Shown here: in pieces, positions 1-64,000 of the stretch
How positions within the stretch are numbered: position 1 is the first letter of the stretch
How the letters are laid out: each line of letters opens with the position of its first letter
DNA from: Escherichia phage EAWsc9
DNA: 64,000 bases
Strand: one strand, 5' to 3'
Sequence record: PQ341120.1
Made by a program: the position numbers and the translations under genes
The notes under the pieces: generated by a model
What the model was told of the DNA's origin: nothing
What the model saw: only the letters and a program-made list of their open reading frames with translations
Database searches by the model: none

Positions 1-1081
1 AGGCAATAAGCGCATCAACTTCGGCATCAACAACAGCATTGCTATCAATTGCACCCAGCTGGTAATGACGTTTGATTGCGTCACGGAAAGGTTCGTGCTT
101 GAACAACGGACCCCAGAATTCGGTACAGTTAGTATCTTTTGCACGCCATGATTTTTCTTCGCGGACCATTTCACCGGTCTCAACATCAAGATATTCACGG
201 TTATACCAACCAACTTTCGGTTTCACCACAAATCCGATTTCCATTGCCATATCAAGCAGGCCAGAATACGGGTCAATACCCCCATCGAATTTTACATCAA
301 TGAAGAATTTACTTTTCTCTTTGACCATACGAGATTTTTCGGCGTTCAGAACAAATTGGAAACCTTCAAGTTCTTTACCAGTTTCTTTAATCTGACGTTT
401 ACCGATAATGAATACGGTGTCCGCAGAATACATAACACCTGTACCACCGGTCATAACGGTTTTGCTGTACATCTCAATCGTCTCAATTGTATGGTTAACC
501 GCGACACAAGGGATATCCTTGATACTAAAATATGGTGTAACAATACGGAATAGAGATTTCAGGGATTTAGCACGAGTCATATCGCCAACGACTTTTTCGT
601 TCATCGCATCTTCTGTTTCTTTTTTAGACGCCATGTTACCGATTGAGTCAATAAAGATAATGACTTTTTCACCACGCTCAATTGCTTCAAGCTGGTTAAC
701 CATATCAACTTTCAATTGTTCAACCGACTGGATTGGTGTGTGAATAACACGTTCCGGGTCAACTTTCATTGCACGAAGATAGGCTTCTGTGATACCAAAT
801 TCTGAATCATAGAACAAACAGATTGCGTCGGGGTATTTGTTCATATATGCAGAGACCATCGTTAAACCCATATTGGATTTAAAGTGTTTTGACGGACCAG
901 CAAAAATAGTCAAACCTGACTGCATACCACCATCTAGTGCACCGCTGATTGCAATGTTCAGCATCGGGATTTTTGTACGAACTACATCTTTATCATTAAA
1001 AAACTTGGACTTAGTAAGAGTCGCAGTCATTTTGGATGTAGAAGCTTTAATCAAACGGGATTTCAAATCTGCAATAGACAT
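1..1081 (-). CDS. uvsX: UvsX recombinase (RecA-like); N-terminal part, 3' end lies beyond window start
   Basis: Minus-strand ATG at 1079-1081 gives MSIADLKSRLIKASTSK..., near-identical to T4/RB69 UvsX N-terminus incl. Walker A region; reading frame continues past position 1. Confidence 0.93.
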   Translation of the reverse strand, partial: MSIADLKSRLIKASTSKMTATLTKSKFFNDKDVVRTKIPMLNIAISGALDGGMQSGLTIFAGPSKHFKSNMGLTMVSAYMNKYPDAICLFYDSEFGITEAYLRAMKVDPERVIHTPIQSVEQLKVDMVNQLEAIERGEKVIIFIDSIGNMASKKETEDAMNEKVVGDMTRAKSLKSLFRIVTPYFSIKDIPCVAVNHTIETIEMYSKTVMTGGTGVMYSADTVFIIGKRQIKETGKELEGFQFVLNAEKSRMVKEKSKFFIDVKFDGGIDPYSGLLDMAMEIGFVVKPKVGWYNREYLDVETGEMVREEKSWRAKDTNCTEFWGPLFKHEPFRDAIKRHYQLGAIDSNAVVDAEVDALIA

Positions 1082-1134
1082 TCATTTTTTCCATAGGCAC
1101 CATTATATTTTTCTCACAGGTTTAAGATAGGATA

Positions 1135-1162
1135 ATTATATCACTGTATTTTTAGAGCAATT
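1135..1162 (-). promoter_or_regulatory. Candidate MotA-type middle promoter upstream of uvsX
   Basis: Minus strand reads aaTTGCTCTA-12nt-TATAAT; resembles T4 MotA box (TGCTTtA) plus sigma70 -10 at correct spacing. Confidence 0.3.
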
Positions 1163-1166
1163 AATG

Positions 1167-1670
1167 TTAGTTAATACCTTGGCGTGCTTTCTCTTTAGCT
1201 ACACATTTATTAATATAGCTCAGACGGTTTTGAGCAGAACGCTGATACATATCGCGATACTCATTAGCTTTTGGAGAACCCGTCTCTGCTGCCTGATAAG
1301 CTTCCGCGCGCATGATGTTTATCTGCATATTGATGTATGACATGCAGACCTGTGAAATCTGGTTAACAGTATCCAGGTCATTTTGGCGCTTGGTTTCTGC
1401 TTCCAGTTTAGCAATGATTTCGTCATGCTTCGCAGCTTGTTCGCGTTTGTACTCAATTTCACGTTGAGCATATTTCGCGCAGTTATTTCCACATTGATTG
1501 TTGTCGCGTTTGTAGATAAGTCCAGTACCACCTTTGAAATCAAAGGAACCATTATGCACCTGACGGTCTGCAGCAATTCGCGCTTTACCAATCTCACTGG
1601 CATTAACTACATCACCCTGATAAGCACAACCAGATAGCAGCATAACAGCTGCGATAGCTAACTTTTTCAT
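1167..1670 (-). CDS. Predicted lipoprotein (signal peptide + lipobox LLSGC)
   Basis: ORF-track ORF 1167..1697 trimmed to internal ATG at 1670 preceded by GAGGA; product starts MKKLAIAAVMLLSGCAYQG. Confidence 0.6.
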   Translation of the reverse strand: MKKLAIAAVMLLSGCAYQGDVVNASEIGKARIAADRQVHNGSFDFKGGTGLIYKRDNNQCGNNCAKYAQREIEYKREQAAKHDEIIAKLEAETKRQNDLDTVNQISQVCMSYINMQINIMRAEAYQAAETGSPKANEYRDMYQRSAQNRLSYINKCVAKEKARQGIN

Positions 1671-1820
1671 TGTATTTTCCTCAATTAAAACATTCATAGC
1701 GGGCTTGGAGCCCCAAAAATACCCAACCCAAAATTAAAGTTGGAATCATATGCGGAGTCATTATTGCCCAATAGATTGACATACTAAAAAATGCAATCAG
1801 TACAATAATTGTAATTATCT

Positions 1821-2063
1821 TCATTTGGTTTCCTTGATGATAATTACATGTGCATTTGATTTACGCTCAGCAACGAGTGCCCAGATAAATGCAATAAACC
1901 ATCCGACCATTGTCCAACCTAACAGGAGGTTAACAAAGAAGATTCCGCAATTACTTTTGGTTCCTCGCAGTAGCGCGATAATCCACGGCAGAAAATATGC
2001 CAGTGCAGCCAGGAAGAAAGAACCAGCACCAAGAACAACAGTACCTGCAATTAATGTTTCCAT
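1821..2063 (-). CDS. Small two-helix membrane protein at the T4 imm position (Imm-like by synteny only)
   Basis: 80 aa ORF with two hydrophobic segments immediately upstream of gene 43, where T4 carries imm. Confidence 0.5.
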   Translation of the reverse strand: METLIAGTVVLGAGSFFLAALAYFLPWIIALLRGTKSNCGIFFVNLLLGWTMVGWFIAFIWALVAERKSNAHVIIIKETK

Positions 2064-2100
2064 TTTAATATCCTTAAGTTATTCATCAGTTGATGGAGTA

Positions 2101-2130
2101 ATCATACGGCAATCCTTTGCCGTTGTAAAC
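2101..2130 (-). promoter_or_regulatory. Early sigma70-type promoter (GTTTAC-18-TATGAT) with stem-loop in spacer
   Basis: Minus strand GTTTACaacggcaaaggattgccgTATGAT; hairpin ggcaa/ttgcc in spacer; precedes imm-like ORF. Confidence 0.4.
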
Positions 2131-2132
2131 AC

Positions 2133-4847
2133 TTAAAAATCAAACATATCAAAAAGAGATGCTTTTTTCTCGTAATCAACCTTAGCTGCTTCAGAGAACC
2201 CTGTTAACGGTTTGACAAAAGTCTTCTGGAACAGTGTGTTGTAGTCCATCCACTGCAGAACCTGGTCACGGATTTCAATCGGGAGTTCAATCCCTGATGG
2301 CCATGCAATCACGGTTTCGCCAAACGGGTTACCAACTTTAAGAGGAAGCACATACACCTTTTCCCCTTCCATGATTTGTGGAACAGTCTTCAGACCTTTA
2401 GTTGCACGCATATATGCAAGCACACCTTTGATATGAGCCGGGCACTTAAATCCAGGGAAACCACCCTCATTATATTTCTGAATGTTGTTAACCGATGATA
2501 CACCTGCGATGGTCATGTAGTTAAGCTCATTAAATTCCTTATTGAATTCCTTGAAGTATGTCTGCAGAGATTCTTCACCTTCTTGCAGCATGCGACGGAT
2601 ACATTCTTTCAGAGCTTTCTGGCATGCTTTTGGTGTACTCGACTTTTGAGTTTCCAGACCCATGATTTTCAGTTTCGGAACAGCATATCGTGTGCCTTCC
2701 ATATCGTACACGTTCAGAGCATAACGCTTCTTCGCCGTCCAGAATCCACCAACACCTTTAGAACCCAGCGGAGGGCATGCAATCGCTTCACGGTCCATAA
2801 ACATAAGGTGCTGTTTGTTGTTCATGTATTCAGCCAGCTCACGGAAAGCTTTATCGATTGCCGGTTCCAGACGGTCTTTCGCAAACTTGTCCATGAAGTC
2901 AACCAGGTGGTTTGTATCGCGGAATTTAGATTCACCACCAACCTTTTTAATCAGGTTATCGCACTGAATATAAATGGAGTCAGTATCGCCATAGAATACA
3001 TATGTTTCACCACTTGTACCACAAACACTATCAAAATATTCGTTAACTTTACGCTCAATCCACTGCAATGCAAGTTGTCCGAAAGATGTAATCGCGGTTG
3101 CATTTCGCAGGTCAAAGTAACGGAACCAGATATTACCCAGAGCGCCATAACAACTGTTGATAAGCAGTTTACGGTTAATCTGTGCGGTCATACCTGCAAC
3201 TTCTTCCATCTGCGCTTTGTACAACATACCATTCAGAACTGTTTGATTCAGACCGTGCAAGGTTGTTTTCATATTGTCATCGAAGTCATAACGATAATCA
3301 ACTTCAGGCTCGGTTGTACCAGCTCCTGGATTACGCAGAGCTTCCTTAATCAGTTCACCATTACGTTGAGCCGCAAGCATATAACCTTTGTGCTCTTTAC
3401 GCTGATTAAACACCTTGGTGACTTCTGTCGGAATAATACCTGCAACATCTTTAAAATACATCATGCCATTTGGAGCACAACTAAATGTATCGGATGGACG
3501 GTCAGCGGTTCCTGCGATGTATTCGTACATTGGCGCTGGTGCAAATGAGCCGGCAATCGTTTCTGGACTGATGTTAATCTGTCGGATGATGCTCGGATAC
3601 AGAGATGTTAAGTCACAGCTCATAACGTATTTGTATGCGTTTGGAATCGGTTCCTTAACAAATGCACCAGGGAACGATTGGCGAACATGCGATTTGGTTT
3701 CCGGAATGACTTTGTTTTGAGTCTTCAGGCTGTTAAAGATAATCGCATCCCAAGTTTTGATTGGGCTGAATACAGACTGAATCTGCATTTTTGCGTAATA
3801 ACCCATTGACTGACTAAGGTTAATAAACTGACGCTTACGGTCAATCTGTACAACACGATAAACATCGATGATGTTATAAGAAATATACCGTTGGTGATTT
3901 GATTCACGCAGTTTAGAAATCGGACCATCATACGGGAGTTTACCAACACCTAGCTCAGATTCTGCAACATAATCCAACGAATAAGATGGTTGGTTTGTGA
4001 AGCTGAACTTTTTGTACAGGTCCAGATAATCCAGAACAGAGATACCCAGAATCTGAATGATTTCTTGTTCTTCACCGAAGCCGTTGTTAATGACCTTAAC
4101 TTTTGTACGACGATGTGGGCTCAAACGTTTTGCCGTAGCTTCACCAAATACATTTTTAAGGCGGTTGTAGATATATGGAATATCAAACTTCTCGATGTTC
4201 CAACCAGTTAACATAACCGGAGTTTTCTCGTTCCAGAATACCAAATACTGCTGGAGCATTTCTTCTTCTGAATCGAAAGCCATATAAACAATTTTTTCCA
4301 GGATTTCTTCAGGGACTTCATCGCCGCCATCTTCTTGCAGCTTAGCAGCAATATCGATAGACCATTGCTCCACAGTGGCGTATGGTGAGCTCAAAAGGTC
4401 AAAGACATAGAATTTATCGTCTATCGAATCATAGTGCGTCAGGGCATCAATAGGGTGACGTGCTTCAGACGGCTCAGGGAACCCATCAGGAGATGTCACC
4501 TCGATATCGAAGTTAGCCACACGGATTTTACTTGAATCGTATTTGATTTCGTGCGGGTAACGGTCGGACAAGTATGCGAGTTTAAAGTCATCCATACCCA
4601 TAGCTTCGAGACCCATGTCATTCATTCGCTTCATCCACTGGGATGCATCACGCATGGAATCGAATTCTTTTTTCACACAACCTTTATTATAGATGTCTGT
4701 ATATTTTGCAGCCTGGTCTTCGCGGGCATGCATAAACAGGCATGGAGCATAGGGGATTTCACGAACACGTTCATGACCGTTCTTGTCAATGTATCGTTCG
4801 AGCAGATTGTCACCGATTTGTTCGATAGTTAAATAAAATTCTTGCAT
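2133..4847 (-). CDS. 43: DNA polymerase gp43 (family B, with 3'-5' exonuclease)
   Basis: 904 aa; MQEFYLTIEQIG..., DIE exo motif, SLYPSII, YGDTDS polymerase motif; high similarity to RB69/T4 gp43 from recall. Confidence 0.97.
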   Translation of the reverse strand: MQEFYLTIEQIGDNLLERYIDKNGHERVREIPYAPCLFMHAREDQAAKYTDIYNKGCVKKEFDSMRDASQWMKRMNDMGLEAMGMDDFKLAYLSDRYPHEIKYDSSKIRVANFDIEVTSPDGFPEPSEARHPIDALTHYDSIDDKFYVFDLLSSPYATVEQWSIDIAAKLQEDGGDEVPEEILEKIVYMAFDSEEEMLQQYLVFWNEKTPVMLTGWNIEKFDIPYIYNRLKNVFGEATAKRLSPHRRTKVKVINNGFGEEQEIIQILGISVLDYLDLYKKFSFTNQPSYSLDYVAESELGVGKLPYDGPISKLRESNHQRYISYNIIDVYRVVQIDRKRQFINLSQSMGYYAKMQIQSVFSPIKTWDAIIFNSLKTQNKVIPETKSHVRQSFPGAFVKEPIPNAYKYVMSCDLTSLYPSIIRQINISPETIAGSFAPAPMYEYIAGTADRPSDTFSCAPNGMMYFKDVAGIIPTEVTKVFNQRKEHKGYMLAAQRNGELIKEALRNPGAGTTEPEVDYRYDFDDNMKTTLHGLNQTVLNGMLYKAQMEEVAGMTAQINRKLLINSCYGALGNIWFRYFDLRNATAITSFGQLALQWIERKVNEYFDSVCGTSGETYVFYGDTDSIYIQCDNLIKKVGGESKFRDTNHLVDFMDKFAKDRLEPAIDKAFRELAEYMNNKQHLMFMDREAIACPPLGSKGVGGFWTAKKRYALNVYDMEGTRYAVPKLKIMGLETQKSSTPKACQKALKECIRRMLQEGEESLQTYFKEFNKEFNELNYMTIAGVSSVNNIQKYNEGGFPGFKCPAHIKGVLAYMRATKGLKTVPQIMEGEKVYVLPLKVGNPFGETVIAWPSGIELPIEIRDQVLQWMDYNTLFQKTFVKPLTGFSEAAKVDYEKKASLFDMFDF

Positions 4848-4908
4848 TTGGTTTCCTTTATAGTCGAGTGATTGACTTTTGTTTTATGACTTGATGCTAT
4901 TATACTAC

Positions 4909-4929
4909 AAAAGGGACCGAAGTCCCTTT
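4909..4929 (-). terminator. C(UUCG)G tetraloop hairpin followed by U-rich tract upstream of gene 43
   Basis: Minus strand aaagggacTTCGgtcccttt then ttgtagtataat; 8 bp stem. Confidence 0.5.
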
Positions 4930-4932
4930 GCT

Positions 4933-5160
4933 TTAAATTTCTATTGTACGTCGTTCGATGGTTGGATTACCCTTTTCATCTTTAGTTCTAACCATAGCCT
5001 GGAAGGCTCTCTGTCCAGGATGTAATAATTTATTGAGTTCCTTTTGAAATTCTATTTGAAGTTCTTCGGAAAGGTCAAAAATGGTTTGAGTTGGGGAAAG
5101 TCCATATATTTCTTTAAGGCGTTCACATGTTTCAATTTCATGCTTCATATCAATTACCAA
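4933..5160 (-). CDS. Hypothetical small protein between regA and 43
   Basis: 75 aa ORF; start may be the internal ATG at 5148 to avoid overlap with regA. Confidence 0.4.
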   Translation of the reverse strand: MVIDMKHEIETCERLKEIYGLSPTQTIFDLSEELQIEFQKELNKLLHPGQRAFQAMVRTKDEKGNPTIERRTIEI

Positions 5161-5518
5161 TTGTATATTTGGCTACAAGCTTCCAGTCGTCTTTTTGTTT
5201 AAAGGAGATAACACGGAAGTTGTTTGTTACTGCGAACAATTCATTACGCTCTTCTTCTTTGATAGTGATTAAGCCCCAGTCTTCGAGCAGTTGAGTGATG
5301 GAATCACGGCGCTGATAGTCTTCACCATCAATATCCACCTGGCGACCATCCATACGCAGCATTTCTTTGAAGTGAACAATATAATAACGGCCTTGCTTTT
5401 GGAGGATGTGACAGCTCTGGTAAAGTACACGGTCTTTATTATTTGCGATGCCCATACGGGTCAGAGTTTCTTTAACTTTCAGGAAGTCTTCAGGTTGCTT
5501 TAATGTAATTTCAATCAT
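5150..5518 (-). CDS. regA: RegA translational repressor
   Basis: 122 aa; MIEITLKQPEDFLKVKETLTRMGIANNKD... matches T4 RegA along full length. Confidence 0.93.
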   Translation of the reverse strand: MIEITLKQPEDFLKVKETLTRMGIANNKDRVLYQSCHILQKQGRYYIVHFKEMLRMDGRQVDIDGEDYQRRDSITQLLEDWGLITIKEEERNELFAVTNNFRVISFKQKDDWKLVAKYTIGN

Positions 5519-5519
5519 T

Positions 5520-6098
5520 TTACCATTCCAATATTTGTTTTTTAATTTCTTTTTGTTCTTTCACATTACTGGTAACGGTCTTTAAGAATTCATCCGTCAC
5601 CAGACCTTTTGTCTTTTTCAAAACATCTTTAAGACTACCTTTGGCTTTCAATGTTTCCATATACATCAAAGCATCATCTGCATTAATTGTATAATATTTC
5701 ATTAAAAGCTTTAACACAAGCTGGACGCTGACTACATCCGGCTCAGCCTTAGCCCATTTGCCATAACGCTTACCTTGCGGAACTGCATGCAGCAAATAAT
5801 TATAATGCTGTTGGTCTGTTAACCCGGAACCGATTAAGTTCATCACGTTCACCTGCATAATGCAATCGACATGTTGGCTCAATGCGTTTTCCAACCAGAA
5901 TTTATTGTAGTTTTCCGATTGAATCAGGTTCCGTGGTTTTTTACTAACGGTTATGTCATTAAGAATCGCGAACAATTCATTTTCTGCTTTCTCTTTGTAT
6001 GAATCGGACAATTCCTGAATTTTGTTAAAGTCGCGTGATTTCCACGCAACCTCATGTTCGTTTAATTGAACGTCATCATCAAAGAGACTTACAGCCAT
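5520..6098 (-). CDS. 62: Clamp loader small subunit gp62
   Basis: 192 aa ORF in the conserved regA-62-44-45 order; size matches T4 gp62. Confidence 0.85.
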   Translation of the reverse strand: MAVSLFDDDVQLNEHEVAWKSRDFNKIQELSDSYKEKAENELFAILNDITVSKKPRNLIQSENYNKFWLENALSQHVDCIMQVNVMNLIGSGLTDQQHYNYLLHAVPQGKRYGKWAKAEPDVVSVQLVLKLLMKYYTINADDALMYMETLKAKGSLKDVLKKTKGLVTDEFLKTVTSNVKEQKEIKKQILEW

Positions 6099-7048
6099 TT
6101 CATTTCCCCAGCCAGTTGAGCAAACAGATAAGTCAAGTGAACTTCGGTATTGGCTGCAATGCCATGGTACTGATTATTCTCACCCACAATCTCATACATA
6201 CGGATGATGCTTGCACCAGTCAGTTTGCCATACATTTCATCAGCCAGCTTTGCAATGAAGCTTGAATAATCATTTGCATGCTTAGGAGCCAGCCCACGGA
6301 GAACTTTAAAGTTACGGTCCTTAAGGGCATCAATCACATCATCAATTGGTGTGCGATTGTTTGTCACGATGCTCAGAATACCGGAATCGATAACACCTTT
6401 TGCAGAGTAACGGTCAAGCTCATTAATTGTCTTACGCAGGTCCGGGAAGTTATGCTTAACCAGAGCAGCAACAACTTTCAGGTCTTCGATTTCAACGCCT
6501 TCGTTTTTACATATCGCGACTGCACGATGAATCATCTCTTTCATCATAGTAGTCTGGTCAGCTGGAGTTGCTTCACCAAACTTAATTACGCGGCAACGAG
6601 ACTGCAACGGAGTGATGATACCATCGATATTGTTCGCGGTCATAATGATTGAACAGTTGCTCGAATAAGCTTCCATAAAGCTACGAAGGTGTCGTTGCGA
6701 TTCAGCCAGACCCGCACGGTCAAACTCATCGATAACGATTACCTTACGGCGTCCTTCGATTGATTTAGATGATGCAAAGCGAGTCAATTCATTACGCACA
6801 AAGTCAATTCGACAATCGGAGCCGTTAACAAACAGCATATCAGAATTCGTATCCGCACACATAGCTTTTGCAACTGTTGTCTTACCAGTACCAGGGGAAG
6901 AACTGACCAGAATCAAGTTAGGAATCAAACCTTTTTTAACAATCGCCTCTAATGTTTCTTTATCATGTGCCGGGAGAATACACTCTGATAATGTACCTGG
7001 GCGGTATTTTTGTTCCCACATGAATTCTTTGTCATTAACCGTTAACAT
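6089..7048 (-). CDS. 44: Clamp loader ATPase gp44 (AAA+)
   Basis: 319 aa; Walker A SSSPGTGKTT, Walker B VIVIDEFD; T4 gp44 is 319 aa. Confidence 0.95.
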   Translation of the reverse strand: MLTVNDKEFMWEQKYRPGTLSECILPAHDKETLEAIVKKGLIPNLILVSSSPGTGKTTVAKAMCADTNSDMLFVNGSDCRIDFVRNELTRFASSKSIEGRRKVIVIDEFDRAGLAESQRHLRSFMEAYSSNCSIIMTANNIDGIITPLQSRCRVIKFGEATPADQTTMMKEMIHRAVAICKNEGVEIEDLKVVAALVKHNFPDLRKTINELDRYSAKGVIDSGILSIVTNNRTPIDDVIDALKDRNFKVLRGLAPKHANDYSSFIAKLADEMYGKLTGASIIRMYEIVGENNQYHGIAANTEVHLTYLFAQLAGEMKWL

Positions 7049-7084
7049 ATATTTTCCTCATATTAGTTTCTACTTTGTACTCCA

Positions 7085-7100
7085 TGGGGCCGAAGCCCCA
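7085..7100 (-). promoter_or_regulatory. Intercistronic C(UUCG)G hairpin between 45 and 44
   Basis: Minus strand tggggcTTCGgcccca between stop of 45 and start of 44; no U-tract, so likely RNA stability/translation element. Confidence 0.45.
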
Positions 7101-7104
7101 TTTA

Positions 7105-7800
7105 TTAATCTTGGAATTCGTGGCTAGAGCCTTGTTCCATTGCAATCACATAGCTTGCTTGTGTGCCTTCAAACTTCGTAGCAAATTTATCATCTTTCGC
7201 CCAAAGCATAACACGGTAATCAGCCGGAATCATTTTCATGTTCAGTTTGTTAATGATAAATTTAAACGCTGCATCGCCTTCGTAATCGCCACACACCAGG
7301 GAATACAATGGACGCGCTAACTCTTTATCTTCGAGCTGATTATAACCATGGATAACAATCTTACCGTCTTTGTTGGTGATTGCAAAAGTATCCAGAGACA
7401 AACCACCAGCCACACGCAGAAGCTGTTGCAGGTCACTACCTTTCAGGTCGAAAATAACCTTAGCTACCGGGAAAGGAATCTTCTTAGCAGGGAACACGAT
7501 AGTGCTCGGGTCTGCAGCAGGCCAGTGAATCGTTGAACGTTGGTCTTTGATAATGATGTTTGATGCATCTTCAGCCAGAGATACTTCAGCTTGGTCAGTT
7601 ACCAGGCCCAGGATACTTAAGAAGCCGTTTAGGTCATAAATTGCAGCTTCAAAGTCAATTGTATCATTGATTTCGGCTTCGCCATATGACGCTCCAGTTA
7701 CGGAACGAGTCAGGATGGTATTACCTGGCTTAAGCATAATGCCAGAGTAAATGGAAGTGAAGTTTTTCAGAACTGCGATAGTGTCTTTAGAGAATTTCAT
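7105..7800 (-). CDS. 45: Sliding clamp gp45
   Basis: 231 aa; MKFSKDTIAVLKNF... colinear with T4 gp45. Confidence 0.95.
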   Translation of the reverse strand: MKFSKDTIAVLKNFTSIYSGIMLKPGNTILTRSVTGASYGEAEINDTIDFEAAIYDLNGFLSILGLVTDQAEVSLAEDASNIIIKDQRSTIHWPAADPSTIVFPAKKIPFPVAKVIFDLKGSDLQQLLRVAGGLSLDTFAITNKDGKIVIHGYNQLEDKELARPLYSLVCGDYEGDAAFKFIINKLNMKMIPADYRVMLWAKDDKFATKFEGTQASYVIAMEQGSSHEFQD

Positions 7801-7827
7801 TTAATTACCTTTTATTCAAATCAAAAA

Positions 7828-8235
7828 TTAAGCAACAACTGCCATTTGTTTGCGGATAGCTTCCGGAAGAGATTCAATATACTCTGGAAGTTGTGCAGCA
7901 ATAATAGAACCAGCTTGCACCAGATGGTCATCAGAGTTAACGCAATAATCATCTTCAAGACGTTCGGAACCGTCACGGTCGATAACCAGTTTAGCACCAG
8001 CAGCCAGTGAATCGTTATAGTGATTACGCATCAGTTCAATCCACTTATCAGATACATCAGTATCAATCACACCATACAGCATAAATTTAATTTCTTGCGG
8101 CAGAGACTGCAGACGGGTAGCAGATGCTTCATCACAGGCCAGAACCCAGGATTTACGAACACGGTTTTGGTTATGCGGGTTAGCGTCGGTGCGGATGGTT
8201 TTAACTTGGATATCTTTAGCAGTTACGTTGTTCAT
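7828..8235 (-). CDS. RpbA-like protein (by position between 45 and 46)
   Basis: ORF 7828..8259 (non-ATG start codon) trimmed to internal ATG at 8235; identity assigned only by synteny. Confidence 0.4.
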   Translation of the reverse strand: MNNVTAKDIQVKTIRTDANPHNQNRVRKSWVLACDEASATRLQSLPQEIKFMLYGVIDTDVSDKWIELMRNHYNDSLAAGAKLVIDRDGSERLEDDYCVNSDDHLVQAGSIIAAQLPEYIESLPEAIRKQMAVVA

Positions 8236-8259
8236 AATATTCTCTCTATTCATTATCAA

Positions 8260-8451
8260 TTAATCAAAGTATTCATATGCGAACCAGGCATTGTGTCTGT
8301 TCGCGATTATTTTAACATATTCTTCACCGAAAGCGTTTTGCAAGTCACGTTCAGTGACAAGGTGTTCATCTTTCGAAAAGGTATTAACTAACACATACCG
8401 TTTAATTTCAGGGACAGCCAATAAATGCTGCCCGGTTAAGAAGTCAGCCAT
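8260..8451 (-). CDS. Hypothetical small protein (45.2 position)
   Basis: 63 aa ORF, tight packing with flanking genes. Confidence 0.45.
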   Translation of the reverse strand: MADFLTGQHLLAVPEIKRYVLVNTFSKDEHLVTERDLQNAFGEEYVKIIANRHNAWFAYEYFD

Positions 8452-8486
8452 AATAGCCTCTATTATAACATCCTTGTTTTAAAACA

Positions 8487-10169
8487 TTATTCCATAACAG
8501 TGAATCGACCAACTTTTTTCATCTGGAGATGTTGTCCGTATGCTTCCGGGTCATGGTCTCGGTGACTGATGATAAAGATGTTGGTGTCTTCCAATTTGTT
8601 CAGGATGGTAGCAATTGCTTTAACACCCTCTACATCTGTGGCCGAGTCAAAAACTTCATCCAGAATCAATGTGTTAATATTAACACCAGATACTTTCGCA
8701 GCAATATCGCGCCATGTAAACAGCAATGCAATATCTATACGAGCTTTTTCGCCCTGGCTAAATGATGCATAACTAAAGTCTTCACGTCCACGAGATTTAA
8801 TCGTTTCGTTGAACTCTTCATCTAACGTAAAGCTATAATCAGCTTCCATAACTTTAAGATAAGCATTTATCTGCTTATTAAAGATAGGAATATATTTCTT
8901 AATAATCGCGCCCTTGATACCAGAATCTTTCAACATATCCGTTAGGATACCACGTTGATATTTTTCCATCACAAGGTCGGATTTTTGTTTGACTATTTTA
9001 TCAAGCTGGTCTTGAAGCATTTTAATGTCTGCTGCATGGTCAATAAATTCCGACTTAGCTTGCTCGATTAATGCTTTAACCTTTTTAGCTTTTTCGACAG
9101 TCTGGACTAAGGTTTGTTTCTTAGTTTGAATGTCTTGAGCTATTGTACGCTGGTTTTGTCTTGCCTTGGTATACGCATCAAATTGCTCTTGAACAGCATT
9201 CTGGCGAGCTTTATGCTTATCAGCTGATGCATTACATTCTTCAATCTTTGACTCAATCCTGGCGACAATAGGGTCTCCTGGATGTAACTGACTGGCACAA
9301 GTCTGACAACAACCGCCCTTCTCGTACAGACCAACAACCTTTCGGTAATCGTCAATCTTCGATTTAATCAGGAATGATTCCTGCTTTAACTTTGTGAGTT
9401 CGTGCTCGGGGTCTTCTCCCAAAATTATCTCGGTCAGTCTTGTTGTTGCTTCTTCGATAGTTGCCTTGATTCCACGTGCTTCTGTAGCAAGTTCATCATA
9501 CATCGTTTGCAGTCGCAACAGATTATCACCTGACAATTTTCTTTGACGGTCTTCGTTGTCCTGATAGATTTTAATCTGTTGAACGATACCATCATGCTGC
9601 ACATCCATTACCTGGATTTGGCTATTGACTTCGCGGATAAGAGATTTGTTCAGCTTATCCATATCGGCCAGTACAGAAACCTCTAAAAGGTCTTCGACAA
9701 GCTTTCTTCTGGCAGGAGTGGATAGGCCCATAAAAGGGGTATATCCAGCTGTGCCGAGTACGACAATTTGTTTGAAACTGGCGTATGACATTCCGATAAG
9801 CTGTTCAAATTCCGCTTGGAAGTCTTTACTGCTGGCAGATTCATCAAGACGTTTACCGCCACAAGAGATTTCAAAAACATTGGGTTTTTGCCCGCGTTTG
9901 ATATAGTATTCTTTTCCATCATATTCCATCCACAATTCAACGAGCATATCTTTTTTGTTGCTCGAGTTAATCAACTGGCCTTTCTTTACATCACGGAAAG
10001 GCTTACCGAACATAGCAAAGGTAACCGCTTCAAGGAACGTAGATTTACCCGCGCCATTCTTGCCGGTGACCAGAGTTTTCTGGACTTTATCCAGTTCAAC
10101 AGTAATCGGTTTAGCACCAACCGACATAATATTTTTATAGATAACTTTCTTAAGCTTAAACGTTTTCAT
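8487..10169 (-). CDS. 46: Recombination nuclease subunit gp46 (Rad50/SbcC-like ATPase)
   Basis: 560 aa (same as T4 gp46); Walker A GKNGAGKST, central coiled coil with CxxC hook, C-terminal signature/Walker B LILDEVFD. Confidence 0.95.
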   Translation of the reverse strand: MKTFKLKKVIYKNIMSVGAKPITVELDKVQKTLVTGKNGAGKSTFLEAVTFAMFGKPFRDVKKGQLINSSNKKDMLVELWMEYDGKEYYIKRGQKPNVFEISCGGKRLDESASSKDFQAEFEQLIGMSYASFKQIVVLGTAGYTPFMGLSTPARRKLVEDLLEVSVLADMDKLNKSLIREVNSQIQVMDVQHDGIVQQIKIYQDNEDRQRKLSGDNLLRLQTMYDELATEARGIKATIEEATTRLTEIILGEDPEHELTKLKQESFLIKSKIDDYRKVVGLYEKGGCCQTCASQLHPGDPIVARIESKIEECNASADKHKARQNAVQEQFDAYTKARQNQRTIAQDIQTKKQTLVQTVEKAKKVKALIEQAKSEFIDHAADIKMLQDQLDKIVKQKSDLVMEKYQRGILTDMLKDSGIKGAIIKKYIPIFNKQINAYLKVMEADYSFTLDEEFNETIKSRGREDFSYASFSQGEKARIDIALLFTWRDIAAKVSGVNINTLILDEVFDSATDVEGVKAIATILNKLEDTNIFIISHRDHDPEAYGQHLQMKKVGRFTVME

Positions 10170-10390
10170 GTATTGTTCTCACGAATTGTTTGTTCAGCAT
10201 ATTCTAGCATTTCTTCGGAAGAAGCAAACACGTCGTCAAGTTCCATGGCCCATGAAACACCTTCAGAATATTCAGAAGTGACATACATAGTTCCGGTATA
10301 CCAAGAACCATCCACGTCCCATTCTACATTACCGAACCAGCCATCGCCAATATGAAAATCATGTTTATACATTTTCATCATTATAAGCAT
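10166..10390 (-). CDS. Hypothetical acidic small protein (46.x position)
   Basis: 74 aa ORF rich in D/E/W/Y, overlaps gene 46 start by 4 nt. Confidence 0.5.
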   Translation of the reverse strand: MLIMMKMYKHDFHIGDGWFGNVEWDVDGSWYTGTMYVTSEYSEGVSWAMELDDVFASSEEMLEYAEQTIRENNT

Positions 10391-10628
10391 CCTTGATGCA
10401 TGATTCAGCCATATGAATTAATGTTTCTGGAGTATCATCTACCATTACATTAAAGCTAAATTCCACAGCCCAATCGGTGACTACATAGACTTTGATAAGT
10501 TGACCGGTTTCCCGGTCAGTGATAGCTTCAAACCAATACTTAATAGTATTCGGTTGATTATCGTCGTCAACAACATCACATTCGCGGATATGCTCAAGTC
10601 CCGCTTCATTAAAATCATAAAGTCTCAC
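10365..10628 (-). CDS. Hypothetical acidic small protein (46.x position)
   Basis: 87 aa ORF between 47 and 46. Confidence 0.5.
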   Translation of the reverse strand: MRLYDFNEAGLEHIRECDVVDDDNQPNTIKYWFEAITDRETGQLIKVYVVTDWAVEFSFNVMVDDTPETLIHMAESCIKDAYNDENV

Positions 10629-11644
10629 GGTTGCACCTCAAGATATAATTTGTTGGCCAATGCTTTAAGAGCTTTTGATTCTTTCTCATTGGTGTCAGGT
10701 AATGCATCAATATATTCTGCCATCATATCAGTTAAGCGTTTTATGTCTAACTCTTCTTCGGAGTCAGTCGTATCAACACTGTTATCAACCTTATTGACAA
10801 CACGCAATTCATGTACACGCTTTTCTAATTCAGATTCGAACTTGGTCAGGTCTTTATCGACTTTTTCTACAATAACACGGACTGATAAGTCTTTGAAGTC
10901 GTCGTAGTTAATAGTTTCGTTTGGATAAAAAATCTTCCGATGCCAGGTGGTTTCATTCGGAATAAATTTCATCTCTTCGGTTTCTGTATCAAATTCCCAG
11001 AATCCGCGCGGGTCATTCTCATCACCTGCTGTTAATGTCCATGGTGTCCCTATGTACTTAACGTTCGCAGCTTCCGAAATGGTATGGAAGTGCCCAGACC
11101 AAACTTGCTTGTACTTCTTAAGGAAATCGGGCTCAAGTCCGTGGGATTTCAATCCTTTATAGAAATAAAACCCGGTTAATTCCCAGTGACCGATGCAATA
11201 TTCGGCACCAGAAGTTTTGATGTGTTGATGAATGTCAGTCGCGTTCTCGTCACACATCCATGGAATCATATCAATCTGACAACCGTCAAAATCAACAGTC
11301 GTTGGCTTGTCGTAGATTTTAACATGGTCATACTTATTCAGGAGTTCAGTGATAGCATTAGGATGAATCTTATTCTTCAGATTCATGTCATGGTTCCCGA
11401 CTATCGTGTGCATAGTAATTCCTGCTTCACGAAGGAGTTCCATAATCTCGCGGCTGAATTCCATTGTCTTATGCGTTACGGCCTTACGGACGTCAAAAAT
11501 ATCACCATATTGAATCCAGACTTTAATTCCATTCGCTTTGGAATATGCAATCGCCTGTAAAATACCATCACGTTGAATGTTTTGAGCCCATGGGTCGTCA
11601 GCTTTGACACCTAAGTGCCAATCACCTAAATTTAAAATTTTCAT
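10625..11644 (-). CDS. 47: Recombination nuclease subunit gp47 (Mre11/SbcD-like phosphoesterase)
   Basis: Start set to internal ATG giving MKILNLGDWHLG... (339 aa, as T4 gp47); metallophosphatase motifs GDWH, GDIFD, GNHD. Confidence 0.93.
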   Translation of the reverse strand: MKILNLGDWHLGVKADDPWAQNIQRDGILQAIAYSKANGIKVWIQYGDIFDVRKAVTHKTMEFSREIMELLREAGITMHTIVGNHDMNLKNKIHPNAITELLNKYDHVKIYDKPTTVDFDGCQIDMIPWMCDENATDIHQHIKTSGAEYCIGHWELTGFYFYKGLKSHGLEPDFLKKYKQVWSGHFHTISEAANVKYIGTPWTLTAGDENDPRGFWEFDTETEEMKFIPNETTWHRKIFYPNETINYDDFKDLSVRVIVEKVDKDLTKFESELEKRVHELRVVNKVDNSVDTTDSEEELDIKRLTDMMAEYIDALPDTNEKESKALKALANKLYLEVQP

Positions 11645-11826
11645 AAGCCAAGCGCCGTTATCGCAATGCAAAATAAAATTATTGAAATGAACCCGTCAGG
11701 AGTAGAAAAGAATCCTATCCAACAAGCTCGTGTGAATGTGTAGAATGCCATGAATAACACGACATATCCTAAAAATAATACCATATACTCTCCTCAGTTG
11801 GTTCATTTTATCATCCCGAATATAAA

Positions 11827-11852
11827 GCAAAAAAGGAAGCACTAGGCTTCCT
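11827..11852 (-). terminator. Rho-independent terminator-like hairpin
   Basis: Minus strand aggaagcCTAGTgcttcct followed by tttttt. Confidence 0.45.
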
Positions 11853-12015
11853 TTCCAATTAATACACCATACAGAGGTTCATGAGAAGACCTGAACTTGA
11901 TAGGCTTATAGGTAATAGTACCTTCATTTTCTGCTTTAATACGAGCGGCTTCAAATTGAAGTATCATCTCGTTTTTGTCAGATTTAATCTTATCAAAATC
12001 CGTCGAATTCGTCAT
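11842..12015 (-). CDS. Hypothetical 57 aa protein (below ORF-track size cut-off)
   Basis: Hand translation MTNSTDFDKIKSDKNEMILQFEAARIKAENEGTITYKPIKFRSSHEPLYGVLIGKEA; AAGAGG 8 nt upstream of ATG. Confidence 0.3.
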   Translation of the reverse strand: MTNSTDFDKIKSDKNEMILQFEAARIKAENEGTITYKPIKFRSSHEPLYGVLIGKEA

Positions 12016-12170
12016 TCATATGACCTCTTAAAAATCAGGATGTTCGTCTTGAAATATATTACCCAATCGTTTTAATTCGTCGGAAGTAAGAATATCTACA
12101 TCATCAATAGTCATAATACACCTCTTAAACTTTTTCGTATTCGTCTTTCATTAGCCACCTGTCCATGTTA

Positions 12171-12371
12171 TCATCGCTGCCACCACTTCTTAAGTTGATG
12201 TGAATCTACCCAAACCTTGGCTACAGGCTCAATCCGAAAAATTTCATCGGAATACTGCCCAACCATTTTATATTCGGTTTCAGTCTGCTTGATACAGATA
12301 TTACCATATGAGCGAAGTCTGAAAGCGGCTCCGACAAGAAGCCGTTTAAAAGGTTTATTTACTAATGCCAT
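12171..12371 (-). CDS. Hypothetical small protein
   Basis: 66 aa ORF in the 47-55 interval. Confidence 0.4.
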   Translation of the reverse strand: MALVNKPFKRLLVGAAFRLRSYGNICIKQTETEYKMVGQYSDEIFRIEPVAKVWVDSHQLKKWWQR

Positions 12372-12666
12372 TTACGATTTCCCAAATTTGTTTGCGAGTA
12401 GTTTCCCACATCAACTTAATCAGGTCTTCCGTAACTGGTTGGCGGTAAATTCCACGCAGTTTAACTAAAGCATATTTGTATGCTTCAAAATTGTTTTCCA
12501 GCACTGCCCCTTGAGCATGCTTATTCAGTCGTGCAATTTCACGAGCATTCTTTTTCAGAATCTTTGCCGCTTGACTCTGTGCTTCGAGTGCGTTCGCTTC
12601 TTCGAGACGTTCCTGTGCTTCTTCAATCTGCTTATCGGTCAGTTGAGAAATATCTGGAGCTTGCAT
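12355..12666 (-). CDS. Hypothetical coiled-coil protein
   Basis: 103 aa ORF, charged helical sequence. Confidence 0.5.
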   Translation of the reverse strand: MQAPDISQLTDKQIEEAQERLEEANALEAQSQAAKILKKNAREIARLNKHAQGAVLENNFEAYKYALVKLRGIYRQPVTEDLIKLMWETTRKQIWEIVNGISK

Positions 12667-12667
12667 A

Positions 12668-12919
12668 TTAATCCTTGGGAGTTAACTCAATTGTAAAATA
12701 TAGATTAGCATTATCCACATGATAACGGTAATCAACGTTATTATCCGGCGAAGTAAATTCCAGATTCCGGACGTTTAAAGGGTCGATATCAATTGGAAGA
12801 CCTTTTATGTCTCGCAGATAAAGTTTAATGAAATATGGGAGCGCAGTAAAGTCTTCCTCGATTTTATCTAAAAAATCGGTAATATCAAATTGATGTTCCA
12901 TATAAAAAATCCAAATCAC
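12668..12919 (-). CDS. Hypothetical small protein
   Basis: 83 aa ORF immediately downstream of 55. Confidence 0.45.
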
Positions 12920-13442
12920 CTTCTTTATCTTTGGCGCTCTTATCAGACCCTGGCGCTTTAACTAAAGAGGATTCGTACTGTGTCATTTTGTCATAGATGT
13001 CCTGGATAAATGTTTCATCAGCCAGAGCCACCATATCGTCGTCTCGTGAATCATACACGTTATGAACGAAGTAGCTATATTTCTTTGCCATTTCTTTACG
13101 TTCTTTTTTGATACGCTGAACGAAAGCATTGAAGCAAGCCATTGTTATGTAAGCATGTGGATTATCGTATTTTGTTTCGTCGAAGTTATGAAGACCTTTT
13201 ATTGCGGCCTCAATTCCGTCTGCAATCATTTCTTGCTTCCAGGATTGGGTATATCCGGAGAAGTTGAAACGTTTGCTAAGACCTTCGGCTATAAGCATAA
13301 TTGCCAGACCAATAACATCGTTCTGGCGAATAATTTTATTCGGGTCGGTGTTCGCATTCAGCTTCTGTTTCCACTCCGAAATAGCTTTCAGAAGCTCTTT
13401 ATTATTTACATAGTTATTCTTGGTTAATTTAATTTCGTTCAT
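12885..13442 (-). CDS. 55: Late-transcription sigma factor gp55
   Basis: 185 aa (as T4 gp55); [25 protein letters not shown]... matches T4 gp55 N-terminus. Confidence 0.93.
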
Positions 13443-13490
13443 ATCGCCTCGCTTAGTATATGAATATTATATCATCCTTAATACAAAGCA

Positions 13491-13757
13491 TTAGCGAAGT
13501 AAACAGTAAGCCTGAAAGACCTTCTCCATAATTGCCTTAAATTCATGAATGTCAATATAAGGAATAACCTCGGCATCACTAATGAATTCCATCAGGCGGT
13601 CATGTTCGTTGCGGTATTGCCCTTCATTCAGCATACTGATATGGGACTCCCAAGAGCCATACCCTTCTGCGTGCGGGAAGAATGTTATTTTCATAAATTC
13701 ATCCACCCAAAACGTTCCCAGGTCCTGGACGGATATCATTGTATGATTGATGTGCAT
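13491..13757 (-). CDS. Hypothetical protein
   Basis: 88 aa ORF, ATG start verified. Confidence 0.5.
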   Translation of the reverse strand: MHINHTMISVQDLGTFWVDEFMKITFFPHAEGYGSWESHISMLNEGQYRNEHDRLMEFISDAEVIPYIDIHEFKAIMEKVFQAYCLLR

Positions 13758-14023
13758 CAGTACACCATCTGAGCAGCTTCTAAAACATCGTCAAGCTTAT
13801 CAAACTGGTCAACATAATCAATCCCACCTACTTCATCTTTGGCATACAACCAATACTGATGGAATTCATATTCAATAATAAAGTGGTCACCTTCAATCTG
13901 GAGAACACCAACATCATTAAATTGAACTGCATAACCCGCCAGACGTACATCATTCAGGAGTTCTTCTTTCATAGTAATCATTTCCAGGTTTTTCTCATAA
14001 TGAGAGAGTTTAATTTTAATCAT
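13757..14023 (-). CDS. Hypothetical protein
   Basis: 88 aa ORF, contiguous packing. Confidence 0.5.
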   Translation of the reverse strand: MIKIKLSHYEKNLEMITMKEELLNDVRLAGYAVQFNDVGVLQIEGDHFIIEYEFHQYWLYAKDEVGGIDYVDQFDKLDDVLEAAQMVY

Positions 14024-14264
14024 TTAAGTAGTCCAGGAATTCGTCTAATGTCATGCCTTCCGCCCAAGCTATTTTAGGGTCAGGCATTTTCATATAAGTG
14101 GTCTTAGAGCTTATAGGAAGTATCCTGAAATCATAATGACTTCCACGTAGCCTCTTAGCCTCTTTTATAATAGTTTCACTATTAACCATCATAGATGTAC
14201 GTTGGAAACCAGATAAAGCTTTAAGGACGATTATGACTGATACACCTTCTGGTAAATTATTCAT
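14016..14264 (-). CDS. Hypothetical protein
   Basis: 82 aa ORF. Confidence 0.5.
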   Translation of the reverse strand: MNNLPEGVSVIIVLKALSGFQRTSMMVNSETIIKEAKRLRGSHYDFRILPISSKTTYMKMPDPKIAWAEGMTLDEFLDYLND

Positions 14265-14587
14265 TTCGCACCCTTAACAATTTTCAGGTCAACAAAACCT
14301 TTCTTGCGCTGGGACTTCATACGCTTGATAGCTTTATCAGAAACTTCTTTGTTTTCGCGCAGAAGCGGCAGACCAAACGCTACTACATCAAATTCGTTCA
14401 GGATATACTGGACAAGGCTTTCACGAATACGCGCTTTACCCATTGTCTGACCTTCTGCAATAATCAGTTTCTGTACATCGCCTTCCCACTGGTCCAGAAT
14501 CTCAGGGGTAACAAAACCAGATTTCATCAGAGTGTTAACTTTAGCAAATGCGAAATTAGCGATGATGTTAGTGATAGATGCAGTCAT
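14261..14587 (-). CDS. Hypothetical protein
   Basis: 108 aa ORF. Confidence 0.5.
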   Translation of the reverse strand: MTASITNIIANFAFAKVNTLMKSGFVTPEILDQWEGDVQKLIIAEGQTMGKARIRESLVQYILNEFDVVAFGLPLLRENKEVSDKAIKRMKSQRKKGFVDLKIVKGAK

Positions 14588-14659
14588 GATATATTCCTCA
14601 GTCTCATTAAATTAAAATTTTATTATCCTGGGGCCATTATACCATGACCCCGTTGATTT

Positions 14660-14857
14660 TTATTGCGCTTTAGCCGCTTTCCAGCCTTCATACATCATTG
14701 CGGCTGATATCAATATTGCTCCTGAGCAACTTGAATATTTGTGATTCCAAAACCAGTTCAGAAAAACTTCGTCATCAATACCTTGAGCTATCATATTTTC
14801 AAAGAACTGACGACGAGATTCAGCAATTCGCTGTGATAATTTAGATTCAGGATTCAT
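14660..14857 (-). CDS. Hypothetical small protein
   Basis: 65 aa ORF. Confidence 0.4.
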   Translation of the reverse strand: MNPESKLSQRIAESRRQFFENMIAQGIDDEVFLNWFWNHKYSSCSGAILISAAMMYEGWKAAKAQ

Positions 14858-14996
14858 TTAAATTTTCCAGTTACCGTTTTCATCAATAAATTTAATCCAG
14901 TCATTTACTGACCACTTAGTTGTATCGCCTTTTGGAGCAGAATTTAAAGCGTATAATCCTTGTTTAAAAAGCATTCGTTTGATATTCATGTTTTCC

Positions 14997-15290
14997 TCAG
15001 CTGTAACGATAGCACTCGTTTGATTTACGTTTTGCAACAAGATGAGAAGTATTATAATCCAAATCATCCTCAACGTATACATCTTTTTTCAACTGACGAA
15101 CTTCTTTACGAAGCTGGCGATTCATTTCATTCTTAACTTCAGAATCAACACCACGCATACGCTTCCATTTGTCTGAACGGAAGATATTTTCTTCAACTTG
15201 TTCCTGACTTACACCATCAGGTGCCTGACGGCGTCCTGAATAATAAAAATCTTTTACAGACAATTCTTTGCGACGAATAGTTTTACCCAT
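14997..15290 (-). CDS. Hypothetical basic protein
   Basis: 97 aa ORF; preferred over overlapping 14858..15082 frame. Confidence 0.45.
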   Translation of the reverse strand: MGKTIRRKELSVKDFYYSGRRQAPDGVSQEQVEENIFRSDKWKRMRGVDSEVKNEMNRQLRKEVRQLKKDVYVEDDLDYNTSHLVAKRKSNECYRYS

Positions 15291-15292
15291 AG

Positions 15293-15547
15293 TTACCTCA
15301 GCAGTTTGTATCCAATAAGATTTTTAATGTACTGGATATCTTTGACATCCAAATCCAACTTAAGGTCTTTCAGACGGTCACCCAGGGTCAAAAAGGTTAC
15401 ATGTTTCCAATTCTTCACTGGGCAACAATAAGTCTTAGAACCATTTGCAATTTCAATATTCTTATCAGTGACGGTGATAAAAATCAGGCGCTCATCATCA
15501 AGATTAAGGGTGGCGACATTTTTCATTGAATGTAATTTCAGGCTCAT
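15293..15547 (-). CDS. Hypothetical protein
   Basis: 84 aa ORF; start overlaps stop of upstream small ORF (ATGA). Confidence 0.5.
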   Translation of the reverse strand: MSLKLHSMKNVATLNLDDERLIFITVTDKNIEIANGSKTYCCPVKNWKHVTFLTLGDRLKDLKLDLDVKDIQYIKNLIGYKLLR

Positions 15548-15720
15548 AATTTAATTTCCTTAGCTACTGAACAAAATACACCACGGTCACAAATCATTTT
15601 AATATTAAGGTCAATTATGGTATACCACACATCCAGACTAGATATTTCAGTTACTAGAACAGCTTTGCCGTTGATTGAATAATACTGGTTGACTTTAATT
15701 TCTTTATCTTGGATAGTCAT
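15544..15720 (-). CDS. Hypothetical 58 aa protein (below ORF-track size cut-off)
   Basis: Hand translation MTIQDKEIKVNQYYSINGKAVLVTEISSLDVWYTIIDLNIK...; sits directly behind an early promoter. Confidence 0.4.
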   Translation of the reverse strand: MTIQDKEIKVNQYYSINGKAVLVTEISSLDVWYTIIDLNIKMICDRGVFCSVAKEIKL

Positions 15721-15751
15721 TATGTTTTCCTCATCATTAGTTGATGGGATA

Positions 15752-15781
15752 ATGATACACCGTTCAAAGGGGCTTGTACAC
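15752..15781 (-). promoter_or_regulatory. Early sigma70-type promoter (GTGTAC-18-TATCAT) overlapping a hairpin
   Basis: Minus strand aaaaggggtGTGTACaagccccttt...TATCAT then conserved leader tcccatcaac. Confidence 0.4.
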
Positions 15782-15786
15782 CCCTT

Positions 15787-16104
15787 TTAATCTTCAATTA
15801 AGTCCTGGTCATACCCCAGGGATATCAGTTTTGTTTTAAAGGCAGGAATATTGGTCATTTTTTCATCATTGACAAAAATCACCGGGTAACGAATGTTAAG
15901 GGTAGGATATCCAGCACGCTTAGCCAGAGACACGATTAAAGGCCTGTCATAAGCGATTTCAGAGCCTTGTTTGTTAAGGACTGAATAGAATGTATAAGGA
16001 AGGTTTAAGGAGCCCAGAAGGCTCCTGACGTGCATACAACCAGGGCATCGACCGACTTCTTCGGGGATACCATAGATTTCAATCTTAGTCGAGTTTTGGC
16101 CCAC
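15787..16104 (-). CDS. nrdH: Glutaredoxin-like protein NrdH
   Basis: 105 aa with CPGC redox motif, adjacent to nrdG/nrdD; start codon appears to be GTG. Confidence 0.75.
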   Translation of the reverse strand: MGQNSTKIEIYGIPEEVGRCPGCMHVRSLLGSLNLPYTFYSVLNKQGSEIAYDRPLIVSLAKRAGYPTLNIRYPVIFVNDEKMTNIPAFKTKLISLGYDQDLIED

Positions 16105-16384
16105 AGGAAATCACTCCTTGGTAGTTCCAGGTTTTAATAACTTCTTCATCGCTGGTGGTTGCATACGGGACATAAACCTGAATAAGGAAACCTGTGTCAT
16201 CGAAAGAGAAATAAACCGTCGGTTTGATTCCATGAATCTCAGATAGAGCATAGATATCTTTAAGGTCTTCTTCTTTATCAGCAAAGAATTTCGGGTCCAG
16301 GTCACAGTCGTGGAAGTACCATTCATCACCGAACTTGTCCCACGCGGTCCAATTAGTAGCTACATATTCTTCAAAACGTTTCAT
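16085..16384 (-). CDS. Hypothetical protein
   Basis: 99 aa ORF. Confidence 0.5.
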   Translation of the reverse strand: MKRFEEYVATNWTAWDKFGDEWYFHDCDLDPKFFADKEEDLKDIYALSEIHGIKPTVYFSFDDTGFLIQVYVPYATTSDEEVIKTWNYQGVISCGPKLD

Positions 16385-16596
16385 TCTTTCACCTTCATCA
16401 TTTTAGTAATAACACTATGGACAGCCTGGATTCGTTTGTCGAACTCAGACCCTTCGAGGCCCTTTTCAGTACTCAGGGCACCAATCATCACAAACAGCAA
16501 TCCAAATGGGATAACCAGGATTAAAAGGCACACAATAAACAGGACAAATGTAATATTGGCCAGGATATCAGAAACAGCATTACGAAATTTATTCAT
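16381..16596 (-). CDS. Hypothetical small membrane protein
   Basis: ORF 16381..16620 trimmed to internal ATG; one long hydrophobic segment. Confidence 0.45.
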   Translation of the reverse strand: MNKFRNAVSDILANITFVLFIVCLLILVIPFGLLFVMIGALSTEKGLEGSEFDKRIQAVHSVITKMMKVKE

Positions 16597-16710
16597 ATTT
16601 ACCCTTAATTGATTAACCAAGCATTGATAAGCACTAAACTATACTGCGAATAAAATTCTGGACCAAAATGAAAAATCATATCATTTATAGTATCCATAAT
16701 ATAATTAAAT

Positions 16711-17181
16711 TTAATCATGTTTCCACACCCCATCGGTATTTGACCAAAGTCGCTGATTATCTGACCCTCGCCACAGTTTTTTGGTCGGAAGATTTTTCTC
16801 ATACTTCCCATCAATAATAACATCAACATATTTAAGCATTTCTAGTTGTTTAATATCTTCAAACTTATATCCTGTCCACATCCAAATGCTTTTATTTGGA
16901 TAAAGATTTTTAACAGTTTGAACCACAGAGTGAATAACATCTCGGTTATCAGGATAGAGAGGGTCTCCTCCAGTTATAGTTAATCCTTCTATATAATCAT
17001 TATTCAAACATTCAATTAATTGTTCTAGTGTTTCACCAGTGAATGGAACCCCATTTCTAGCATTCCATGTTGATTTATTATAACACCCTTCGCATTTATG
17101 CAAACAACCTGTGACGAAAAGAACGACCCTGCATCCAGGGCCATTAATAAAATCACAAGGATAAATTCTATCATAATTCAT
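16711..17181 (-). CDS. nrdG: Anaerobic ribonucleotide reductase activase NrdG (radical SAM)
   Basis: 156 aa; Cys cluster CRVVLFVTGCLHKCEGC; adjacent to nrdD. Confidence 0.92.
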   Translation of the reverse strand: MNYDRIYPCDFINGPGCRVVLFVTGCLHKCEGCYNKSTWNARNGVPFTGETLEQLIECLNNDYIEGLTITGGDPLYPDNRDVIHSVVQTVKNLYPNKSIWMWTGYKFEDIKQLEMLKYVDVIIDGKYEKNLPTKKLWRGSDNQRLWSNTDGVWKHD

Positions 17182-18995
17182 TGGTGTTTAACCCTATGCA
17201 TGATTTCTTTATTTTTGCCGAGATTAAATCCGCGCTCGTTCGGATTTCCCAAATAACCACAAGTTCTTCTTATTGTGTTCATCTTTTTAGGGTCAGTTTC
17301 TCCACAAATAGAACAAACAAATCCGTTTTCAGTAGGAGTCATTTCATGGGTACTTCCACACGTAAAACATTTATCTACTGGCATGTTAACACCAAAATAA
17401 TCTAAATGTTGCGCAGCATAATCCCATACAGCCTCAAGACCTTTTAAGTTATTTTTCATATCAGGAAGTTCAACATAAGAAATGTGACCACCTGTCGCAA
17501 TGAAATGATATGGAGCTTCGCGGGAAATCTTTTCAAACGGGGTGATATTTTCTTCTACTGAAACATGGAAACTATTAGTGTACCAGCCTTTATCAGTAAC
17601 ATCCTTTACACTTCCATATTTTTCAGTATCAAGTTTACAGAAGCGATAACAAAGGTTTTCAGCAGGTGTAGAATACAAGCTAAAAGCAAAACCGGTTCTT
17701 TCAGTCCACTGCTTAAGACGAGCATTCATTTTAGTCAAAATTTCCTGTCCAATATCACGACCGACAAGAATATTCAATTCGTGAATACCAATGTATCCCA
17801 AAGACACTGAACTTCTACCGTTTTTAAATAACTCAATTATATCATCATCAGGTTTAAGACGAACCCCGAATGCACCTTCTTGGTAAAGAATAGGAGCAAC
17901 AGTCGCTTTAACTCCTTTTAAGGAATTAATTCTACACATCAAAGCTTCAAAACACAAATCCATTCGCTCATTGAACAATTCGATAAATTTCTGTTCATTG
18001 AACTGTGTTCCAATATAAGAATCTAACGCAATGCGAGGAAGATTCAGTGTTACAACGCCAAGATTATTACGTCCATCAAGAATTTCATTGCCAGTCGAAT
18101 CTTTCCATAAGCTCAAGAAACTACGGCAACCCATTGGAGAAACAGGAATAGATGAACCAGTGATAGCTTTATTATTCTTAACTGAAATAATATCAGGATA
18201 CATCCTTTTGCTTGCACACTCTAGAGCAAGCTGCTTAATATCATAGTTCGGGTCGTCTTTATAAAGATTAACACCTTCTTCAACGAACATAACAAGTTTA
18301 GGGAAAATAGGAGTTATCCCATCACGGCCAAGACCTTTGATACGATTTTTCAGAATTGCTTTCTGAATCATTCGTTCAGTCCAGTCAGTTCCCGTACCAA
18401 ATGTAATGGTTACAAAAGGCGTTTGTCCGTTTGAACTAAAGAGAGTATTTACTTCATATTCATAAGCTTGGAATGCATCGTATACGTCTTTTTCTGTTTT
18501 AGATTGGGCGTAATTCAATGCATCAGTGATTTGCCATTTTTCTGCATCTTCAATATGTTTTGCGTATGTACGTTTAACATAAGGAGAAAATACTTTGTCT
18601 ACATTAGCAAAAGTCGTTCCACCATATTGGTGAGAAGCAACCTGTGCAGTAATTTGTGCCATAATTGCAGTAGCAACACCAATTGATTTAGGAGTTTCAA
18701 TCTGTGCGTTACCAAGCTTAAATCCGTTCTCAAGCATTCCTTTTAAATCTACTAAACAGCAATTAGTAAATGGAAGAGCAGGGGAATAATCAATATCATG
18801 GAAATGAATAATTCCACTTTCATGTGCTTTCATAATAAAAGACGCAACCATATTTTTGGCAATGTGTTTAGATACAATACCAGCCATAAGGTCCCGTTGA
18901 GTTGGAAAAACACGAGAATCTTTATTAGCATTCTCGTTTAAAAGGTCTTTATTAGTTTTATGAATCAATCCTTCAATTTCGTTTTCAATTGTCAT
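17178..18995 (-). CDS. nrdD: Anaerobic ribonucleoside-triphosphate reductase NrdD
   Basis: 605 aa (as T4 NrdD); C-terminal zinc ribbon CFTCGS...CSICG and glycyl-radical motif RRTCGYLG; ORF is uninterrupted (no intron). Confidence 0.95.
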   Translation of the reverse strand: MTIENEIEGLIHKTNKDLLNENANKDSRVFPTQRDLMAGIVSKHIAKNMVASFIMKAHESGIIHFHDIDYSPALPFTNCCLVDLKGMLENGFKLGNAQIETPKSIGVATAIMAQITAQVASHQYGGTTFANVDKVFSPYVKRTYAKHIEDAEKWQITDALNYAQSKTEKDVYDAFQAYEYEVNTLFSSNGQTPFVTITFGTGTDWTERMIQKAILKNRIKGLGRDGITPIFPKLVMFVEEGVNLYKDDPNYDIKQLALECASKRMYPDIISVKNNKAITGSSIPVSPMGCRSFLSLWKDSTGNEILDGRNNLGVVTLNLPRIALDSYIGTQFNEQKFIELFNERMDLCFEALMCRINSLKGVKATVAPILYQEGAFGVRLKPDDDIIELFKNGRSSVSLGYIGIHELNILVGRDIGQEILTKMNARLKQWTERTGFAFSLYSTPAENLCYRFCKLDTEKYGSVKDVTDKGWYTNSFHVSVEENITPFEKISREAPYHFIATGGHISYVELPDMKNNLKGLEAVWDYAAQHLDYFGVNMPVDKCFTCGSTHEMTPTENGFVCSICGETDPKKMNTIRRTCGYLGNPNERGFNLGKNKEIMHRVKHQ

Positions 18996-19465
18996 TTTAA
19001 ACTCTTTCTAAGCTGCTTCTTAAATGAAGCCATTAATTGTGTTTTGGTGTCAGATTCATTATAAGTCATACCATTCAAAAGCATTTCCCGAATCATTTCT
19101 TCTTTCCCCAGACGACCGAACTCTTTGGCTTTGTCTGTTACAAAATTGGGGTGAATATTGTTTTCGGTATAATCAGATTTCAGATAGACAAGCAAACTCT
19201 CTAACCATTCCAGGTAGTCAACATCGCGACTTTTCAGACCCGAACGGCTGAACTTATGCTTCATTTGTCCTTCTGTCCCATTGCACAGATTGCATAGTAA
19301 CCCGCGAACCTTACCAGCTTTTGGCCCGTTCAATTCGTGGTCATGGTCAAGATGGTTGGCCTGAACATCGGAGTCCAAATCACGGTGGCAAATTGGACAC
19401 TTACCAGCTTGTGCATCATAAAGTTTTTGTTTTTCTTCTTTGTATAATTTGCCAGTCAACAACAT
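18992..19465 (-). CDS. 49: Endonuclease VII gp49 (Holliday junction resolvase)
   Basis: 157 aa; MLLTGKLYKEEKQK...HLDHDHELNGPKAGKVRGLLCNLCN matches T4 endo VII. Confidence 0.95.
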   Translation of the reverse strand: MLLTGKLYKEEKQKLYDAQAGKCPICHRDLDSDVQANHLDHDHELNGPKAGKVRGLLCNLCNGTEGQMKHKFSRSGLKSRDVDYLEWLESLLVYLKSDYTENNIHPNFVTDKAKEFGRLGKEEMIREMLLNGMTYNESDTKTQLMASFKKQLRKSLK

Positions 19466-19676
19466 AATAAACCCTTACCATTATTAGATAAGGGTATTTA
19501 TTAAATCTTATAAAACGCGCGGTGTAACCGTTTAAATTGACGAATCATCTTTTTAGTAGGACGAGTATACAATCCCACACAGGTGGCCATAAACTGGTCG
19601 GTAGGACTTCCTTTAATAAGAAGTTTCCAGACCTTGTCACCATTTAACTTTTCAGTATAGACTAATGCAGTTTTCA

Positions 19677-19949
19677 TTAAACAATCCTAAAACAAGGATA
19701 ATGACATTCAACGTTACCATTATCAATTATCATATACTCAGTGATACAGGTCCATGACCCTTCAATTTCTATGGTATCAAAAAGGTATTCATCTGTTTCA
19801 ACAACGTCCCAAACATTACATTCAACATCAGGGTCAAAACGTTGTCTTAACGCATGGATAACATCACCATTTTTAAATCCTGCGTCTTGAAGCTCTTTCA
19901 TAAAACCTGATTGAGCAGCCGCATGAATATTAACAATTTCTAAAAACAT
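19677..19949 (-). CDS. Hypothetical protein
   Basis: 90 aa ORF. Confidence 0.5.
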   Translation of the reverse strand: MFLEIVNIHAAAQSGFMKELQDAGFKNGDVIHALRQRFDPDVECNVWDVVETDEYLFDTIEIEGSWTCITEYMIIDNGNVECHYPCFRIV

Positions 19950-20239
19950 TAAAAGGCCTCATCAGCAAAGCGAAGTTGAGCTTCAAGCCAATGGATATAA
20001 TCCGCCGCGGCAAAAATTAAAGCAGATTCTTCATCAGGTAACTTACGGGAATCCGACAGTTCATAAAGTGATTTTTCAATCAGGCGGCCTTTATGACGGC
20101 CAATTTCAATTTTGGTACTCATATCCAAACTCCATATCGATTAAATCATTGTTTGAAGGTTCATTATAATCTATTTCGGAATCGTTGTAAACAGGTTCCT
20201 CTGGCTCGACGGTTTCCCATCGAGCGGTATACCATGGTT

Positions 20240-20560
20240 TTATAGCGTAATCCATTCTCTGATAGTTTGGGTTACGACACGTTCTTGGAGCTTAACCAGT
20301 TCAACAGTCGGGACCATATGGTCCCAGTCGGTATGATAAGAACCGGTACGAGTTTCGTTTACAGCCACATGCACATTATGTTTTTTGCTGAAATAAATTG
20401 CCTGGCGATATTGGTATTTGCCGGTTTGTGTCCATTCGCCTAATTCAACCGGAACCAGGTAGTCCGAAAATTCAAACTCGTATGATTCAGTAAACGCATC
20501 ATGGTCTTCAATGATTTCGCTTAAAACAGCATCAACATCTAATTCATTTTCAATAGTCAT
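20240..20560 (-). CDS. Hypothetical acidic protein
   Basis: 106 aa ORF. Confidence 0.5.
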   Translation of the reverse strand: MTIENELDVDAVLSEIIEDHDAFTESYEFEFSDYLVPVELGEWTQTGKYQYRQAIYFSKKHNVHVAVNETRTGSYHTDWDHMVPTVELVKLQERVVTQTIREWITL

Positions 20561-20865
20561 TGGTCACTCCAATAGCTTGATACTTCAAAATCAGGCTCGC
20601 CGTCGTCCCAGTACCAGGGACCCACCGGATGCCAATCGCCATGCTTATCTTCTTCATATTCTATAGATTCAAGCCCAACGTATTGCCATTGGACTTCATA
20701 AGCAGTGCCGCCGATTACAACAGTGTTCTCACCATACGGGTTAGCCACAGCAAAGTCAATACCTTCTTCCTTTGCCAGGGCGACCATGTATTCGTATAGT
20801 TTATATTCCAGGTCGTCTTCGTTGCCATCACCCAGATAAATTGTTTGTCCGTCTAATTCACTCAT
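20557..20865 (-). CDS. Hypothetical strongly acidic protein
   Basis: 102 aa ORF, very high D/E/Y/W content. Confidence 0.5.
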   Translation of the reverse strand: MSELDGQTIYLGDGNEDDLEYKLYEYMVALAKEEGIDFAVANPYGENTVVIGGTAYEVQWQYVGLESIEYEEDKHGDWHPVGPWYWDDGEPDFEVSSYWSDQ

Positions 20866-21050
20866 AATTCCACCATAAATTCAAATAACTGGTCGCGTAC
20901 ACAAGTATCAGTCCAACCCCATTCGTTGGCTTCTTCTTTTAACCAATCCGGGAGATTTGCCAATACGGTTTCTTTACTAGGCGCAGGAGTATCAAACTCT
21001 CTTGCAAACTCTCTTGCGCAGGTTTTATAGGCCATATCAAATTCGGTCAT
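20862..21050 (-). CDS. Hypothetical small acidic protein
   Basis: 62 aa ORF. Confidence 0.45.
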   Translation of the reverse strand: MTEFDMAYKTCAREFAREFDTPAPSKETVLANLPDWLKEEANEWGWTDTCVRDQLFEFMVEL

Positions 21051-21210
21051 TTAAAGTTCCAGAATGAAGCACCAACCAGAAATAAAGGCCAACAAATCAT
21101 AGACGTCAGCCACCAACAAAAGTCACCTGCACCGAAATCATCTAATTTAGCTAGGGTCTTAGCATAACCAATACCGATGATAAGATACAAAATACCCAAC
21201 AATAATTCAA

Positions 21211-21474
21211 TCATTTAAAATATTCTCGCAGTTCAGTGAATCCGCCAATATGACTTCCGTCAGGAGCAAATACTTGCGGCATGGTCAAACCAATTTGAGA
21301 TTCGCGACCAAGTGCAGCCAGGAGTTGGGCAATCTTCTCATCATCAAACACACCTTTTTCTGGCATAACGTTGATGAACTCGTAAGGTTGTTTTTTAACA
21401 TCCAAAAAACGTTTTGCATTATCGCAGAATACACAGCGATGAATAGATGAATCATAACCATATACTTTAAACAT
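21211..21474 (-). CDS. nrdC: Thioredoxin/glutaredoxin NrdC
   Basis: 87 aa; MFKVYGYDSSIHRCVFCDNAKRFL... CxxC motif; near-identical to T4 NrdC. Confidence 0.92.
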   Translation of the reverse strand: MFKVYGYDSSIHRCVFCDNAKRFLDVKKQPYEFINVMPEKGVFDDEKIAQLLAALGRESQIGLTMPQVFAPDGSHIGGFTELREYFK

Positions 21475-21475
21475 A

Positions 21476-21718
21476 TTATTCCTTAATTCCTAATACTTGT
21501 TTGAAGGTCTCAGTATAATCGGGGTATTGACCGGTTTGTTCTTTATGTTTGACCATAATACCATAAACTTCTGAACGCATATTATTATATGAACGAGTTA
21601 AAGCAGATTTCAATACTGAATAACTATCCGGAAGTTTACCGTGTTCTTTATAATAGGCCAGAGTTAATTCACGGACCGCCTTATCAGCAGTCTCAAGATA
21701 TTCTTTACGCTTTGCCAT
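21476..21718 (-). CDS. Hypothetical protein
   Basis: ORF 21476..21733 trimmed to internal ATG. Confidence 0.45.
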
Positions 21719-22049
21719 TTTCGTCTCGCTCAAATTTGTGTTTACAATGTCTGCATTTGTAACGAAGAGTACTAGTCTGCCAATGGACTAACTGGACCTG
21801 TTCAGTTCCGCATTCTGGACAGTTTGGAACACGTTTAGAAGCACGTTCACGCCGACGAACCATAGCCATTACCATATCCCAATCAGGAACCTGACTATAA
21901 TCATCACAGCCATGAATCTTTCCTAACTGCACAAGGTCAGCACCCTCAGCGTTTTCAATAAATTTTAAAAGACCTTTATTAACCCCCGCAGCGGGGGTCC
22001 ATTCTGGAAATGCAGTTTCTGCAATATCTTCAGCTAAACGTTGTTTCAT
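21705..22049 (-). CDS. Hypothetical protein with C-terminal zinc ribbon
   Basis: 114 aa; CPECG...CRHCKHKF. Confidence 0.5.
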
Positions 22050-23035
22050 TTCAGCAGCTCCAGAGCCTGTTCCAGTTTATCCAGACGATTAGTTGATTCT
22101 TCCCAAAGTCGCTTGGCTTTGGTATAGTCTTCAGTTGCCTTTTTATTAACAGCAAGAGCTTTATTATACGCCATTTCCAGAGCAACAATTTCAGGCGCTT
22201 TTTGTTCCACTGGCTCATTATTCAGATTATCAATCAGGTCTTCAAGGGTGGTTTCTTGCGGAGCATTCATAATTTCCTCACTTTTCTTTTTATAAATTTC
22301 TGCATCAGTTGGTTGTTTTGCGCATTTAACTTCGCGTAATGTCACCACAATTTTCCAACCTTTCCAACCATGAGTACTGGTGATAGGGTCTACTTTAATT
22401 TTTTCAACAGTACGCATATAATTAAGGGCACACTGCATCTGTGAAGTAAGCGTACTCGCAGCATCAAAATACTTTTTGACATTTTCTGGAGTAGCCACTG
22501 GCGTAAAGAATCCATACTTAGCTGTAATAATTACCTGGTTTTCACCAGACTCTTTAACCTTGACCATGTGCTCAGCCAAATGGGAGATAGTGCGATAATC
22601 GCCACCCATCAGCTTTGTTGCTGATTTGATGATAGACATTTTGTTATCTCTGAATTCACGAGCCCAGCAATTTGCGAATTCAGAAACAGTATAGCCTTGA
22701 TTATCAAGGTAGTATTTTTCAACATCACCAAACCAATGATATCCAATTGTACCTTTACCACGTCTGGATTCAACACCAAACTTATTAAGAAGGTCTTTAT
22801 TAACTAGGTATGCCAGGACTCGGGAACCTTTAAAAGTTTTCTTGATATCATCTTTACCGGCACGACTCGCAATAGTCGCAATGTCTTTCTTGAAGCGACC
22901 GGATGCAACAATCGTCGAGTCAATCTGATTTAACCAGTAATTGATAATTAAAAGGATAGCCGATTCACCTATTAATGGTTTTACTTTTGCATCGATAGTG
23001 GTGTTAAAGGCCTGGATATATTCGTTACGCGTCAT
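22046..23035 (-). CDS. Hypothetical protein with C-terminal coiled coil
   Basis: 329 aa ORF. Confidence 0.55.
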   Translation of the reverse strand: MTRNEYIQAFNTTIDAKVKPLIGESAILLIINYWLNQIDSTIVASGRFKKDIATIASRAGKDDIKKTFKGSRVLAYLVNKDLLNKFGVESRRGKGTIGYHWFGDVEKYYLDNQGYTVSEFANCWAREFRDNKMSIIKSATKLMGGDYRTISHLAEHMVKVKESGENQVIITAKYGFFTPVATPENVKKYFDAASTLTSQMQCALNYMRTVEKIKVDPITSTHGWKGWKIVVTLREVKCAKQPTDAEIYKKKSEEIMNAPQETTLEDLIDNLNNEPVEQKAPEIVALEMAYNKALAVNKKATEDYTKAKRLWEESTNRLDKLEQALELLK

Positions 23036-23093
23036 AGTGTTCTCCTCATAAAGTAGGAATTCATTATACTCCCTCCATCCTTGGAAGTAAACA

Positions 23094-23993
23094 TTATTTT
23101 AATGCTAAAATCGCCGCCTGCAATTTATTGCGTTGTTTTTCCATGTTCTTGATGCGATTCAGAACATCCTGGATACCCTTTTTCTCATCTTCAATCAGAC
23201 CGTTTAAGCGGTTGACTGATTCCTGGATAGCATCAGCATGATAGCTCTCAATAGGCTTCATTGGTGGGTTAAAGATTTCAAGAGAGCTGTTTGGCTGGAT
23301 TTTCCATTGATACATATTTTTAACTTCCAGTGGTGAAATTTTAGCCTGGTCGTAAGATTTAAACTGACCTGTAACTGCTGGGTTATATGCTGCAGTAGGG
23401 GTTTCCATTTCTGGTTCCTTTTTCTCTTGATAAGGAGCATAAGACAAAAGATATTCTTTAGTTAATTTAATATCAATGACTATAGTTTTAAGGAATTTTT
23501 CTGTTTGATGGATATAATTTGTATCTTCTTCAAACGTGTATGCTTCAACGGCATGACGCATATAAAACAGAGCAATACCCATAACCTCTTTAAAGGTATC
23601 ACAAAGAGCAACATCACCCTTAGTAGTTGGCTTGAACTTAATCTGCACGCCATCGTTCTTGATATTAATAATCAAGTTATCGGAGTTAAAATTATAGTTC
23701 TTGATGTTAACCGGAGCCTTGCGAATACGAAGCCCTGCAGCCAGGATTTCCTTAATGCTCTTACGAACTGTGGCACCAAACAAAAACGCAGGGCGGCGGC
23801 AGTAATCATTCAGAGAGTTAATTCTTACAATACGTTGTCCATACCCCTGGGTGGCAGAACCTGATTTGATTTTACCAAAGTTAACCAGAGAATTCATCGC
23901 GATAAGACGGGTTGCACGACCTTCACGCTGTTCAAATCGAGAATATTCTTTACGTGTTTTAATTTTCATATCATAATCCAAATAATTTTTCAT
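23094..23993 (-). CDS. Hypothetical protein with C-terminal coiled coil
   Basis: ORF 23094..24005 trimmed to internal ATG. Confidence 0.55.
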   Translation of the reverse strand: MKNYLDYDMKIKTRKEYSRFEQREGRATRLIAMNSLVNFGKIKSGSATQGYGQRIVRINSLNDYCRRPAFLFGATVRKSIKEILAAGLRIRKAPVNIKNYNFNSDNLIINIKNDGVQIKFKPTTKGDVALCDTFKEVMGIALFYMRHAVEAYTFEEDTNYIHQTEKFLKTIVIDIKLTKEYLLSYAPYQEKKEPEMETPTAAYNPAVTGQFKSYDQAKISPLEVKNMYQWKIQPNSSLEIFNPPMKPIESYHADAIQESVNRLNGLIEDEKKGIQDVLNRIKNMEKQRNKLQAAILALK

Positions 23994-24186
23994 AGAGTTT
24001 AGCAAAAGGCCAGGTCACACACATTATAACAGCGACTACCCAGAATATAGGCCAGCAAAATGTTGTGAACGCCGCATCATACTCGTCCCCACTTTCGTAG
24101 GGACTATCAAACTTGTGGAGCAACAGGGTAGTAATAAAACCTATCACAAGATAACCAAAAATAATACTGATAATCAAAATGGTCAT
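23971..24186 (-). CDS. Hypothetical small membrane protein
   Basis: ORF 23971..24207 trimmed to internal ATG with AAGGA upstream; two hydrophobic helices. Confidence 0.45.
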   Translation of the reverse strand: MTILIISIIFGYLVIGFITTLLLHKFDSPYESGDEYDAAFTTFCWPIFWVVAVIMCVTWPFAKLYEKLFGL

Positions 24187-24187
24187 A

Positions 24188-25033
24188 TTAATCCTTAAGC
24201 AATTCAATAACGTTCATCAGTTTCTGACGTTCGGCTTTCGCTGCATTGTTCAGTCCTGACAGACGGAAAATTTCATCATCTTGTTGCTGGATGGTGATGT
24301 TAAGCTCTTCAATCTGTTTAGTGAAAAGCTCAATTTGCTCTGAATATTTTTCATTGCTTCGCACTGGTACGGGTTCCATTTTAGGAGCTTGTTCTGAATG
24401 TTCTTCAGCCAGGTCTTTAATTTTATAAAGTTTAATACGTTGACCTACTCCAGTTTCAGCATCACCAAAACTAAGAACGCCGTGTTGTTCTAATTCAGAC
24501 AGGGCCAAGCGCAGATGGAACTTCCAGTTGTCATATTGACAACCACTAAAAGTTGAAATGGTATACTCATTTTCATTTCCGGGGTGGTTAACAATATTAA
24601 AGATAATCCAATCACCTGAACCGTTAGTCTTAAATGTCATTTGTTTATCAAGACCTTTTGCAAGACGAGCACCAAGGGCCAGTAGACGACGTTGATTAGT
24701 ATTAAGGTCTTTAACAACTTCGCCAAATGACATCGCCGGGATTAAACGACCATAAAGGTCGTAGCCTTTGTTATAATTTTTAAGAATAATTTTGGCATTA
24801 GCACGAGACAACATACCTGTTTTACGAAGAGTTTTCATGACTCGGTCTTCTAAGGTAAACGAACCTTTAGTCTTGTCAAAGATTTTAGTGAAGTCATCTT
24901 TAACAGTACAAACATTGAACTTGTCCCACATCATATATAGGACCTTTTCAACCACTTCTTTAGTGCTTGGAATACGACCGAATTTAACAACTTTTTTAAC
25001 TTCAGAACGAATTTCATTAATTGCTTGCGACAT
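24188..25033 (-). CDS. Hypothetical protein with C-terminal coiled coil
   Basis: 281 aa ORF. Confidence 0.55.
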   Translation of the reverse strand: MSQAINEIRSEVKKVVKFGRIPSTKEVVEKVLYMMWDKFNVCTVKDDFTKIFDKTKGSFTLEDRVMKTLRKTGMLSRANAKIILKNYNKGYDLYGRLIPAMSFGEVVKDLNTNQRRLLALGARLAKGLDKQMTFKTNGSGDWIIFNIVNHPGNENEYTISTFSGCQYDNWKFHLRLALSELEQHGVLSFGDAETGVGQRIKLYKIKDLAEEHSEQAPKMEPVPVRSNEKYSEQIELFTKQIEELNITIQQQDDEIFRLSGLNNAAKAERQKLMNVIELLKD

Positions 25034-25096
25034 AATAATTTCCTCAATAGATTAATCAAAGGTCAGAACCATTATACCATCCTTGGTATAAAGCGT

Positions 25097-25621
25097 TTAT
25101 GCGAGAACCGTCTTTAAACGCTCTTCAAACTTCTGAAGGAGTACCTGGCGCTCTGCTCTTTGTTTGGTATAGGTTTCAATACGCTCTGAAGTGAGATTGT
25201 ATTGTTCATTAACTGATTCCCTCATGAATTCAGGAATCTCTTTACATGCTTTGATTTCATTGAACTTATCAAGCACCGCTTGTTGTTCAGCAATCAGACC
25301 ATCATAATATTGGATATCTGATTTGATGTTTTGTACATCAGATTCAGTAGGCATATTTTTCTTCGCTCTTGTCGCCTGATACTCTGCATTAGTCTCTCTT
25401 GACCAGAACAAAGAGCGATTTTTGTTGGTGTTTTTATACACATCAACAATACCTACTGAATCAACAGTCACAATCCAGTTCCAGGCGTTTTTATAAGTTT
25501 GACCACCTGATACTGTAATCTCACCCGCACAAGCAACATCATTAAAGAACTTGCTTTGTGCTTCTGATTTAAAATTACCATTATTGTAATTAATCAGATT
25601 AAAGATTGATTTGGCTTCCAT
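25097..25621 (-). CDS. Hypothetical protein behind repeated promoter/leader cassette
   Basis: ORF 25097..25687 trimmed to internal ATG preceded by conserved leader ...cactggagaataaaATG. Confidence 0.5.
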   Translation of the reverse strand: MEAKSIFNLINYNNGNFKSEAQSKFFNDVACAGEITVSGGQTYKNAWNWIVTVDSVGIVDVYKNTNKNRSLFWSRETNAEYQATRAKKNMPTESDVQNIKSDIQYYDGLIAEQQAVLDKFNEIKACKEIPEFMRESVNEQYNLTSERIETYTKQRAERQVLLQKFEERLKTVLA

Positions 25622-25689
25622 TTTATTCTCCAGTATTTGGTAACTCAGTATGGGAACATTATACGCCCATCCCCATACCATGTACACAT

Positions 25690-25992
25690 TTAATTAAAAG
25701 TTCTTTCAGTATTTTCACCACTGAACCAGACGCTCTTAACGGCTTGCTGGGCGCGATGTAGCTGCTCTGCCATATAAACACCAAGGGCCTCAGCCTTACG
25801 TGTCCTGTGGGCTTCTGCGGCGACTATTTGCAACTTATCCATCATGATAAGAGCTTTACATTTCTCCTTCAGAGCATATCGCTTCTTCTCTTCTGGAGTT
25901 TTGACCATTCCTCTTAACTTGTGCATTTTCAACTTAAAATGGTCAGCAGATTTCAGACATGCCTCAATCATGTCAAGTTCATACTTTTTCAT
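25690..25992 (-). CDS. Hypothetical protein
   Basis: 100 aa ORF. Confidence 0.5.
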   Translation of the reverse strand: MKKYELDMIEACLKSADHFKLKMHKLRGMVKTPEEKKRYALKEKCKALIMMDKLQIVAAEAHRTRKAEALGVYMAEQLHRAQQAVKSVWFSGENTERTFN

Positions 25993-25998
25993 AATTCC

Positions 25999-26205
25999 TC
26001 ACTTGCGACGACGTTTTGGTAATGGTTTAGGGAAGAACATTGCTTTACCTGCAGGGGTCAAAGTCACACGCAAAGCATTACCAATACCAAGGGATGCTTT
26101 AACCAGACCTTTGGCTTTTAACTCACCAAATGCTTGACGTTGTTCAGGGTCACGAGTGTTAACCATCAGACCTTTTTCACCAGCAGCTTTGATTAATTCT
26201 AACAT
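25999..26205 (-). CDS. Hypothetical small basic protein
   Basis: 68 aa ORF preceded by conserved leader cassette. Confidence 0.5.
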   Translation of the reverse strand: MLELIKAAGEKGLMVNTRDPEQRQAFGELKAKGLVKASLGIGNALRVTLTPAGKAMFFPKPLPKRRRK

Positions 26206-26246
26206 TTTATTCTCCGTTTGTTTATTTGGTAACTCAGTATGAAATC

Positions 26247-26276
26247 ATTATGCATCATGACCATCTGGTTGTACAC
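26247..26276 (-). promoter_or_regulatory. Early promoter (GTGTAC-18-CATAAT) of repeated cassette family
   Basis: Same cassette recurs at 25622-25690, 45004-45086, 45555-45636, 46063-46140. Confidence 0.4.
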
Positions 26277-26322
26277 ATATACTAAATAAAAATACTTAAT
26301 AAAACCATAAAGGAGAAAGTTT

Positions 26323-27069
26323 ATGATTTTATCCGGAAGAACTGTTGATGAACTCAATGAAAAAGTCCAGGCTGCCTTGGCTAATAATTGGTATTTGTTT
26401 GGTTCTACTATGGTGTTGCCGAATACCCCTACAGATAGCAAAGAGCGTTTTTTCCAAACTATGTCCAGCTCGGAAACTCAGATACCGGGCCCGCCTGGGC
26501 CAAAAGGAGACCCGGGTGTACCAGGACCAAAAGGAGACCCAGGCGGGGATGGAAAGTCTTCTTATCAGATATGGCTTGACTTGGGAAATACAGGAACTGT
26601 TGATGATTTTTTAACTGATACAGCAGGAAAGAGGGAAAAATCCGAGGTGTTTTGGAGTGGTATAAACGTTCTATTAACTAATGGTACGACTTCAAACATA
26701 ATTAGTGTTTTAAAGGGGATTCCACCGACTGCAGGGACTCTATCTCCGTTTTTTAGAACCACTGATGATAAGTTGTGGCCATATAACCAAGACAGAAGCC
26801 TAATGTTTAAACTCAACCTTATTGGTAATTTTGCAGGAGCCTCGCAAGCTCGAAGTATAACATTAAATTTCGTTGGAACCAACGGAAACACTTATATACA
26901 GAATCGTCCGGAAAATGCTACAGATATTTTGTCTTTTACAACGTTCTTTAGCATTGATAAAGATGGGGCAATGGCAACCAATGGTACAGCTATAACTGTT
27001 ATGCCAAATGGCGGCAACTTTACAATAACCTCTGCATTGTTAGTAGCCGAACAAACAGTGACTTCATAA
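26323..27069 (+). CDS. Collagen-like repeat protein with fibre-type C-terminal domain
   Basis: 248 aa plus-strand ORF; AGGAG 6 nt upstream of ATG; eight G-X-Y triplets (GPPGPKGDPGVPGPKGDPGGDGKS) then S-x-Y-Q-I-W-L motif typical of phage fibre proteins. Confidence 0.7.
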   Translation: MILSGRTVDELNEKVQAALANNWYLFGSTMVLPNTPTDSKERFFQTMSSSETQIPGPPGPKGDPGVPGPKGDPGGDGKSSYQIWLDLGNTGTVDDFLTDTAGKREKSEVFWSGINVLLTNGTTSNIISVLKGIPPTAGTLSPFFRTTDDKLWPYNQDRSLMFKLNLIGNFAGASQARSITLNFVGTNGNTYIQNRPENATDILSFTTFFSIDKDGAMATNGTAITVMPNGGNFTITSALLVAEQTVTS

Positions 27070-27075
27070 ACAAAA

Positions 27076-27093
27076 AAGGGCCATCCGGCCCTT
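27076..27093 (-). terminator. Hairpin terminator (minus-strand sense) abutting collagen-like gene stop
   Basis: Perfect 7 bp stem aagggcc/ggccctt with 4 nt loop; A6 on plus = U6 after hairpin on minus. Confidence 0.5.
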
Positions 27094-27280
27094 AGATTGC
27101 ACTCCAAAAATTATGGAATCTTATAGTATTGATAGCCCAGTTAACAAACCCGCGAGTTTGTTTGGGAGTTGGTTTGCATATGTACTTATTGTTGATTCGT
27201 CTGCCAGTTTCCCGACAGACTGCTTCGAGATACCAGCGCCGACCTTTATTAGGTCTTCCGTATGATAAGAAGACCTTCAT
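27092..27280 (-). CDS. Hypothetical small basic Cys-containing protein
   Basis: ORF 27092..27334 trimmed to internal ATG to avoid 47 nt overlap. Confidence 0.3.
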   Translation of the reverse strand: MKVFLSYGRPNKGRRWYLEAVCRETGRRINNKYICKPTPKQTRGFVNWAINTIRFHNFWSAI

Positions 27281-27287
27281 TTCTTCA

Positions 27288-28298
27288 TTAACGATAATAG
27301 GAATTGTGGTTGTCAAGATATACCTCTTCAACAAACTTGTCCCAGAACTTCATGTCTACCTTATCAGGCATACCATTCTTAGCAGCCTGGATGGCCAGAA
27401 CTTCAACTAAATCGACAGTATCTTCAAGAAGTTCTTGAACTTCTTTAAATGGCAATTCACCAGCTTTAATCAGCTTAATGATAGAGGCTTCACGCAATGG
27501 GAATACCAAGTCACCCGTTTGGTAGATTTCCATCAATTGATACCCTGCACGATAAGCATGGCTCAGTGCTTTCCAATCAATACCTTCGTTAGCTTCTGCT
27601 TTACGAGCACGTTCACCATATTCGGCGTCGAGTTTATTCAGAGATTGCTTGAGCTCGATTAATGACAGAGTAGTTTGGTATTTACGACCGAGGACAGTAT
27701 AGAACGTTTGAGGACCTGTTTTCTCATGGTTATGAAATACCCATTCGCAGAACTCGTTTTCAGGGAGTCTGTGTTTGATATCTTCTACCTTAGTACGTCG
27801 TTGCTTAGCGGAACCATCTTCTTGATAGTCAACCCATTGTTCAGGAATCTGGTTAACAATTTCCAATACACCACGCAGTGCAGCCAATCGAGAACCTTTA
27901 ACACCATATTTGGAAGCTTGCTTACGGACGTACCCCAAATAGGCTTTCATGTTAGTTGTATAGAACCGTGAACGGTTGTCCTGAATAAACTTCCATACAT
28001 CTGGTAAATCGGATTTGACTATCAGGTCAGCCGGGGTGTGAATCATATCCAGAGCAACGGTTTCGCCATCAGCCGCCAGTTTAAAGAAATATTTCAGACT
28101 ATAAAGTTCATGGTCAACATCATCTTTTGTATTTTTGGTAGCCGTGTTATTCGTGTTCAGGTTGGTATGGTTCATCGCGGTTCCGAGCAGGATATCTCGC
28201 GGATGAGGAACAAAGATTTCTTTAAAATCGACATCAGATTCCGGGGTACTTGTTCCATAAAGATGGCTACCGAAGTAGCCTTTCATAATAGCTTTCAT
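27288..28298 (-). CDS. Putative Pol-beta-superfamily nucleotidyltransferase
   Basis: ORF 27288..28328 (non-ATG start codon) trimmed to ATG with GAGGA upstream; N-terminal motif GSHLYGTSTPESDVDF resembles the G[GS]-x9-13-DhD NTase signature. Confidence 0.45.
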   Translation of the reverse strand: MKAIMKGYFGSHLYGTSTPESDVDFKEIFVPHPRDILLGTAMNHTNLNTNNTATKNTKDDVDHELYSLKYFFKLAADGETVALDMIHTPADLIVKSDLPDVWKFIQDNRSRFYTTNMKAYLGYVRKQASKYGVKGSRLAALRGVLEIVNQIPEQWVDYQEDGSAKQRRTKVEDIKHRLPENEFCEWVFHNHEKTGPQTFYTVLGRKYQTTLSLIELKQSLNKLDAEYGERARKAEANEGIDWKALSHAYRAGYQLMEIYQTGDLVFPLREASIIKLIKAGELPFKEVQELLEDTVDLVEVLAIQAAKNGMPDKVDMKFWDKFVEEVYLDNHNSYYR

Positions 28299-28747
28299 TC
28301 TTTGTCCTCGAAGTGGATTACTGGGCACATCTTAGATTTACGAGCTTTGATATATTGAATGAAAACATTTTCTTTAATTTCCTTTCCTTCACGTTTAGCT
28401 TTAATGCGTTCCCATTCTTTTTCTTCTTTACGTAAATCGTACCAGGCCCATAAATTCATTAGACCATACATTAGACCAAATGCTACCGTCAGAATAAGAG
28501 CCAGTGTAGCTAGTCCTAAAATAAACCCTAAGCCTAAACCGACCGGGGTGCTTAATACAAAGAAATGCTCTAATACACCTGCACCCGCGACAGTTAATCC
28601 AAAAACCATACTACCGATAAAAACGGCACAAACAAAACAAGCCCAAACCATTTTCCAGAAATAAGCACACAAAGAGTGTGGACGAGAATGACGGTCATAA
28701 AAACGGTCGTGGAAACGAGCGTGCCATGAGTTTGTATTGATAATCAT
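28295..28747 (-). CDS. Hypothetical membrane protein
   Basis: 150 aa with three or four hydrophobic helices. Confidence 0.5.
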   Translation of the reverse strand: MIINTNSWHARFHDRFYDRHSRPHSLCAYFWKMVWACFVCAVFIGSMVFGLTVAGAGVLEHFFVLSTPVGLGLGFILGLATLALILTVAFGLMYGLMNLWAWYDLRKEEKEWERIKAKREGKEIKENVFIQYIKARKSKMCPVIHFEDKE

Positions 28748-28758
28748 AATAATTTTCC

Positions 28759-29319
28759 TTAAGAGTTCATAGTTGGGATAACAGAGTTCAGATAAGAGAC
28801 TAAAACTTTTAGCTCGTCCTTAGTAAATACCACTTCACTTTCGCCGTCATGTCTTTGGACAATAGATAACAGGTCACGGCCGTTATGTTGATGCACAGTT
28901 AATTCAGTATTATAATCTAGTTCCTCTTCATCGCCTTCAAACGTTTCACTAGAGCGAATCAGTGCATCTTGTCCCGGAACTTTCCATTCAACTTCCGGTT
29001 TACATTCTTCCTGGAAGAGTTTGAAAATACAATCAAAGAATTTATCAGAATCGCTAATGCTCAGGCATTCTATACCATTTTCCAGATTAAACCCATTTTC
29101 ATTTTTATAGATATAAGCGTATAGCTCATCGTTAATATCGACAGGAGCACTATTACGTCCATTGAGATAGTCAGCTCTATCCAAAACCATTAAATCATAA
29201 AGTGGTTTAATATCTTGGATAGTCAGTACGATTTTATCGTCTTCTTGGCAAAGCTCGATTGCGTTATTAACCACTTCAGCAGTCAGTTCGCCAAACAATT
29301 CAGTTGTTTCAATAATCAT
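28759..29319 (-). CDS. Hypothetical acidic protein
   Basis: 186 aa ORF. Confidence 0.5.
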   Translation of the reverse strand: MIIETTELFGELTAEVVNNAIELCQEDDKIVLTIQDIKPLYDLMVLDRADYLNGRNSAPVDINDELYAYIYKNENGFNLENGIECLSISDSDKFFDCIFKLFQEECKPEVEWKVPGQDALIRSSETFEGDEEELDYNTELTVHQHNGRDLLSIVQRHDGESEVVFTKDELKVLVSYLNSVIPTMNS

Positions 29320-29329
29320 TTTCTGTTCC

Positions 29330-29614
29330 TCAACGGTTATGTTTTAAAATACTATAAAGCGCTTCTACTTGGCTTGCATCCAGGTAAATAACATCATCAT
29401 CTTGCTCAATGGAAATCCCACCGGTATTACCTTTAACAAAATTACATTCGCATACTTCAACTGGGCGGTATACGTCACCAACTGGATGCTCAGGCTCCAG
29501 AACAATCACACCATTTTCAGAATTACCGCTTGGGTCATATAACATTACATTTTCCTCACTAACCACGAAAAGAATAAACCGATTAAAATAGGACCTATAA
29601 TCATTGTTGACCAA
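29330..29614 (-). CDS. Hypothetical protein
   Basis: 94 aa ORF. Confidence 0.45.
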   Translation of the reverse strand: MVNNDYRSYFNRFILFVVSEENVMLYDPSGNSENGVIVLEPEHPVGDVYRPVEVCECNFVKGNTGGISIEQDDDVIYLDASQVEALYSILKHNR

Positions 29615-29636
29615 GCCCAGGGTTCTAAGTAATAAA

Positions 29637-29894
29637 TCATCTCATGCTCCTGTGCCAACAATTTCTTGGTTCACGTTTAAAAATTTCATCATGCATTGAT
29701 TGACAACCAACACAATATATCACACCTTTAATCGCTTGTCTCCGCGCTTCAGGAATTTTTTCGTCGCAGTCAAAACAGAATTCAGCAGACTCCCTTTCAA
29801 CTGCAACTTGTGCTCGTGCGTGAACGATAGCGGCTTGGACAACCGCTTCCATCTCTAACTGTTCAGCACCATCTTTTGCAAATCCAACAGCCAT
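29637..29894 (-). CDS. TraR/DksA-type C4 zinc-finger protein
   Basis: 85 aa; CFDCDEKIPEARRQAIKGVIYCVGC matches CxxC-x17-CxxC of TraR/DksA family. Confidence 0.5.
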   Translation of the reverse strand: MAVGFAKDGAEQLEMEAVVQAAIVHARAQVAVERESAEFCFDCDEKIPEARRQAIKGVIYCVGCQSMHDEIFKREPRNCWHRSMR

Positions 29895-30076
29895 TATTCT
29901 TTCAACTCATTCAGATAAGCAATTAATTCTTCTTTAGAACTATTCAAATCACGCTTGCACTGTTCTATTCCAGAATATGAATAACCTTCACAATATTCAA
30001 CAGCCAGGTCATTGGATGCATTTTCAATGTGCCAGGCGAGTTTGATAATTTTTTCAATCTGTTCAGTAGTTAACAT
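29894..30076 (-). CDS. Hypothetical small protein
   Basis: 60 aa ORF. Confidence 0.4.
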   Translation of the reverse strand: MLTTEQIEKIIKLAWHIENASNDLAVEYCEGYSYSGIEQCKRDLNSSKEELIAYLNELKE

Positions 30077-30314
30077 AATATCACCAGTATTTTTTGATGG
30101 TAGAAATTAATTCTTGGACTTGAGTAGTCTTCAGCTTACACCCACAACCCTTTAAGGTATCTTTAAGGAGCCATGGTTCCTTGAGCTCATCCTTTTCCAG
30201 GCGAATTCTATATCCGCGGTAATCAGCAAATATGCTTCCGTCATCAAATATCTTAATTTCAAGAATATGATTATTGGTTTCATATTCTTGAAACCATGGT
30301 ATTTGTAAGTTTCA

Positions 30315-30521
30315 TTATTCCACCACATATGATAATGAGAAAATTGCTGATGAAAGATGGGTAGCATCTTCTTCACACAGTTCAAATGGAGCTTTCTGTA
30401 AGAGTTCAACCACTTCTTCATCAGTGGCACTGTCCATAAAGATTGCATAATCATTAAGATAGATAACAACCTCATCACCAGTATTAACTGCATCAATCTT
30501 GATATTTTTAATTCTCATCAT
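30315..30521 (-). CDS. Hypothetical small acidic protein
   Basis: 68 aa; preferred over overlapping low-complexity frame 30152..30496. Confidence 0.45.
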   Translation of the reverse strand: MMRIKNIKIDAVNTGDEVVIYLNDYAIFMDSATDEEVVELLQKAPFELCEEDATHLSSAIFSLSYVVE

Positions 30522-30546
30522 GTTCTCCTCAGTAGTTGATGGGATA

Positions 30547-30576
30547 ATAGTACACCCTTTTTATGAGGATGTAAAC
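30547..30576 (-). promoter_or_regulatory. Early sigma70-type promoter (GTTTAC-18-TACTAT)
   Basis: Followed by conserved leader tcccatcaactactgaggag. Confidence 0.4.
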
Positions 30577-30588
30577 CCCCTAAATGAA

Positions 30589-30616
30589 AAAAGGTCCACC
30601 CGAAGGCAGACCTTTT
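30589..30616 (-). terminator. Rho-independent terminator with UUCG-containing loop
   Basis: Minus strand aaaaggtctgccTTCGggtggacctttt followed by U-rich tract; directly after stop of 30620..31003. Confidence 0.5.
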
Positions 30617-30619
30617 GAA

Positions 30620-31003
30620 TTACTCTAGTGTTAACAGATACTTAGTCTGAAAGAAAACTCCAACGATATCGTCCAGAGTCGATTGAATAGCCTTAGGTAC
30701 AACTTTATAGACTCTTTCCGAGCTTTTAATCATTTCATCTAAAAACAAAATTGTATCTTTCGGCAAGTCCGAGGCGGACGGTAATGCAGCTTTGTATTGT
30801 TTCCCGCTGTAACCTAACCATTGCTCACTGAACTGGTCGAGTGGACCTTGGATTTCTGTGAAGTAGAAATCATAAGCTTTATGGCGGGCGTAACTTTTGG
30901 TTTCAAGATGGGCAGATTTAAAATAAGCCAAAGAGACTAACAACCACCCAATATATGAATCCACCTCAGACCCACGACCCGTTACGAAATCATCAAATTT
31001 CAT
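30620..31003 (-). CDS. Hypothetical protein (rI.-1 position)
   Basis: 127 aa ORF adjacent to rI. Confidence 0.5.
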   Translation of the reverse strand: MKFDDFVTGRGSEVDSYIGWLLVSLAYFKSAHLETKSYARHKAYDFYFTEIQGPLDQFSEQWLGYSGKQYKAALPSASDLPKDTILFLDEMIKSSERVYKVVPKAIQSTLDDIVGVFFQTKYLLTLE

Positions 31004-31286
31004 CTTCCAATTTTACCTTCATTAATTTAGCGTATTCGACTGCAGCAGCACGGCCATCAATTTGACATGTGATTTCATTTACACATTGGCTCTTATTGTT
31101 CCATTCAGTTTTAATAAAAGCCCAAAATTGTTCGGACTGCTCGACGCTTGGTTCTTTGAATTGCGAATAGATTTGCATCGCACTATCTGCATACTGGGTA
31201 AATTTACCATCTGTCGCAGAGGACATATTTGGGCCTAAACAGCCCATTAGTAATAGACTTAGAGAAAGTCCTCGAATAAGGTCCAT
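30993..31286 (-). CDS. rI: Lysis-inhibition regulator RI (antiholin)
   Basis: 97 aa from internal ATG with AAGGAG; signal-anchor then SVEQSEQFWAFIKTEW...C..C...AAAVEYAKLMKVKLEDEI, colinear with T4 RI C-terminal domain; located just upstream of tk as in T4. Confidence 0.75.
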   Translation of the reverse strand: MDLIRGLSLSLLLMGCLGPNMSSATDGKFTQYADSAMQIYSQFKEPSVEQSEQFWAFIKTEWNNKSQCVNEITCQIDGRAAAVEYAKLMKVKLEDEI

Positions 31287-31360
31287 AAAGGACTCCTTAT
31301 TGTTGGTCATGATTACGCTTTGCAGCCTTAACATAGCGGAATACTAGTTAGTAACTGTAT

Positions 31361-31636
31361 TTATAATCTTTTAAATTTGAAGCAATACATTGCAAATAAA
31401 TCAGAAAAATGTCTATCAACCCATATTCTTTGCACTGGACTAGTAACAGTCAGCATATAATGTGATTTTTGTAAATTTATTCCATTTTTATTCGGGCATT
31501 CTTTATTAACAGAATGGTACGTGCTTGCTACTATTTCAATTTCCCTTTCATATCTCTCGCTATCTGTTTGTGTGGGAATAAATGCAATTCCAGCAATAAC
31601 AAAAATAGAGATATACGTCCAAACCTTGTATACCAT
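31361..31636 (-). CDS. Hypothetical secreted/membrane-anchored protein (rI.1 position)
   Basis: 91 aa with N-terminal hydrophobic segment. Confidence 0.5.
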   Translation of the reverse strand: MVYKVWTYISIFVIAGIAFIPTQTDSERYEREIEIVASTYHSVNKECPNKNGINLQKSHYMLTVTSPVQRIWVDRHFSDLFAMYCFKFKRL

Positions 31637-31643
31637 GCGAACC

Positions 31644-32216
31644 TCAGCTTGTTAATTCGAGCCAATGTTTTCTGCATAAAGATACGTACGATTCATTCCC
31701 ACCGACTAACACTTGCTCGCCGTCCTTTACAGCAGCACCGTCGATTACTCTCGCGGTCATGGTTGCTTTCCGGCCGCAATGACAGACGCCCTTTAATTCA
31801 ACCAGTTTATCCGAAATAGCCAGAAGTCTGGCTGAACCGGGAAATAATTGACCCCGAAAATCTGTTCTTAACCCGTAACACATAACGGGGATATTGTAAT
31901 TATCAACCACTTGAGCTAACTGGTCAATTTGCTCTGGTAACAAAAATTGAGCTTCATCGACCAGGACACAGTGGATATCCTTTTGAGACTCGGCCCATTT
32001 ATAGAATTCAAACAGGTTCATGTCGGCCGTTACCAGGTTTGCTTCCTGGCTAATACCAATACGTGATTTAATTTCAGATTCCGAGTCCCGATTATCAATA
32101 ACAGGTTTTAGCAAAAGCACGCTCATTCCACGCTCTTTATAGGAATAAGCTGCAGTCAGCAATGAAGCTGTTTTGCCTGCATTCATTGCTGCGTAATGAT
32201 AAATTAAACTCGCCAT
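31644..32216 (-). CDS. tk: Thymidine kinase
   Basis: 190 aa; P-loop AAMNAGKT, C-terminal zinc ribbon CHCGRKA; similar to T4 Tk. Confidence 0.92.
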   Translation of the reverse strand: MASLIYHYAAMNAGKTASLLTAAYSYKERGMSVLLLKPVIDNRDSESEIKSRIGISQEANLVTADMNLFEFYKWAESQKDIHCVLVDEAQFLLPEQIDQLAQVVDNYNIPVMCYGLRTDFRGQLFPGSARLLAISDKLVELKGVCHCGRKATMTARVIDGAAVKDGEQVLVGGNESYVSLCRKHWLELTS

Positions 32217-32225
32217 ATCACCTTC

Positions 32226-32411
32226 TTAAAGCGTATTCACATAAGCTATTAATTCGTTTTCTTTCGCATCAAATCGATTAGCAAATTCTTCTTGCTGTTC
32301 GGGAGATAGCGGGCCATATTCATCGTAAAAAGCGTTTGCTTCTGCATGCTCTTCTAAAAGCTCATGGATAAGCTCAAACAATCTACTTTTCTGACTAATA
32401 CTTAAACTCAT
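32226..32411 (-). CDS. Hypothetical small acidic protein
   Basis: 61 aa ORF. Confidence 0.4.
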   Translation of the reverse strand: MSLSISQKSRLFELIHELLEEHAEANAFYDEYGPLSPEQQEEFANRFDAKENELIAYVNTL

Positions 32412-32614
32412 TTCGGTTCACCATATCGCACAAATTTAGGATGTTCGCAATAACCAGAATGAAAACCTTCGCCTTTATGGTTAATGCACCCTTTATTGGA
32501 ACAGTACCACCAGTAATCGAATTCGCAATTCATTTCATCATTGCATAAAGCTGCGATTACTGGCCATTCGCATTTTTCACATTTGGCCGTTTTAAGAATT
32601 CGGGCTTGGCTCAT
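32408..32614 (-). CDS. Hypothetical Cys-rich small protein
   Basis: 68 aa with eight Cys. Confidence 0.45.
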   Translation of the reverse strand: MSQARILKTAKCEKCEWPVIAALCNDEMNCEFDYWWYCSNKGCINHKGEGFHSGYCEHPKFVRYGEPK

Positions 32615-32773
32615 AATTCAATTCCGTCCATAGCCAAAATTCTTTTTCGTTGGGCCTTGAGAGCTTCATTAGCCCGGTCATAATCTTCTTGACTACCGCT
32701 AGGCTGTAAAGCCGCTACTTTTTTGGCCAAGTGAATAAGCTTATCCAAGTTTTCAACAATACGTTCTTGTTCT

Positions 32774-33238
32774 TCATTCAGTCTCATAATCCACCACTAT
32801 TAAATCAATATCAGGAGTAAACATGTCGATTAATTTAGAAACCTTTTCCCAATCTCCACCTGCAATACCACAACCAATGCGAGGAATGTAAATTACCGGT
32901 TTAAACAAAAGGGTTTCTGCTTGTAGATTTAATTCTATCATACAATTTACTAAAGCACCATAATCAAGATTAGGGCCCGGTTCATATTGGGTGTACAAAT
33001 TATAACACATACCAAACCCAGTAGGTTTATGTTTAAAAACAATAGACATATCGCCTAATTTATCACGAGAACCATATTCAGTAGTGGTTTTATCTATTTC
33101 TAAAACTTTTGGATAAGCCTTCGCCAACTGTCCAGCTACACCAGAACCCATTGTGTGGAAGCAGTTGCAACCATGAGCAATAATATTGCCTTGAAGAAAG
33201 AGGGCGACGATATCGCCCTTAATATACTGGGTAATCAT
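32774..33238 (-). CDS. Macro-domain protein (ADP-ribose binding/processing fold)
   Basis: 154 aa; KGDIVAL...N-x5-GSGVAG and IPRIGCGIAGG align with macro-domain GDIT / N-x5-GGGV / G-I/V-x-G motifs. Confidence 0.5.
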   Translation of the reverse strand: MITQYIKGDIVALFLQGNIIAHGCNCFHTMGSGVAGQLAKAYPKVLEIDKTTTEYGSRDKLGDMSIVFKHKPTGFGMCYNLYTQYEPGPNLDYGALVNCMIELNLQAETLLFKPVIYIPRIGCGIAGGDWEKVSKLIDMFTPDIDLIVVDYETE

Positions 33239-33594
33239 TTAGAGTTCAATCCTCTATTATATGAATCCACTAACCTGTCAACCATACTGGTGCAGGCCGC
33301 CTTATATTTTGCACTTGAAAGAATGCAATCCATTTCAAATAATTTCTTTTCATATTTGTTGGATAATACATTCTTTTTCAAAAGTGTATGTTCAACATCA
33401 TTTTGACCATCTTTATATGCCGCGGTGAGCTTGGCGCTGAACTGGATTACACAATCCACATTGCTTGGTGCGCAATAATCTTTAGCCGTCCTCGTTGCAT
33501 ATTCTATGATGCTGTTGTTGTCATCGCTCTGTACTGAAGCTATTCCTCCCATGCTGAATACTAACCCTATGGCTAAAGTGATAACTCTTACCAT
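33235..33594 (-). CDS. Hypothetical secreted protein
   Basis: 119 aa with cleavable-looking signal peptide. Confidence 0.5.
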   Translation of the reverse strand: MVRVITLAIGLVFSMGGIASVQSDDNNSIIEYATRTAKDYCAPSNVDCVIQFSAKLTAAYKDGQNDVEHTLLKKNVLSNKYEKKLFEMDCILSSAKYKAACTSMVDRLVDSYNRGLNSK

Positions 33595-33596
33595 TT

Positions 33597-34139
33597 TTAA
33601 TCCACCGTTTTTAATAGGCCTCGTGATTTTAAGTAGTTAGCTTTTTCTAGGACCTGTGAAGCATACGTATTACCAGCTTTCACATTCCATCCTGCGTTAT
33701 ATGATGATAGTGTTTTCCTTATATCCCCCTTATGAATATTCAACCAGTATGAAAGCTCAATGTAAGCCCAGCGTGCACTGTTCTCTCTCTTGCTTATCAT
33801 TTTGATTATTTCTTTATCTGTCATTGTCCACCCAACCTGTTTCACGCGTTCGCGCACGGTTGGAAGATAATTTTGGAATATACCATATGCATGATGCTTA
33901 TCTTTATTTAATCCAGTATTAATCCCAGCAGAACTCTCCTGCCAGGTTAAACCAGCCATGATATATCCCAAACCATTATGTTGGTGCGGATTTTCTTTGT
34001 ACTTACCATTTTTCTGGAACTGTTCTCCAAACGCATAAGCATATTGGAGGTTTTCCATTTGTTCATTACTGAAAGTAGGCTCTACGCTATGGGCAGACAT
34101 ACTAACTGTCAATAGTAAGGTGGCGATTACTTTTTTCAT
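33597..34139 (-). CDS. Secreted lytic-transglycosylase-like protein (SLT-like)
   Basis: 180 aa; signal peptide MKKVIATLLLTVSMSAHS; catalytic-type E-S...AYGIFQ motif. Confidence 0.45.
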   Translation of the reverse strand: MKKVIATLLLTVSMSAHSVEPTFSNEQMENLQYAYAFGEQFQKNGKYKENPHQHNGLGYIMAGLTWQESSAGINTGLNKDKHHAYGIFQNYLPTVRERVKQVGWTMTDKEIIKMISKRENSARWAYIELSYWLNIHKGDIRKTLSSYNAGWNVKAGNTYASQVLEKANYLKSRGLLKTVD

Positions 34140-34149
34140 GAATTCCCCA

Positions 34150-34608
34150 TTAGATATAAATCACTTTTGTGCTAATTTTTCCTTCCAGACGATTAGAGTT
34201 AACAAACGCCATACGACAACACATGGTCGGAGACTTCCCAGGAATAGCGGGGTTAACTGTCATTCCTAACCATAGGTTCTTGTCCGTGATTTCCAGACGA
34301 AGTGGACGGTAGTTCACATTCGGGTCAATTTGTGCTTCAACTTCCGGGAGTGGTTTCATCTCCAAGAATTCAACGATTTCTTTTACATGTGGTGTGATTT
34401 TTCCAAACAAGTCAAAAACATATTGTTCATCAATTTCACGTTGGATTGCACGGTCCAACAGGTGCGGACTGTACTTAATGAAGAATGCTTCAAGGCCTGC
34501 TTCTTTACAAGCCTTGTTGATAGCATTATTAATTTTGAGGAACTCCGTTTCAAAAATGCGACGAAGTTTATTGCGGCGAATGTAAACACTTGAATCGATA
34601 GTAGTCAT
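34150..34608 (-). CDS. regB: RegB endoribonuclease
   Basis: 152 aa from internal ATG with AGGAG; MTTIDSSVYIRRNKLRRIFETEF...HLLDRAIQREIDE colinear with T4 RegB. Confidence 0.88.
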   Translation of the reverse strand: MTTIDSSVYIRRNKLRRIFETEFLKINNAINKACKEAGLEAFFIKYSPHLLDRAIQREIDEQYVFDLFGKITPHVKEIVEFLEMKPLPEVEAQIDPNVNYRPLRLEITDKNLWLGMTVNPAIPGKSPTMCCRMAFVNSNRLEGKISTKVIYI

Positions 34609-34664
34609 GATTATCTCCTTTTGTTTGATGGGATAATCATAACTCATTTCAATCTGCTTGTACA

Positions 34665-35244
<580 letters not shown>

Positions 35245-35248
<4 letters not shown>

Positions 35249-35463
35249 TTCACTTCCTCATCAGATGCAGTATCATATTCTACCAAACGAAGGCCATCAT
35301 ATCCGCCACGAACAGAGATATACGTACTCGGATAAACAATTTCTTTACCATTCCATTGGCCACCGTCCCAACATTCCATAAAGCCTTGTTCGCCCTGTTC
35401 GTGGAACCAGTCAACAAACAGCTTCAGAGCTTCTTCAGAACCTTCAATTGTCAATTTAGACAT
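35245..35463 (-). CDS. Hypothetical acidic small protein
   Basis: 72 aa ORF. Confidence 0.5.
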
Positions 35464-35752
35464 ATTTTTTCCAATCAGAAATCATATGAATCTCTTGGTC
35501 ATAAGTCAAGAGACTACGAGTAATAATACCCTTACAAGGCCCAGAGATGAACTCGAGAGTAAAGTAAGGAACCTGTTTCATTAATCGGATACTTGGAGCA
35601 TGACATCTAAAACGAGAGCCCTTAAAGGGCCCCGACATGAATACATATTCTAATGGATAGAAATAAGCATATTCAAAATTTGTAGTAAGGTCCTCTCTTC
35701 GGACCTTACGTGAGAAATAGCAGAACTCAAAAAGTTCTTCATCAGTCATCAT
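35456..35752 (-). CDS. Hypothetical protein
   Basis: 98 aa ORF. Confidence 0.5.
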   Translation of the reverse strand: MMTDEELFEFCYFSRKVRREDLTTNFEYAYFYPLEYVFMSGPFKGSRFRCHAPSIRLMKQVPYFTLEFISGPCKGIITRSLLTYDQEIHMISDWKKYV

Positions 35753-36276
35753 TGCATTCCTATCACAAAGAACAGTGGCAGAGGTTTAGAACCTTGGCAC
35801 ATAAATTTATTCATCATTGTCTGATAAGCTTCATAGAACTTATCCATCGCTGGTAGGCGAATAGGCTCTTCAATAATAATCAATAATCGGGTAACAGATA
35901 GTCCACGGTACTTGTGAAAATTATCTTCGTCTAAAAATGAACGAACAGTATCATATACAACAAACCCCGGTCGTTCAACATTAAGATGTGGTTGAGCTTT
36001 AGAAACCCGTTTTATTATATTACAGATTTCTCGTGAGCGATGCGAAGAACTCGACATAACAATCACATCATTACCCTTAGAAACCCAATCCACAGCAAAC
36101 TGTGCAATGGCACTTGTTTTACCTGTTTGTCTTCCGCCGTCAAGTCTAAGAGTACCAAACTCTTGCATTCTTGAAGCGGGTTCATACCAGGCGTATTGGT
36201 CTGAATCTAAGCGTTCAATGGCGCGTTCAGCGAAGGCGTGCATTAAGGTTAGATAAATTGGAGTTAAAAATTTCAT
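35749..36276 (-). CDS. Small P-loop NTPase-like protein
   Basis: 175 aa; Walker A-like GGRQTGKTS and hydrophobic-D/E stretch LLIIIEE. Confidence 0.45.
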   Translation of the reverse strand: MKFLTPIYLTLMHAFAERAIERLDSDQYAWYEPASRMQEFGTLRLDGGRQTGKTSAIAQFAVDWVSKGNDVIVMSSSSHRSREICNIIKRVSKAQPHLNVERPGFVVYDTVRSFLDEDNFHKYRGLSVTRLLIIIEEPIRLPAMDKFYEAYQTMMNKFMCQGSKPLPLFFVIGMQ

Positions 36277-36425
36277 AGTTGTCTCTTAATTGTGGGGCCG
36301 TTCCTTGGCACATTAATTCATCCCTTTCTGCATTTACCCATTACCGCACTTGGGCTCGACCTTATTACAGGTTGGTGGGAGTCCCTCACAGAATTGTGAG
36401 GTCCAGGTTGCTCCCCATTTAATTA

Positions 36426-36686
36426 TTACGCTTTACCGCCGGAAACAATACCAAAGGTCTCAAAGTCCCATTCAATATCATCAACATCAACTTTCTTACC
36501 AGCAACCACGAATGCGATTTCGCGACGTTTTGCATAGGTGACAATTTCTTTACCATCACCACCAAAGAAAGAATAACCATTGCGCTTCATGGTGCCAAAG
36601 TCTTCAGCATCGCCAGCAAAGGCGCGAACTTTAAAAGCACCAGTAGGAGCTTTGGCTTCTGTGATAAATTCTTGATAAGTTTTCAT
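36426..36686 (-). CDS. Internal protein (IP-type, capsid-targeting N-terminus)
   Basis: Start set to internal ATG giving MKTYQEFITEAKAP...; T4 IP capsid-targeting consensus MKTYQEFIAEA; own early promoter upstream. Confidence 0.7.
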   Translation of the reverse strand: MKTYQEFITEAKAPTGAFKVRAFAGDAEDFGTMKRNGYSFFGGDGKEIVTYAKRREIAFVVAGKKVDVDDIEWDFETFGIVSGGKA

Positions 36687-36716
36687 TTTATATTCCATTG
36701 TTTGGTTGATAAAATC

Positions 36717-36746
36717 ATTATACAACCTTTTTAGTTAAGCGTACAC
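36717..36746 (-). promoter_or_regulatory. Early promoter (GTGTAC-18-TATAAT) overlapping denV 3' end
   Basis: Minus strand GTGTACgcttaactaaaaaggttgTATAAT upstream of IP gene. Confidence 0.45.
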
Positions 36747-37151
36747 AGCTTTCCCATAGTATTTGTACCAGGTAGGCTTTTGAGAAATTTTCTCATTCAG
36801 TCTGGCTTGACTGATTTCAATTGACCAGATTGATGGTTGATAATCATTCTTCCATTCATCAGGAATATCAGTTAAATCTTGGGTAGAAATATCTTTTATG
36901 TTAAACCCTCGCTTTAAACATTCCGCAATAAGTTCTTGATGCCGGTTTTTAAGGAACAAAAGCTTATCATAAAAGAAGGTGACATGACCAGTCCCTAAAA
37001 GGAAAGATGATGGGATTTTAAAGTCAGACACCTTTTTACCATTTTGCACATGCTTACGAACAGCGCCAAAAACGCGAGGAAGTTCACGATATTCAGCCAT
37101 AAGATGTTGGTCAGCGAGTTCAGATACCAGGGTTAAATTAATGCGAGTCAT
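36735..37151 (-). CDS. denV: Endonuclease V (pyrimidine dimer DNA glycosylase) DenV
   Basis: 138 aa; [34 protein letters not shown]... near-identical to T4 endo V. Confidence 0.95.
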
Positions 37152-37177
37152 GTTTGTTCTCCGTAGTTGATAGGGTC

Positions 37178-37207
37178 ATTATAACCCTATCATTTGGAGA
37201 TGTACAC
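37178..37207 (-). promoter_or_regulatory. Early promoter (GTGTAC-18-TATAAT) upstream of denV
   Basis: Minus strand GTGTACatctccaaatgatagggtTATAAT; hairpin in spacer. Confidence 0.45.
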
Positions 37208-37695
37208 TAATATGCGTCAAAAGTTCCGGTGCGGAAAGTTTCAATAACTCGTTTAGCCCGGTTCGGAGTCTGGACTTTATACCATCTTGAGTCTGCCAGT
37301 TCCTTGGCAGCCGCTTCCCATGATTTAGCCTTCAGCAATCGCATACCCTTAGGAAAACCAGCAACACCAGCAACACCCATCTGGAATACCATATTAATGA
37401 GTGCACAACGACGAACTTCATCAAGTACATCATAAACAGGTTTTAAGACAGGATGTCTCAAGATTCCGGCTTTAGCCTTTTCGACCGAACGGTTAAACAG
37501 TGTTTCGGCTTCGTGCTGGGTTATACGACCATTACAGACGCGACCCATGAGCTTATCGAGCTCGGCGCGAGCAACATCTTTTGATGGGTTCTTAGTTATC
37601 AGTTGCCCGATACCAATGGTCCAATAGCCTTCAGTATCTTTATACAAATCCAACTTACAACCTTCATCTATGCGTAACATTTCGAATATATTCAT
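37207..37695 (-). CDS. e: Lysozyme (endolysin) e
   Basis: 162 aa; [32 protein letters not shown]... near-identical to T4 lysozyme incl. catalytic E11/D20/T26. Confidence 0.95.
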
Positions 37696-37721
37696 AATAC
37701 CCCCTTATATAGGGGTATTTA

Positions 37722-38180
37722 TTATCCGAAAATTTGAGTCATTACCTTGTACATCGATTTGCCCATCACATACTGCCATTGACTCGGTTTAATCAGAGCA
37801 AATGCATCGAACTCTGGAACCGAACTACCATCCGGAAAGGTATGATAGGCAGAGCATTTACTATGTCTGAACTGCTCATGCTCGACCGGAACCGTGTACA
37901 AAAACAGGTGAAGATTTTTGTTATCTGAATAACGGAACTCACCTAAGTCTTTTAAGAATGCTGGGTCGTATTGGGTAAACCCGGTTTCTTCTTCGGTTTC
38001 ACGGATAGCCGCTTCAATCGGGGATTCACCAGCTTCAACATGACCCTTAGGGATGTCCCATTTGTGTGCAGGCATACCTGGTTTACGAGAACCAGTCACA
38101 CGACCCATGAATAACTCTTTATCTTCAGTCATGAAAATAATGCCGGCGGATAATTCTTTCACCTTGTTTTTCTTACTCAT
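37722..38180 (-). CDS. nudE: Nudix hydrolase
   Basis: Nudix box GHVEAGESPIEAAIRETEEETGF; ORF 37722..38213 (non-ATG start codon) trimmed to internal ATG; adjacent to e as T4 nudE (e.1). Confidence 0.8.
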   Translation of the reverse strand: MSKKNKVKELSAGIIFMTEDKELFMGRVTGSRKPGMPAHKWDIPKGHVEAGESPIEAAIRETEEETGFTQYDPAFLKDLGEFRYSDNKNLHLFLYTVPVEHEQFRHSKCSAYHTFPDGSSVPEFDAFALIKPSQWQYVMGKSMYKVMTQIFG

Positions 38181-38409
38181 CGTCACGTTTCCATGATTGG
38201 TTAAAAATATCACTCATTAAAAATTCAAGTCTATTTTCCAATGAAGGGCTTTCACTACTAGAAACTTGAACCATATAGTCAGCAATAGGTCGGAACATAT
38301 CCAAGTCAGTTTCTAAATCATCTTTGATTTTCTCTTCTGATGTACCTGTATCATAGGAATACAGATAAGAATCGCATGACTCAGATTTAATATAAATTGC
38401 AATACTCAT
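38173..38409 (-). CDS. Hypothetical acidic small protein
   Basis: 78 aa ORF. Confidence 0.45.
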   Translation of the reverse strand: MSIAIYIKSESCDSYLYSYDTGTSEEKIKDDLETDLDMFRPIADYMVQVSSSESPSLENRLEFLMSDIFNQSWKRDDE

Positions 38410-38993
38410 TTACGACATTCCTCAATAAAGGAGTTCAATGTATTTTTCTTAGTGATATCGTCATATACCTTTTTAACTTTAGAAATACGAAAAGGTACTT
38501 CAATAACCATAGTCCATAAAAATGATGCAATAAGCCCAGCGAGAGCAGTAGAAAAGCACGCACCCATTACAGCTACTGGTGCTTCATTTTTGCCTGTCAA
38601 GAAAAACCACAGGAATGGTAAAAATAAGATTCCAGCCCAGGCATAAAACCTGGAACAAATTAACTTATCAAATTCATCACTCCAGGTACGAAATCCATAT
38701 TTCTTGCTATAAGAAATTAATGGGTCGGGTGTCTGTTCTTTGAGCGGTTCTGGTTGATGCCCATTAATGATGTATCCCATTTTATATTCCTTAATTAAAA
38801 GCTCTTTCACATGACGATTGCATCGCGACCAATCAACATTTTCCACCTTGATTCCTTCATCACCATCATCAAGGTTCGCCCAATATTTTTTGGTAATCAT
38901 AAATTCGTCTCTTGATACAATTATACCTGCATTTTCTGCCCGGCGGATGAAGTTTACATCAACACCCATGCAGCCGGGTTCATAAAGGGCCAT
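38406..38993 (-). CDS. Hypothetical membrane protein with C-terminal FIEEC motif
   Basis: 195 aa; soluble N-domain, two C-terminal TM helices, ends ...LNSFIEECRK. Confidence 0.5.
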   Translation of the reverse strand: MALYEPGCMGVDVNFIRRAENAGIIVSRDEFMITKKYWANLDDGDEGIKVENVDWSRCNRHVKELLIKEYKMGYIINGHQPEPLKEQTPDPLISYSKKYGFRTWSDEFDKLICSRFYAWAGILFLPFLWFFLTGKNEAPVAVMGACFSTALAGLIASFLWTMVIEVPFRISKVKKVYDDITKKNTLNSFIEECRK

Positions 38994-39685
38994 TACCAGC
39001 CCTCCATGGGGAATTCCAGATATACTTGAGCATTAACGCGGATTTCATTGGTAACTTTATTAACACGGTCAGTTTTACGAGATACGCGACCAAACCAACG
39101 CCAACCGTTACTAACTGTTTTTGTTCCAGTATGCCATGTCTGCCAGTTGAATTCACATAATGTGCGGTCAGGAGCTTCTTGAACTAAAAGTTCACCTGCC
39201 TTGATTTTTTCCAGAACTTCCTGGTGCCACTGGCGATAGATAAGTTCGCCATCAGGAATCTGACTGAATTCTGCAGTTCCAAGAGCAAAATTAGTAGGGC
39301 AAACAGAAGCGTTAACCAGACCCAGGATGTGTTCAGAATGGTAACGAGGGTTATCATAATCAGGTTGTCCTGCTGTAATAAAATGTTGTCCTGCTGGAAT
39401 ATCTGGACGTGGTACATCATCATGGTGATACCCAGGGATAGCGGGATACCAACCAGGCATCAACATATGGACGCGAGAATCAAACACCAAATTATCAGGA
39501 CCATCAGTCCATTCTTTTGGTAGGTTATCAAGAAAACTGCGCGTGATTGGGCCACCATGCTTATGCGCAAATTCTGGATAGCAGTTAAAGAACATAGGCT
39601 CATTTTTGATTTGGTCATTACTGATATCTTGAGCAAATTGACCAACTTCACGCATTTGACTATTAAAAGTTTTTGAACTATTCAT
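38993..39685 (-). CDS. Hypothetical protein
   Basis: 230 aa ORF, ATG start verified. Confidence 0.55.
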   Translation of the reverse strand: MNSSKTFNSQMREVGQFAQDISNDQIKNEPMFFNCYPEFAHKHGGPITRSFLDNLPKEWTDGPDNLVFDSRVHMLMPGWYPAIPGYHHDDVPRPDIPAGQHFITAGQPDYDNPRYHSEHILGLVNASVCPTNFALGTAEFSQIPDGELIYRQWHQEVLEKIKAGELLVQEAPDRTLCEFNWQTWHTGTKTVSNGWRWFGRVSRKTDRVNKVTNEIRVNAQVYLEFPMEGW

Positions 39686-39744
39686 AATATTTTCCTCATT
39701 GATTGTGGGACCATTGTGTCATAGTCCCACTTGGATGTACACAC

Positions 39745-40704
39745 TTATTTTTCGAAAGGACGAATTAAATGTTGGTTAGCTTTGAAACGTTTAACATAGT
39801 CTTCGTGCCCCAGGGTGTTGTACATATTAACCACTTCCTGATAATGTTCCCAAGCATACTCGCGGAACCATCCAGAAGTAATGGAGGTGCAGACTTTTTC
39901 CAGAGCAATATGGAAGCTCACGGATGGAGAGATATTGAACTCATTGGGAACCTGCGAACGCTCCAGAGCGAGTACACATGCTTCTTCATAAACCCCTGCC
40001 AGTTTAATAATCTCAGGGAGTGCTTCAAATTTTTCACGCGAGGTCATAACTTCTGAATCATCCTTCATATAGAACTTATATGCAGGCTTATCAGCAAGCG
40101 CCACAGCCTCGTGGATGGAGTCATGGTCAAGGGTATAGATTGTATCATTAAAGAAAGTTTTCTTGCCCACGTCTAGTTTAGGGTGACTATATGACAATGT
40201 TTCTGCCTGGCGCTGCAGCATGATTTTATGCAGTTCGTCATTAAGAACAACACCCTTATTGCGAAGGTAATTAATATGACTCATTGTCTTCAGGAAGAAT
40301 GGATTGTTCTTCAGGTAACGATGAGACAGTTTAATTGCCAGACAAATATCAGGAGTCGCCCAATAGAAACCTGTAAGACGGTCTTTCTTAATATGATTTT
40401 CAGCGTATTTCAAGAGACGATAACTTGAGGTGAAATCTTCATCTTGAAGCTCACCAGTAATTTCTCGTACGTTAGTCAGGGCACGGACAATATAAGCTTC
40501 AAAATAGGTTTCTTTTCCATTGTACATACATTTAAAAGCTTGGACATCAGGGTTATCCACAGGAACATGAGCACCGAACATACGTGCTTTAAAGTGGTTC
40601 CAGGAGCCCTGGTCAGCGATAAAGTCCCAATCAGAGTTTTCAATTTTCTGACTTTCAATCAGACCAGCGTTATGTAATGCACGAGAACCAATAACTAACA
40701 TCAT
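39745..40704 (-). CDS. Hypothetical protein
   Basis: 319 aa ORF, ATG start verified. Confidence 0.55.
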   Translation of the reverse strand: MMLVIGSRALHNAGLIESQKIENSDWDFIADQGSWNHFKARMFGAHVPVDNPDVQAFKCMYNGKETYFEAYIVRALTNVREITGELQDEDFTSSYRLLKYAENHIKKDRLTGFYWATPDICLAIKLSHRYLKNNPFFLKTMSHINYLRNKGVVLNDELHKIMLQRQAETLSYSHPKLDVGKKTFFNDTIYTLDHDSIHEAVALADKPAYKFYMKDDSEVMTSREKFEALPEIIKLAGVYEEACVLALERSQVPNEFNISPSVSFHIALEKVCTSITSGWFREYAWEHYQEVVNMYNTLGHEDYVKRFKANQHLIRPFEK

Positions 40705-40895
40705 AATATTTTCCTCATTAGTAAAGACGAGTTACTTCATATTTTCCAATTGCCGATTTTTTCGCTTCAATTCGTGAGGCAGCAAGATTGGCGGCCTCTA
40801 GTGAAGAAAATTGAACCACTTGAGAAGTATTCTGTCTTACTCCACCTTGCGGGTGAGTGACAAAAACAATAAGAATATTATACATAATATTTTCC

Positions 40896-41096
40896 TCAAA
40901 TAATACCGTATGCGTAAATATCTCTTTTAATGCAGGAAACTACTTCTTCCAAAGAATCACAAACACGTTCTGTGGCGCCTGCGTAATCACCACTGATGGT
41001 TACTTTAATGCCATCAGAAACTTCCTGGAGATTAACCTCCAGTTGGTTGACTTTGGCTTCGTTCAGAACTTTGATTAATTCGTTTGCGATAGACAT
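40896..41096 (-). CDS. Hypothetical small protein
   Basis: 66 aa ORF. Confidence 0.4.
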   Translation of the reverse strand: MSIANELIKVLNEAKVNQLEVNLQEVSDGIKVTISGDYAGATERVCDSLEEVVSCIKRDIYAYGII

Positions 41097-41160
41097 TTTT
41101 ATTCTCCTGTTCTGATAACGTGATTGTCATCAGTTGATAGGAGTATAGTAACACAGTTTT

Positions 41161-41505
41161 TTAGACTTGTATACTGCTTCTACAATATTCTAAAAATAAT
41201 TTATCGTTGTTTACCTTATCCCAACGACGCCAAGATGGATTCCAGACCAGAGCGTTGTCACCGCAATCATTGAGCTTAAAGTGGTCGTAGTACATAGCTA
41301 TATGTCTGGTTTCGTCACCAGAGAACCCCAGTATATGCTCACCGTGGGTATGATACATATGATGATGCATTGAGAGGTCGCATTTGTAAAACATCTCACG
41401 TTTACCACGAACGAACAAGAAGGCTTGCTCATTCATATAGAATTCTTTATCTGTTTTCAAAAGATATTTGAATACCGAATCTTTATGCATAATTCCTCCT
41501 ACCAC
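41161..41505 (-). CDS. Hypothetical His-rich protein
   Basis: 114 aa; cluster MHHHMYHTHGEH suggests metal binding. Confidence 0.5.
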   Translation of the reverse strand: MVGGIMHKDSVFKYLLKTDKEFYMNEQAFLFVRGKREMFYKCDLSMHHHMYHTHGEHILGFSGDETRHIAMYYDHFKLNDCGDNALVWNPSWRRWDKVNNDKLFLEYCRSSIQV

Positions 41506-41520
41506 ATCCTTGTGATTAAA

Positions 41521-41748
41521 TTATTTTCCTAACGAAATACGAGTAGGTTTTTTACCGAAATATTCTTCATAGGAACCATCTAAACGACCCGCTTTAGACC
41601 GACAATACGAATCATACTTTTTGTAATAAGTCAACTCGTTATTATAACGTGGATGTCTATCAGCCATAATAATACTTAATGGCCAACCTTTGGCATAATC
41701 ACGAAGACCATTTATTTTACGAATATATCTTTTCTTTAATTTTAGCAT
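41521..41748 (-). CDS. Hypothetical basic small protein
   Basis: 75 aa; start overlaps upstream stop as ATGCTAA. Confidence 0.5.
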   Translation of the reverse strand: MLKLKKRYIRKINGLRDYAKGWPLSIIMADRHPRYNNELTYYKKYDSYCRSKAGRLDGSYEEYFGKKPTRISLGK

Positions 41749-41966
41749 GAGCTCGGGTACCAGATTTTACCGTCGGCGCGGGCAACGAAGGTACGACCAG
41801 CTTCTTCGCCGTAACAAGAGCTATTCAGCCAATCTTCAAGACGAACTTCACCGTCATAATCATCTAGCTCAACACCAAAATCCTGAGCAGAAGCCATATC
41901 TTTTACTTTCTTATACAGGGCAGCCAGTTCAAGAGCAGCTTTTTCTAATTCGTTAATATCAGTCAT
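41742..41966 (-). CDS. Small protein ending W-Y-P-S-S-C (paralog family member)
   Basis: 74 aa; C-terminus ...GKIWYPSSC. Confidence 0.55.
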   Translation of the reverse strand: MTDINELEKAALELAALYKKVKDMASAQDFGVELDDYDGEVRLEDWLNSSCYGEEAGRTFVARADGKIWYPSSC

Positions 41967-41976
41967 TTTTTATTCC

Positions 41977-42189
41977 TTAGCATTCGTAAGAGGAGGACAC
42001 CCAAGAGGTACCACTAATTGTAATACAACCATTATAAAGCGTGATATGTCGTTCTAAGTCACGAACACCATCAATGTAGATATCAGCTTCTTCGCGTTCT
42101 TCTTTACAAATCTGGATAACATTTTCAATAGCTGCCGCGGCAGTACGGATTGCACAATCTAATTCACGAGACATAACATTCCTTAACAT
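41977..42189 (-). CDS. Small protein ending W-V-S-S-S-Y-E-C (paralog family member)
   Basis: 70 aa; C-terminus ...SWVSSSYEC. Confidence 0.55.
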   Translation of the reverse strand: MLRNVMSRELDCAIRTAAAAIENVIQICKEEREEADIYIDGVRDLERHITLYNGCITISGTSWVSSSYEC

Positions 42190-42464
42190 TCAGCAGAAGA
42201 GGACACCCAACCACCATTTTCCAGGTCAGTTGTATAGTCATGAGTATTAACAATAGCCCATTCAGGATGACCATGTTCTTCCCAATGAGCAAGGTCAGCT
42301 TTCAGGGCGCCAGGAGAATAATAGTCACCGCCCATACCGCGAGCAGGGTATATATTAAAATGAGTCTCATATTTGTCTGCAATTTCCTCGGCACGACGAA
42401 TAGCTTTATGGATGTCATTTACTGCGTTAGCCAGTTCTTTATTTTTACGGTAATCATTCATCAT
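42183..42464 (-). CDS. Small protein ending W-V-S-S-S-A-E-C (paralog family member)
   Basis: 93 aa; C-terminus ...GGWVSSSAEC; shares EEIADxY core with next gene. Confidence 0.55.
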   Translation of the reverse strand: MMNDYRKNKELANAVNDIHKAIRRAEEIADKYETHFNIYPARGMGGDYYSPGALKADLAHWEEHGHPEWAIVNTHDYTTDLENGGWVSSSAEC

Positions 42465-42473
42465 AACGTTTCC

Positions 42474-42764
42474 TTAGCACATTGCCGAAGAGGAGACCCA
42501 AGCACCAACTGTAACGACACCGTTTTCAACTTCACCGCCGTTGTTTTCAATTTCATCTTTAAACCACTGGGAGCACTCATAACCGACAGGATAATATGTA
42601 CGGCCTGAACCATAATCACCGGTACCGAATTGGATACCATATTCATCTGCGATTTCTTCACAGTGTTTTTCAATTTCAGAGGTCTTATTTAGAAGAGAAT
42701 AGATGGCTTTTTCTGCAGATTTCTCATCATAATACTTGGGGATAGCAATTTCAATTTTATTCAT
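42474..42764 (-). CDS. Small protein ending W-V-S-S-S-A-M-C (paralog family member)
   Basis: 96 aa; C-terminus ...GAWVSSSAMC. Confidence 0.55.
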   Translation of the reverse strand: MNKIEIAIPKYYDEKSAEKAIYSLLNKTSEIEKHCEEIADEYGIQFGTGDYGSGRTYYPVGYECSQWFKDEIENNGGEVENGVVTVGAWVSSSAMC

Positions 42765-43114
42765 GATTTACATTCCTTAATAAAGGTTTCAAGGTCATTA
42801 CGTTTTGTTTTGTCTAGGAACTTATTATACTCAGCCATTGCTGAAGCATATCTCTTCCGACTAGGAGCATTCACGGCGTTTGTGTGACAAATATCATACA
42901 CAACCGGGATAAAATAAGCCACAACAGCCGGAGCGATTATCATAAAGAAACCCATCTCAATGGGCATGACTCCCTCGATTGCAGCCATAACCGTGGTCAT
43001 TACCAGACCAACCAAACCACCGAGCATACCGGTGACAATTCCCAATAATAAATTGCCGCCAATATCATATTCAGCCAATTGATAAACATGTGATGCAAGA
43101 CTAGGCCGTTCCAT
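42761..43114 (-). CDS. Hypothetical membrane protein with C-terminal FIKEC motif
   Basis: ORF 42761..43207 trimmed to internal ATG with AAGGAGG upstream; two TM helices; ends ...LETFIKECKS. Confidence 0.5.
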   Translation of the reverse strand: MERPSLASHVYQLAEYDIGGNLLLGIVTGMLGGLVGLVMTTVMAAIEGVMPIEMGFFMIIAPAVVAYFIPVVYDICHTNAVNAPSRKRYASAMAEYNKFLDKTKRNDLETFIKECKS

Positions 43115-43460
43115 TACGAACCTCCTTAATAAATTCTTCGGCACATTTAATTTTGTGCTCTTCTTGTAGGGAAACACATTTTTGTTCCCACTCTTTAACT
43201 CGCCCACGATATCCTTTATTCATATGATTTTGATGCCACACATTTATCAATATCATACTCAGGACCGTAATAAAAGGAGCTGCGATTATTAGCGCCCAGG
43301 CAACTCCAACACTAATGATATCCATATCCCCGCAAAGCACCATCATTATAACCCCAACGATGCACATGGACAAAGCTCCAAATGGAGGCATAAGGTCTTT
43401 ATCAATCTTGTCTGCGTATACAAATTTTTCTGGTTTACTTGGCAGATATAGCGTTCGCAT
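43101..43460 (-). CDS. Hypothetical membrane protein with C-terminal FIKEV motif
   Basis: ORF 43101..43496 trimmed to internal ATG; two TM helices. Confidence 0.45.
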   Translation of the reverse strand: MRTLYLPSKPEKFVYADKIDKDLMPPFGALSMCIVGVIMMVLCGDMDIISVGVAWALIIAAPFITVLSMILINVWHQNHMNKGYRGRVKEWEQKCVSLQEEHKIKCAEEFIKEVRNGTA

Positions 43461-44007
43461 TTTGAACCCCTTTAGCATATTCACGACATTCAGCAATAAA
43501 ACGATTAAGCTTACGTTTCCGTTTACGACCCTCTAATGTGTACTCAGCCGCCAAATCAAGAAGCTCATCTTTATCATAATTTTTAATATCAGTATAAGTT
43601 GGGCGGCGGTCAACCATTCCAAAGTGGTCACCATTTTCCAACATCAAATAACACACCAAATGGTCATCATCGTCCGCATTAATAAGCTGCTTATAATCAC
43701 TTGGTTCATTTAACGCATACACAGAATAACTCAGCCCAGCGAATTCCACTCGTTGAATACCCAGATTTACGTCAATAATTTCCAAGGCATCTGCAAAAGA
43801 AAGGTCTTCAGCTAAAGCAAAAATAAAAGGCAATTTGGTAGTATCGCCGCGACTTGTTGTTCTTCTTAAGAAATCATTGGAATAACCCAAGTCGCGGCGG
43901 ATTCTATAAAGAACTGTGTTAGTTTCAGTGGCAAGACCACTACCGCCAAACCATTCCACATTTGATAAAAGATTATCATATAAAGTCATAATTTTCTCCT
44001 CTCCCAA
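43435..44007 (-). CDS. Hypothetical protein with C-terminal FIAEC motif
   Basis: 190 aa; ends ...KLNRFIAECREYAKG... Confidence 0.5.
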   Translation of the reverse strand: MGEEKIMTLYDNLLSNVEWFGGSGLATETNTVLYRIRRDLGYSNDFLRRTTSRGDTTKLPFIFALAEDLSFADALEIIDVNLGIQRVEFAGLSYSVYALNEPSDYKQLINADDDDHLVCYLMLENGDHFGMVDRRPTYTDIKNYDKDELLDLAAEYTLEGRKRKRKLNRFIAECREYAKGVQNANAISAK

Positions 44008-44031
44008 TTAGGGGGCTTTGCCCCCTTTATC

Positions 44032-44625
44032 TTACTTAAGTGAATTGATGTATTCTTCAATGTCAGCGGACGTGGTATCCACACCAACCTGTGGACCTTT
44101 GAAGGTTTCAACACGCATCAAGGTGTCTTCAATATCAATCTTAGTCAATGCAGCGATTTCAACAACATCATCTGCAGTCGCAATACCCAGGGCAGATACC
44201 TTACGGGTTTCGCGGATGTATTCCAGTTTAACAGCTAGTTCCTGACGAGAATCATCCAGCTCTTTAACTTTCAATTTAATTTCATTACGCATTTCAACAT
44301 AATCGTCTGCCTTCTTACGAAGTTGTTTAGCAGTGCGACGATACAGGAGACCCAGTTTAGCATGGACCTGGACATCCGCACCATCAGCAATCAGTTTGCG
44401 GATTTCACGCTCTTTTGAGGCGGCAAGTTGGTCTTTTTCATTCGCTAACTCGCGGATGCGTTTTTCTTCATTAACAGACTTAACGTGGGCGGTCTGGAGC
44501 TCAGTAATCTTGTCAATCAGGGTAGACGCCGCTTGAGTATATTGGTCTTCAATAGACAGGTTTTTTGCCATTGCAGTACCCAGTTTGGAGCGGATGAATT
44601 CAACAAGTTTCTTTAAAGTATTCAT
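44032..44625 (-). CDS. Coiled-coil protein, tentatively PspA/IM30-like
   Basis: 197 aa, almost entirely heptad-type helical sequence with N-terminal amphipathic helix; family assignment tentative. Confidence 0.45.
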
Positions 44626-44697
44626 GGTATTTCCTTCAGTTGGTTAATGTTTTATTATCCAGGGAACATACTATCATGTTCCCATTAAAGCACTAAT

Positions 44698-45003
44698 TTA
44701 GATTTTGTTTTCCTGCACACCATAATAAAGTTCATCAGACACAATATCCAGGATGCGGCGAACATATTCATCATGGTATTGGCAGTCAAAATCAAATGCA
44801 ACAGTAGTTTCCGCTTCACGAGTGAATTTAACTTGCACATTCAGGTGATTAACAACGTTAGTTAATTTATCAGTAAAGAACTCTTTTGCTACCGCCTGTT
44901 GGACTTGCACTTTAAACTTGGTGTTGCGAATCATATTTTCAGCAGATGCGAAATTACCAGTTTTATCAAAGTCAACAAGCGCCAGGTTGATGATGAATTT
45001 CAT
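44698..45003 (-). CDS. Hypothetical protein behind repeated promoter/leader cassette
   Basis: 101 aa ORF. Confidence 0.5.
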   Translation of the reverse strand: MKFIINLALVDFDKTGNFASAENMIRNTKFKVQVQQAVAKEFFTDKLTNVVNHLNVQVKFTREAETTVAFDFDCQYHDEYVRRILDIVSDELYYGVQENKI

Positions 45004-45086
45004 TTTATTCTCCAGTGTTTTATTTGGTAACTCAGTATGGAATCATTATGCCTTAAAGCAGGGGGCTTGTATACCCCCTTTTTGAA

Positions 45087-45554
45087 TTAAATTTCAAATT
45101 CTTTGCGGAAGTTGGAAGCATAAGACTGAACTGATGCTTTGTTGAATCCAAACTCACGCACAATCATATCAATAACAGCTCTGCGAGCAGCACCATTAGA
45201 CATATTAACAGTTTTGAACATATCATAGCATAAATCTTTGTTGCTCATACCGGAGCGTTTAGGTGCCTTACGTTCAGCTTTTGGTTCAGCTTTTGGTTCA
45301 GCTTTTGGTTCAGCTTTAGGAGTAGGTTTAACTTCTGGTTTAACCTGTCCATCATTCAGACCTTTAAAAATTTTACCTGCCAGAGTTGCCAGTTTAGCAG
45401 CTTCGCCACGAGTGATACCAAATACTGCCGGGTTAAATGAAATACCTTCAGCTGCCAGACGTTTGAAGAACATACGTGCTGCGGATTGTGCTTCAGCTTC
45501 AGAAGAGTTGTTTAATGCCAGCTTAACGTACTTAACCAGTTTTGAAGTTTTCAT
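45087..45554 (-). CDS. Hypothetical protein with (PKAE)n repeat and conserved C-terminal domain
   Basis: 155 aa; PKAEPKAEPKAEPKAERKAPKR linker; C-terminal GAARRAVIDMIV...VQSYASNFRK shared with 45637..46062. Confidence 0.55.
   Translation of the reverse strand: MKTSKLVKYVKLALNNSSEAEAQSAARMFFKRLAAEGISFNPAVFGITRGEAAKLATLAGKIFKGLNDGQVKPEVKPTPKAEPKAEPKAEPKAERKAPKRSGMSNKDLCYDMFKTVNMSNGAARRAVIDMIVREFGFNKASVQSYASNFRKEFEI
45277..45318. repeat. 12 bp tandem repeat (about 3.5 copies) inside CDS
   Basis: gcttttggttca x3 plus partial copy; encodes the PKAE repeats on the minus strand. Confidence 0.8.
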
Positions 45555-45595
45555 TTTATTCTCCAGTGTTTTATTTGGTAACTCAGTATGGGATA

Positions 45596-45625
45596 ATTAT
45601 ACACTATCCCACCTGGAAGTAAAAC
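45596..45625 (-). promoter_or_regulatory. Early promoter (TTTTAC-17-TATAAT) of repeated cassette family
   Basis: Minus strand gtgTTTTACttccaggtgggatagtgTATAAT followed by conserved leader. Confidence 0.4.
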
Positions 45626-45636
45626 ACTTTTCTCAA

Positions 45637-46062
45637 TTATTTTTGAGCTTTGCGGAAGTTGGAAGCATATGACTGAACAACAGTCTTTTTGATATCATAG
45701 GTGTTAACCAGAACATCAATCAGGGCGCGGCGAGCTGCACCATCTGCCATATCAATTTCTGCAAATGCCTGGAAGCAAATGTCACGAGCATTACCAGATT
45801 TGGACTGGATTTTTTCTTCTTTAACTTCTTCAATTGGGAATTCAATCATTTCAGCTTGGATTAATTCAATGATAGATTCTTTTGACTGTTTGGTGTTTAC
45901 CTTCAGTTCAGAATTAAGGGACTTAGCGATGGCAACAATCTGGGTTGAAGTCAGATGAATAAGTGCATCTTCACGAATGCAGATTTCACATACTTCGTCG
46001 GCAACCATTTTGTTAGTGATGCGGGTAACAGAGAATGCAGAAGTCAGGGTCAGGAAGTTCAT
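45637..46062 (-). CDS. Hypothetical protein, paralog of 45087..45554 C-terminal domain
   Basis: ORF 45637..46143 (non-ATG start codon) trimmed to ATG preceded by conserved leader ...ggagaaataaaATG. Confidence 0.55.
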   Translation of the reverse strand: MNFLTLTSAFSVTRITNKMVADEVCEICIREDALIHLTSTQIVAIAKSLNSELKVNTKQSKESIIELIQAEMIEFPIEEVKEEKIQSKSGNARDICFQAFAEIDMADGAARRALIDVLVNTYDIKKTVVQSYASNFRKAQK

Positions 46063-46168
46063 TTTATTTCTCCAAAGTTTTGTTTGATTCAGTGTGTAAC
46101 TCAGTATGGAATCATTATGCATCCAGTCAATTCGGATGTACACTACTTTTTGAAGAAATATTAAAAAT

Positions 46169-46188
46169 AAACCCGCCGAAGCGGGTTT
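46169..46188 (-). terminator. Rho-independent terminator with UUCG tetraloop
   Basis: Minus strand aaacccgcTTCGgcgggttt followed by atttttaatattt. Confidence 0.55.
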
Positions 46189-46190
46189 GA

Positions 46191-46745
46191 TTAGTTCTTA
46201 TAAAAGCGGAACGGATTTATATGAAAGGCGAGCATAGCCTTAGGGATTGGTCGGGACAGAAGACTCTTGAGCTTCCAGCCACAATAAACACGCAGATAAA
46301 AGGTGATTCCACCGACCTTAAGATAAGGAACAGAAGCAAAAACACCCCAGGCATTATCCGTCCACATCCAGAGCCAGCCATGGTGAGCTTTGTCTGGGGA
46401 GCCGGATTCAACATCAGGATTACCTTTATAATGGAATTCTGAATTGCAATCACGACCAAGCTTGTGGTAAGCAAAATTGTATGCTTTATTTCGCCAGAGC
46501 CAGGCTACTCGTTGGAAGTAAACACCTAACGGCCATTTTCGGATTTTTGACCAACGTTCGACATGACCCCGGTCACCATCAATCGGATTGTCATATGTCA
46601 TCATCCAATCAAATCCGAACGGAAGTTTACCAGTCTTTTTATTATGGAATGGAACTACAAATGGAGCCAGGATAACGGCCAGAATCATGGAGATAAAATC
46701 CAGCGGAACTAACAGAATCCAACTCAAATATTTTAACAGTTTCAT
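46191..46745 (-). CDS. Hypothetical N-terminally membrane-anchored protein
   Basis: ORF 46191..46823 (non-ATG start codon) trimmed to internal ATG; MKLLKYLSWILLVPLDFISMILAVILAPFVVPF then W/H-rich soluble domain. Confidence 0.5.
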   Translation of the reverse strand: MKLLKYLSWILLVPLDFISMILAVILAPFVVPFHNKKTGKLPFGFDWMMTYDNPIDGDRGHVERWSKIRKWPLGVYFQRVAWLWRNKAYNFAYHKLGRDCNSEFHYKGNPDVESGSPDKAHHGWLWMWTDNAWGVFASVPYLKVGGITFYLRVYCGWKLKSLLSRPIPKAMLAFHINPFRFYKN

Positions 46746-46834
46746 ACGTTTCTCTTTAGTTGATTTATAAAAAAGCCCCAACCTTTCGGAAGGGGCTATA
46801 CCTTGTCGGGGTTCCACCTGCAAGGCAAGTGTTC

Positions 46835-47218
46835 TTATCCGCGAGCGAATGCCATTGCAGCGCGTTCGTTGGCACGGTCGGTGATGTTCAAGAATTTATC
46901 ACGAGCAATTTCGATTGGGGCGCCGACCCAGTCAGCAGCACCATTACCCGGAGACTGTTTAGGGCGAACCATATAAGTTGAAACTTTGGAACCAGCTAGT
47001 TTGGCACCTGGCGCCGCGGCATTTTTAACGTCTTTAGCTTTGATGCCAAACCCAGTTACGATACCCCAAGAAACGCCATTAACTGGTTTCTTGAACATAA
47101 CACGGTCACCAATTGAAACACCGGCTTTTTCTGGAGCCACTAAAGAAAATTTACCAGCTTCAGTCAGTACGGATTCGGTGATGGTATTGCGATTTAAAAA
47201 TTCTGCATATGTAAGCAT
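46835..47218 (-). CDS. Hypothetical late protein (possible IP-like N-terminus MLTYAEFL)
   Basis: 127 aa; perfect late promoter TATAAATA 32 nt upstream. Confidence 0.55.
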   Translation of the reverse strand: MLTYAEFLNRNTITESVLTEAGKFSLVAPEKAGVSIGDRVMFKKPVNGVSWGIVTGFGIKAKDVKNAAAPGAKLAGSKVSTYMVRPKQSPGNGAADWVGAPIEIARDKFLNITDRANERAAMAFARG

Positions 47219-47249
47219 TTTGTTTTTCCATTATTAGGGTTGTTGTTAA

Positions 47250-47257
47250 TATTTATA
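47250..47257 (-). promoter_or_regulatory. T4-type late promoter TATAAATA
   Basis: Minus strand TATAAATA upstream of 46835..47218. Confidence 0.6.
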
Positions 47258-47451
47258 TTCCATAGTACCGGATGCACCATCCGCTCGGATTTCTCATACT
47301 ACCGGACGCACCGTCCGCTCTGGAAAAACTCCGTTAAAAGGGTGCGCCGTTTCAGCTGTGGTAGTAAAGAACCAGAACACAGTAAAACTGTGGGAGGAAC
47401 TATACTTCAGGGAACTTCAGTCCGACGACTTACCGGTAGCGACCCGGTTTC

Positions 47452-47691
47452 TCATTCAATTGTAATAGCTAATTTGACTTTAACAACCTTATAATTGGAA
47501 TCAAGGTCATTGAATTCCATAAAATTTGTTGCTAATCTGCGAGTCGGGAAACTTAGATATTTATTATGCTCAGGTGGAGCAGTTAATGCAAACCATGGGA
47601 CTTGTTTATCATTTTCATCAAACTCATCAAAGCTATAAACCAGCTCGTTGTTGGTTATATCCATAACTGCATATGATTCACTAATAACCAT
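47452..47691 (-). CDS. Hypothetical acidic protein
   Basis: ORF 47452..47736 (non-ATG start codon, overlaps tRNA) trimmed to internal ATG with GAGGA upstream. Confidence 0.45.
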   Translation of the reverse strand: MVISESYAVMDITNNELVYSFDEFDENDKQVPWFALTAPPEHNKYLSFPTRRLATNFMEFNDLDSNYKVVKVKLAITIE

Positions 47692-47706
47692 AATATCCTC
47701 GGTAAT

Positions 47707-47783
47707 TGGTCGGGGTGGTGGGATTCTAACCCACAACCTACGGTTTAGAAGACCGTTGCTCTATACAATTGAGCTACACCCCG
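47707..47783 (-). tRNA. tRNA-Arg (anticodon UCU)
   Basis: Hand-folded cloverleaf: acceptor 7 bp, D stem gctc/gagc, anticodon stem acggt/accgt with loop cuUCUaa, T stem gtggg/cccac, encoded CCA; unusual D-loop and T-loop (U19/A56). Confidence 0.7.
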
Positions 47784-47859
47784 GGTGGCCCCATCCGGAC
47801 TTGAACCGGAAACCTGCCAGTTATGAGCCGGATGCTCTAACCAATTGAGCTACAGGGCC
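47784..47859 (-). tRNA. tRNA with anticodon CAU (Met or lysidine-modified Ile)
   Basis: Hand-folded cloverleaf: acceptor ggccctg/tggggcc, D-loop aattggtta, anticodon loop cuCAUaa, T arm tccgg-ttcaagt-ccgga; 3' end encodes CC only; abuts tRNA-Arg. Confidence 0.7.
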
Positions 47860-47864
47860 TAAAA

Positions 47865-48134
47865 TTAAATTACAAATCCAGCGGGAGCATTATCATCTTT
47901 AGCCATGTGCTGAATTGTATGATAAGTCATTTCTTCTGGTGCAACCAGATAAGCCGCTGCGTTAACCAACGGGATTAATTTGACTTTATTAAATGTTGGA
48001 CAACCAATTGACATAAAGGTTTCGCCTGTTGGATGCTGAATTTCGCCAAATTGACACTCATACGAAATAGAGCAACGTTTGGTAGTGGTTGTCTTTGTTT
48101 TAGGGTCGTAAAAAGCTAATTTTAATACTAACAT
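47865..48134 (-). CDS. Hypothetical protein
   Basis: 89 aa ORF. Confidence 0.45.
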   Translation of the reverse strand: MLVLKLAFYDPKTKTTTTKRCSISYECQFGEIQHPTGETFMSIGCPTFNKVKLIPLVNAAAYLVAPEEMTYHTIQHMAKDDNAPAGFVI

Positions 48135-48254
48135 AACACCTCAAGTAAAATTAAGTAAAGTAAGTTTGATTAATAGCACATGCTATTATGAAAGGTTCTT
48201 TGAGGGAAGAACCTTTGGTAATAGAGGGTACTTATTAATAATAACGCGTTTTTA

Positions 48255-48737
48255 TTAAAGCATATCAAGCGCTTTAACAGATGGGATTTGGATTTCTTCT
48301 TCGATTATATATAGCTTAACATAAGAAATTACACGCATGAAATCGCCATCATATTCGCAAGCCATACCAAGGAGCTCAGTAAGGGCTTCATTCAAATAGT
48401 ATGCTTCTTCATCATTATTCAGCAAGGCTTCTAAGTCTTGGATACCAAGAACTTTATCCAAAAATTCATAAGTCAACTGGCCAGATTTTACGCCAGATGC
48501 AATGTGGGCGATAACCAAGTGTTTAACTACATCCCATTCTGAATTACCACATTTATTGCAGTTATTGCAATGCGAACCATGGAAAAGTTCCAGGATATAT
48601 TTGTACTGTTGGATTTCTTGTTCTTCTACACCAAATACCGTTTGGGTTTTATAGTTGTCACCATCATTTTCCCAGGTTTCAATTTCAATCACATAACCTT
48701 TAGGGATGGTCTGACCAAATTTGATATTCATTCGCAT
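48255..48737 (-). CDS. Hypothetical acidic protein
   Basis: 160 aa; contains CNNCNKCGN cluster. Confidence 0.5.
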   Translation of the reverse strand: MRMNIKFGQTIPKGYVIEIETWENDGDNYKTQTVFGVEEQEIQQYKYILELFHGSHCNNCNKCGNSEWDVVKHLVIAHIASGVKSGQLTYEFLDKVLGIQDLEALLNNDEEAYYLNEALTELLGMACEYDGDFMRVISYVKLYIIEEEIQIPSVKALDML

Positions 48738-49117
48738 GTTCCTTCATCAACAATAGTATGCGTATTGGCATTAACAATCTGCCACCAGTCAAAACGGTTG
48801 GAACCATAACAAGGCTTCTTCTCGTTTTCTTTAATGATATCACGCAGTTCATCTTCAGTCGCAGCCTTTGCGATTAAGTCAGCATAACCGCCACGAGGAT
48901 AATAGCTATCACCAGCAAAGAGCAAAAAGTTTGTTTTGATATTCTTGAATTCTTCAAGAGTAATAACTGTTCCACCCGGTTGAACAATATCTACATAACT
49001 ATATCCTAATTTCTGTGCTTCATTTACCGCTTCGAGCAGGGTGTCGTGTGCCCACCCAATTTGACAATCTGGTTTTTCAGATGGGTTTGCCTGATAATCC
49101 GCATACACTTTATACAT
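48728..49117 (-). CDS. Hypothetical protein
   Basis: ORF 48728..49165 trimmed to internal ATG to remove overlap. Confidence 0.45.
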   Translation of the reverse strand: MYKVYADYQANPSEKPDCQIGWAHDTLLEAVNEAQKLGYSYVDIVQPGGTVITLEEFKNIKTNFLLFAGDSYYPRGGYADLIAKAATEDELRDIIKENEKKPCYGSNRFDWWQIVNANTHTIVDEGTCE

Positions 49118-49118
49118 T

Positions 49119-49304
49119 TTACTCACCTTTGGAGATTTTATCCATAACGAAAGAGATTGAACCAATTAAAAATGCAACTACTAAAGAGATTATATTCTCA
49201 GAAGTTGAAAGCATATTCAACATAAAGCCAGCAAACATGCTAAAACCAAAAGCGGTAACAGCAACAAGGGCAGTAACATTTCTAATTAATTCGCAACGTT
49301 TCAT
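49119..49304 (-). CDS. Hypothetical small membrane protein
   Basis: 61 aa with two hydrophobic helices; conserved leader with GAGGAG. Confidence 0.5.
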   Translation of the reverse strand: MKRCELIRNVTALVAVTAFGFSMFAGFMLNMLSTSENIISLVVAFLIGSISFVMDKISKGE

Positions 49305-49332
49305 TTTATTCTCCTCAGTAGTTGATGGGATA

Positions 49333-49361
49333 ATTATACGCTATCCCATTCAAAAGTACAC
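49333..49361 (-). promoter_or_regulatory. Early promoter (GTGTAC-17-TATAAT)
   Basis: Minus strand GTGTACttttgaatgggatagcgTATAAT then leader tatcccatcaactactgaggag. Confidence 0.45.
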
Positions 49362-49616
49362 TTATTTTTTAGGGATACGATAGTAACGCATCTCAACATC
49401 TTTCTGCTTGTGCCACTTTTTGATAAGGTCTTCAGAACCTTTAATGGTAACGATGTCATAGCGACCATCATGCGATACTTCAGCACTTAACTGCATGAAG
49501 TTGTCTAGTGAACGGCGCAATTCCTCATTAGAAAAACTACCACGCGGGGAACCAACATAAGCAAACTCAACTTTTGCATCTGCGGCTTCGTTAATAAATT
49601 CTTGATAAGTTTTCAT
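49362..49616 (-). CDS. Internal protein (IP-type)
   Basis: 84 aa; N-terminus MKTYQEFINEAADAK matches T4 IP capsid-targeting sequence. Confidence 0.7.
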   Translation of the reverse strand: MKTYQEFINEAADAKVEFAYVGSPRGSFSNEELRRSLDNFMQLSAEVSHDGRYDIVTIKGSEDLIKKWHKQKDVEMRYYRIPKK

Positions 49617-49641
49617 GTTGTCTCCAGTAGTTGATGGGATA

Positions 49642-49671
49642 ATTATACTGCAGTTATCCCATCGCGTATAC
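49642..49671 (-). promoter_or_regulatory. Early promoter (GTATAC-18-TATAAT)
   Basis: Same cassette as 49333..49361. Confidence 0.45.
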
Positions 49672-49672
49672 T

Positions 49673-49915
49673 TTATTTTAAGTCTTCCAGACGTTTTTTC
49701 ATCTTGGTGCCATTCTTAGCAATTTCGCCAGCATCAGAACAAAGAGCGAGGAGAGCTTTAACTTTACCCTGGTCGCCTTTAAAAGATGATGCATCTACAG
49801 AATCAGCAAGTTCTTTGATACGTGCAAACAGGCGCTCTGCTTCAGCAAGGGCTTGGCCAAGTTTAACTTCCATACCATGGGAAGATTCTGTTATAAATGT
49901 TTGATAAGTTTTCAT
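49673..49915 (-). CDS. Internal protein (IP-type)
   Basis: Start set to internal ATG giving MKTYQTFITESSHG...; GGAGAcaacATG. Confidence 0.65.
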   Translation of the reverse strand: MKTYQTFITESSHGMEVKLGQALAEAERLFARIKELADSVDASSFKGDQGKVKALLALCSDAGEIAKNGTKMKKRLEDLK

Positions 49916-49960
49916 GTTGTCTCCAAGCCATAAAAAGGGGATAATTATCCCCATTTGTTA

Positions 49961-50260
49961 TTACATCTTACTACCACGAATTACGCCATAAGCGGCGAAG
50001 TCGTCAGTGATATTTTTAGGGGTGTTCTTACCAGTTTCAATGAAGGCAATGCTTGATTTCTGACTAAAAGAGGTAATTTTGTTATAGTTAGAGTCAAGGA
50101 AGGTATAACCATTTTTACGCAACTGGTCAAAGTCTTCAGCGTCGCCTTTACCTTTGAAGTCAACCCATTTGTAGGTGTTTTTCTTCTGAAGGCCCAGAGG
50201 CCAGGTTTTTGCTTCTGCTAGGTAATTGTTTTCTACCAAAAATTCATGAAAAGTTTGCAT
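49961..50260 (-). CDS. Internal protein (IP-type)
   Basis: 99 aa; N-terminus MQTFHEFLVEN; shares GDAEDF...NGY motif with 36426..36686. Confidence 0.65.
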   Translation of the reverse strand: MQTFHEFLVENNYLAEAKTWPLGLQKKNTYKWVDFKGKGDAEDFDQLRKNGYTFLDSNYNKITSFSQKSSIAFIETGKNTPKNITDDFAAYGVIRGSKM

Positions 50261-50268
50261 TTGAAATC

Positions 50269-50541
50269 CTATTTTAAATAAATTGCATATTTTTTATAAC
50301 CAGCCGTCTCATGACGGAGACCCTTGTCATTGGCAAAACGCTCAATGTTATTAATTTGGTTCTGGTCAAGTTCTGAAATGTCAAACGCGAAAAAGTTGCG
50401 TTTGTTGCCAATTGTTATATGGTCAGTTAAGTCAATGCTATACAGGTGATTGATATTGTCAATCATAGCTTTGACCGCTTTACTAATTTTTACTTCTTCA
50501 TTCAGTTGTGACTCGTTGAAAAATTCATTGAAAGTTTTCAT
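50269..50541 (-). CDS. Internal protein (IP-type)
   Basis: 90 aa; N-terminus MKTFNEFFNES. Confidence 0.65.
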   Translation of the reverse strand: MKTFNEFFNESQLNEEVKISKAVKAMIDNINHLYSIDLTDHITIGNKRNFFAFDISELDQNQINNIERFANDKGLRHETAGYKKYAIYLK

Positions 50542-50549
50542 AAGAAACC

Positions 50550-50882
50550 TTATTTATAAAGTTTTGCCAGTTCTTTACGTCCGCGAGCAGACATAATAAA
50601 TTGTTCATCGCCAATTTTAAAATAAGCCATACCGCCGTCAACAGCGATACCAATTTCTTTAGTACCTTCTTTGCCTTTCCACTTGCCACCAGATTTCAGG
50701 ACAGCTTCAACTGCAGCTTTGGAATATTTGGACGTTTGAAAACGTTCATTACCAATCTGAAAGAAAACACCATCTGCATTTTTGGTTAAACCAAATTTCA
50801 GAGAGCCTTCACTATCATCAATTGATTTGGTCTCATTGATGGCGGATTCGGCTAAAAACTCGTTGTAAGTTTTGATGTTCAT
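50550..50882 (-). CDS. Internal protein (IP-type)
   Basis: 110 aa; N-terminus MNIKTYNEFLAES. Confidence 0.65.
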   Translation of the reverse strand: MNIKTYNEFLAESAINETKSIDDSEGSLKFGLTKNADGVFFQIGNERFQTSKYSKAAVEAVLKSGGKWKGKEGTKEIGIAVDGGMAYFKIGDEQFIMSARGRKELAKLYK

Positions 50883-50946
50883 ATTAACTCCGTTTGTTCA
50901 TTCGTTGGTGTAGGAACATAATACTGTACCTACACTTATTTGTACA

Positions 50947-51637
<691 letters not shown>

Positions 51638-51638
<1 letters not shown>

Positions 51639-52315
51639 TATATTACCTTATTAATTTTATCAAAAAGTTCTTCGAGTGTGCCATTGTTTTTAATAACAAT
51701 GTCACTAGCTAGTGGTGGAAGTCCAGCTTCCGTAATGTGTGTATCGGTAGAATGATTTGCTTCATCGCGTTCTACAAAGATTATTGTAGCACCCATCGCC
51801 CGAAGCGAATCAAGTTCGTTCTTTTGACGAACATCTGGGACAACGTAATATTTATATCCAGAATAGAGGTTGTCAAGATAATCGCACGCAAAAGTTTTAA
51901 TCCAAAACATGCTGTCGAACTCTGTACAAACGATGTCAGTTCCAAGGGTCTGCATGAAACGTCTAACTGTCCAGGGCTCAACATTATTTAGTGTGTGAAA
52001 TTCAATGATTTTACGAACCATATCTGGATTCGGAAGGTCAAGATTGTATTGTTGTTTCAACCATTCAAGAGCATCAACCAGAAGAATATAAGCTTCGGTG
52101 TTGTTCATTATCAAGGTTTTTTCACGGTCATAACCTTGTCCATCAAAATTTTCCAGGGTCAAATTGTGTGGCAGGTCTTGACGAATCCACGCTTTATAAA
52201 GCGCTTCTTTAATCGGACCTGCAAGCTGCCACTTTGTTCCGTTTTGACTAATAACATAATCAGCAGTCGTATCTTTACCACTGCGTTTTTTGCCCACAAT
52301 CGCAATTAATTTCAT
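51638..52315 (-). CDS. 1: Deoxynucleoside monophosphate kinase gp1
   Basis: 225 aa; P-loop GKKRSGKDTTADYV; colinear with T4 gp1. Confidence 0.92.
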
Positions 52316-52911
52316 ACGTTTCTCATAGATGGATGCATTGACTTAGACCTGATTTCCTGTTGCATTGCTGCATTACTATCAATCTGTGGTCTACCTTCTA
52401 TTATTATACCATCAATTTCTACAGCAAAAGACTTAAAGTTAAAAGTTGCTGTTGCATTGATAGCCGGGTCAGAATCTTCTTTATATGAGTACTGAATCTC
52501 TGACAGGTCGGACGGCCATGCTCCATAGTAATGGATTGACATGACAATTTTGTCCTTGTTGTTATCTAAGATATGAAGCGTGACCGCTTCGGGGCGACCC
52601 TTCGGATGCCATGCTTTTGATTCGTGTGTGATGTAGTTGTTGAGCGAGAGCATCCATTTATAAATGTCAAGCCATGCTCTTAGGTCTTTGTCACACAGAA
52701 AGTTAACAATCAGCGGGTCGAATTCTATTGTACTACCAGGAAGGCTGGAGCGATTTATACCTTGTGTTCCGCCCGGAACATCCGTCACAGGAATGTGAAC
52801 TCCAGGGAGGGTAACGTCTTGAACGTTGAGTTTAAAGGTCTGTGTGAGGTTTGAATCGCTTACCTCTAATATAAAGTTAGTCGTGTTAGTTTGATTATAT
52901 AAACCTGACAT
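52312..52911 (-). CDS. 3: Tail completion / sheath stabiliser gp3
   Basis: ORF 52312..53073 trimmed to internal ATG (MSGLYNQ...) with AAGGTG upstream; position between 1 and 2. Confidence 0.8.
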   Translation of the reverse strand: MSGLYNQTNTTNFILEVSDSNLTQTFKLNVQDVTLPGVHIPVTDVPGGTQGINRSSLPGSTIEFDPLIVNFLCDKDLRAWLDIYKWMLSLNNYITHESKAWHPKGRPEAVTLHILDNNKDKIVMSIHYYGAWPSDLSEIQYSYKEDSDPAINATATFNFKSFAVEIDGIIIEGRPQIDSNAAMQQEIRSKSMHPSMRNV

Positions 52912-52996
52912 AATGCACCTTGTTTGCTTTAAAACAATCAGTGTTATAATGGTTCTAGACCTTTTGTCCTTACCAATAACACTGACCGATAATAGA

Positions 52997-53830
52997 TTAT
53001 GAATTTCTCCATACTTTCTGTGAAGAGAATCTTTTGCCTTTCGACATAAATTGTTGCAACGGAAGCATAACAACGTTTGCCCAGTCGCTGGGCTTGATTT
53101 CAGTGATAGTACCTTTTATATTGCCAGGTATATATGCTTTAATCATCTGGTCAGCCCCTTTAAATCCCTTCACCTTTGACCAATCAATCTTCAGATGAGT
53201 CTTGTTCGTAATCGTAGGAGTATTGGCATATTGCTTAAGAAGTTCCTCAAGGAACTCTTGACGCGCCTTCGGTGGAATATAGTGCAAGTTCAAACCATAC
53301 ATCAAATTGTGCTTACCTAGCCCAAGATAAATGATTAACGGATATTTGTCCCAGTACGGAAGAGTATCCTTATGCTTTGCATCATAGATATAAGCATAAA
53401 GTTTACCTGGTTGAGGTTTAGCCGTTACGTGGCCACGAACTGATTTCTTAATTGTCTCTGCGAACCATCTGGCGGATTTGGTGTTGCTTGCAGCGCCTTC
53501 GTTAGCAATCTTATCTCTTATGCTCTTCCTAAAGCTATTCACCATTATCAGCTGGCGTTCAGCCTTCGTAAGTTTACCAGCAGGTTTCTTTTTGAGCTTG
53601 GATACTTTATAAGCAGTCTGAATTCTTGAATGATACCTCGACATGCTTTTGGTAAAGGTCGAATAGTTGATTCCTTTCTCTTCAGCAAACTTCTTCGAGG
53701 TCATTCCTTTTTCTTTTGCTGTATAAAATTCAACCCCTATCTCAACCCATTGTTGTTCGGATTTACTGGGTTTCGGACCTGGTTTATCTGCAGATTCATT
53801 GATAAATGTAAAAATACTCATCCTTTCCAT
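52997..53830 (-). CDS. 2: DNA end-protector protein gp2
   Basis: 277 aa; size and position as T4 gp2 (274 aa). Confidence 0.8.
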
Positions 53831-54267
53831 CCTAATTTTTTCAGTGAGTTTTCAGTGATTATCCTGAACGTTATACCCATTTTATCTGCGGTAGCTTGCG
53901 CAGCTTTCCATTTGTCAGAGTTAACACTCCAGGTGTACATCTCGTTAATAAATCTCTTTTTACTCGCGGCTGTATTATTAACTGGCTTGGTTGGAGGTCT
54001 TGTTTCTTTTAATGGCTTAACTTCGAAAAAGAACTGTTGTCCTGTATCAAACTTAACCCAGAAATCCATATAATATCTGCGCTTTTTCCCTTCAGCATTG
54101 CAGAAGTATGGAATAATCACAGTCTCAGAGCCCCATTGAACAACGTTCGGATGGTTGTCGAGCCATCTCATCAACCAAGCCTCCCAGCTTGACCGGTATT
54201 GTATTTTCTTCCAGTCGCCCTTATATTTTTCTATATTAGTGGGCTTAAATTTCCCGGAGTATGCCAT
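53818..54267 (-). CDS. 4: Head completion protein gp4
   Basis: 149 aa; [29 protein letters not shown]...; AGGAGG upstream. Confidence 0.9.
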
Positions 54268-54295
54268 ATAGCCTCCTAATAAATATTGATATACT

Positions 54296-54303
54296 TATTT
54301 ATA
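54296..54303 (-). promoter_or_regulatory. T4-type late promoter TATAAATA for gene 4 (divergent from 53)
   Basis: Minus strand TATAAATA 29 nt upstream of gene 4 ATG; overlapping plus-strand TATAAATG may serve gene 53. Confidence 0.6.
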
Positions 54304-54315
54304 AATGGAGGCTTT

Positions 54316-54918
54316 ATGCTTTTTTCATTTTTTAACCCAATTGATTATGATGCTAAAACAATCAGAAAAAACTCGGCATCATTAACGAAAGAAGATGTCT
54401 TAAGCATCCCAATGACTGACATCTTCAGAAACTATCGTGCGTATTTTGATAAGGTTGCGGTTAATTATACACCGAAAACATATTACATCGCCGGAGCTCC
54501 GAGACCTGAAGAACTTGCATATCAGCTCTATGGTAATACTCAACTCTATTGGGTTCTCCTTATGCTTAATAATATCTATGACCCGTATTATGGTTGGATA
54601 TGTTCACAAGAATCATCATATCAGGCATCAATTCAACGCTATTCGAATATAGGTGGTAATCAGGTCCTTTATCATGTAAATGAAGACGGTGAAAAATTCT
54701 GGAATCTTGTTTCTTATCCTGATAATCCATACATATGGTACGATAAAGGTGATAAGAACAAATTATACCCACAGTATGAAGGCCCATTAGCTGCAGTGGA
54801 TATCTACGAAGATGCTATTCGCAAAAATGAATATAAACGAGAAATAAAGATAATCGACCCTAATGATATCGAATCATTTATTTCGGCATTAATCCGCGAG
54901 ATGGAGAAGGCGCTATGA
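54316..54918 (+). CDS. 53: Baseplate wedge protein gp53
   Basis: ORF-track start 54286 is TTG; ATG at 54316 gives MLFSFFNPIDYDAKTIRKN..., matching T4 gp53 N-terminus (MLFTFFDP...). Confidence 0.9.
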   Translation: MLFSFFNPIDYDAKTIRKNSASLTKEDVLSIPMTDIFRNYRAYFDKVAVNYTPKTYYIAGAPRPEELAYQLYGNTQLYWVLLMLNNIYDPYYGWICSQESSYQASIQRYSNIGGNQVLYHVNEDGEKFWNLVSYPDNPYIWYDKGDKNKLYPQYEGPLAAVDIYEDAIRKNEYKREIKIIDPNDIESFISALIREMEKAL

Positions 54919-56657
54919 TTAATATGTCAGATAGTGTAAGTTGGTTCGTCGGTGTTGTCGAAGACCGAATGGACCCACTTCAACAAGGTCGTGTTCGCGT
55001 CCGGGTATGGGGTATGCATCCATATGAGAAATCACAAGGGCCTGTAAAAGGTATCAGAACTGAAGACCTGCCATGGATGTCCGTACTGATGCCAACATCA
55101 TCTGCATCGGTTTCCGGTATTCAAACTGCCATGACTGGTATGGTACCAGGGACTCAGGTATATGGTCACTTTTTGGACAAGTGGAAGCTCAATGGATTAG
55201 TCCTTGGTACATATGGCTCAGCATCAAGACAGAAGGCAAACACAACAGAAGGTTTTAGTGACCCCACAGGGCAATATCCGCTTTATGTGGGCAATGATGC
55301 TGCTGCGCTTAACCGAGGCGGTGAGGTCGGTTATGATGACACTTCAAACGTAATACAAGATGCAAACACTGATGTAGGTATTAATCCAGACGGGTTAGAT
55401 TTAAGCCAAGTTAAGCCTGATGATAATCCTAATTTCACAATAGAAAACATGCTTCACCGCGATGAAGGTCTTCGTCTGAAAGTATATTGGGACACTGAAG
55501 GTTATCCTACTATAGGTATAGGACACTTAATTACACCACAACCTATTAGAGATATGAATCAGATAAACAAAATATTATCTAATCAAATAGGCCGTGAAGT
55601 TAAAGGTAACCCTGGTGCAATATCAATGGACGAGGCTTCTAAGTTATTCCAAGAAGACCTTAAAAAAGTCCAAAATGATATAGGCAGGCATAGCGTTGTA
55701 GGTCCGGTTTACAATAAAGAAAACCGTTCAAGACAAATGGCTCTTGAAAACATGGCTTTCCAAATGGGATTAGGTGGACTTGCTAAATTCCGTGGAATGC
55801 TTAGTGCAATGTTAATAGGCGATTATAAAAAGGCATTTGAAGAAGCTCGTAATTCAGTATGGTTTAACCAAACTAAAGGGCGTGCATCAAGGGTATCAAT
55901 GATTATCCTTACCGGTAATATGGAATCATATGGTATTATGGCTCCCAAAGAAAGGGAATTTAATGGGCGTTCTTATAGGATGATTCAAACCTTTGCAGCC
56001 CCTACAAATTCCGACCCGGCCGACCCGTGGACTCCAGAAGATACGAGGATTCTATTTAAAGAGCCAGAATCAAGTTACAAGGGCGAATATCCTTATGTGC
56101 AGACAATGCAAACTGAAGGCGGGCATATTCAGGAATTCGATAACACTCCAGGACAAGAACGTTATCGATTGATTCATCCGACCGGTTCCTATGAGGAAGT
56201 TGCACCAGATGGTCGTAAGACTTCGAAGACGGTAGCCGATGGCTATTATATGACCCAGGGTGATTCAAACACTTATGTTGGCGGGAATAATAAAGTCAAC
56301 GTTGGTGGTGATGAAACCTATTACAATATGGCTAACGTTCGTCGTCAGACCGATGGAAACGAAACCATCCATATTCGTGGTAACGAAGAGAAAACTGTAG
56401 AAGGTAATGGAACACTCAGAGTTAAAGGCAACGTTACTGTTATTGTTGAAGGAAATGCTGATGTTACTGTTAAGGGTGATGCGACTACCTTAGTAGAAGG
56501 TAATGAAACTCGCACGACTAATGGTAATTTAAACTGGACTGTAAATGGTACCGTATCTTGGACTTGTGCAGGTGCTTGGTCCGAGACTATGGCTTCAATG
56601 AGTTCTATTGCATCTGGTCAATATACTATTGATGGTTCGAGGATTGACATTGGCTAA
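54915..56657 (+). CDS. 5: Baseplate hub / tail lysozyme gp5
   Basis: 580 aa; N-terminal OB-fold, lysozyme domain YWDTEGYPTIGIGHLI, C-terminal VxGxxxx beta-helix repeats. Confidence 0.95.
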   Translation: MINMSDSVSWFVGVVEDRMDPLQQGRVRVRVWGMHPYEKSQGPVKGIRTEDLPWMSVLMPTSSASVSGIQTAMTGMVPGTQVYGHFLDKWKLNGLVLGTYGSASRQKANTTEGFSDPTGQYPLYVGNDAAALNRGGEVGYDDTSNVIQDANTDVGINPDGLDLSQVKPDDNPNFTIENMLHRDEGLRLKVYWDTEGYPTIGIGHLITPQPIRDMNQINKILSNQIGREVKGNPGAISMDEASKLFQEDLKKVQNDIGRHSVVGPVYNKENRSRQMALENMAFQMGLGGLAKFRGMLSAMLIGDYKKAFEEARNSVWFNQTKGRASRVSMIILTGNMESYGIMAPKEREFNGRSYRMIQTFAAPTNSDPADPWTPEDTRILFKEPESSYKGEYPYVQTMQTEGGHIQEFDNTPGQERYRLIHPTGSYEEVAPDGRKTSKTVADGYYMTQGDSNTYVGGNNKVNVGGDETYYNMANVRRQTDGNETIHIRGNEEKTVEGNGTLRVKGNVTVIVEGNADVTVKGDATTLVEGNETRTTNGNLNWTVNGTVSWTCAGAWSETMASMSSIASGQYTIDGSRIDIG

Positions 56658-56691
56658 TATACTTCCGATGAGCACTGACCTAGGAGACTCC

Positions 56692-57189
56692 ATGGAAGGA
56701 GCCTCAATCGATGTTACGTTTACAGCTCAATTAGAAACAAACGAAACATTAGTCGAAATAAATATAACTGAATATGAGGCCACCCCTGGCGTTAATGTTG
56801 AGGGAAATCATCTTTATGGTGTTTATGAATCCGTGTTCGGATTTGCAGATGATGCACTTAAATATCGGCTTAATGCTGAATTTAAAACTGCTGGTTCATG
56901 GGAAGACCTTCCTACCGATAAGAGTACTCAATTGTATCTCTGGAGGGCCCCATCGAGCCTCCAGAAGGTCTTTTCATACACGGTAACCCTAACCTATGAT
57001 TTTCAAGAAGAGAGCTCTGGTGGAGACACAGGGAACTCTGGTGGCAGTAATAGCCGTACAGGTAATGAGACCGACCCACCTCCTGCTCCAGTAAGAAAGA
57101 CAATGACAAAAGTTTACACAAAAACTATCGTTGGCAACTGGTCAAGATGGGCCGATAAATTGCGTTCATACGTATACGCGAGGGATTAA
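56692..57189 (+). CDS. 5.1: Baseplate-associated protein gp5.1
   Basis: ORF 56608..57189 trimmed to ATG at 56692 with AGGAG 5 nt upstream; position between 5 and 5.4. Confidence 0.6.
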
Positions 57190-57482
57190 TGGCTGGATTA
57201 AGTTTTAATCAATGTGTTACAGCAGGCCACGAAGCATGGCCGCCGACTGTAATTAATGCAACTCAAAGTAAAGTATTCACCGGGGGAATTCCAGTATTAG
57301 TTGCTGGAGACCCTATTACCGAGCATACCGAAATTAAAAAACCATATGAAACCCATGGTGGAGTAACACAACCGCGTACATCAAAGGTATTTGTTACTGG
57401 TAAGAAAGCTGTTCAAATGGCAGACCCGATTTCATGTGGTGATACTGTGGCTCAAGCCTCATCAAAAGTCTTTATAAAATAG
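57189..57482 (+). CDS. 5.4: PAAR-repeat spike tip protein gp5.4
   Basis: 97 aa (as T4 gp5.4); PAAR-like motifs, follows gp5. Confidence 0.85.
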
Positions 57483-57490
57483 GAAATAAA

Positions 57491-59437
57491 ATGGTTACTC
57501 CTACGAATTACCAATTAACAAGAACCGTTAACGCTATCCCAAAAGTATTTGTGGGAGCTACGTTTGAAGAAATTAAAAAGAATATCATCGACTGGTTATC
57601 AAGCCAGGATGAATTTAAGGATTATGATTTCGTAGGTTCGCGAATGAATATCCTGATTGACATGCTTGCATATAATACATTGTATATGCAGCAGTTTGCT
57701 AACACGGCGGTTTACGAATCATTTATCGGAACTGCAAACTTAAGGTCTTCAGTTGTTCAGGCTGCACAGGATAATGGTTATCTTCCATCTTCTCGCTCAG
57801 CTGCAAAGACTTCGGTTATGTTGACATGTTCTCATGCTCTGCAACCATCGAATATTGAAATCCCACGAGGAACTAAATTCCTGGCCTATGCTCGTGATAC
57901 ATCAGCTGACCCTTATGTTTTTGTTACCACGGAAAACGTTATCGCGGTTAAAGATATTAACAACCAATATCTTCCGATTGTATCTCTGGCGCAGGGTCGT
58001 ATTATTCGTACAGAACTTTTATATGACCCGAAACAACCTATTCTTATCCGCGACCCGGATATTGACCGCAAAGAAGTTAAGTTATATGTGAATGGTGTTG
58101 AGTGGGATGACTGGACGAACAAATCAATGGTTCATGCTGGTTCGACTTCCACCATATTTTATATGCGTGAAACAATCGATGGCTATACCGAATTTTTCTT
58201 TGGTGAAGGTGAATCCACCAAATCTGTGGCCGGTGGCGTTATGGAAGCCAACTATATTGGCGGTCTTAAACCCGTGCAAGATTCAACAATTGTTATTGAG
58301 TATCTTCGTACTTCCGGGGCAGATGCAAACGGCGCTGTCGATTTCAGTTATGCTGATACGTTGTCTTATATCACAGTGGATAAGATTACTGAAAACTACA
58401 ATAATGACCCTGATTATGTCGGTGCTGATGGTGGTGGTGACCCAGAAGATATCGAACGTATCCGTGAACTGGCTGTTGTTAAACGTGAAGCGCAGATGCG
58501 TGCTGTCACCGGAACAGATTATGATACCTTCGTATCCGAAAGATTTGGCTCAATCGTGCAAGCTGTGCAGACGTTTACAGACGCTAATAAACCCGGGTAT
58601 GCGTTTATATCAGTTAAGCCTAAATCGGGCTTGTATCTCACTGCAGTGCAGCGTGAGGACATCCAGAACTACCTTAGCGAGTTCAACGTATCAACAATTA
58701 CACCATCGGTAATTTCTCCGGATTATTTGTTCCTTAAACATAATATCAAAGTGTCTTATGCGCTGAACAAATTGCAAGAATCTGAACAATGGTTGCAAGC
58801 ACAAATCATTAATCAGATTGACCGTTATTATATTGATGAAGTTGAAATCTTTAACAGAAGTTTTGCTAAGTCAAAAATGCTTACATACGTGGATAATACC
58901 GACCATAGTATTCTTGGTTCGTCTGCAACCATTTCGATGGTGCGTGAGGTCCTGAACTTCTTTAAGACTCCGGAATCCGGCATTAAATACTATAACCAGT
59001 ATGGCAACCGTTCAGTCGAATCAAGCGAATTTGAATTTGTTCCGACTACGGGTGAAGCCTATAACGTTCGCATTGTTGCAACTGATAAAGATTCTCGTGG
59101 TGATGGCAAAATGGTAATTGGTCCATTCCGTCCGGGTGATGTTATCGAAAACGTAAACATCCAGCCTTACCTACAAGATGACTTTAATAAAATGGAAGCT
59201 CCGGCTGACCAAACAGTTTATTACGCAATTGGCGAAATTGACTATTACTCTGACTATATTTTTTGGGATATCGCCGCGATTGGATTGACCTCCGAGCGCT
59301 TTGAAGTTCAATCAATCGAACTTTATGCAAGTCCCAACCAAGATAATATATACACGCAAGATGGTTCACTGATTGTATTTGAGAATGACCTTCGTCCGCA
59401 ATATACAAAGATTGACCTTGAACCGATTACACTATAA
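57491..59437 (+). CDS. 6: Baseplate wedge protein gp6
   Basis: 648 aa in conserved 53-5-6-7-8 order. Confidence 0.9.
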   Translation: MVTPTNYQLTRTVNAIPKVFVGATFEEIKKNIIDWLSSQDEFKDYDFVGSRMNILIDMLAYNTLYMQQFANTAVYESFIGTANLRSSVVQAAQDNGYLPSSRSAAKTSVMLTCSHALQPSNIEIPRGTKFLAYARDTSADPYVFVTTENVIAVKDINNQYLPIVSLAQGRIIRTELLYDPKQPILIRDPDIDRKEVKLYVNGVEWDDWTNKSMVHAGSTSTIFYMRETIDGYTEFFFGEGESTKSVAGGVMEANYIGGLKPVQDSTIVIEYLRTSGADANGAVDFSYADTLSYITVDKITENYNNDPDYVGADGGGDPEDIERIRELAVVKREAQMRAVTGTDYDTFVSERFGSIVQAVQTFTDANKPGYAFISVKPKSGLYLTAVQREDIQNYLSEFNVSTITPSVISPDYLFLKHNIKVSYALNKLQESEQWLQAQIINQIDRYYIDEVEIFNRSFAKSKMLTYVDNTDHSILGSSATISMVREVLNFFKTPESGIKYYNQYGNRSVESSEFEFVPTTGEAYNVRIVATDKDSRGDGKMVIGPFRPGDVIENVNIQPYLQDDFNKMEAPADQTVYYAIGEIDYYSDYIFWDIAAIGLTSERFEVQSIELYASPNQDNIYTQDGSLIVFENDLRPQYTKIDLEPITL

Positions 59438-59456
59438 GCCTCTTCGGAGGCTTTTT
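59437..59456 (+). terminator. UUCG-tetraloop hairpin with T-tract after gene 6
   Basis: agcctcTTCGgaggct followed by ttttt. Confidence 0.5.
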
Positions 59457-59465
59457 AAGGAAACC

Positions 59466-62400
59466 ATGATGAGTGTTAAAGCCCCTTATGTAACCAGCTT
59501 ACGGATTGATAAACTATCTGCTAACCAGGTTAGCATAAAATGGGATAATGTTGGCGCCAACTTTTATTATTTTGTTGAGATTGCTACGACAAAAGAAAAT
59601 GGTGTTGCTATTCCAGAAGAAAATCTGTTATGGAGGAATTTAGGTTATACTCCAGACAATGAATGGTTCGAACAAGATTTTATTCGTCCAGTATCATTTT
59701 ACAAAATGCGTGTTGCTGTTGCAGCAATGGGTTTTGAACAATCTGATTGGGTTTATACCGAAGAATTTGAAACCTTTGCAACTAACGCATACACATTTGA
59801 GCACATGCGTGAATTTACATTAACAAATAAATTCATCGAAGAAAAATTTACAAACAATAACCAAGCTTATATCAACTTTAATAATGATGCAATTATGGCA
59901 TCGCTGATGTCTGAAGATTTTAGCTTTACTCCTGCGTATTCTCATTTGTCTTCAATTTCAAACTATGTATTAAAAGAAGACCAATATCACGAAATTCAGG
60001 GTAGTATTCAGCCGGTGTGTAATGATGTTAATCGTACAATGATTGCTGAACTTGGTGGCGTACTGTATTTGTTTGAACGATTCCAGACAACTGTCAAAGT
60101 CTCCAATGATAAAGGGCAGAACTGGTATTATGTAAAATTGTTTAATGACCGTATCGGTAACCCGGTATCGCGCACAATTTATTATCAATCAGATACGACA
60201 ACTTACGTACTCGGGTATGACCGAATTTTTTACGGCCGCAAATCAAGTGACATAAGATGGTCTGCTGATGATGTTCGATTCAGTTCCCAGGATATAACAT
60301 TTGCAAAAATTGGTTCGGATATCAATCTTGGATTTGATATTGAAATATTTGGCACATACGCAAGACTTCCTGCTTATATCTCGACAATTGCTGAAGCAAT
60401 CACTACGACCGATTCCATGATTTACGTTGCCGGGCGCGACCGCGTGTACAAAGCTAAATCTTCTGATGCTCCAATTGATAATGACCCCAACTCCCCAACA
60501 TTCGGTGAAAAATTATTTGAAGCTGGATATAGCACAATAAGTGGTAACCCAAAAGCTGTTTGTTATAAGATGGATTCAATTGACGGTGAAGTATTTGCAT
60601 TAATCACGGGGGAAGTAAAAGAAGAGCGACAAGACCCGACTAAACCTGAAAACGTTGTCGATTCGTTATCTAAGGGCGTTTATAAATTAAATGCTGACAC
60701 CGATACATGGACACGAGTTTTTGGTAACACAGAGGATGAACGTCGACGTATTGAACATGGTTACACAAGCATGTCAACCGACGGAATTGAACTTTTTATC
60801 AGTTCAAGCAACTTCCGTTATTCCGTAGAGCCGGATACTGAACTCCCTGCTAAGTATCCTGAAGAAGTTAATGAAGCAGTCAAATATGTGTATGACGAAC
60901 AATGGATACATGACAAGCATTATTTGATGATGAGTTTTAGGTCGAATAAAGATTCAGGTTGGGAAGAGTTTAAACCTGGTCGTATGTCATATTACGCTGA
61001 ACCGTTCTTTAACTGGTCTCGTCGTGATGATACTCGTTGTTGGATTACCACATCAGACAGAGCTCTGGTTGTATATAATGACATGCTATATCAAAAGATT
61101 ATCGATACCTTTGGTGGTTCATCGCCTGAACGTATTGTACACGAATACTGGAATAAAGGTCAAGTAAAAGTTACTTCTCCTAACATCGAATTCAATGGCT
61201 TTAAAAAATACGCCTCGGGTATTATGTTACACAAAAATACTGGAGAGCTTATTGGTTATTTTGAATTTGACTATCGTAAACGTGATGAAGTTAGATTAAT
61301 CTGGAAACCGAAAGAAGTTATGTTCACTGCAGAATTACAGAACCAGGAACATGATATTCCATGGACCCCAGATAATGACGAACAAGAGAAAGACCCAGAC
61401 TTGCGTCCTCTTTTAACAAAGATGGTTCCGGATAGTTATTTGCTCCAGGATAGCAACTTCGAAAAATTCTGTGAATATTATTTGCAGTTTATCAGTGATG
61501 GCTCTGGTACCTATTATAACAACCTTTTGAACTTGATTCGCAACCAGTACCCGCGCGAGGAAGATGCATGGGAATACCTTTGGAGCGAAATGTACAAAAG
61601 AAATATATATTTGTCAAAGACCAAGCGTGACGAAGTAGTTCGTTTCTTTGAAGCAAGACAGTCTGATTTTTGGGCCACTAAGGGTACTGAAGCATCCTAT
61701 AAGTTTTTGTTCAAATTGTTATATAATGAAGACGTTGAAATCGATATTGAATCCAAGAACGGAACCGAGTATGACATAATCGTCGAATCTGATAACATCA
61801 GCGAAGATATTGTTGGACAAACAATTTACACACCAACTGGTCGCAGTAACGTTACTTATATGGAACGTGACTACAAACAGGGTAAATTGAGATGGCGTAT
61901 CACGATTCATAACTTACTTGGTCGCTTTATTGTTGGGCAAGAAATTAAATCCGAAAGGACTTCCTTTGAAGGTATGATTGTTCAGGGTGTTCGTGGGAAA
62001 GAATTACTTAGCAACAACATCGATTATATCAACCGAAATCGTTCTTACTATGTAATGACCATTAAATCAAGTCTCCCAACATCTCGTTATCGTAATGACG
62101 TATTGCGATTTGTTCATCCGGTTGGATTTGGATTCGTTGGAATTACATTATTGACAATGTTTGTTAATGCTGGTCTGTCATTAAAACATACAGAAACTAT
62201 TATCAATAAACTGAACAACTATCGTTGGTCGTCTGGTATTCCGTCAGAATGGTGCGACCGTATCGCAGTTATTGGGGCCGATGGAAACATTGAGCATAGT
62301 CCTGTTACAGGTGAAGCAGTATATAATATTGCTCCTAATGCAGGTTTACCATTCCCATTACCAGCAGATTACGATGCCGAAAACGATTTTTCGGATTTTC

Positions 62401-62564
62401 ATGGGACTCTCCCGTCTGAACGTCGTAAAAAATACAGTCCATTGTTTGACCAGTCTGCCGTGACTTTTGCTAACTGGCGCAATTTGGTTAATCAACGTCT
62501 TAAGGATGATATTGGTAATCCACGCGACCCGAAAGACCCCACACAGGTAAAGGTAAATGAATAA
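59466..62564 (+). CDS. 7: Baseplate wedge initiator gp7
   Basis: Internal ATG with AAGGAAACC upstream gives 1032 aa, the length of T4 gp7. Confidence 0.9.
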   Translation: MMSVKAPYVTSLRIDKLSANQVSIKWDNVGANFYYFVEIATTKENGVAIPEENLLWRNLGYTPDNEWFEQDFIRPVSFYKMRVAVAAMGFEQSDWVYTEEFETFATNAYTFEHMREFTLTNKFIEEKFTNNNQAYINFNNDAIMASLMSEDFSFTPAYSHLSSISNYVLKEDQYHEIQGSIQPVCNDVNRTMIAELGGVLYLFERFQTTVKVSNDKGQNWYYVKLFNDRIGNPVSRTIYYQSDTTTYVLGYDRIFYGRKSSDIRWSADDVRFSSQDITFAKIGSDINLGFDIEIFGTYARLPAYISTIAEAITTTDSMIYVAGRDRVYKAKSSDAPIDNDPNSPTFGEKLFEAGYSTISGNPKAVCYKMDSIDGEVFALITGEVKEERQDPTKPENVVDSLSKGVYKLNADTDTWTRVFGNTEDERRRIEHGYTSMSTDGIELFISSSNFRYSVEPDTELPAKYPEEVNEAVKYVYDEQWIHDKHYLMMSFRSNKDSGWEEFKPGRMSYYAEPFFNWSRRDDTRCWITTSDRALVVYNDMLYQKIIDTFGGSSPERIVHEYWNKGQVKVTSPNIEFNGFKKYASGIMLHKNTGELIGYFEFDYRKRDEVRLIWKPKEVMFTAELQNQEHDIPWTPDNDEQEKDPDLRPLLTKMVPDSYLLQDSNFEKFCEYYLQFISDGSGTYYNNLLNLIRNQYPREEDAWEYLWSEMYKRNIYLSKTKRDEVVRFFEARQSDFWATKGTEASYKFLFKLLYNEDVEIDIESKNGTEYDIIVESDNISEDIVGQTIYTPTGRSNVTYMERDYKQGKLRWRITIHNLLGRFIVGQEIKSERTSFEGMIVQGVRGKELLSNNIDYINRNRSYYVMTIKSSLPTSRYRNDVLRFVHPVGFGFVGITLLTMFVNAGLSLKHTETIINKLNNYRWSSGIPSEWCDRIAVIGADGNIEHSPVTGEAVYNIAPNAGLPFPLPADYDAENDFSDFHGTLPSERRKKYSPLFDQSAVTFANWRNLVNQRLKDDIGNPRDPKDPTQVKVNE

Positions 62565-63561
62565 TTCATCTGTAGTTTATCGTTCGATAATTACCTCGAA
62601 ATTTCGAACTGAAAAAATGTATAACTTTTATAAAATGATTGGTAATGAGCCCGACCAAAATACGATGTATGTAACATTCGGTCGTGCTGAACCCTGGGCT
62701 TCGAATGAGAATGACCCAGGGTTCGCCCCTCCTTATCCGGTTGATACAGCACAAGGTGTTGAAGATACTTGGACCAATATGATGGGGGCAGTCAAAGTTT
62801 ATAAATCAATGCTTGATTGTGTTGTCCCACGTAAAGACTGGGGCGATATCAGATATCCTAATCCGCTTAACTTCCAGGTAGGGGAAATTGTTGTAGCTAA
62901 CAGTGCTCCATATAACCGAACTGATGTTGGTAAAGGTTGGATGGTTTATCGTTGTGTAGATGTTCCTGATGTTGGGACTTGCTCCATTTATTCCATTATC
63001 AATAAAGAAGAGTGCTTAAAACTCGGTGGTAAATGGACGGCGGAATATAACTCGACGAGAGCTCCAGCAGGGACTGGCGACACTGAAGGACGAGTTGATA
63101 TGGGCGATGGTTATCTCTGGGAATATTTGTATGAGATTCCGCCTGATGTATCCATCAACCGTTGTACTAACGAATATATTGTTGTTCCATGGCCTGAAGA
63201 AATCGAAGAAGACCCATCACGTTGGGGTTACAAAGACAATATCAGCTGGCAACAAGATGATTTCGGTTTAATATATAGAATCAAAGGATATACAATCAGA
63301 TTTAAAGCATTTATGGATTCCATTTACTTCCCAGAATTCAGTCTCCCGGGAAACAAAGGCTTCCGACAGCTGTCGATTATATCCAACCCACTTGAAGTTA
63401 AAGTGCATCCTAATGACCCAAATATCAAAGCAATCAAAGAATACTACGATGCAATTGATTTGGACCGTCATTCTGGGGAAATGATTTATATGGAAAACCG
63501 CCCACCAATTATTCGTGCAATGGACCAGACAGAAGAAGTTAACATTATTTTTGAATTCTAA
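62557..63561 (+). CDS. 8: Baseplate wedge protein gp8
   Basis: 334 aa, the length of T4 gp8; follows gp7 with 8 nt overlap. Confidence 0.9.
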   Translation: MNNSSVVYRSIITSKFRTEKMYNFYKMIGNEPDQNTMYVTFGRAEPWASNENDPGFAPPYPVDTAQGVEDTWTNMMGAVKVYKSMLDCVVPRKDWGDIRYPNPLNFQVGEIVVANSAPYNRTDVGKGWMVYRCVDVPDVGTCSIYSIINKEECLKLGGKWTAEYNSTRAPAGTGDTEGRVDMGDGYLWEYLYEIPPDVSINRCTNEYIVVPWPEEIEEDPSRWGYKDNISWQQDDFGLIYRIKGYTIRFKAFMDSIYFPEFSLPGNKGFRQLSIISNPLEVKVHPNDPNIKAIKEYYDAIDLDRHSGEMIYMENRPPIIRAMDQTEEVNIIFEF

Positions 63562-63564
63562 CTA

Positions 63565-63586
63565 GGGACCTTCGGGTCCCTTTTTT
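63565..63586 (+). terminator. Rho-independent terminator after gene 8
   Basis: gggaccTTCGggtccc followed by tttttt. Confidence 0.6.
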
Positions 63587-63590
63587 ATTC

Positions 63591-63598
63591 TATAAATA
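63591..63598 (+). promoter_or_regulatory. T4-type late promoter TATAAATA for gene 9
   Basis: Perfect TATAAATA 28 nt upstream of gene 9 ATG. Confidence 0.65.
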
Positions 63599-63625
63599 TA
63601 GCTATATCAATAACGAGGCTTACCT

Positions 63626-64000
63626 ATGATTAATCAAACCCCAAAATTATTAGTAGACATCGGCGAGATTGGTAACGCCAGCACCGGTGATATTCTATAT
63701 GAAGGCGGTCGTAAACTGAACGTGGATTTAGACAGTTTGTATAATACATTCGGCGACCAGCGTCTGTACTCTGTGAACAATGGAGAAAACTCCCAGGTAC
63801 TTCATGCGACTGGCTACTATCAAAAAGCCACAAATATCATCGAATGGAACTCGACTGTTGCTCTCGGTTCTATGCGAGACGTCAATACTTCCGAAGGTGT
63901 TATCACTGCAAGAATTGCAAAAGGTAAAGCAGGCGAAGGTGTTATCTTTATTAACTCCAATGGTTCATTATCCACCTCGATGCCTCTGGAAGTTGAACTA
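63626..64000 (+). CDS. 9: Baseplate protein gp9 (N-terminal part; continues beyond window end)
   Basis: MINQTPKLLVDIGEIGNASTGDILYEGGRKLNVDLDSLYNTFGDQR... matches T4 gp9 N-terminus; no stop before 64000. Confidence 0.9.
   Translation, partial: MINQTPKLLVDIGEIGNASTGDILYEGGRKLNVDLDSLYNTFGDQRLYSVNNGENSQVLHATGYYQKATNIIEWNSTVALGSMRDVNTSEGVITARIAKGKAGEGVIFINSNGSLSTSMPLEVEL

Follow-up and report, generated by a model that had tools for sequence, protein, structure and literature searches.

T4-like phages serve as a reference system for gene control at the RNA level, and the region that follows their tRNA genes encodes 2 RNAs of unknown role, RNAC and RNAD, which in T4 accumulate with no known function (PMC3014915). 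In the T4 late genes e, soc, 49, and I-TevI, the late promoter is located inside an inhibitory structure at the start site; the helix can be formed solely by transcripts initiated further upstream, and the late transcripts lack the 5' arm of this structure (PMC3014915). The PeSL and PmSL elements of T4-type phages are composite cassettes of a stem-loop and a promoter (Arbiol 2010; Comeau 2014; PMC2839356, PMC4122927). The polymorphic internal-protein (IP) loci of T-even phages, according to Repoila 1994 as cited in PMC4122927, consist of a conserved N-terminal leader of about 10 to 25 amino acids and a variable cargo, and are exchanged together with a conserved upstream regulatory sequence.

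We examined a locus in a 64,000-nucleotide stretch of Escherichia phage EAWsc9 (PQ341120.1), here called the window, where 2 short inverted repeats are located upstream of the late promoter sequence TATAAATA. As in the T4 genes e, soc, 49, and I-TevI, TATAAATA lies between 2 complementary arms, GUUUUUCCA (47329-47321) and UGGAAAAAC (47230-47222), the helix between them being predicted only. In place of the simple hairpin of the T4 genes, a conserved domain with 2 hairpins bridges a distance of about 90 nt between the arms. The helix, which we refer to as P1, appears in predictions for local folding contexts only, and conservation does not extend to the other genus that contains the element. 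In common with PeSL and PmSL, there is a stem-loop directly upstream of a promoter, a Shine-Dalgarno sequence and an ATG in an intergenic, hyperplastic region, at a border of gene replacement between close relatives (a cassette vs. rnaC in SP18 and P479), and the conserved regulatory block is common to genes with unrelated cargo. However, the promoter is late, in contrast to the sigma-70-like early promoter of PeSL and the middle promoter with a MotA box of PmSL, the element is confined to a single locus rather than being dispersed in multiple copies, and instead of a single G/C-rich stem it contains 2 short hairpins with an invariant GUG triloop and longer-range helices. A late-promoter version of these cassettes is described in neither PMC2839356 nor PMC4122927.

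In comparison with the IP loci as portrayed in PMC4122927, the 127-amino acid ORF downstream of the element has a leader of the same kind, whereas the shared upstream block is an early-promoter motif in the IP loci (seen in RB3) and a hairpin element with a late promoter here, and the insertion site corresponds to the position of rnaC, unlike that of the classical IP loci. The locus is found in the same genomic neighborhood as rnaC and rnaD of T4, and a third hairpin in the region is part of rnaD, but the 2 inverted repeats have no similarity to either RNA, and only positions 47341-47456 correspond to rnaD. At this locus, a late gene whose product is probably injected or located inside the head can cleanly take the place of rnaC, and the occurrence of the front end, consisting of a folded RNA element, a late promoter and a leader, in genera with unrelated cargo extends the idea of mobile promoter and stem-loop cassettes to late promoters.

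Gene order and the replacement of rnaC

The window represents a T4-like phage of the genus Gaprivervirus, the closest relatives of which are ECML-359 and pEC-M719-6WT.2 with about 99% identity. All genes of the locus are encoded on the minus strand, and the hairpins are therefore to be read as minus-strand, coding-sense sequence. The order on this strand is tRNA-Met (47859-47784), tRNA-Arg (47783-47707), an ORF of 79 amino acids (47452..47691), a homolog of rnaD (47341..47456), the 2 hairpins, TATAAATA, the 127-amino acid ORF (46835..47218), and a terminator region, which is the region that comes after rnaC in T4-type genomes. The 2 tRNA genes were identified with ARAGORN and Rfam, mark the start of the local stable-RNA unit (47707..47859), and were the only matches in the window at the Rfam gathering score. 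The 79-amino acid ORF (phrog_33509), located between tRNA-Arg and rnaD, has a stop codon that overlaps with the predicted 5' end of rnaD, and is absent from this position in TH40, T4, and RB3, in which rnaD directly follows tRNA-Arg.

The rnaD homolog (species II stable RNA) is 116 nt long with the 3' end ...GGCGCACC at position 47341, and is unannotated in the window. It was identified with blastn, which gave matches in more than 700 T-even records, and the gene is annotated as rnaD in RB3 and RB5. Its 5' part (approximately 47456-47400) and 3' part (approximately 47362-47341) are conserved with T4, and its center occurs as at least 3 unrelated alleles among the Gapriverviruses (the window, T4/VR20, and SP18/P479 types) with a mosaic distribution. 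The initial annotation had placed the inverted repeats just upstream of a late promoter and within the tRNA and stable-RNA region, which was found to be correct, and the rnaD homolog falls inside the interval it had outlined. It had also listed a third related hairpin at 47432-47447. This hairpin, CCGGGUCGCUACCGG (47447-47433, minus strand), with a stem of 4 to 5 bp and a loop of 7 nt, proved to be the 5' stem of rnaD, conserved in T4, T2, and RB3, and according to a covariance-model search it is unrelated to the repeats. It was also noted that an 84-amino acid ORF on the plus strand (47240-47494) spans the hairpins and rnaD, antisense to a conserved stable RNA. Its counterparts in relatives are annotated as hypothetical (WMU95760.1 in pEC-M719-6WT.2, ORF060 in YenM_P8, and one in UPEC07), and the ORF is probably spurious.

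The folded element described below, the late promoter and the 127-amino acid ORF constitute a cassette of 507 bp (46834..47340, minus strand), with its left junction after GGCGCACC and its right junction before AACACTTGCC. It was identified in the window and in 14 other phage records. In SP18 and P479, which belong to the same genus, the interval from GGCGCACC to AACACTTGCC, occupied elsewhere by the cassette, is taken up precisely by an rnaC gene of about 140 nt, and rnaC is absent from the 15 Gaprivervirus records with the cassette. In these records, rnaC is cleanly replaced by a late-gene cassette, and the hairpin element belongs to that cassette. Reading the hairpin segment as a degenerate rnaC gave a local alignment score of 15 against a mean of 14.7 for shuffled sequences, which is at chance level, and this option was rejected. 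In phage dhaeg of the genus Dhakavirus (L356), rnaC is cleanly missing and rnaD is joined straight to AACACTTGCC. Since rnaC is absent both from the 15 cassette-containing records and from dhaeg, it is naturally dispensable in several lineages. The right flank of the cassette is an intrinsic terminator hairpin with a U6 run (46769..46797, minus strand), which is common to the sequence after rnaC in T4 and P479. Directly after the U-run, ahead of a DUF7338 gene, is TATAAATC (46762-46769, minus strand), which resembles a remnant of the junction of terminator and late promoter that precedes leader genes in Mosig-, Dhaka-, Jiaoda-, and Karamvirus.

The T4-type late promoter TATAAATA (47257-47250, minus strand) is invariant in all 15 carriers of the cassette, and is located 11 nt after the second hairpin and 32 nt ahead of the ATG at position 47218. 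The octamer was observed 6 times in the window, compared with 5.4 expected occurrences, and is thus not rarer than chance; its credibility as a late promoter derives instead from its position and its conservation in relatives. A late promoter was found at the same position relative to homologous leader genes in 6 other genera.

The 127-amino acid ORF is preceded by the Shine-Dalgarno region UGGAAAAAC (47222..47230, minus strand), which is also the 3' arm of the candidate helix P1. The encoded protein starts with the leader MLTYAEFLNRNTITE/SVLTE/A (MLTYAEF..ITE/LTE), followed by an orphan cargo. The leader of the T4 internal proteins is MKTYQEFIAE, with cleavage after L/I-x-E, and by comparison with it the leader of the 127-amino acid ORF looks similar to the capsid-targeting leaders of those proteins. 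No Pfam or PHROGs family was found for the 127-amino acid protein, and a word-indexed protein search recovered near-identical copies only. An exhaustive HMMER search identified 3 relatives, 2 of which are distant and have IP-type leaders, MYTFKEF and MKSFKEF. The AlphaFold model was of low confidence (pLDDT 57.8), with residues 1 to 32 disordered and a small beta core. The product is a probable head-internal or injected protein.

The 2 hairpins and their relatives in other genera

The inverted repeats were found at 47269-47283 and 47303-47317, with a start-to-start distance of 34 nt, and the 2 positions that differ between the copies stay complementary, both as had been indicated in the initial annotation. 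Their description as perfect palindromes of 15 bp has to be corrected, since the arms are only 6 bp long and the 3-nt spacer is non-symmetric (CAC on the plus strand, GUG on the minus strand). On the minus strand, hairpin A (47317-47303; CGGACGCACCGTCCG on the plus strand) is CGGACG-GUG-CGUCCG and hairpin B (47283-47269; CGGATGCACCATCCG on the plus strand) is CGGAUG-GUG-CAUCCG. Both follow the pattern CGGAYG-GUG-CRUCCG, in which the GUG loop is invariant and closed by a G-C pair, with GAG on the 5' side. Each forms the core of a direct repeat, 26 nt in length and with a period of 34 nt. Hairpin A is followed by the tail GUAGUAU (47296..47302) and then by GAGAAAUCC, which represents the late promoter region in decayed form, and hairpin B by the tail GUACUAU (47268-47262) and by GGAA (47261-47258). 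A third difference between the repeat copies, G vs. C in the tails, renders the 2 tails complementary to each other.

The 15-mer was observed twice in the 64 kb when up to 2 mismatches were allowed, compared with 0.15 expected occurrences, and hairpins with a 6-bp stem and a GUG loop were also observed twice, compared with 0.43 expected on both strands of the 64-kb window, the 2 being adjacent. Neither the window nor 12 related loci yielded additional copies in a search with a covariance model of the hairpin. The element is confined to a single locus, with only the 2 adjacent copies in the 64-kb window and one place per record in the 27 phage records identified with blastn. A sigma-70 site was not found in a consensus scan of 47240-47340, and a MotA box at the right spacing was not seen upon inspection of the sequence near the hairpins. 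Among the promoter types considered, TATAAATA alone is credible here. The hairpins were not called as an intrinsic terminator in a scan for such structures and have no U tract; they are followed by GUAGUAUG and GUACUAUG.

A permissive blastn search with the 92-nt hairpin segment matched phages of the genus Kanagawavirus. Kosakonia phage 305 and Enterobacter phage IME523 contain 2 hairpins located 35 nt apart and just before GATAAATA, which match the hairpins in the window in the GUG loop, the closing G-C pair, and the GAG on the 5' side. The product of the downstream gene has only a leader of about 25 amino acids in common with the 127-amino acid protein (MLNFNEFITESVELVTEAG...). The upstream unit in the window, hairpin A plus GUAGUAUGAGAAAU, could be aligned to the promoter-proximal unit in Kanagawavirus, a hairpin plus GCGAAUAUGAUAAAU, with a score of 53 compared with a mean of 14 for shuffled sequences, and we therefore infer that the upstream unit in the window contains a decayed copy of the late promoter. 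The tails of the 2 Kanagawavirus units are complementary over 8 bp although their sequences are not repeated between the units, and the element in these phages sits after a strong terminator-like hairpin. A metagenome scan added another Kanagawavirus-like variant contig and a Gaprivervirus-like contig. Scans of IMG/VR with the hairpin pattern mostly returned coding repeats of the Gly/Ala type, and only VR20 and Kanagawavirus-like contigs were left after the hairpin filter.

Many genera contain, at the corresponding position behind the stable RNAs, a member of a family of genes that share the leader (...RMTK.KW). The GUG hairpins are absent there from Jiaoda-, Karam-, Mosig-, and Dhakavirus, where the late promoter directly follows an intrinsic terminator, whereas in Kagamiyamavirus, Winklervirus, and one metagenomic contig only remnants of the hairpin units were identified. 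The element is thus lineage-specific, and it is dispensable for the gene family, as the related genera have remnants or a terminator in its place. Furthermore, Kanagawa-, Kagamiyama-, and Winklervirus contain an 8-bp inverted repeat, GAATATGA...TCATATTC, which brackets the late promoter and ends 1 to 2 nt before the Shine-Dalgarno sequence (L140:3036-3075, L141:3036-3076, and L334:1540-1590), a classical layout like that of T4 gene e for blocking the translation of read-through transcripts. Between the annotated tRNA genes and the element, the Kanagawaviruses also contain an unannotated rnaC-like sequence and a tRNA-like segment (…GGTTCGAGCCC…), at L140:2500-2860 and L141:2560-2850.

Covariation and strand of the fold

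Among the 15 Gaprivervirus carriers, hairpin A occurs as the alleles ACG/CGU and GCG/CGC, and the change is always double; the allele CGGGCG/CGCCCG was found in VR20, TH40, TH41, UPEC01, MN01, and DK-13. Hairpin B has the stem CGGGUG in TH40 and TH44, an A-to-G change that yields a G.U wobble on the minus strand. Together with the Kanagawavirus units, a total of 7 stem variants were observed: CGGACG, CGGGCG, CGGAUG, CGGGUG, CAAGCG, UGGACG, and UGGAUG. In the alignment of the units, which comprises 9 unit variants with these 7 stem variants, 54 of 54 cells were paired and 5 of the 6 pairs contained double changes, whereas 15% to 56% of the cells were paired in controls with a slid partner. Covariance across related phages had been named beforehand as a check on the repeats, and the pairing of all 54 cells covers 2 genera. 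The proposal that the symmetric substitutions reflect selection for pairing is borne out by the further compensated variants in the relatives.

The 3 single-sided stem variants form G.U or U.G pairs on the minus strand and A.C mismatches on the plus strand, and the predicted stability of the wobble variants was -5.3 and -4.7 kcal/mol on the minus strand compared with -1.2 and -1.4 kcal/mol on the plus strand. This pairing pattern is characteristic of a single strand that folds in the minus-strand sense, and differs from what would be expected if a dimeric DNA-binding protein read the bases. It points to a folded RNA rather than an operator for a dimer.

RNAalifold, with 3 Gaprivervirus and 3 Kanagawavirus modules as input, predicted 2 more helices, H1 and H3, which span 45 to 65 nt. 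Helix H3 pairs the tails that follow hairpins A and B, with GUAGUAU as its 5' strand and GUACUAU as its 3' strand in the window, and GUAUUCGU/GCGAAUAU in Kanagawavirus. Helix H1 is formed by UUCC (47325-47322) and, as its 3' strand, GGAA in the window, and by UAUC/GAUA in Kanagawavirus, where GAUA is part of the promoter octamer. In the predicted architecture, H1 would close a junction that bears hairpin A and helix H3, and H3 would in turn enclose hairpin B. In the four-helix structure, 141 of 141 cells were paired and 9 of the 24 pairs contained double changes, compared with 31% to 46% paired cells in the slid controls, the covariation in H1 and H3 resting on essentially 2 lineages and the structure being derived from the same sequences. 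In TH44, a U.G pair of H3 has become C-G. The isolated core of 70 nt folds into exactly the four-helix structure with -20.8 kcal/mol. The global folding z-scores did not stand out (-1.7 and -2.0 over 96 nt, -0.35 over 261 nt), and the case for the fold is built on covariation and not on energy. Permissive Rfam searches gave nothing credible at E<=10 for the window region or at E<=1 for the Kanagawavirus region. The sequence comparisons point to a folded RNA element at 47325-47258 on the minus strand, about 70 nt in length, in which the 2 inverted repeats are the hairpins. The element is small, covarying, and outside Rfam.

It was also noted that both hairpins contain an invariant GGUGC, to which GCACC at the 3' end of rnaD (47337-47345 in the window) is complementary. 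This pairing appears in minimum free energy folds of long contexts, at the expense of hairpin B, and could reflect either a genuine interaction or an artefact of the folding.

A candidate anti-Shine-Dalgarno helix and alternative readings

Adjacent to the element, on its 5' side, is the candidate anti-Shine-Dalgarno sequence GUUUUUCCA (47321..47329, minus strand), the 5' arm of helix P1, which is a perfect 9-nt complement of UGGAAAAAC and within which UUCC (47325-47322) doubles as the 5' strand of H1. A complement of this length was reached in 8 of 5,000 shuffles (0.0016), and of 150 ORF starts examined across the window, 2 have one. The combination of P1 and the core was predicted at -27.8 kcal/mol compared with -20.8 kcal/mol for the version with H1, that is, 7 kcal/mol better. 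The probability of P1 was 0.97 in contexts of 126 to 141 nt and below 0.2 in contexts of 166 to 551 nt. In YenP8, a pairing C is changed to U and a G.U pair is kept; the 15 carriers are near-identical in this segment and P1 has no true covariation. P1 is not conserved in Kanagawavirus, in which a different helix of 8 bp, GAAUAUGA/UCAUAUUC, brackets the late promoter by the Shine-Dalgarno sequence and competes with H3.

The element is located upstream of the late start site and would therefore be present only in read-through RNA from the tRNA and rnaD unit. We infer such read-through into the late gene because the gene is co-oriented with this unit and no terminator is located in between. With TATAAATA at 47257-47250 between the arms at 47329-47321 and 47230-47222, late transcripts would lack the 5' arm. 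The element may have arisen as tandem copies of a unit of hairpin and late promoter region, of which only the downstream copy kept a good TATAAATA, and it is the 5' part of the late-gene cassette (element, late promoter, leader, and a 127-amino acid protein of the head-targeted type) that replaces rnaC downstream of rnaD. In read-through RNA, the compact element would place the adjacent anti-Shine-Dalgarno sequence GUUUUUCCA beside the Shine-Dalgarno sequence UGGAAAAAC and could additionally act as a structured barrier, so that the gene is kept untranslated and insulated until RNA polymerase initiates at the late promoter within the structure and yields an mRNA that lacks the 5' arm, in line with the logic known from the T4 genes e, soc, 49, and I-TevI.

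The best explanation at hand is thus a folded RNA element of an rnaC-replacing late cassette that acts in cis, with an anti-Shine-Dalgarno sequence that silences read-through until the late promoter fires, a model that we propose tentatively and to which we give somewhat less than an even chance of being correct. The element is probably an ordinary kind of cis-regulatory structure, and not a protein operator. Should the anti-Shine-Dalgarno model be true, the locus would be a more elaborate example of the scheme with a late promoter inside an inhibitory structure, and should it be false, the element would still be a tidy marker of cassette exchange. In both cases it is of specialist rather than broad interest, as a variant of a known regulatory architecture of T4-type phages.

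Alternatively, the element could be a stem-loop module similar to PeSL with no role in translation, which only attenuates or terminates read-through, or blocks 3' exonucleases and thereby defines the 3' end of the tRNA and rnaD precursor, the conserved sequence serving as a patch of homology for cassette exchange. The position immediately 5' of promoter, Shine-Dalgarno sequence, and ATG is that of the PeSL and PmSL stem-loops, and the element marks an indel between close relatives. In 4 other genera, an intrinsic terminator precedes the late promoter at precisely this site, whereas the window phage has no terminator between rnaD and the late gene. The element takes the place of the terminator hairpin in the relatives, which would suit a simpler role as an attenuator or insulator. 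However, with 6 bp and -5 to -9 kcal/mol the stems are short, a U tract is absent, an attenuator would be redundant in Kanagawavirus, where the element already follows a strong terminator-like hairpin, the element occurs at a single locus and is not dispersed, and a generic terminator leaves the invariant loop and flanks as well as helices H1 and H3 unexplained. We regard a function of this kind as rather unlikely.

A broader claim, that the four-helix structure with 2 GUG triloops is an undescribed functional RNA motif of T4-like phages, appears to be distinctly improbable. The motif would be either a stable small RNA in the rnaC slot or a switch that responds to a protein or ligand, in which H1 and the anti-Shine-Dalgarno pairing are mutually alternative and binding to the invariant GAG and GUG decides the read-through translation of the gene for the head-targeted protein.

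The structure of about 70 nt could itself be a small stable RNA, processed from the tRNA and rnaD precursor and replacing rnaC, with a function in trans or in protein binding. Its location directly after rnaD in the stable-RNA unit, at the place of rnaC in relatives, fits such a role, as do the compact fold of 4 helices, the covariation, the invariant single-stranded motifs, the lack of a matching Rfam family, and the accumulation of RNAC and RNAD in T4 with no known function. On the other hand, the element travels with the late promoter and the leader in both genera and not with the stable RNAs, it is located beyond the terminator-like hairpin in Kanagawavirus, it contains no tRNA-like 3' end or features of RNase P-type substrates, it has no similarity to rnaC, and it has been lost in related genera. 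A separate small RNA of this kind appears to be improbable, and the earlier suggestion that the repeats are stems of a small RNA stands in part: stems of an RNA fit the data, but homology to rnaC is lacking and the stems belong to the late-gene cassette.

There is only a slim chance that the repeats are functionless by-products of a recent tandem duplication and gene conversion. The repeats are indeed in tandem, the upstream copy has a decayed promoter, and the hairpins are degraded in Winkler- and Kagamiyamavirus, in which the gene has been kept. However, the 7 stem variants in the 2 genera are all paired, with double changes at 5 of the 6 positions and intermediates that are wobbles only, and the tails of the Kanagawavirus units are complementary over 8 bp though they are not mutual repeats.

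T4 DsbA has been reported to bind near late promoters, and the two-fold symmetry of the sites, located at approximately -19 to -33 and -53 to -67 relative to the start of late transcription, would suit DNA operators at which a dimeric protein of the phage regulates this promoter, as had also been suggested for the palindromes, but such operators are extremely unlikely, given that the half-site bases vary (the inner 4 bp of the arms, with compensation) and complementarity alone is conserved, that the GUG/CAC center is asymmetric and invariant, that the variants form wobble pairs on one strand but mismatches on the opposite strand, that 2 more long-range helices covary, and that T4 late promoters, to our knowledge and as is well established, need no upstream sites.

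Further ORFs with IP-type leaders are located on the minus strand of the window at 36686, 49616, and 50541, and encode proteins of 86, 84, and 90 amino acids with the leaders MKTYQEFITEA, MKTYQEFINEA, and MKTFNEFFNES. The GUG hairpins are absent at all 3 ORFs, and the ORF at 50541 has TATAAATA directly upstream.

Follow-up and report, generated by a model that had tools for sequence, protein, structure and literature searches.

The internal proteins (IPs) of phage T4 are the closest described counterparts of the genes considered here. Within their capsid-targeting sequence (CTS), experiments have assigned residues 4 and 7 to targeting and residues 8 and 10 to processing (PMC9026906), and the CTS peptide alone suffices for packaging foreign proteins in T4 (PMC3012670; PMC9026906). 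The genes for gp22, gp67, gp68 and gp21 are counted among the core genes that T4-related phages carry (PMC9026906). Ip1, Ip2 and Ip3 of T4 each inhibit a GmrSD enzyme of their own (Silas et al. 2025, PMC12373910), a role as subtype-specific inhibitors that is also credited to Bair 2007, and the ipI-type locus has been termed a hotspot for anti-defence proteins that are injected (PMC12373910; PMC3012670). The Ip4-Ip10 series dates from 1994, and the concept of diverse injected anti-defence proteins that share only the CTS has been published (Repoila 1994; Rao & Black 2010; Silas 2025). Two further systems offer points of comparison. PeSL cassettes (Arbiol 2010; Comeau 2014) join a sigma-70-like early promoter to a stem-loop, are repeated in variable regions and lie beside small accessory genes; their promoter and terminator activity and the formation of mini-circles are experimental properties (PMC2839356). 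Anti-CRISPR and anti-defence islands, in turn, consist of unrelated small inhibitors that are clustered and swapped beside a conserved marker.

The locus analysed here lies within a 64,000-nucleotide stretch (the window) of a phage of the genus Gaprivervirus that shares 98.6% identity with phage ECML-359. Five small genes on the minus strand, at 49362-49616 (member 1, 84 aa), 49673-49915 (member 2, 80 aa), 49961-50260 (member 3, 99 aa), 50269-50541 (member 4, 90 aa) and 50550-50882 (member 5, 110 aa), are flanked upstream by 57B, which encodes the Acb1 anti-CBASS phosphodiesterase (50947-51402, minus strand; Pfam Acb1, E = 1.2e-59) and serves as the locus anchor, and downstream by a trna.4 homolog encoding a 61-aa membrane protein (49119-49304, minus strand). 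This is the position of the T4 ipI locus, which has 57B and trna.4 on either side, and the synteny matches T4 gene 1 - 57A - 57B - ipI - trna.4 - trna.3. The coordinates and N-termini that a preliminary description had given for the five genes were all confirmed; for member 2 the mechanical open reading frame extends to 49954, and the leader begins at the ATG at 49915, where the GGAGACAAC-ATG ribosome site is identical to that of member 1 and the start agrees with the ip5 annotation of ECML-359. The array is very probably a polymorphic IP locus of a T4-like phage. Across 31 loci anchored on 57B, the number of CTS genes ranges from 0 to 5 and the bodies fall into about 17 families; five tandem IP genes are the maximum in this sample, equalled only by phage VR7.

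A sixth CTS gene, missing from the preliminary list, lies at 36426-36686 (minus strand; 86 aa) in a second IP locus that adjoins denV and e. It is paralogous to member 3 (30% identity, E = 7e-16), carries the leader MKTYQEFITE/A (the slash marks the predicted cut) and comes with a promoter-like site of its own (36746-36717).

The leaders of the array read MKTYQEFINE/A, MKTYQTFITE/S, MQTFHEFLVE/N, MKTFNEFFNE/S and MNIKTYNEFLAE/S in members 1 to 5, the last being offset by two residues relative to the others. A strict leader motif, [KQ]T[YF]x[ETDQ]F[ILVF]xE, has six matches in the six-frame translation of the 64-kb window and none in 100 shuffles, and the six are the starts of the five array genes and of the sixth IP gene. 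At the functionally mapped residues the leaders agree with MKTYQEFIAE/A of T4 IPII and IPIII: position 4 is Y or F and position 7 is F in all five members, with member 5 shifted by two residues, and some alleles of member 3 carry L at position 4. The leader ends in an (L/I)-x-E motif, a motif-level assignment, in members 1, 2, 3 and 5 (INE, ITE, LVE and LAE, respectively); member 4 has a non-canonical F at position 8 (FNE, residues 8-10) and a canonical LNE/ at residues 13-15. Every homolog retrieved for members 3 and 5 from a search of 5.8 billion proteins bears the leader. The predicted mature proteins of 70-98 aa (7.5-10.7 kDa) fall in the same size class as IPI* of T4 (76 aa), and their predicted pI is 8.8-9.3 in four of the six and 6.5 and 6.8 in the other two. 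Congeneric VR7 encodes gp20, gp67, gp68, gp21, gp22 and gp23, the copies of the source phage itself falling outside the window, and the papers searched included no proteomic study of a Gaprivervirus. The preliminary description had proposed that the CTS sends these proteins to the prohead, that gp21 cuts them after x-E and that they are injected as varied effectors. At the level of sequence, the leader residues, the ipI locus, the PHROG and Ip families and the VR7 core genes support that reading, and we infer packaging, cleavage, injection and an anti-defence role for these five proteins by analogy with T4.

Behind the leader the bodies diverge completely, as had been claimed: no pair of members reaches E <= 1e-3 in blastp, and hhalign, run on leader-trimmed family alignments, gives a probability below 1% for every pair. 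Homology of the five bodies to T4 IPI, IPII or IPIII was likewise not found, BLAST clustering leaving the T4 IPs as singletons and hhalign staying below 1% for all pairs. The profile searches proposed for the cargo domains place four of the five members in PHROG families annotated as internal head or virion proteins, and all five families were already in databases. Member 1 is a diverged Ip6-family allele (47% amino acid identity to VR7 Ip6; PHROG 8111, internal virion protein; 36 records), and member 2 is Ip5 (90% identity to PP01 ip5; PHROG 3499, internal head protein), which occurs in 494 phage records. Member 3 belongs to the VR7 ORF154c / RB69 ORF125c family (PHROG 2667, 'internal head protein', E = 6e-21), member 4 is Ip9 (84% identity to RB15 Ip9, Q38376), and member 5 belongs to the VR7 gp156 family, its sole PHROG match being 3966, of 'unknown function', with all relatives bearing the leader. 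A literature search on the function of Ip5, Ip6 and Ip9 gave unrelated papers only, and for members 3 and 5 neither PDB nor Pfam yielded a significant sequence match. Two sets of matches were rejected. A weak match of PHROG 2667 to member 1 (residues 1-66) vanished on leader trimming, and the matches to proteins of 450-1716 aa (5-11 matched stretches) that an exhaustive profile search with the member 3 family gave in addition to genuine small relatives bearing the CTS were summed weak matches to unrelated repeat proteins, assigned by Pfam to SprB, Listeria-Bacteroides repeat, TIG and Big_9.

The body of member 5 contains an internal duplication of a unit of about 40 aa, and a structure model with a pLDDT of 58 tentatively suggests a Pur/Whirly-like fold. 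Such folds, which combine two beta-beta-beta-beta-alpha repeats in a single domain, are typical of single-stranded nucleic acid binders. Pfam PUR-type families had no match at E <= 10 among seven sequences of the member 5 family, a PDB sequence search gave no match, and the only significant match of the model in BFVD was the protein's own homolog.

Early-type promoters recur at the array. The pattern GT[AG]TAC-N17/18-TAT[AT]AT has seven matches in the window, every one of them on the coding strand, compared with 0.22 expected, and a promoter-hairpin cassette is present in four copies where none is expected. One copy (49633-49671, minus strand) comprises GTATAC-N18-TATAAT (49671-49642) and a GGGATAA/TTATCCC stem at about 49633-49663 that encloses the -10 (-13.4 kcal/mol, z = -3.8); it runs on into the conserved 5' UTR and Shine-Dalgarno sequence of member 1. 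A second (49326-49361, minus strand) comprises GTGTAC-N17-TATAAT (49361-49333) with a stem at about 49326-49348 (-11.9 kcal/mol, z = -2.9). The promoters of these two copies had been described as lying inside the array; their coordinates are exact and their pattern is borne out, but the one at 49333-49361 stands at the 3' edge, where the gene it heads is trna.4 and not one of the IPs. What lies between members 2 and 3 is no promoter but a hairpin resembling a terminator (49937-49952, minus strand), a perfect palindrome GGGGATAATTATCCCC followed by TTTTTA, which has the appearance of a decayed cassette. A generic TTGACA/TATAAT scan did not flag the previously described promoters, which the phage-specific -35 pattern did pick out. 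The T4 late-promoter motif TATAAATA is no commoner than chance predicts (6 copies against 5.4 expected), with one copy over the stop codon of member 5 and one within gene 1, and late promoters for the array are not claimed. Since the statistically supported promoters are all early-type and TATAAATA is at chance, expression of the array at head assembly is an assumption.

A third promoter-like site, which the preliminary description did not list, heads the array at 50947-50918 (minus strand; GTGTAC-N18-TATTAT). Its -10 coincides in part with a weak hairpin at about 50908-50935 (-13.1 kcal/mol, z = -1.4).

In sequence, the promoter-hairpin elements fit the published description of PeSLs (PMC2839356; PMC4122927), and we refer to them as PeSL-like. 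As with PeSLs, copies recur in variable regions, flank small accessory genes and coincide with replacement breakpoints between close relatives. They differ from PeSLs in that the -35 here is GT[AG]TAC and the -10 hexamer lies within the stem GGGATA(A)/(T)TATCCC, whereas the PeSL stem-loop lies beside the promoter; in addition, a second recombination joint is formed here by the leader-coding sequence. Homology with VR7, VR25 and VR26 stops 30-47 nt into the leader and restarts at the stop codon or at a promoter cassette, and between member 1 and VR7 ip6 the flanks are near-identical while the bodies are just 47% identical. Shared cassettes, at 93-95% nucleotide identity, are conserved equally with the flanking essential genes. 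The ribosome-binding site and first 40 nt are 88% identical between members 1 and 2, and 63-65% between member 1 and members 3 and 5. Because homology is broken in the leader and at the promoter-hairpin cassettes, the array varies by cassette swapping. The preliminary view of a diversifying effector set is thus upheld as regards a varied repertoire, which changes by replacement of cassettes or alleles and not by fast point mutation.

Taken together with what is known of T4, these features suggest the following course of events. The first 10-12 residues of each of the five small proteins would act as a CTS that ties the protein to the scaffolding core during prohead assembly; the prohead protease gp21 would cut the leader off after (L/I)-x-E, leaving the free mature protein in the head, and the mature proteins would leave the head together with the DNA. 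Ejection with the DNA would place them in the host cell ahead of any phage gene expression, where each would most likely bind and block one specific host defence protein that attacks incoming DNA, as T4 Ip1, Ip2 and Ip3 do. The neighbouring anti-CBASS gene for Acb1 counts in favour of an anti-defence role. The repertoire would change by whole-cassette replacement through homologous recombination at two conserved joints, the ribosome-binding site and leader-coding stretch at the 5' end and the dispersed PeSL-like element at the 3' end.

The array thus resembles the T4-type IPs in its 57B/trna.4 locus, its IPII/IPIII-like leader, its (L/I)-x-E motif, its IPI*-like size class and its unrelated bodies, and three members belong to named Ip families (Ip5, Ip9 and an Ip6-family allele). 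It differs from the T4 locus in having five tandem genes in place of one, none of them orthologous to Ip1-3, and in belonging to a genus reported to lack the hmC pathway. With the GmrSD inhibitors Ip1, Ip2 and Ip3 the array shares the hotspot and presumably the delivery logic, injection with the DNA; sequence and profile similarity to them is lacking, and Gaprivervirus probably lacks the DNA modification on which GmrSD recognition depends. Like anti-CRISPR and anti-defence islands, the array sits beside a conserved marker, here 57B/Acb1, but its products share an N-terminal tag and would by analogy be delivered pre-made in the virion. Gaprivervirus is reported to be without known hmC and glycosyltransferase genes and to have kept alc, denB and dCTPase (PMC8056088; PMC12115623). 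In the window, gene 42 and beta-gt are absent from the syntenic place between uvsX and imm, where a lipoprotein ORF is found. The GmrSD targets that in T4 are directed at glucosyl-hmC can therefore not simply be assumed for this genus. A NAR 2026 paper on glycosylated 5-hydroxycytosine was set aside, since it does not deal with Gaprivervirus.

Whether the proteins, once packaged and injected, are aimed at type IV (GmrSD-like) restriction enzymes at all is the point on which a different reading has most to offer, and we consider it a real possibility, if short of an even chance, that their targets are others, for example nucleases for another DNA modification, proteins that sense single-stranded DNA or RNA, or factors for host takeover. 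The bodies are all unrelated to Ip1-3, the genus is reported to lack the hmC pathway, the Ip9 body occurs as an ordinary gene in small siphovirus-sized phages, the adjoining Acb1 acts on CBASS and not on restriction, and member 5 has an internal repeat and a possible Pur/Whirly-like fold. That fold, however, comes from a model with a pLDDT of 58 and is without sequence support. All three T4 IPs with known targets inhibit GmrSD despite being mutually unrelated, so unrelated sequence is no argument against the same target class, and the alc, denB and dCTPase genes that the genus has kept imply that cytosine is modified in some way open to recognition by a type IV enzyme. A more far-reaching version, which we offer as speculative and rather doubtful, is that the six injected proteins form a different 'time-zero' arsenal and are not countermeasures in the contest between glucosyl-hmC and GmrSD; the CTS would then serve as a general tag for injection, to which free-standing anti-defence genes of the early class could be joined by recombination, with the Ip9 body as an example caught in the act, and member 5 would be a Pur/Whirly-like single-stranded nucleic acid binder delivered with the genome.

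It is unlikely that the proteins are mainly structural, that is, basic DNA-associated head fillers or assembly helpers whose diversity reflects weak constraint. Each T4 IP is present in about 300 copies and binds DNA when the salt concentration is low, head assembly is slower in IPIII mutants (PMC9026906), and four of the six mature proteins here would be mildly basic; the other two are near neutral, however, and T4 can do without its IP genes on laboratory hosts, each of them being needed against a specific restriction enzyme (PMC12373910; PMC9026906). Weak constraint predicts drift, yet shared cassettes keep their 93-95% nucleotide identity and Ip5 is 90% identical between genera, and replacement of whole bodies and a variation from 0 to 5 genes per locus are unlike a needed structural component. 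It is far less probable still that the shared start is a DNA-level cassette for translation initiation or recombination and the products are cytoplasmic early proteins that are never packaged. The early-type promoters, the near-identical starts of members 1 and 2 and the leaderless Ip9 homolog in siphovirus-sized phages would fit; against this, members 3 and 5, for all their lower DNA identity to member 1, conserve those very residues to which targeting and processing have been mapped (PMC9026906), namely T3, F7 and E10 together with an aromatic side chain at position 4 and a hydrophobic one at position 8, and the same peptide packages foreign proteins in T4 (PMC3012670; PMC9026906). The leader is moreover found on proteins of T4-like phages only and is missing from the Kagunavirus-type copy, which is what a role at the T4 prohead core would predict.

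The reading of the array as a set of packaged and injected anti-defence proteins is already known as an idea, in print since 1994 and extended experimentally in 2025. With both the principle and the locus described, the array contributes members and not a concept. The small new points are the leaderless Ip9 bodies, the duplication and tentative fold of member 5, and the occurrence of the array in a genus reported to lack the hmC pathway. Leaderless homologs of the Ip9 body come from 12 phages with small genomes (43-45 kb), of which at least three bear the label Kagunavirus. These small siphovirus-sized phages are not known to carry T-even-type DNA. The Ip9 body serves them without a leader, so injection is not intrinsic to its function, and a body known in tagged and in untagged form permits a direct test of the benefit of pre-packaging. 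The six IPs also provide a defined test set in this genus. As injected IPs act before phage gene expression, they decide whether a T4-like phage survives the first nuclease attack of its host, and their action bears on host range and on the choice of phages for therapy.

Five minus-strand open reading frames with the N-termini claimed in the preliminary description were found at 49362-49616, 49673-49915, 49961-50260, 50269-50541 and 50550-50882 (members 1 to 5, respectively), an array of internal protein (IP) genes that begin with a capsid-targeting leader. The window DNA shares 98.6% identity with Escherichia phage ECML-359 and approximately 93% with VR7 (genus Gaprivervirus, Tevenvirinae). 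Gene-order comparison places the array in the T4 ipI slot, with the order gene 1 (51638-52315, beyond 57A), 57A, 57B, the five IP genes, trna.4 (49119-49304, on the far side) and trna.3. 57B (50947-51402, minus strand) is Acb1, an anti-CBASS phosphodiesterase (Pfam E 1.2e-59), and a second anti-defence gene therefore directly adjoins the IP array; in relatives it carries the labels 'RNA ligase' or 'hypothetical'. Adjacent tRNA-Arg(tct) and tRNA-Met(cat) genes occupy 47707-47859 (minus strand), where the T4 counterpart is an eight-tRNA cluster.

Six-frame translation of the window gives six matches to the leader motif [KQ]T[YF]x[ETDQ]F[ILVF]xE, and 100 shuffles give none, a recurrence far beyond chance expectation; five matches are the array gene starts and the sixth opens a further gene at 36426-36686 (minus strand). 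By sequence comparison, MKTYQEFIAE/A is the N-terminus of T4 IPII and IPIII. Mutational work summarized in PMC9026906 assigns targeting mainly to leader residues 4 and 7 and processing to residues 8 and 10, with L/I-x-E as the gp21 cleavage motif. Members 1, 2 and 3 match this motif fully (INE, ITE and LVE), while member 4 has F at leader position 8 and a canonical LNE five residues downstream. The member 5 leader also conforms once an N-terminal offset of two residues (MNI-KTYNEFLAE) is allowed for: its start at 50874-50882 (minus strand) reads ATG AAC ATC AAA (MNIK...), compared with ATG AAA (MK...) in relatives, so that ATC occupies the ancestral start position and use of a new ATG, two codons further upstream, shifts the leader by two residues. 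Predicted mature forms span 70-98 amino acids (7.5-10.7 kDa, pI 6.8-9.3), compared with 76 for T4 IPI*. The protease and core genes lie beyond the window edges and were found in VR7.

Past the leader the bodies diverge, as had been described: no pair of members is similar by blastp at E<=1e-3, and when family alignments with the leaders trimmed off are compared by hhalign, no pair reaches a probability of 1%, T4 IPI, IPII and IPIII included. Members 2 and 4 already carry the names ip5 and ip9 in GenBank records, and share 90% identity with PP01 ip5 and 84% with RB15 Ip9, respectively. Member 1 is an Ip6 allele (47% identical), with ip6 occupying the equivalent slot in VR7, and member 3 falls in PHROG 2667, 'internal head protein'. 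Member 5, of the VR7 gp156 family, is filed solely in PHROG 3966, 'unknown function', and all its relatives carry the leader. P0018 (194 amino acids), a relative in the member 3 family, begins with a diverged leader (MKSFDQYIME) and is extended at its C-terminus by approximately 100 residues; because it is a two-domain protein, leader-tagged cargo can be multi-domain.

Across 31 loci anchored on 57B, the number of leader-bearing genes varies from 0 to 5, drawn from approximately 17 body families. EAWsc9 carries member 5, Ip9, member 3, Ip5 and an Ip6 variant; VR7 carries member 5, Ip9, member 3, ORF153c and Ip6; VR25 has the VR7 set without the fourth gene; and VR26 has Ip5 and lacks member 3. 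In DNA comparisons with these three phages, homology ends 30-47 nucleotides inside the leader and restarts at the stop codon or promoter cassette, a promoter-hairpin element. Member 1 and VR7 ip6 are near-identical in promoter, 5'UTR, leader and the sequence from the stop codon on, and the bodies so enclosed are 47% identical. Leaders are also exchanged inside one body family (MQTFHEFLVE versus MKTYQEFINE), and shared cassettes match flanking genes in conservation (93-95% at the nucleotide level). Together, breakpoints, leader exchange and this conservation argue that the replacement of cassettes at two conserved joints, and not rapid point mutation, generates array diversity. The Ip5 body is shared with Tequatrovirus phages such as PP01 at 90% identity, and 57B is 72-83% identical to its more distant IMG/VR-sample homologues; this difference suggests that the Ip5 cassette may have been transferred recently between genera.

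The regulatory elements of the array fit the published description of PeSLs, early promoters with stem-loops that flank accessory genes and mediate shuffling (PMC2839356; PMC4122927). The pattern GT[AG]TAC-N17/18-TAT[AT]AT occurs seven times in the window, always on the coding strand, against 0.22 expected by chance. Three matches lie at the array, preceding member 5 (50947-50918), member 1 (49671-49642) and trna.4 (49361-49333), all on the minus strand. The latter two are the promoters previously placed inside the array: both match the pattern, but only the one before member 1 is internal. They are copies of one cassette, with a stem GGGATA(A)/(T)TATCCC around the -10 hexamer (hairpins of -13.4 and -11.9 kcal/mol), which runs on into a conserved 5'UTR and Shine-Dalgarno sequence. 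Four copies occur in the window where none is expected; two lie far from the array (15735-15758 and 30530-30553, minus strand; ...TATCCCATCAACTA[AC]TG) with variant -10 hexamers TATCAT and TACTAT, and the cassette is thus a dispersed regulatory element. Between members 3 and 2 lies a terminator-like palindrome with a T-run and no promoter. Late expression of the IP genes is assumed, since the late-promoter motif occurs in the window at chance level.

The sixth leader-bearing gene (36426-36686; 86 amino acids, MKTYQEFITE/A) is immediately preceded by a promoter-like site (36746-36717, minus strand) and adjoins denV and lysozyme e, the neighbourhood of T4 ipII/ipIII. It is a paralogue of member 3 (30% identity), and the ECML-359 feature table has no CDS entry at its position. 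VR25 has a diverged ip5 copy at 58965-59171, well outside its array (near 70 kb); as this copy possibly sits at the second IP locus, the two loci may share body families.

An Ip9-body homologue of 72 amino acids is encoded by the siphovirus vB_EcoS_UTEC10 (Kagunavirus; PP291582.1 6488-6706; 51% identity, E 5e-30, aligned to Ip9 residues 19-90). The leader is absent, an in-frame stop lies 15 codons upstream, and the gene apparently opens an operon divergent from the replication genes. Leaderless homologues occur in 12 genomes of 43-45 kb, including BASEL phage Bas70 and at least three labelled Kagunavirus. The Ip9 body is therefore an autonomous module and the leader an add-on, a possibly new point with modest support. 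The 'internal head protein' label on some small-phage records is probably an erroneous annotation transfer, these phages having no T4 prohead core.

Silas et al. 2025 (PMC12373910) recognized at least 10 Ip families through the leader, termed the IP locus a hotspot and found that each of T4 Ip1, Ip2 and Ip3 inhibits a single GmrSD type IV restriction enzyme and gives no cross-protection. The earlier interpretation of the array as tagged, processed and injected effectors is thus supported and has been in print since 1994, and the system is a known one, most of it annotated in genomes almost identical to this one. That the IPs are packaged, processed and injected is quite likely; the odds that they specifically target type IV restriction enzymes are about even. 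Gaprivervirus is reported to lack known hmC and sugar-transferase genes while keeping alc, denB and dCTPase (PMC8056088; PMC12115623). Between uvsX and imm, the place of beta-gt and gene 42 (dCMP hydroxymethylase) in T4, the window has a predicted lipoprotein (1167-1697, minus strand; 176 amino acids, signal peptide and Cys), in agreement with the reported absence of the hmC pathway. As the six IPs are all unrelated to Ip1-3, they may act on targets other than the glucosyl-hmC-directed enzymes recorded for T4, likewise a possibly new point of modest support. The value of the array lies in a defined set of putative effectors and in the pair of tagged and untagged Ip9.
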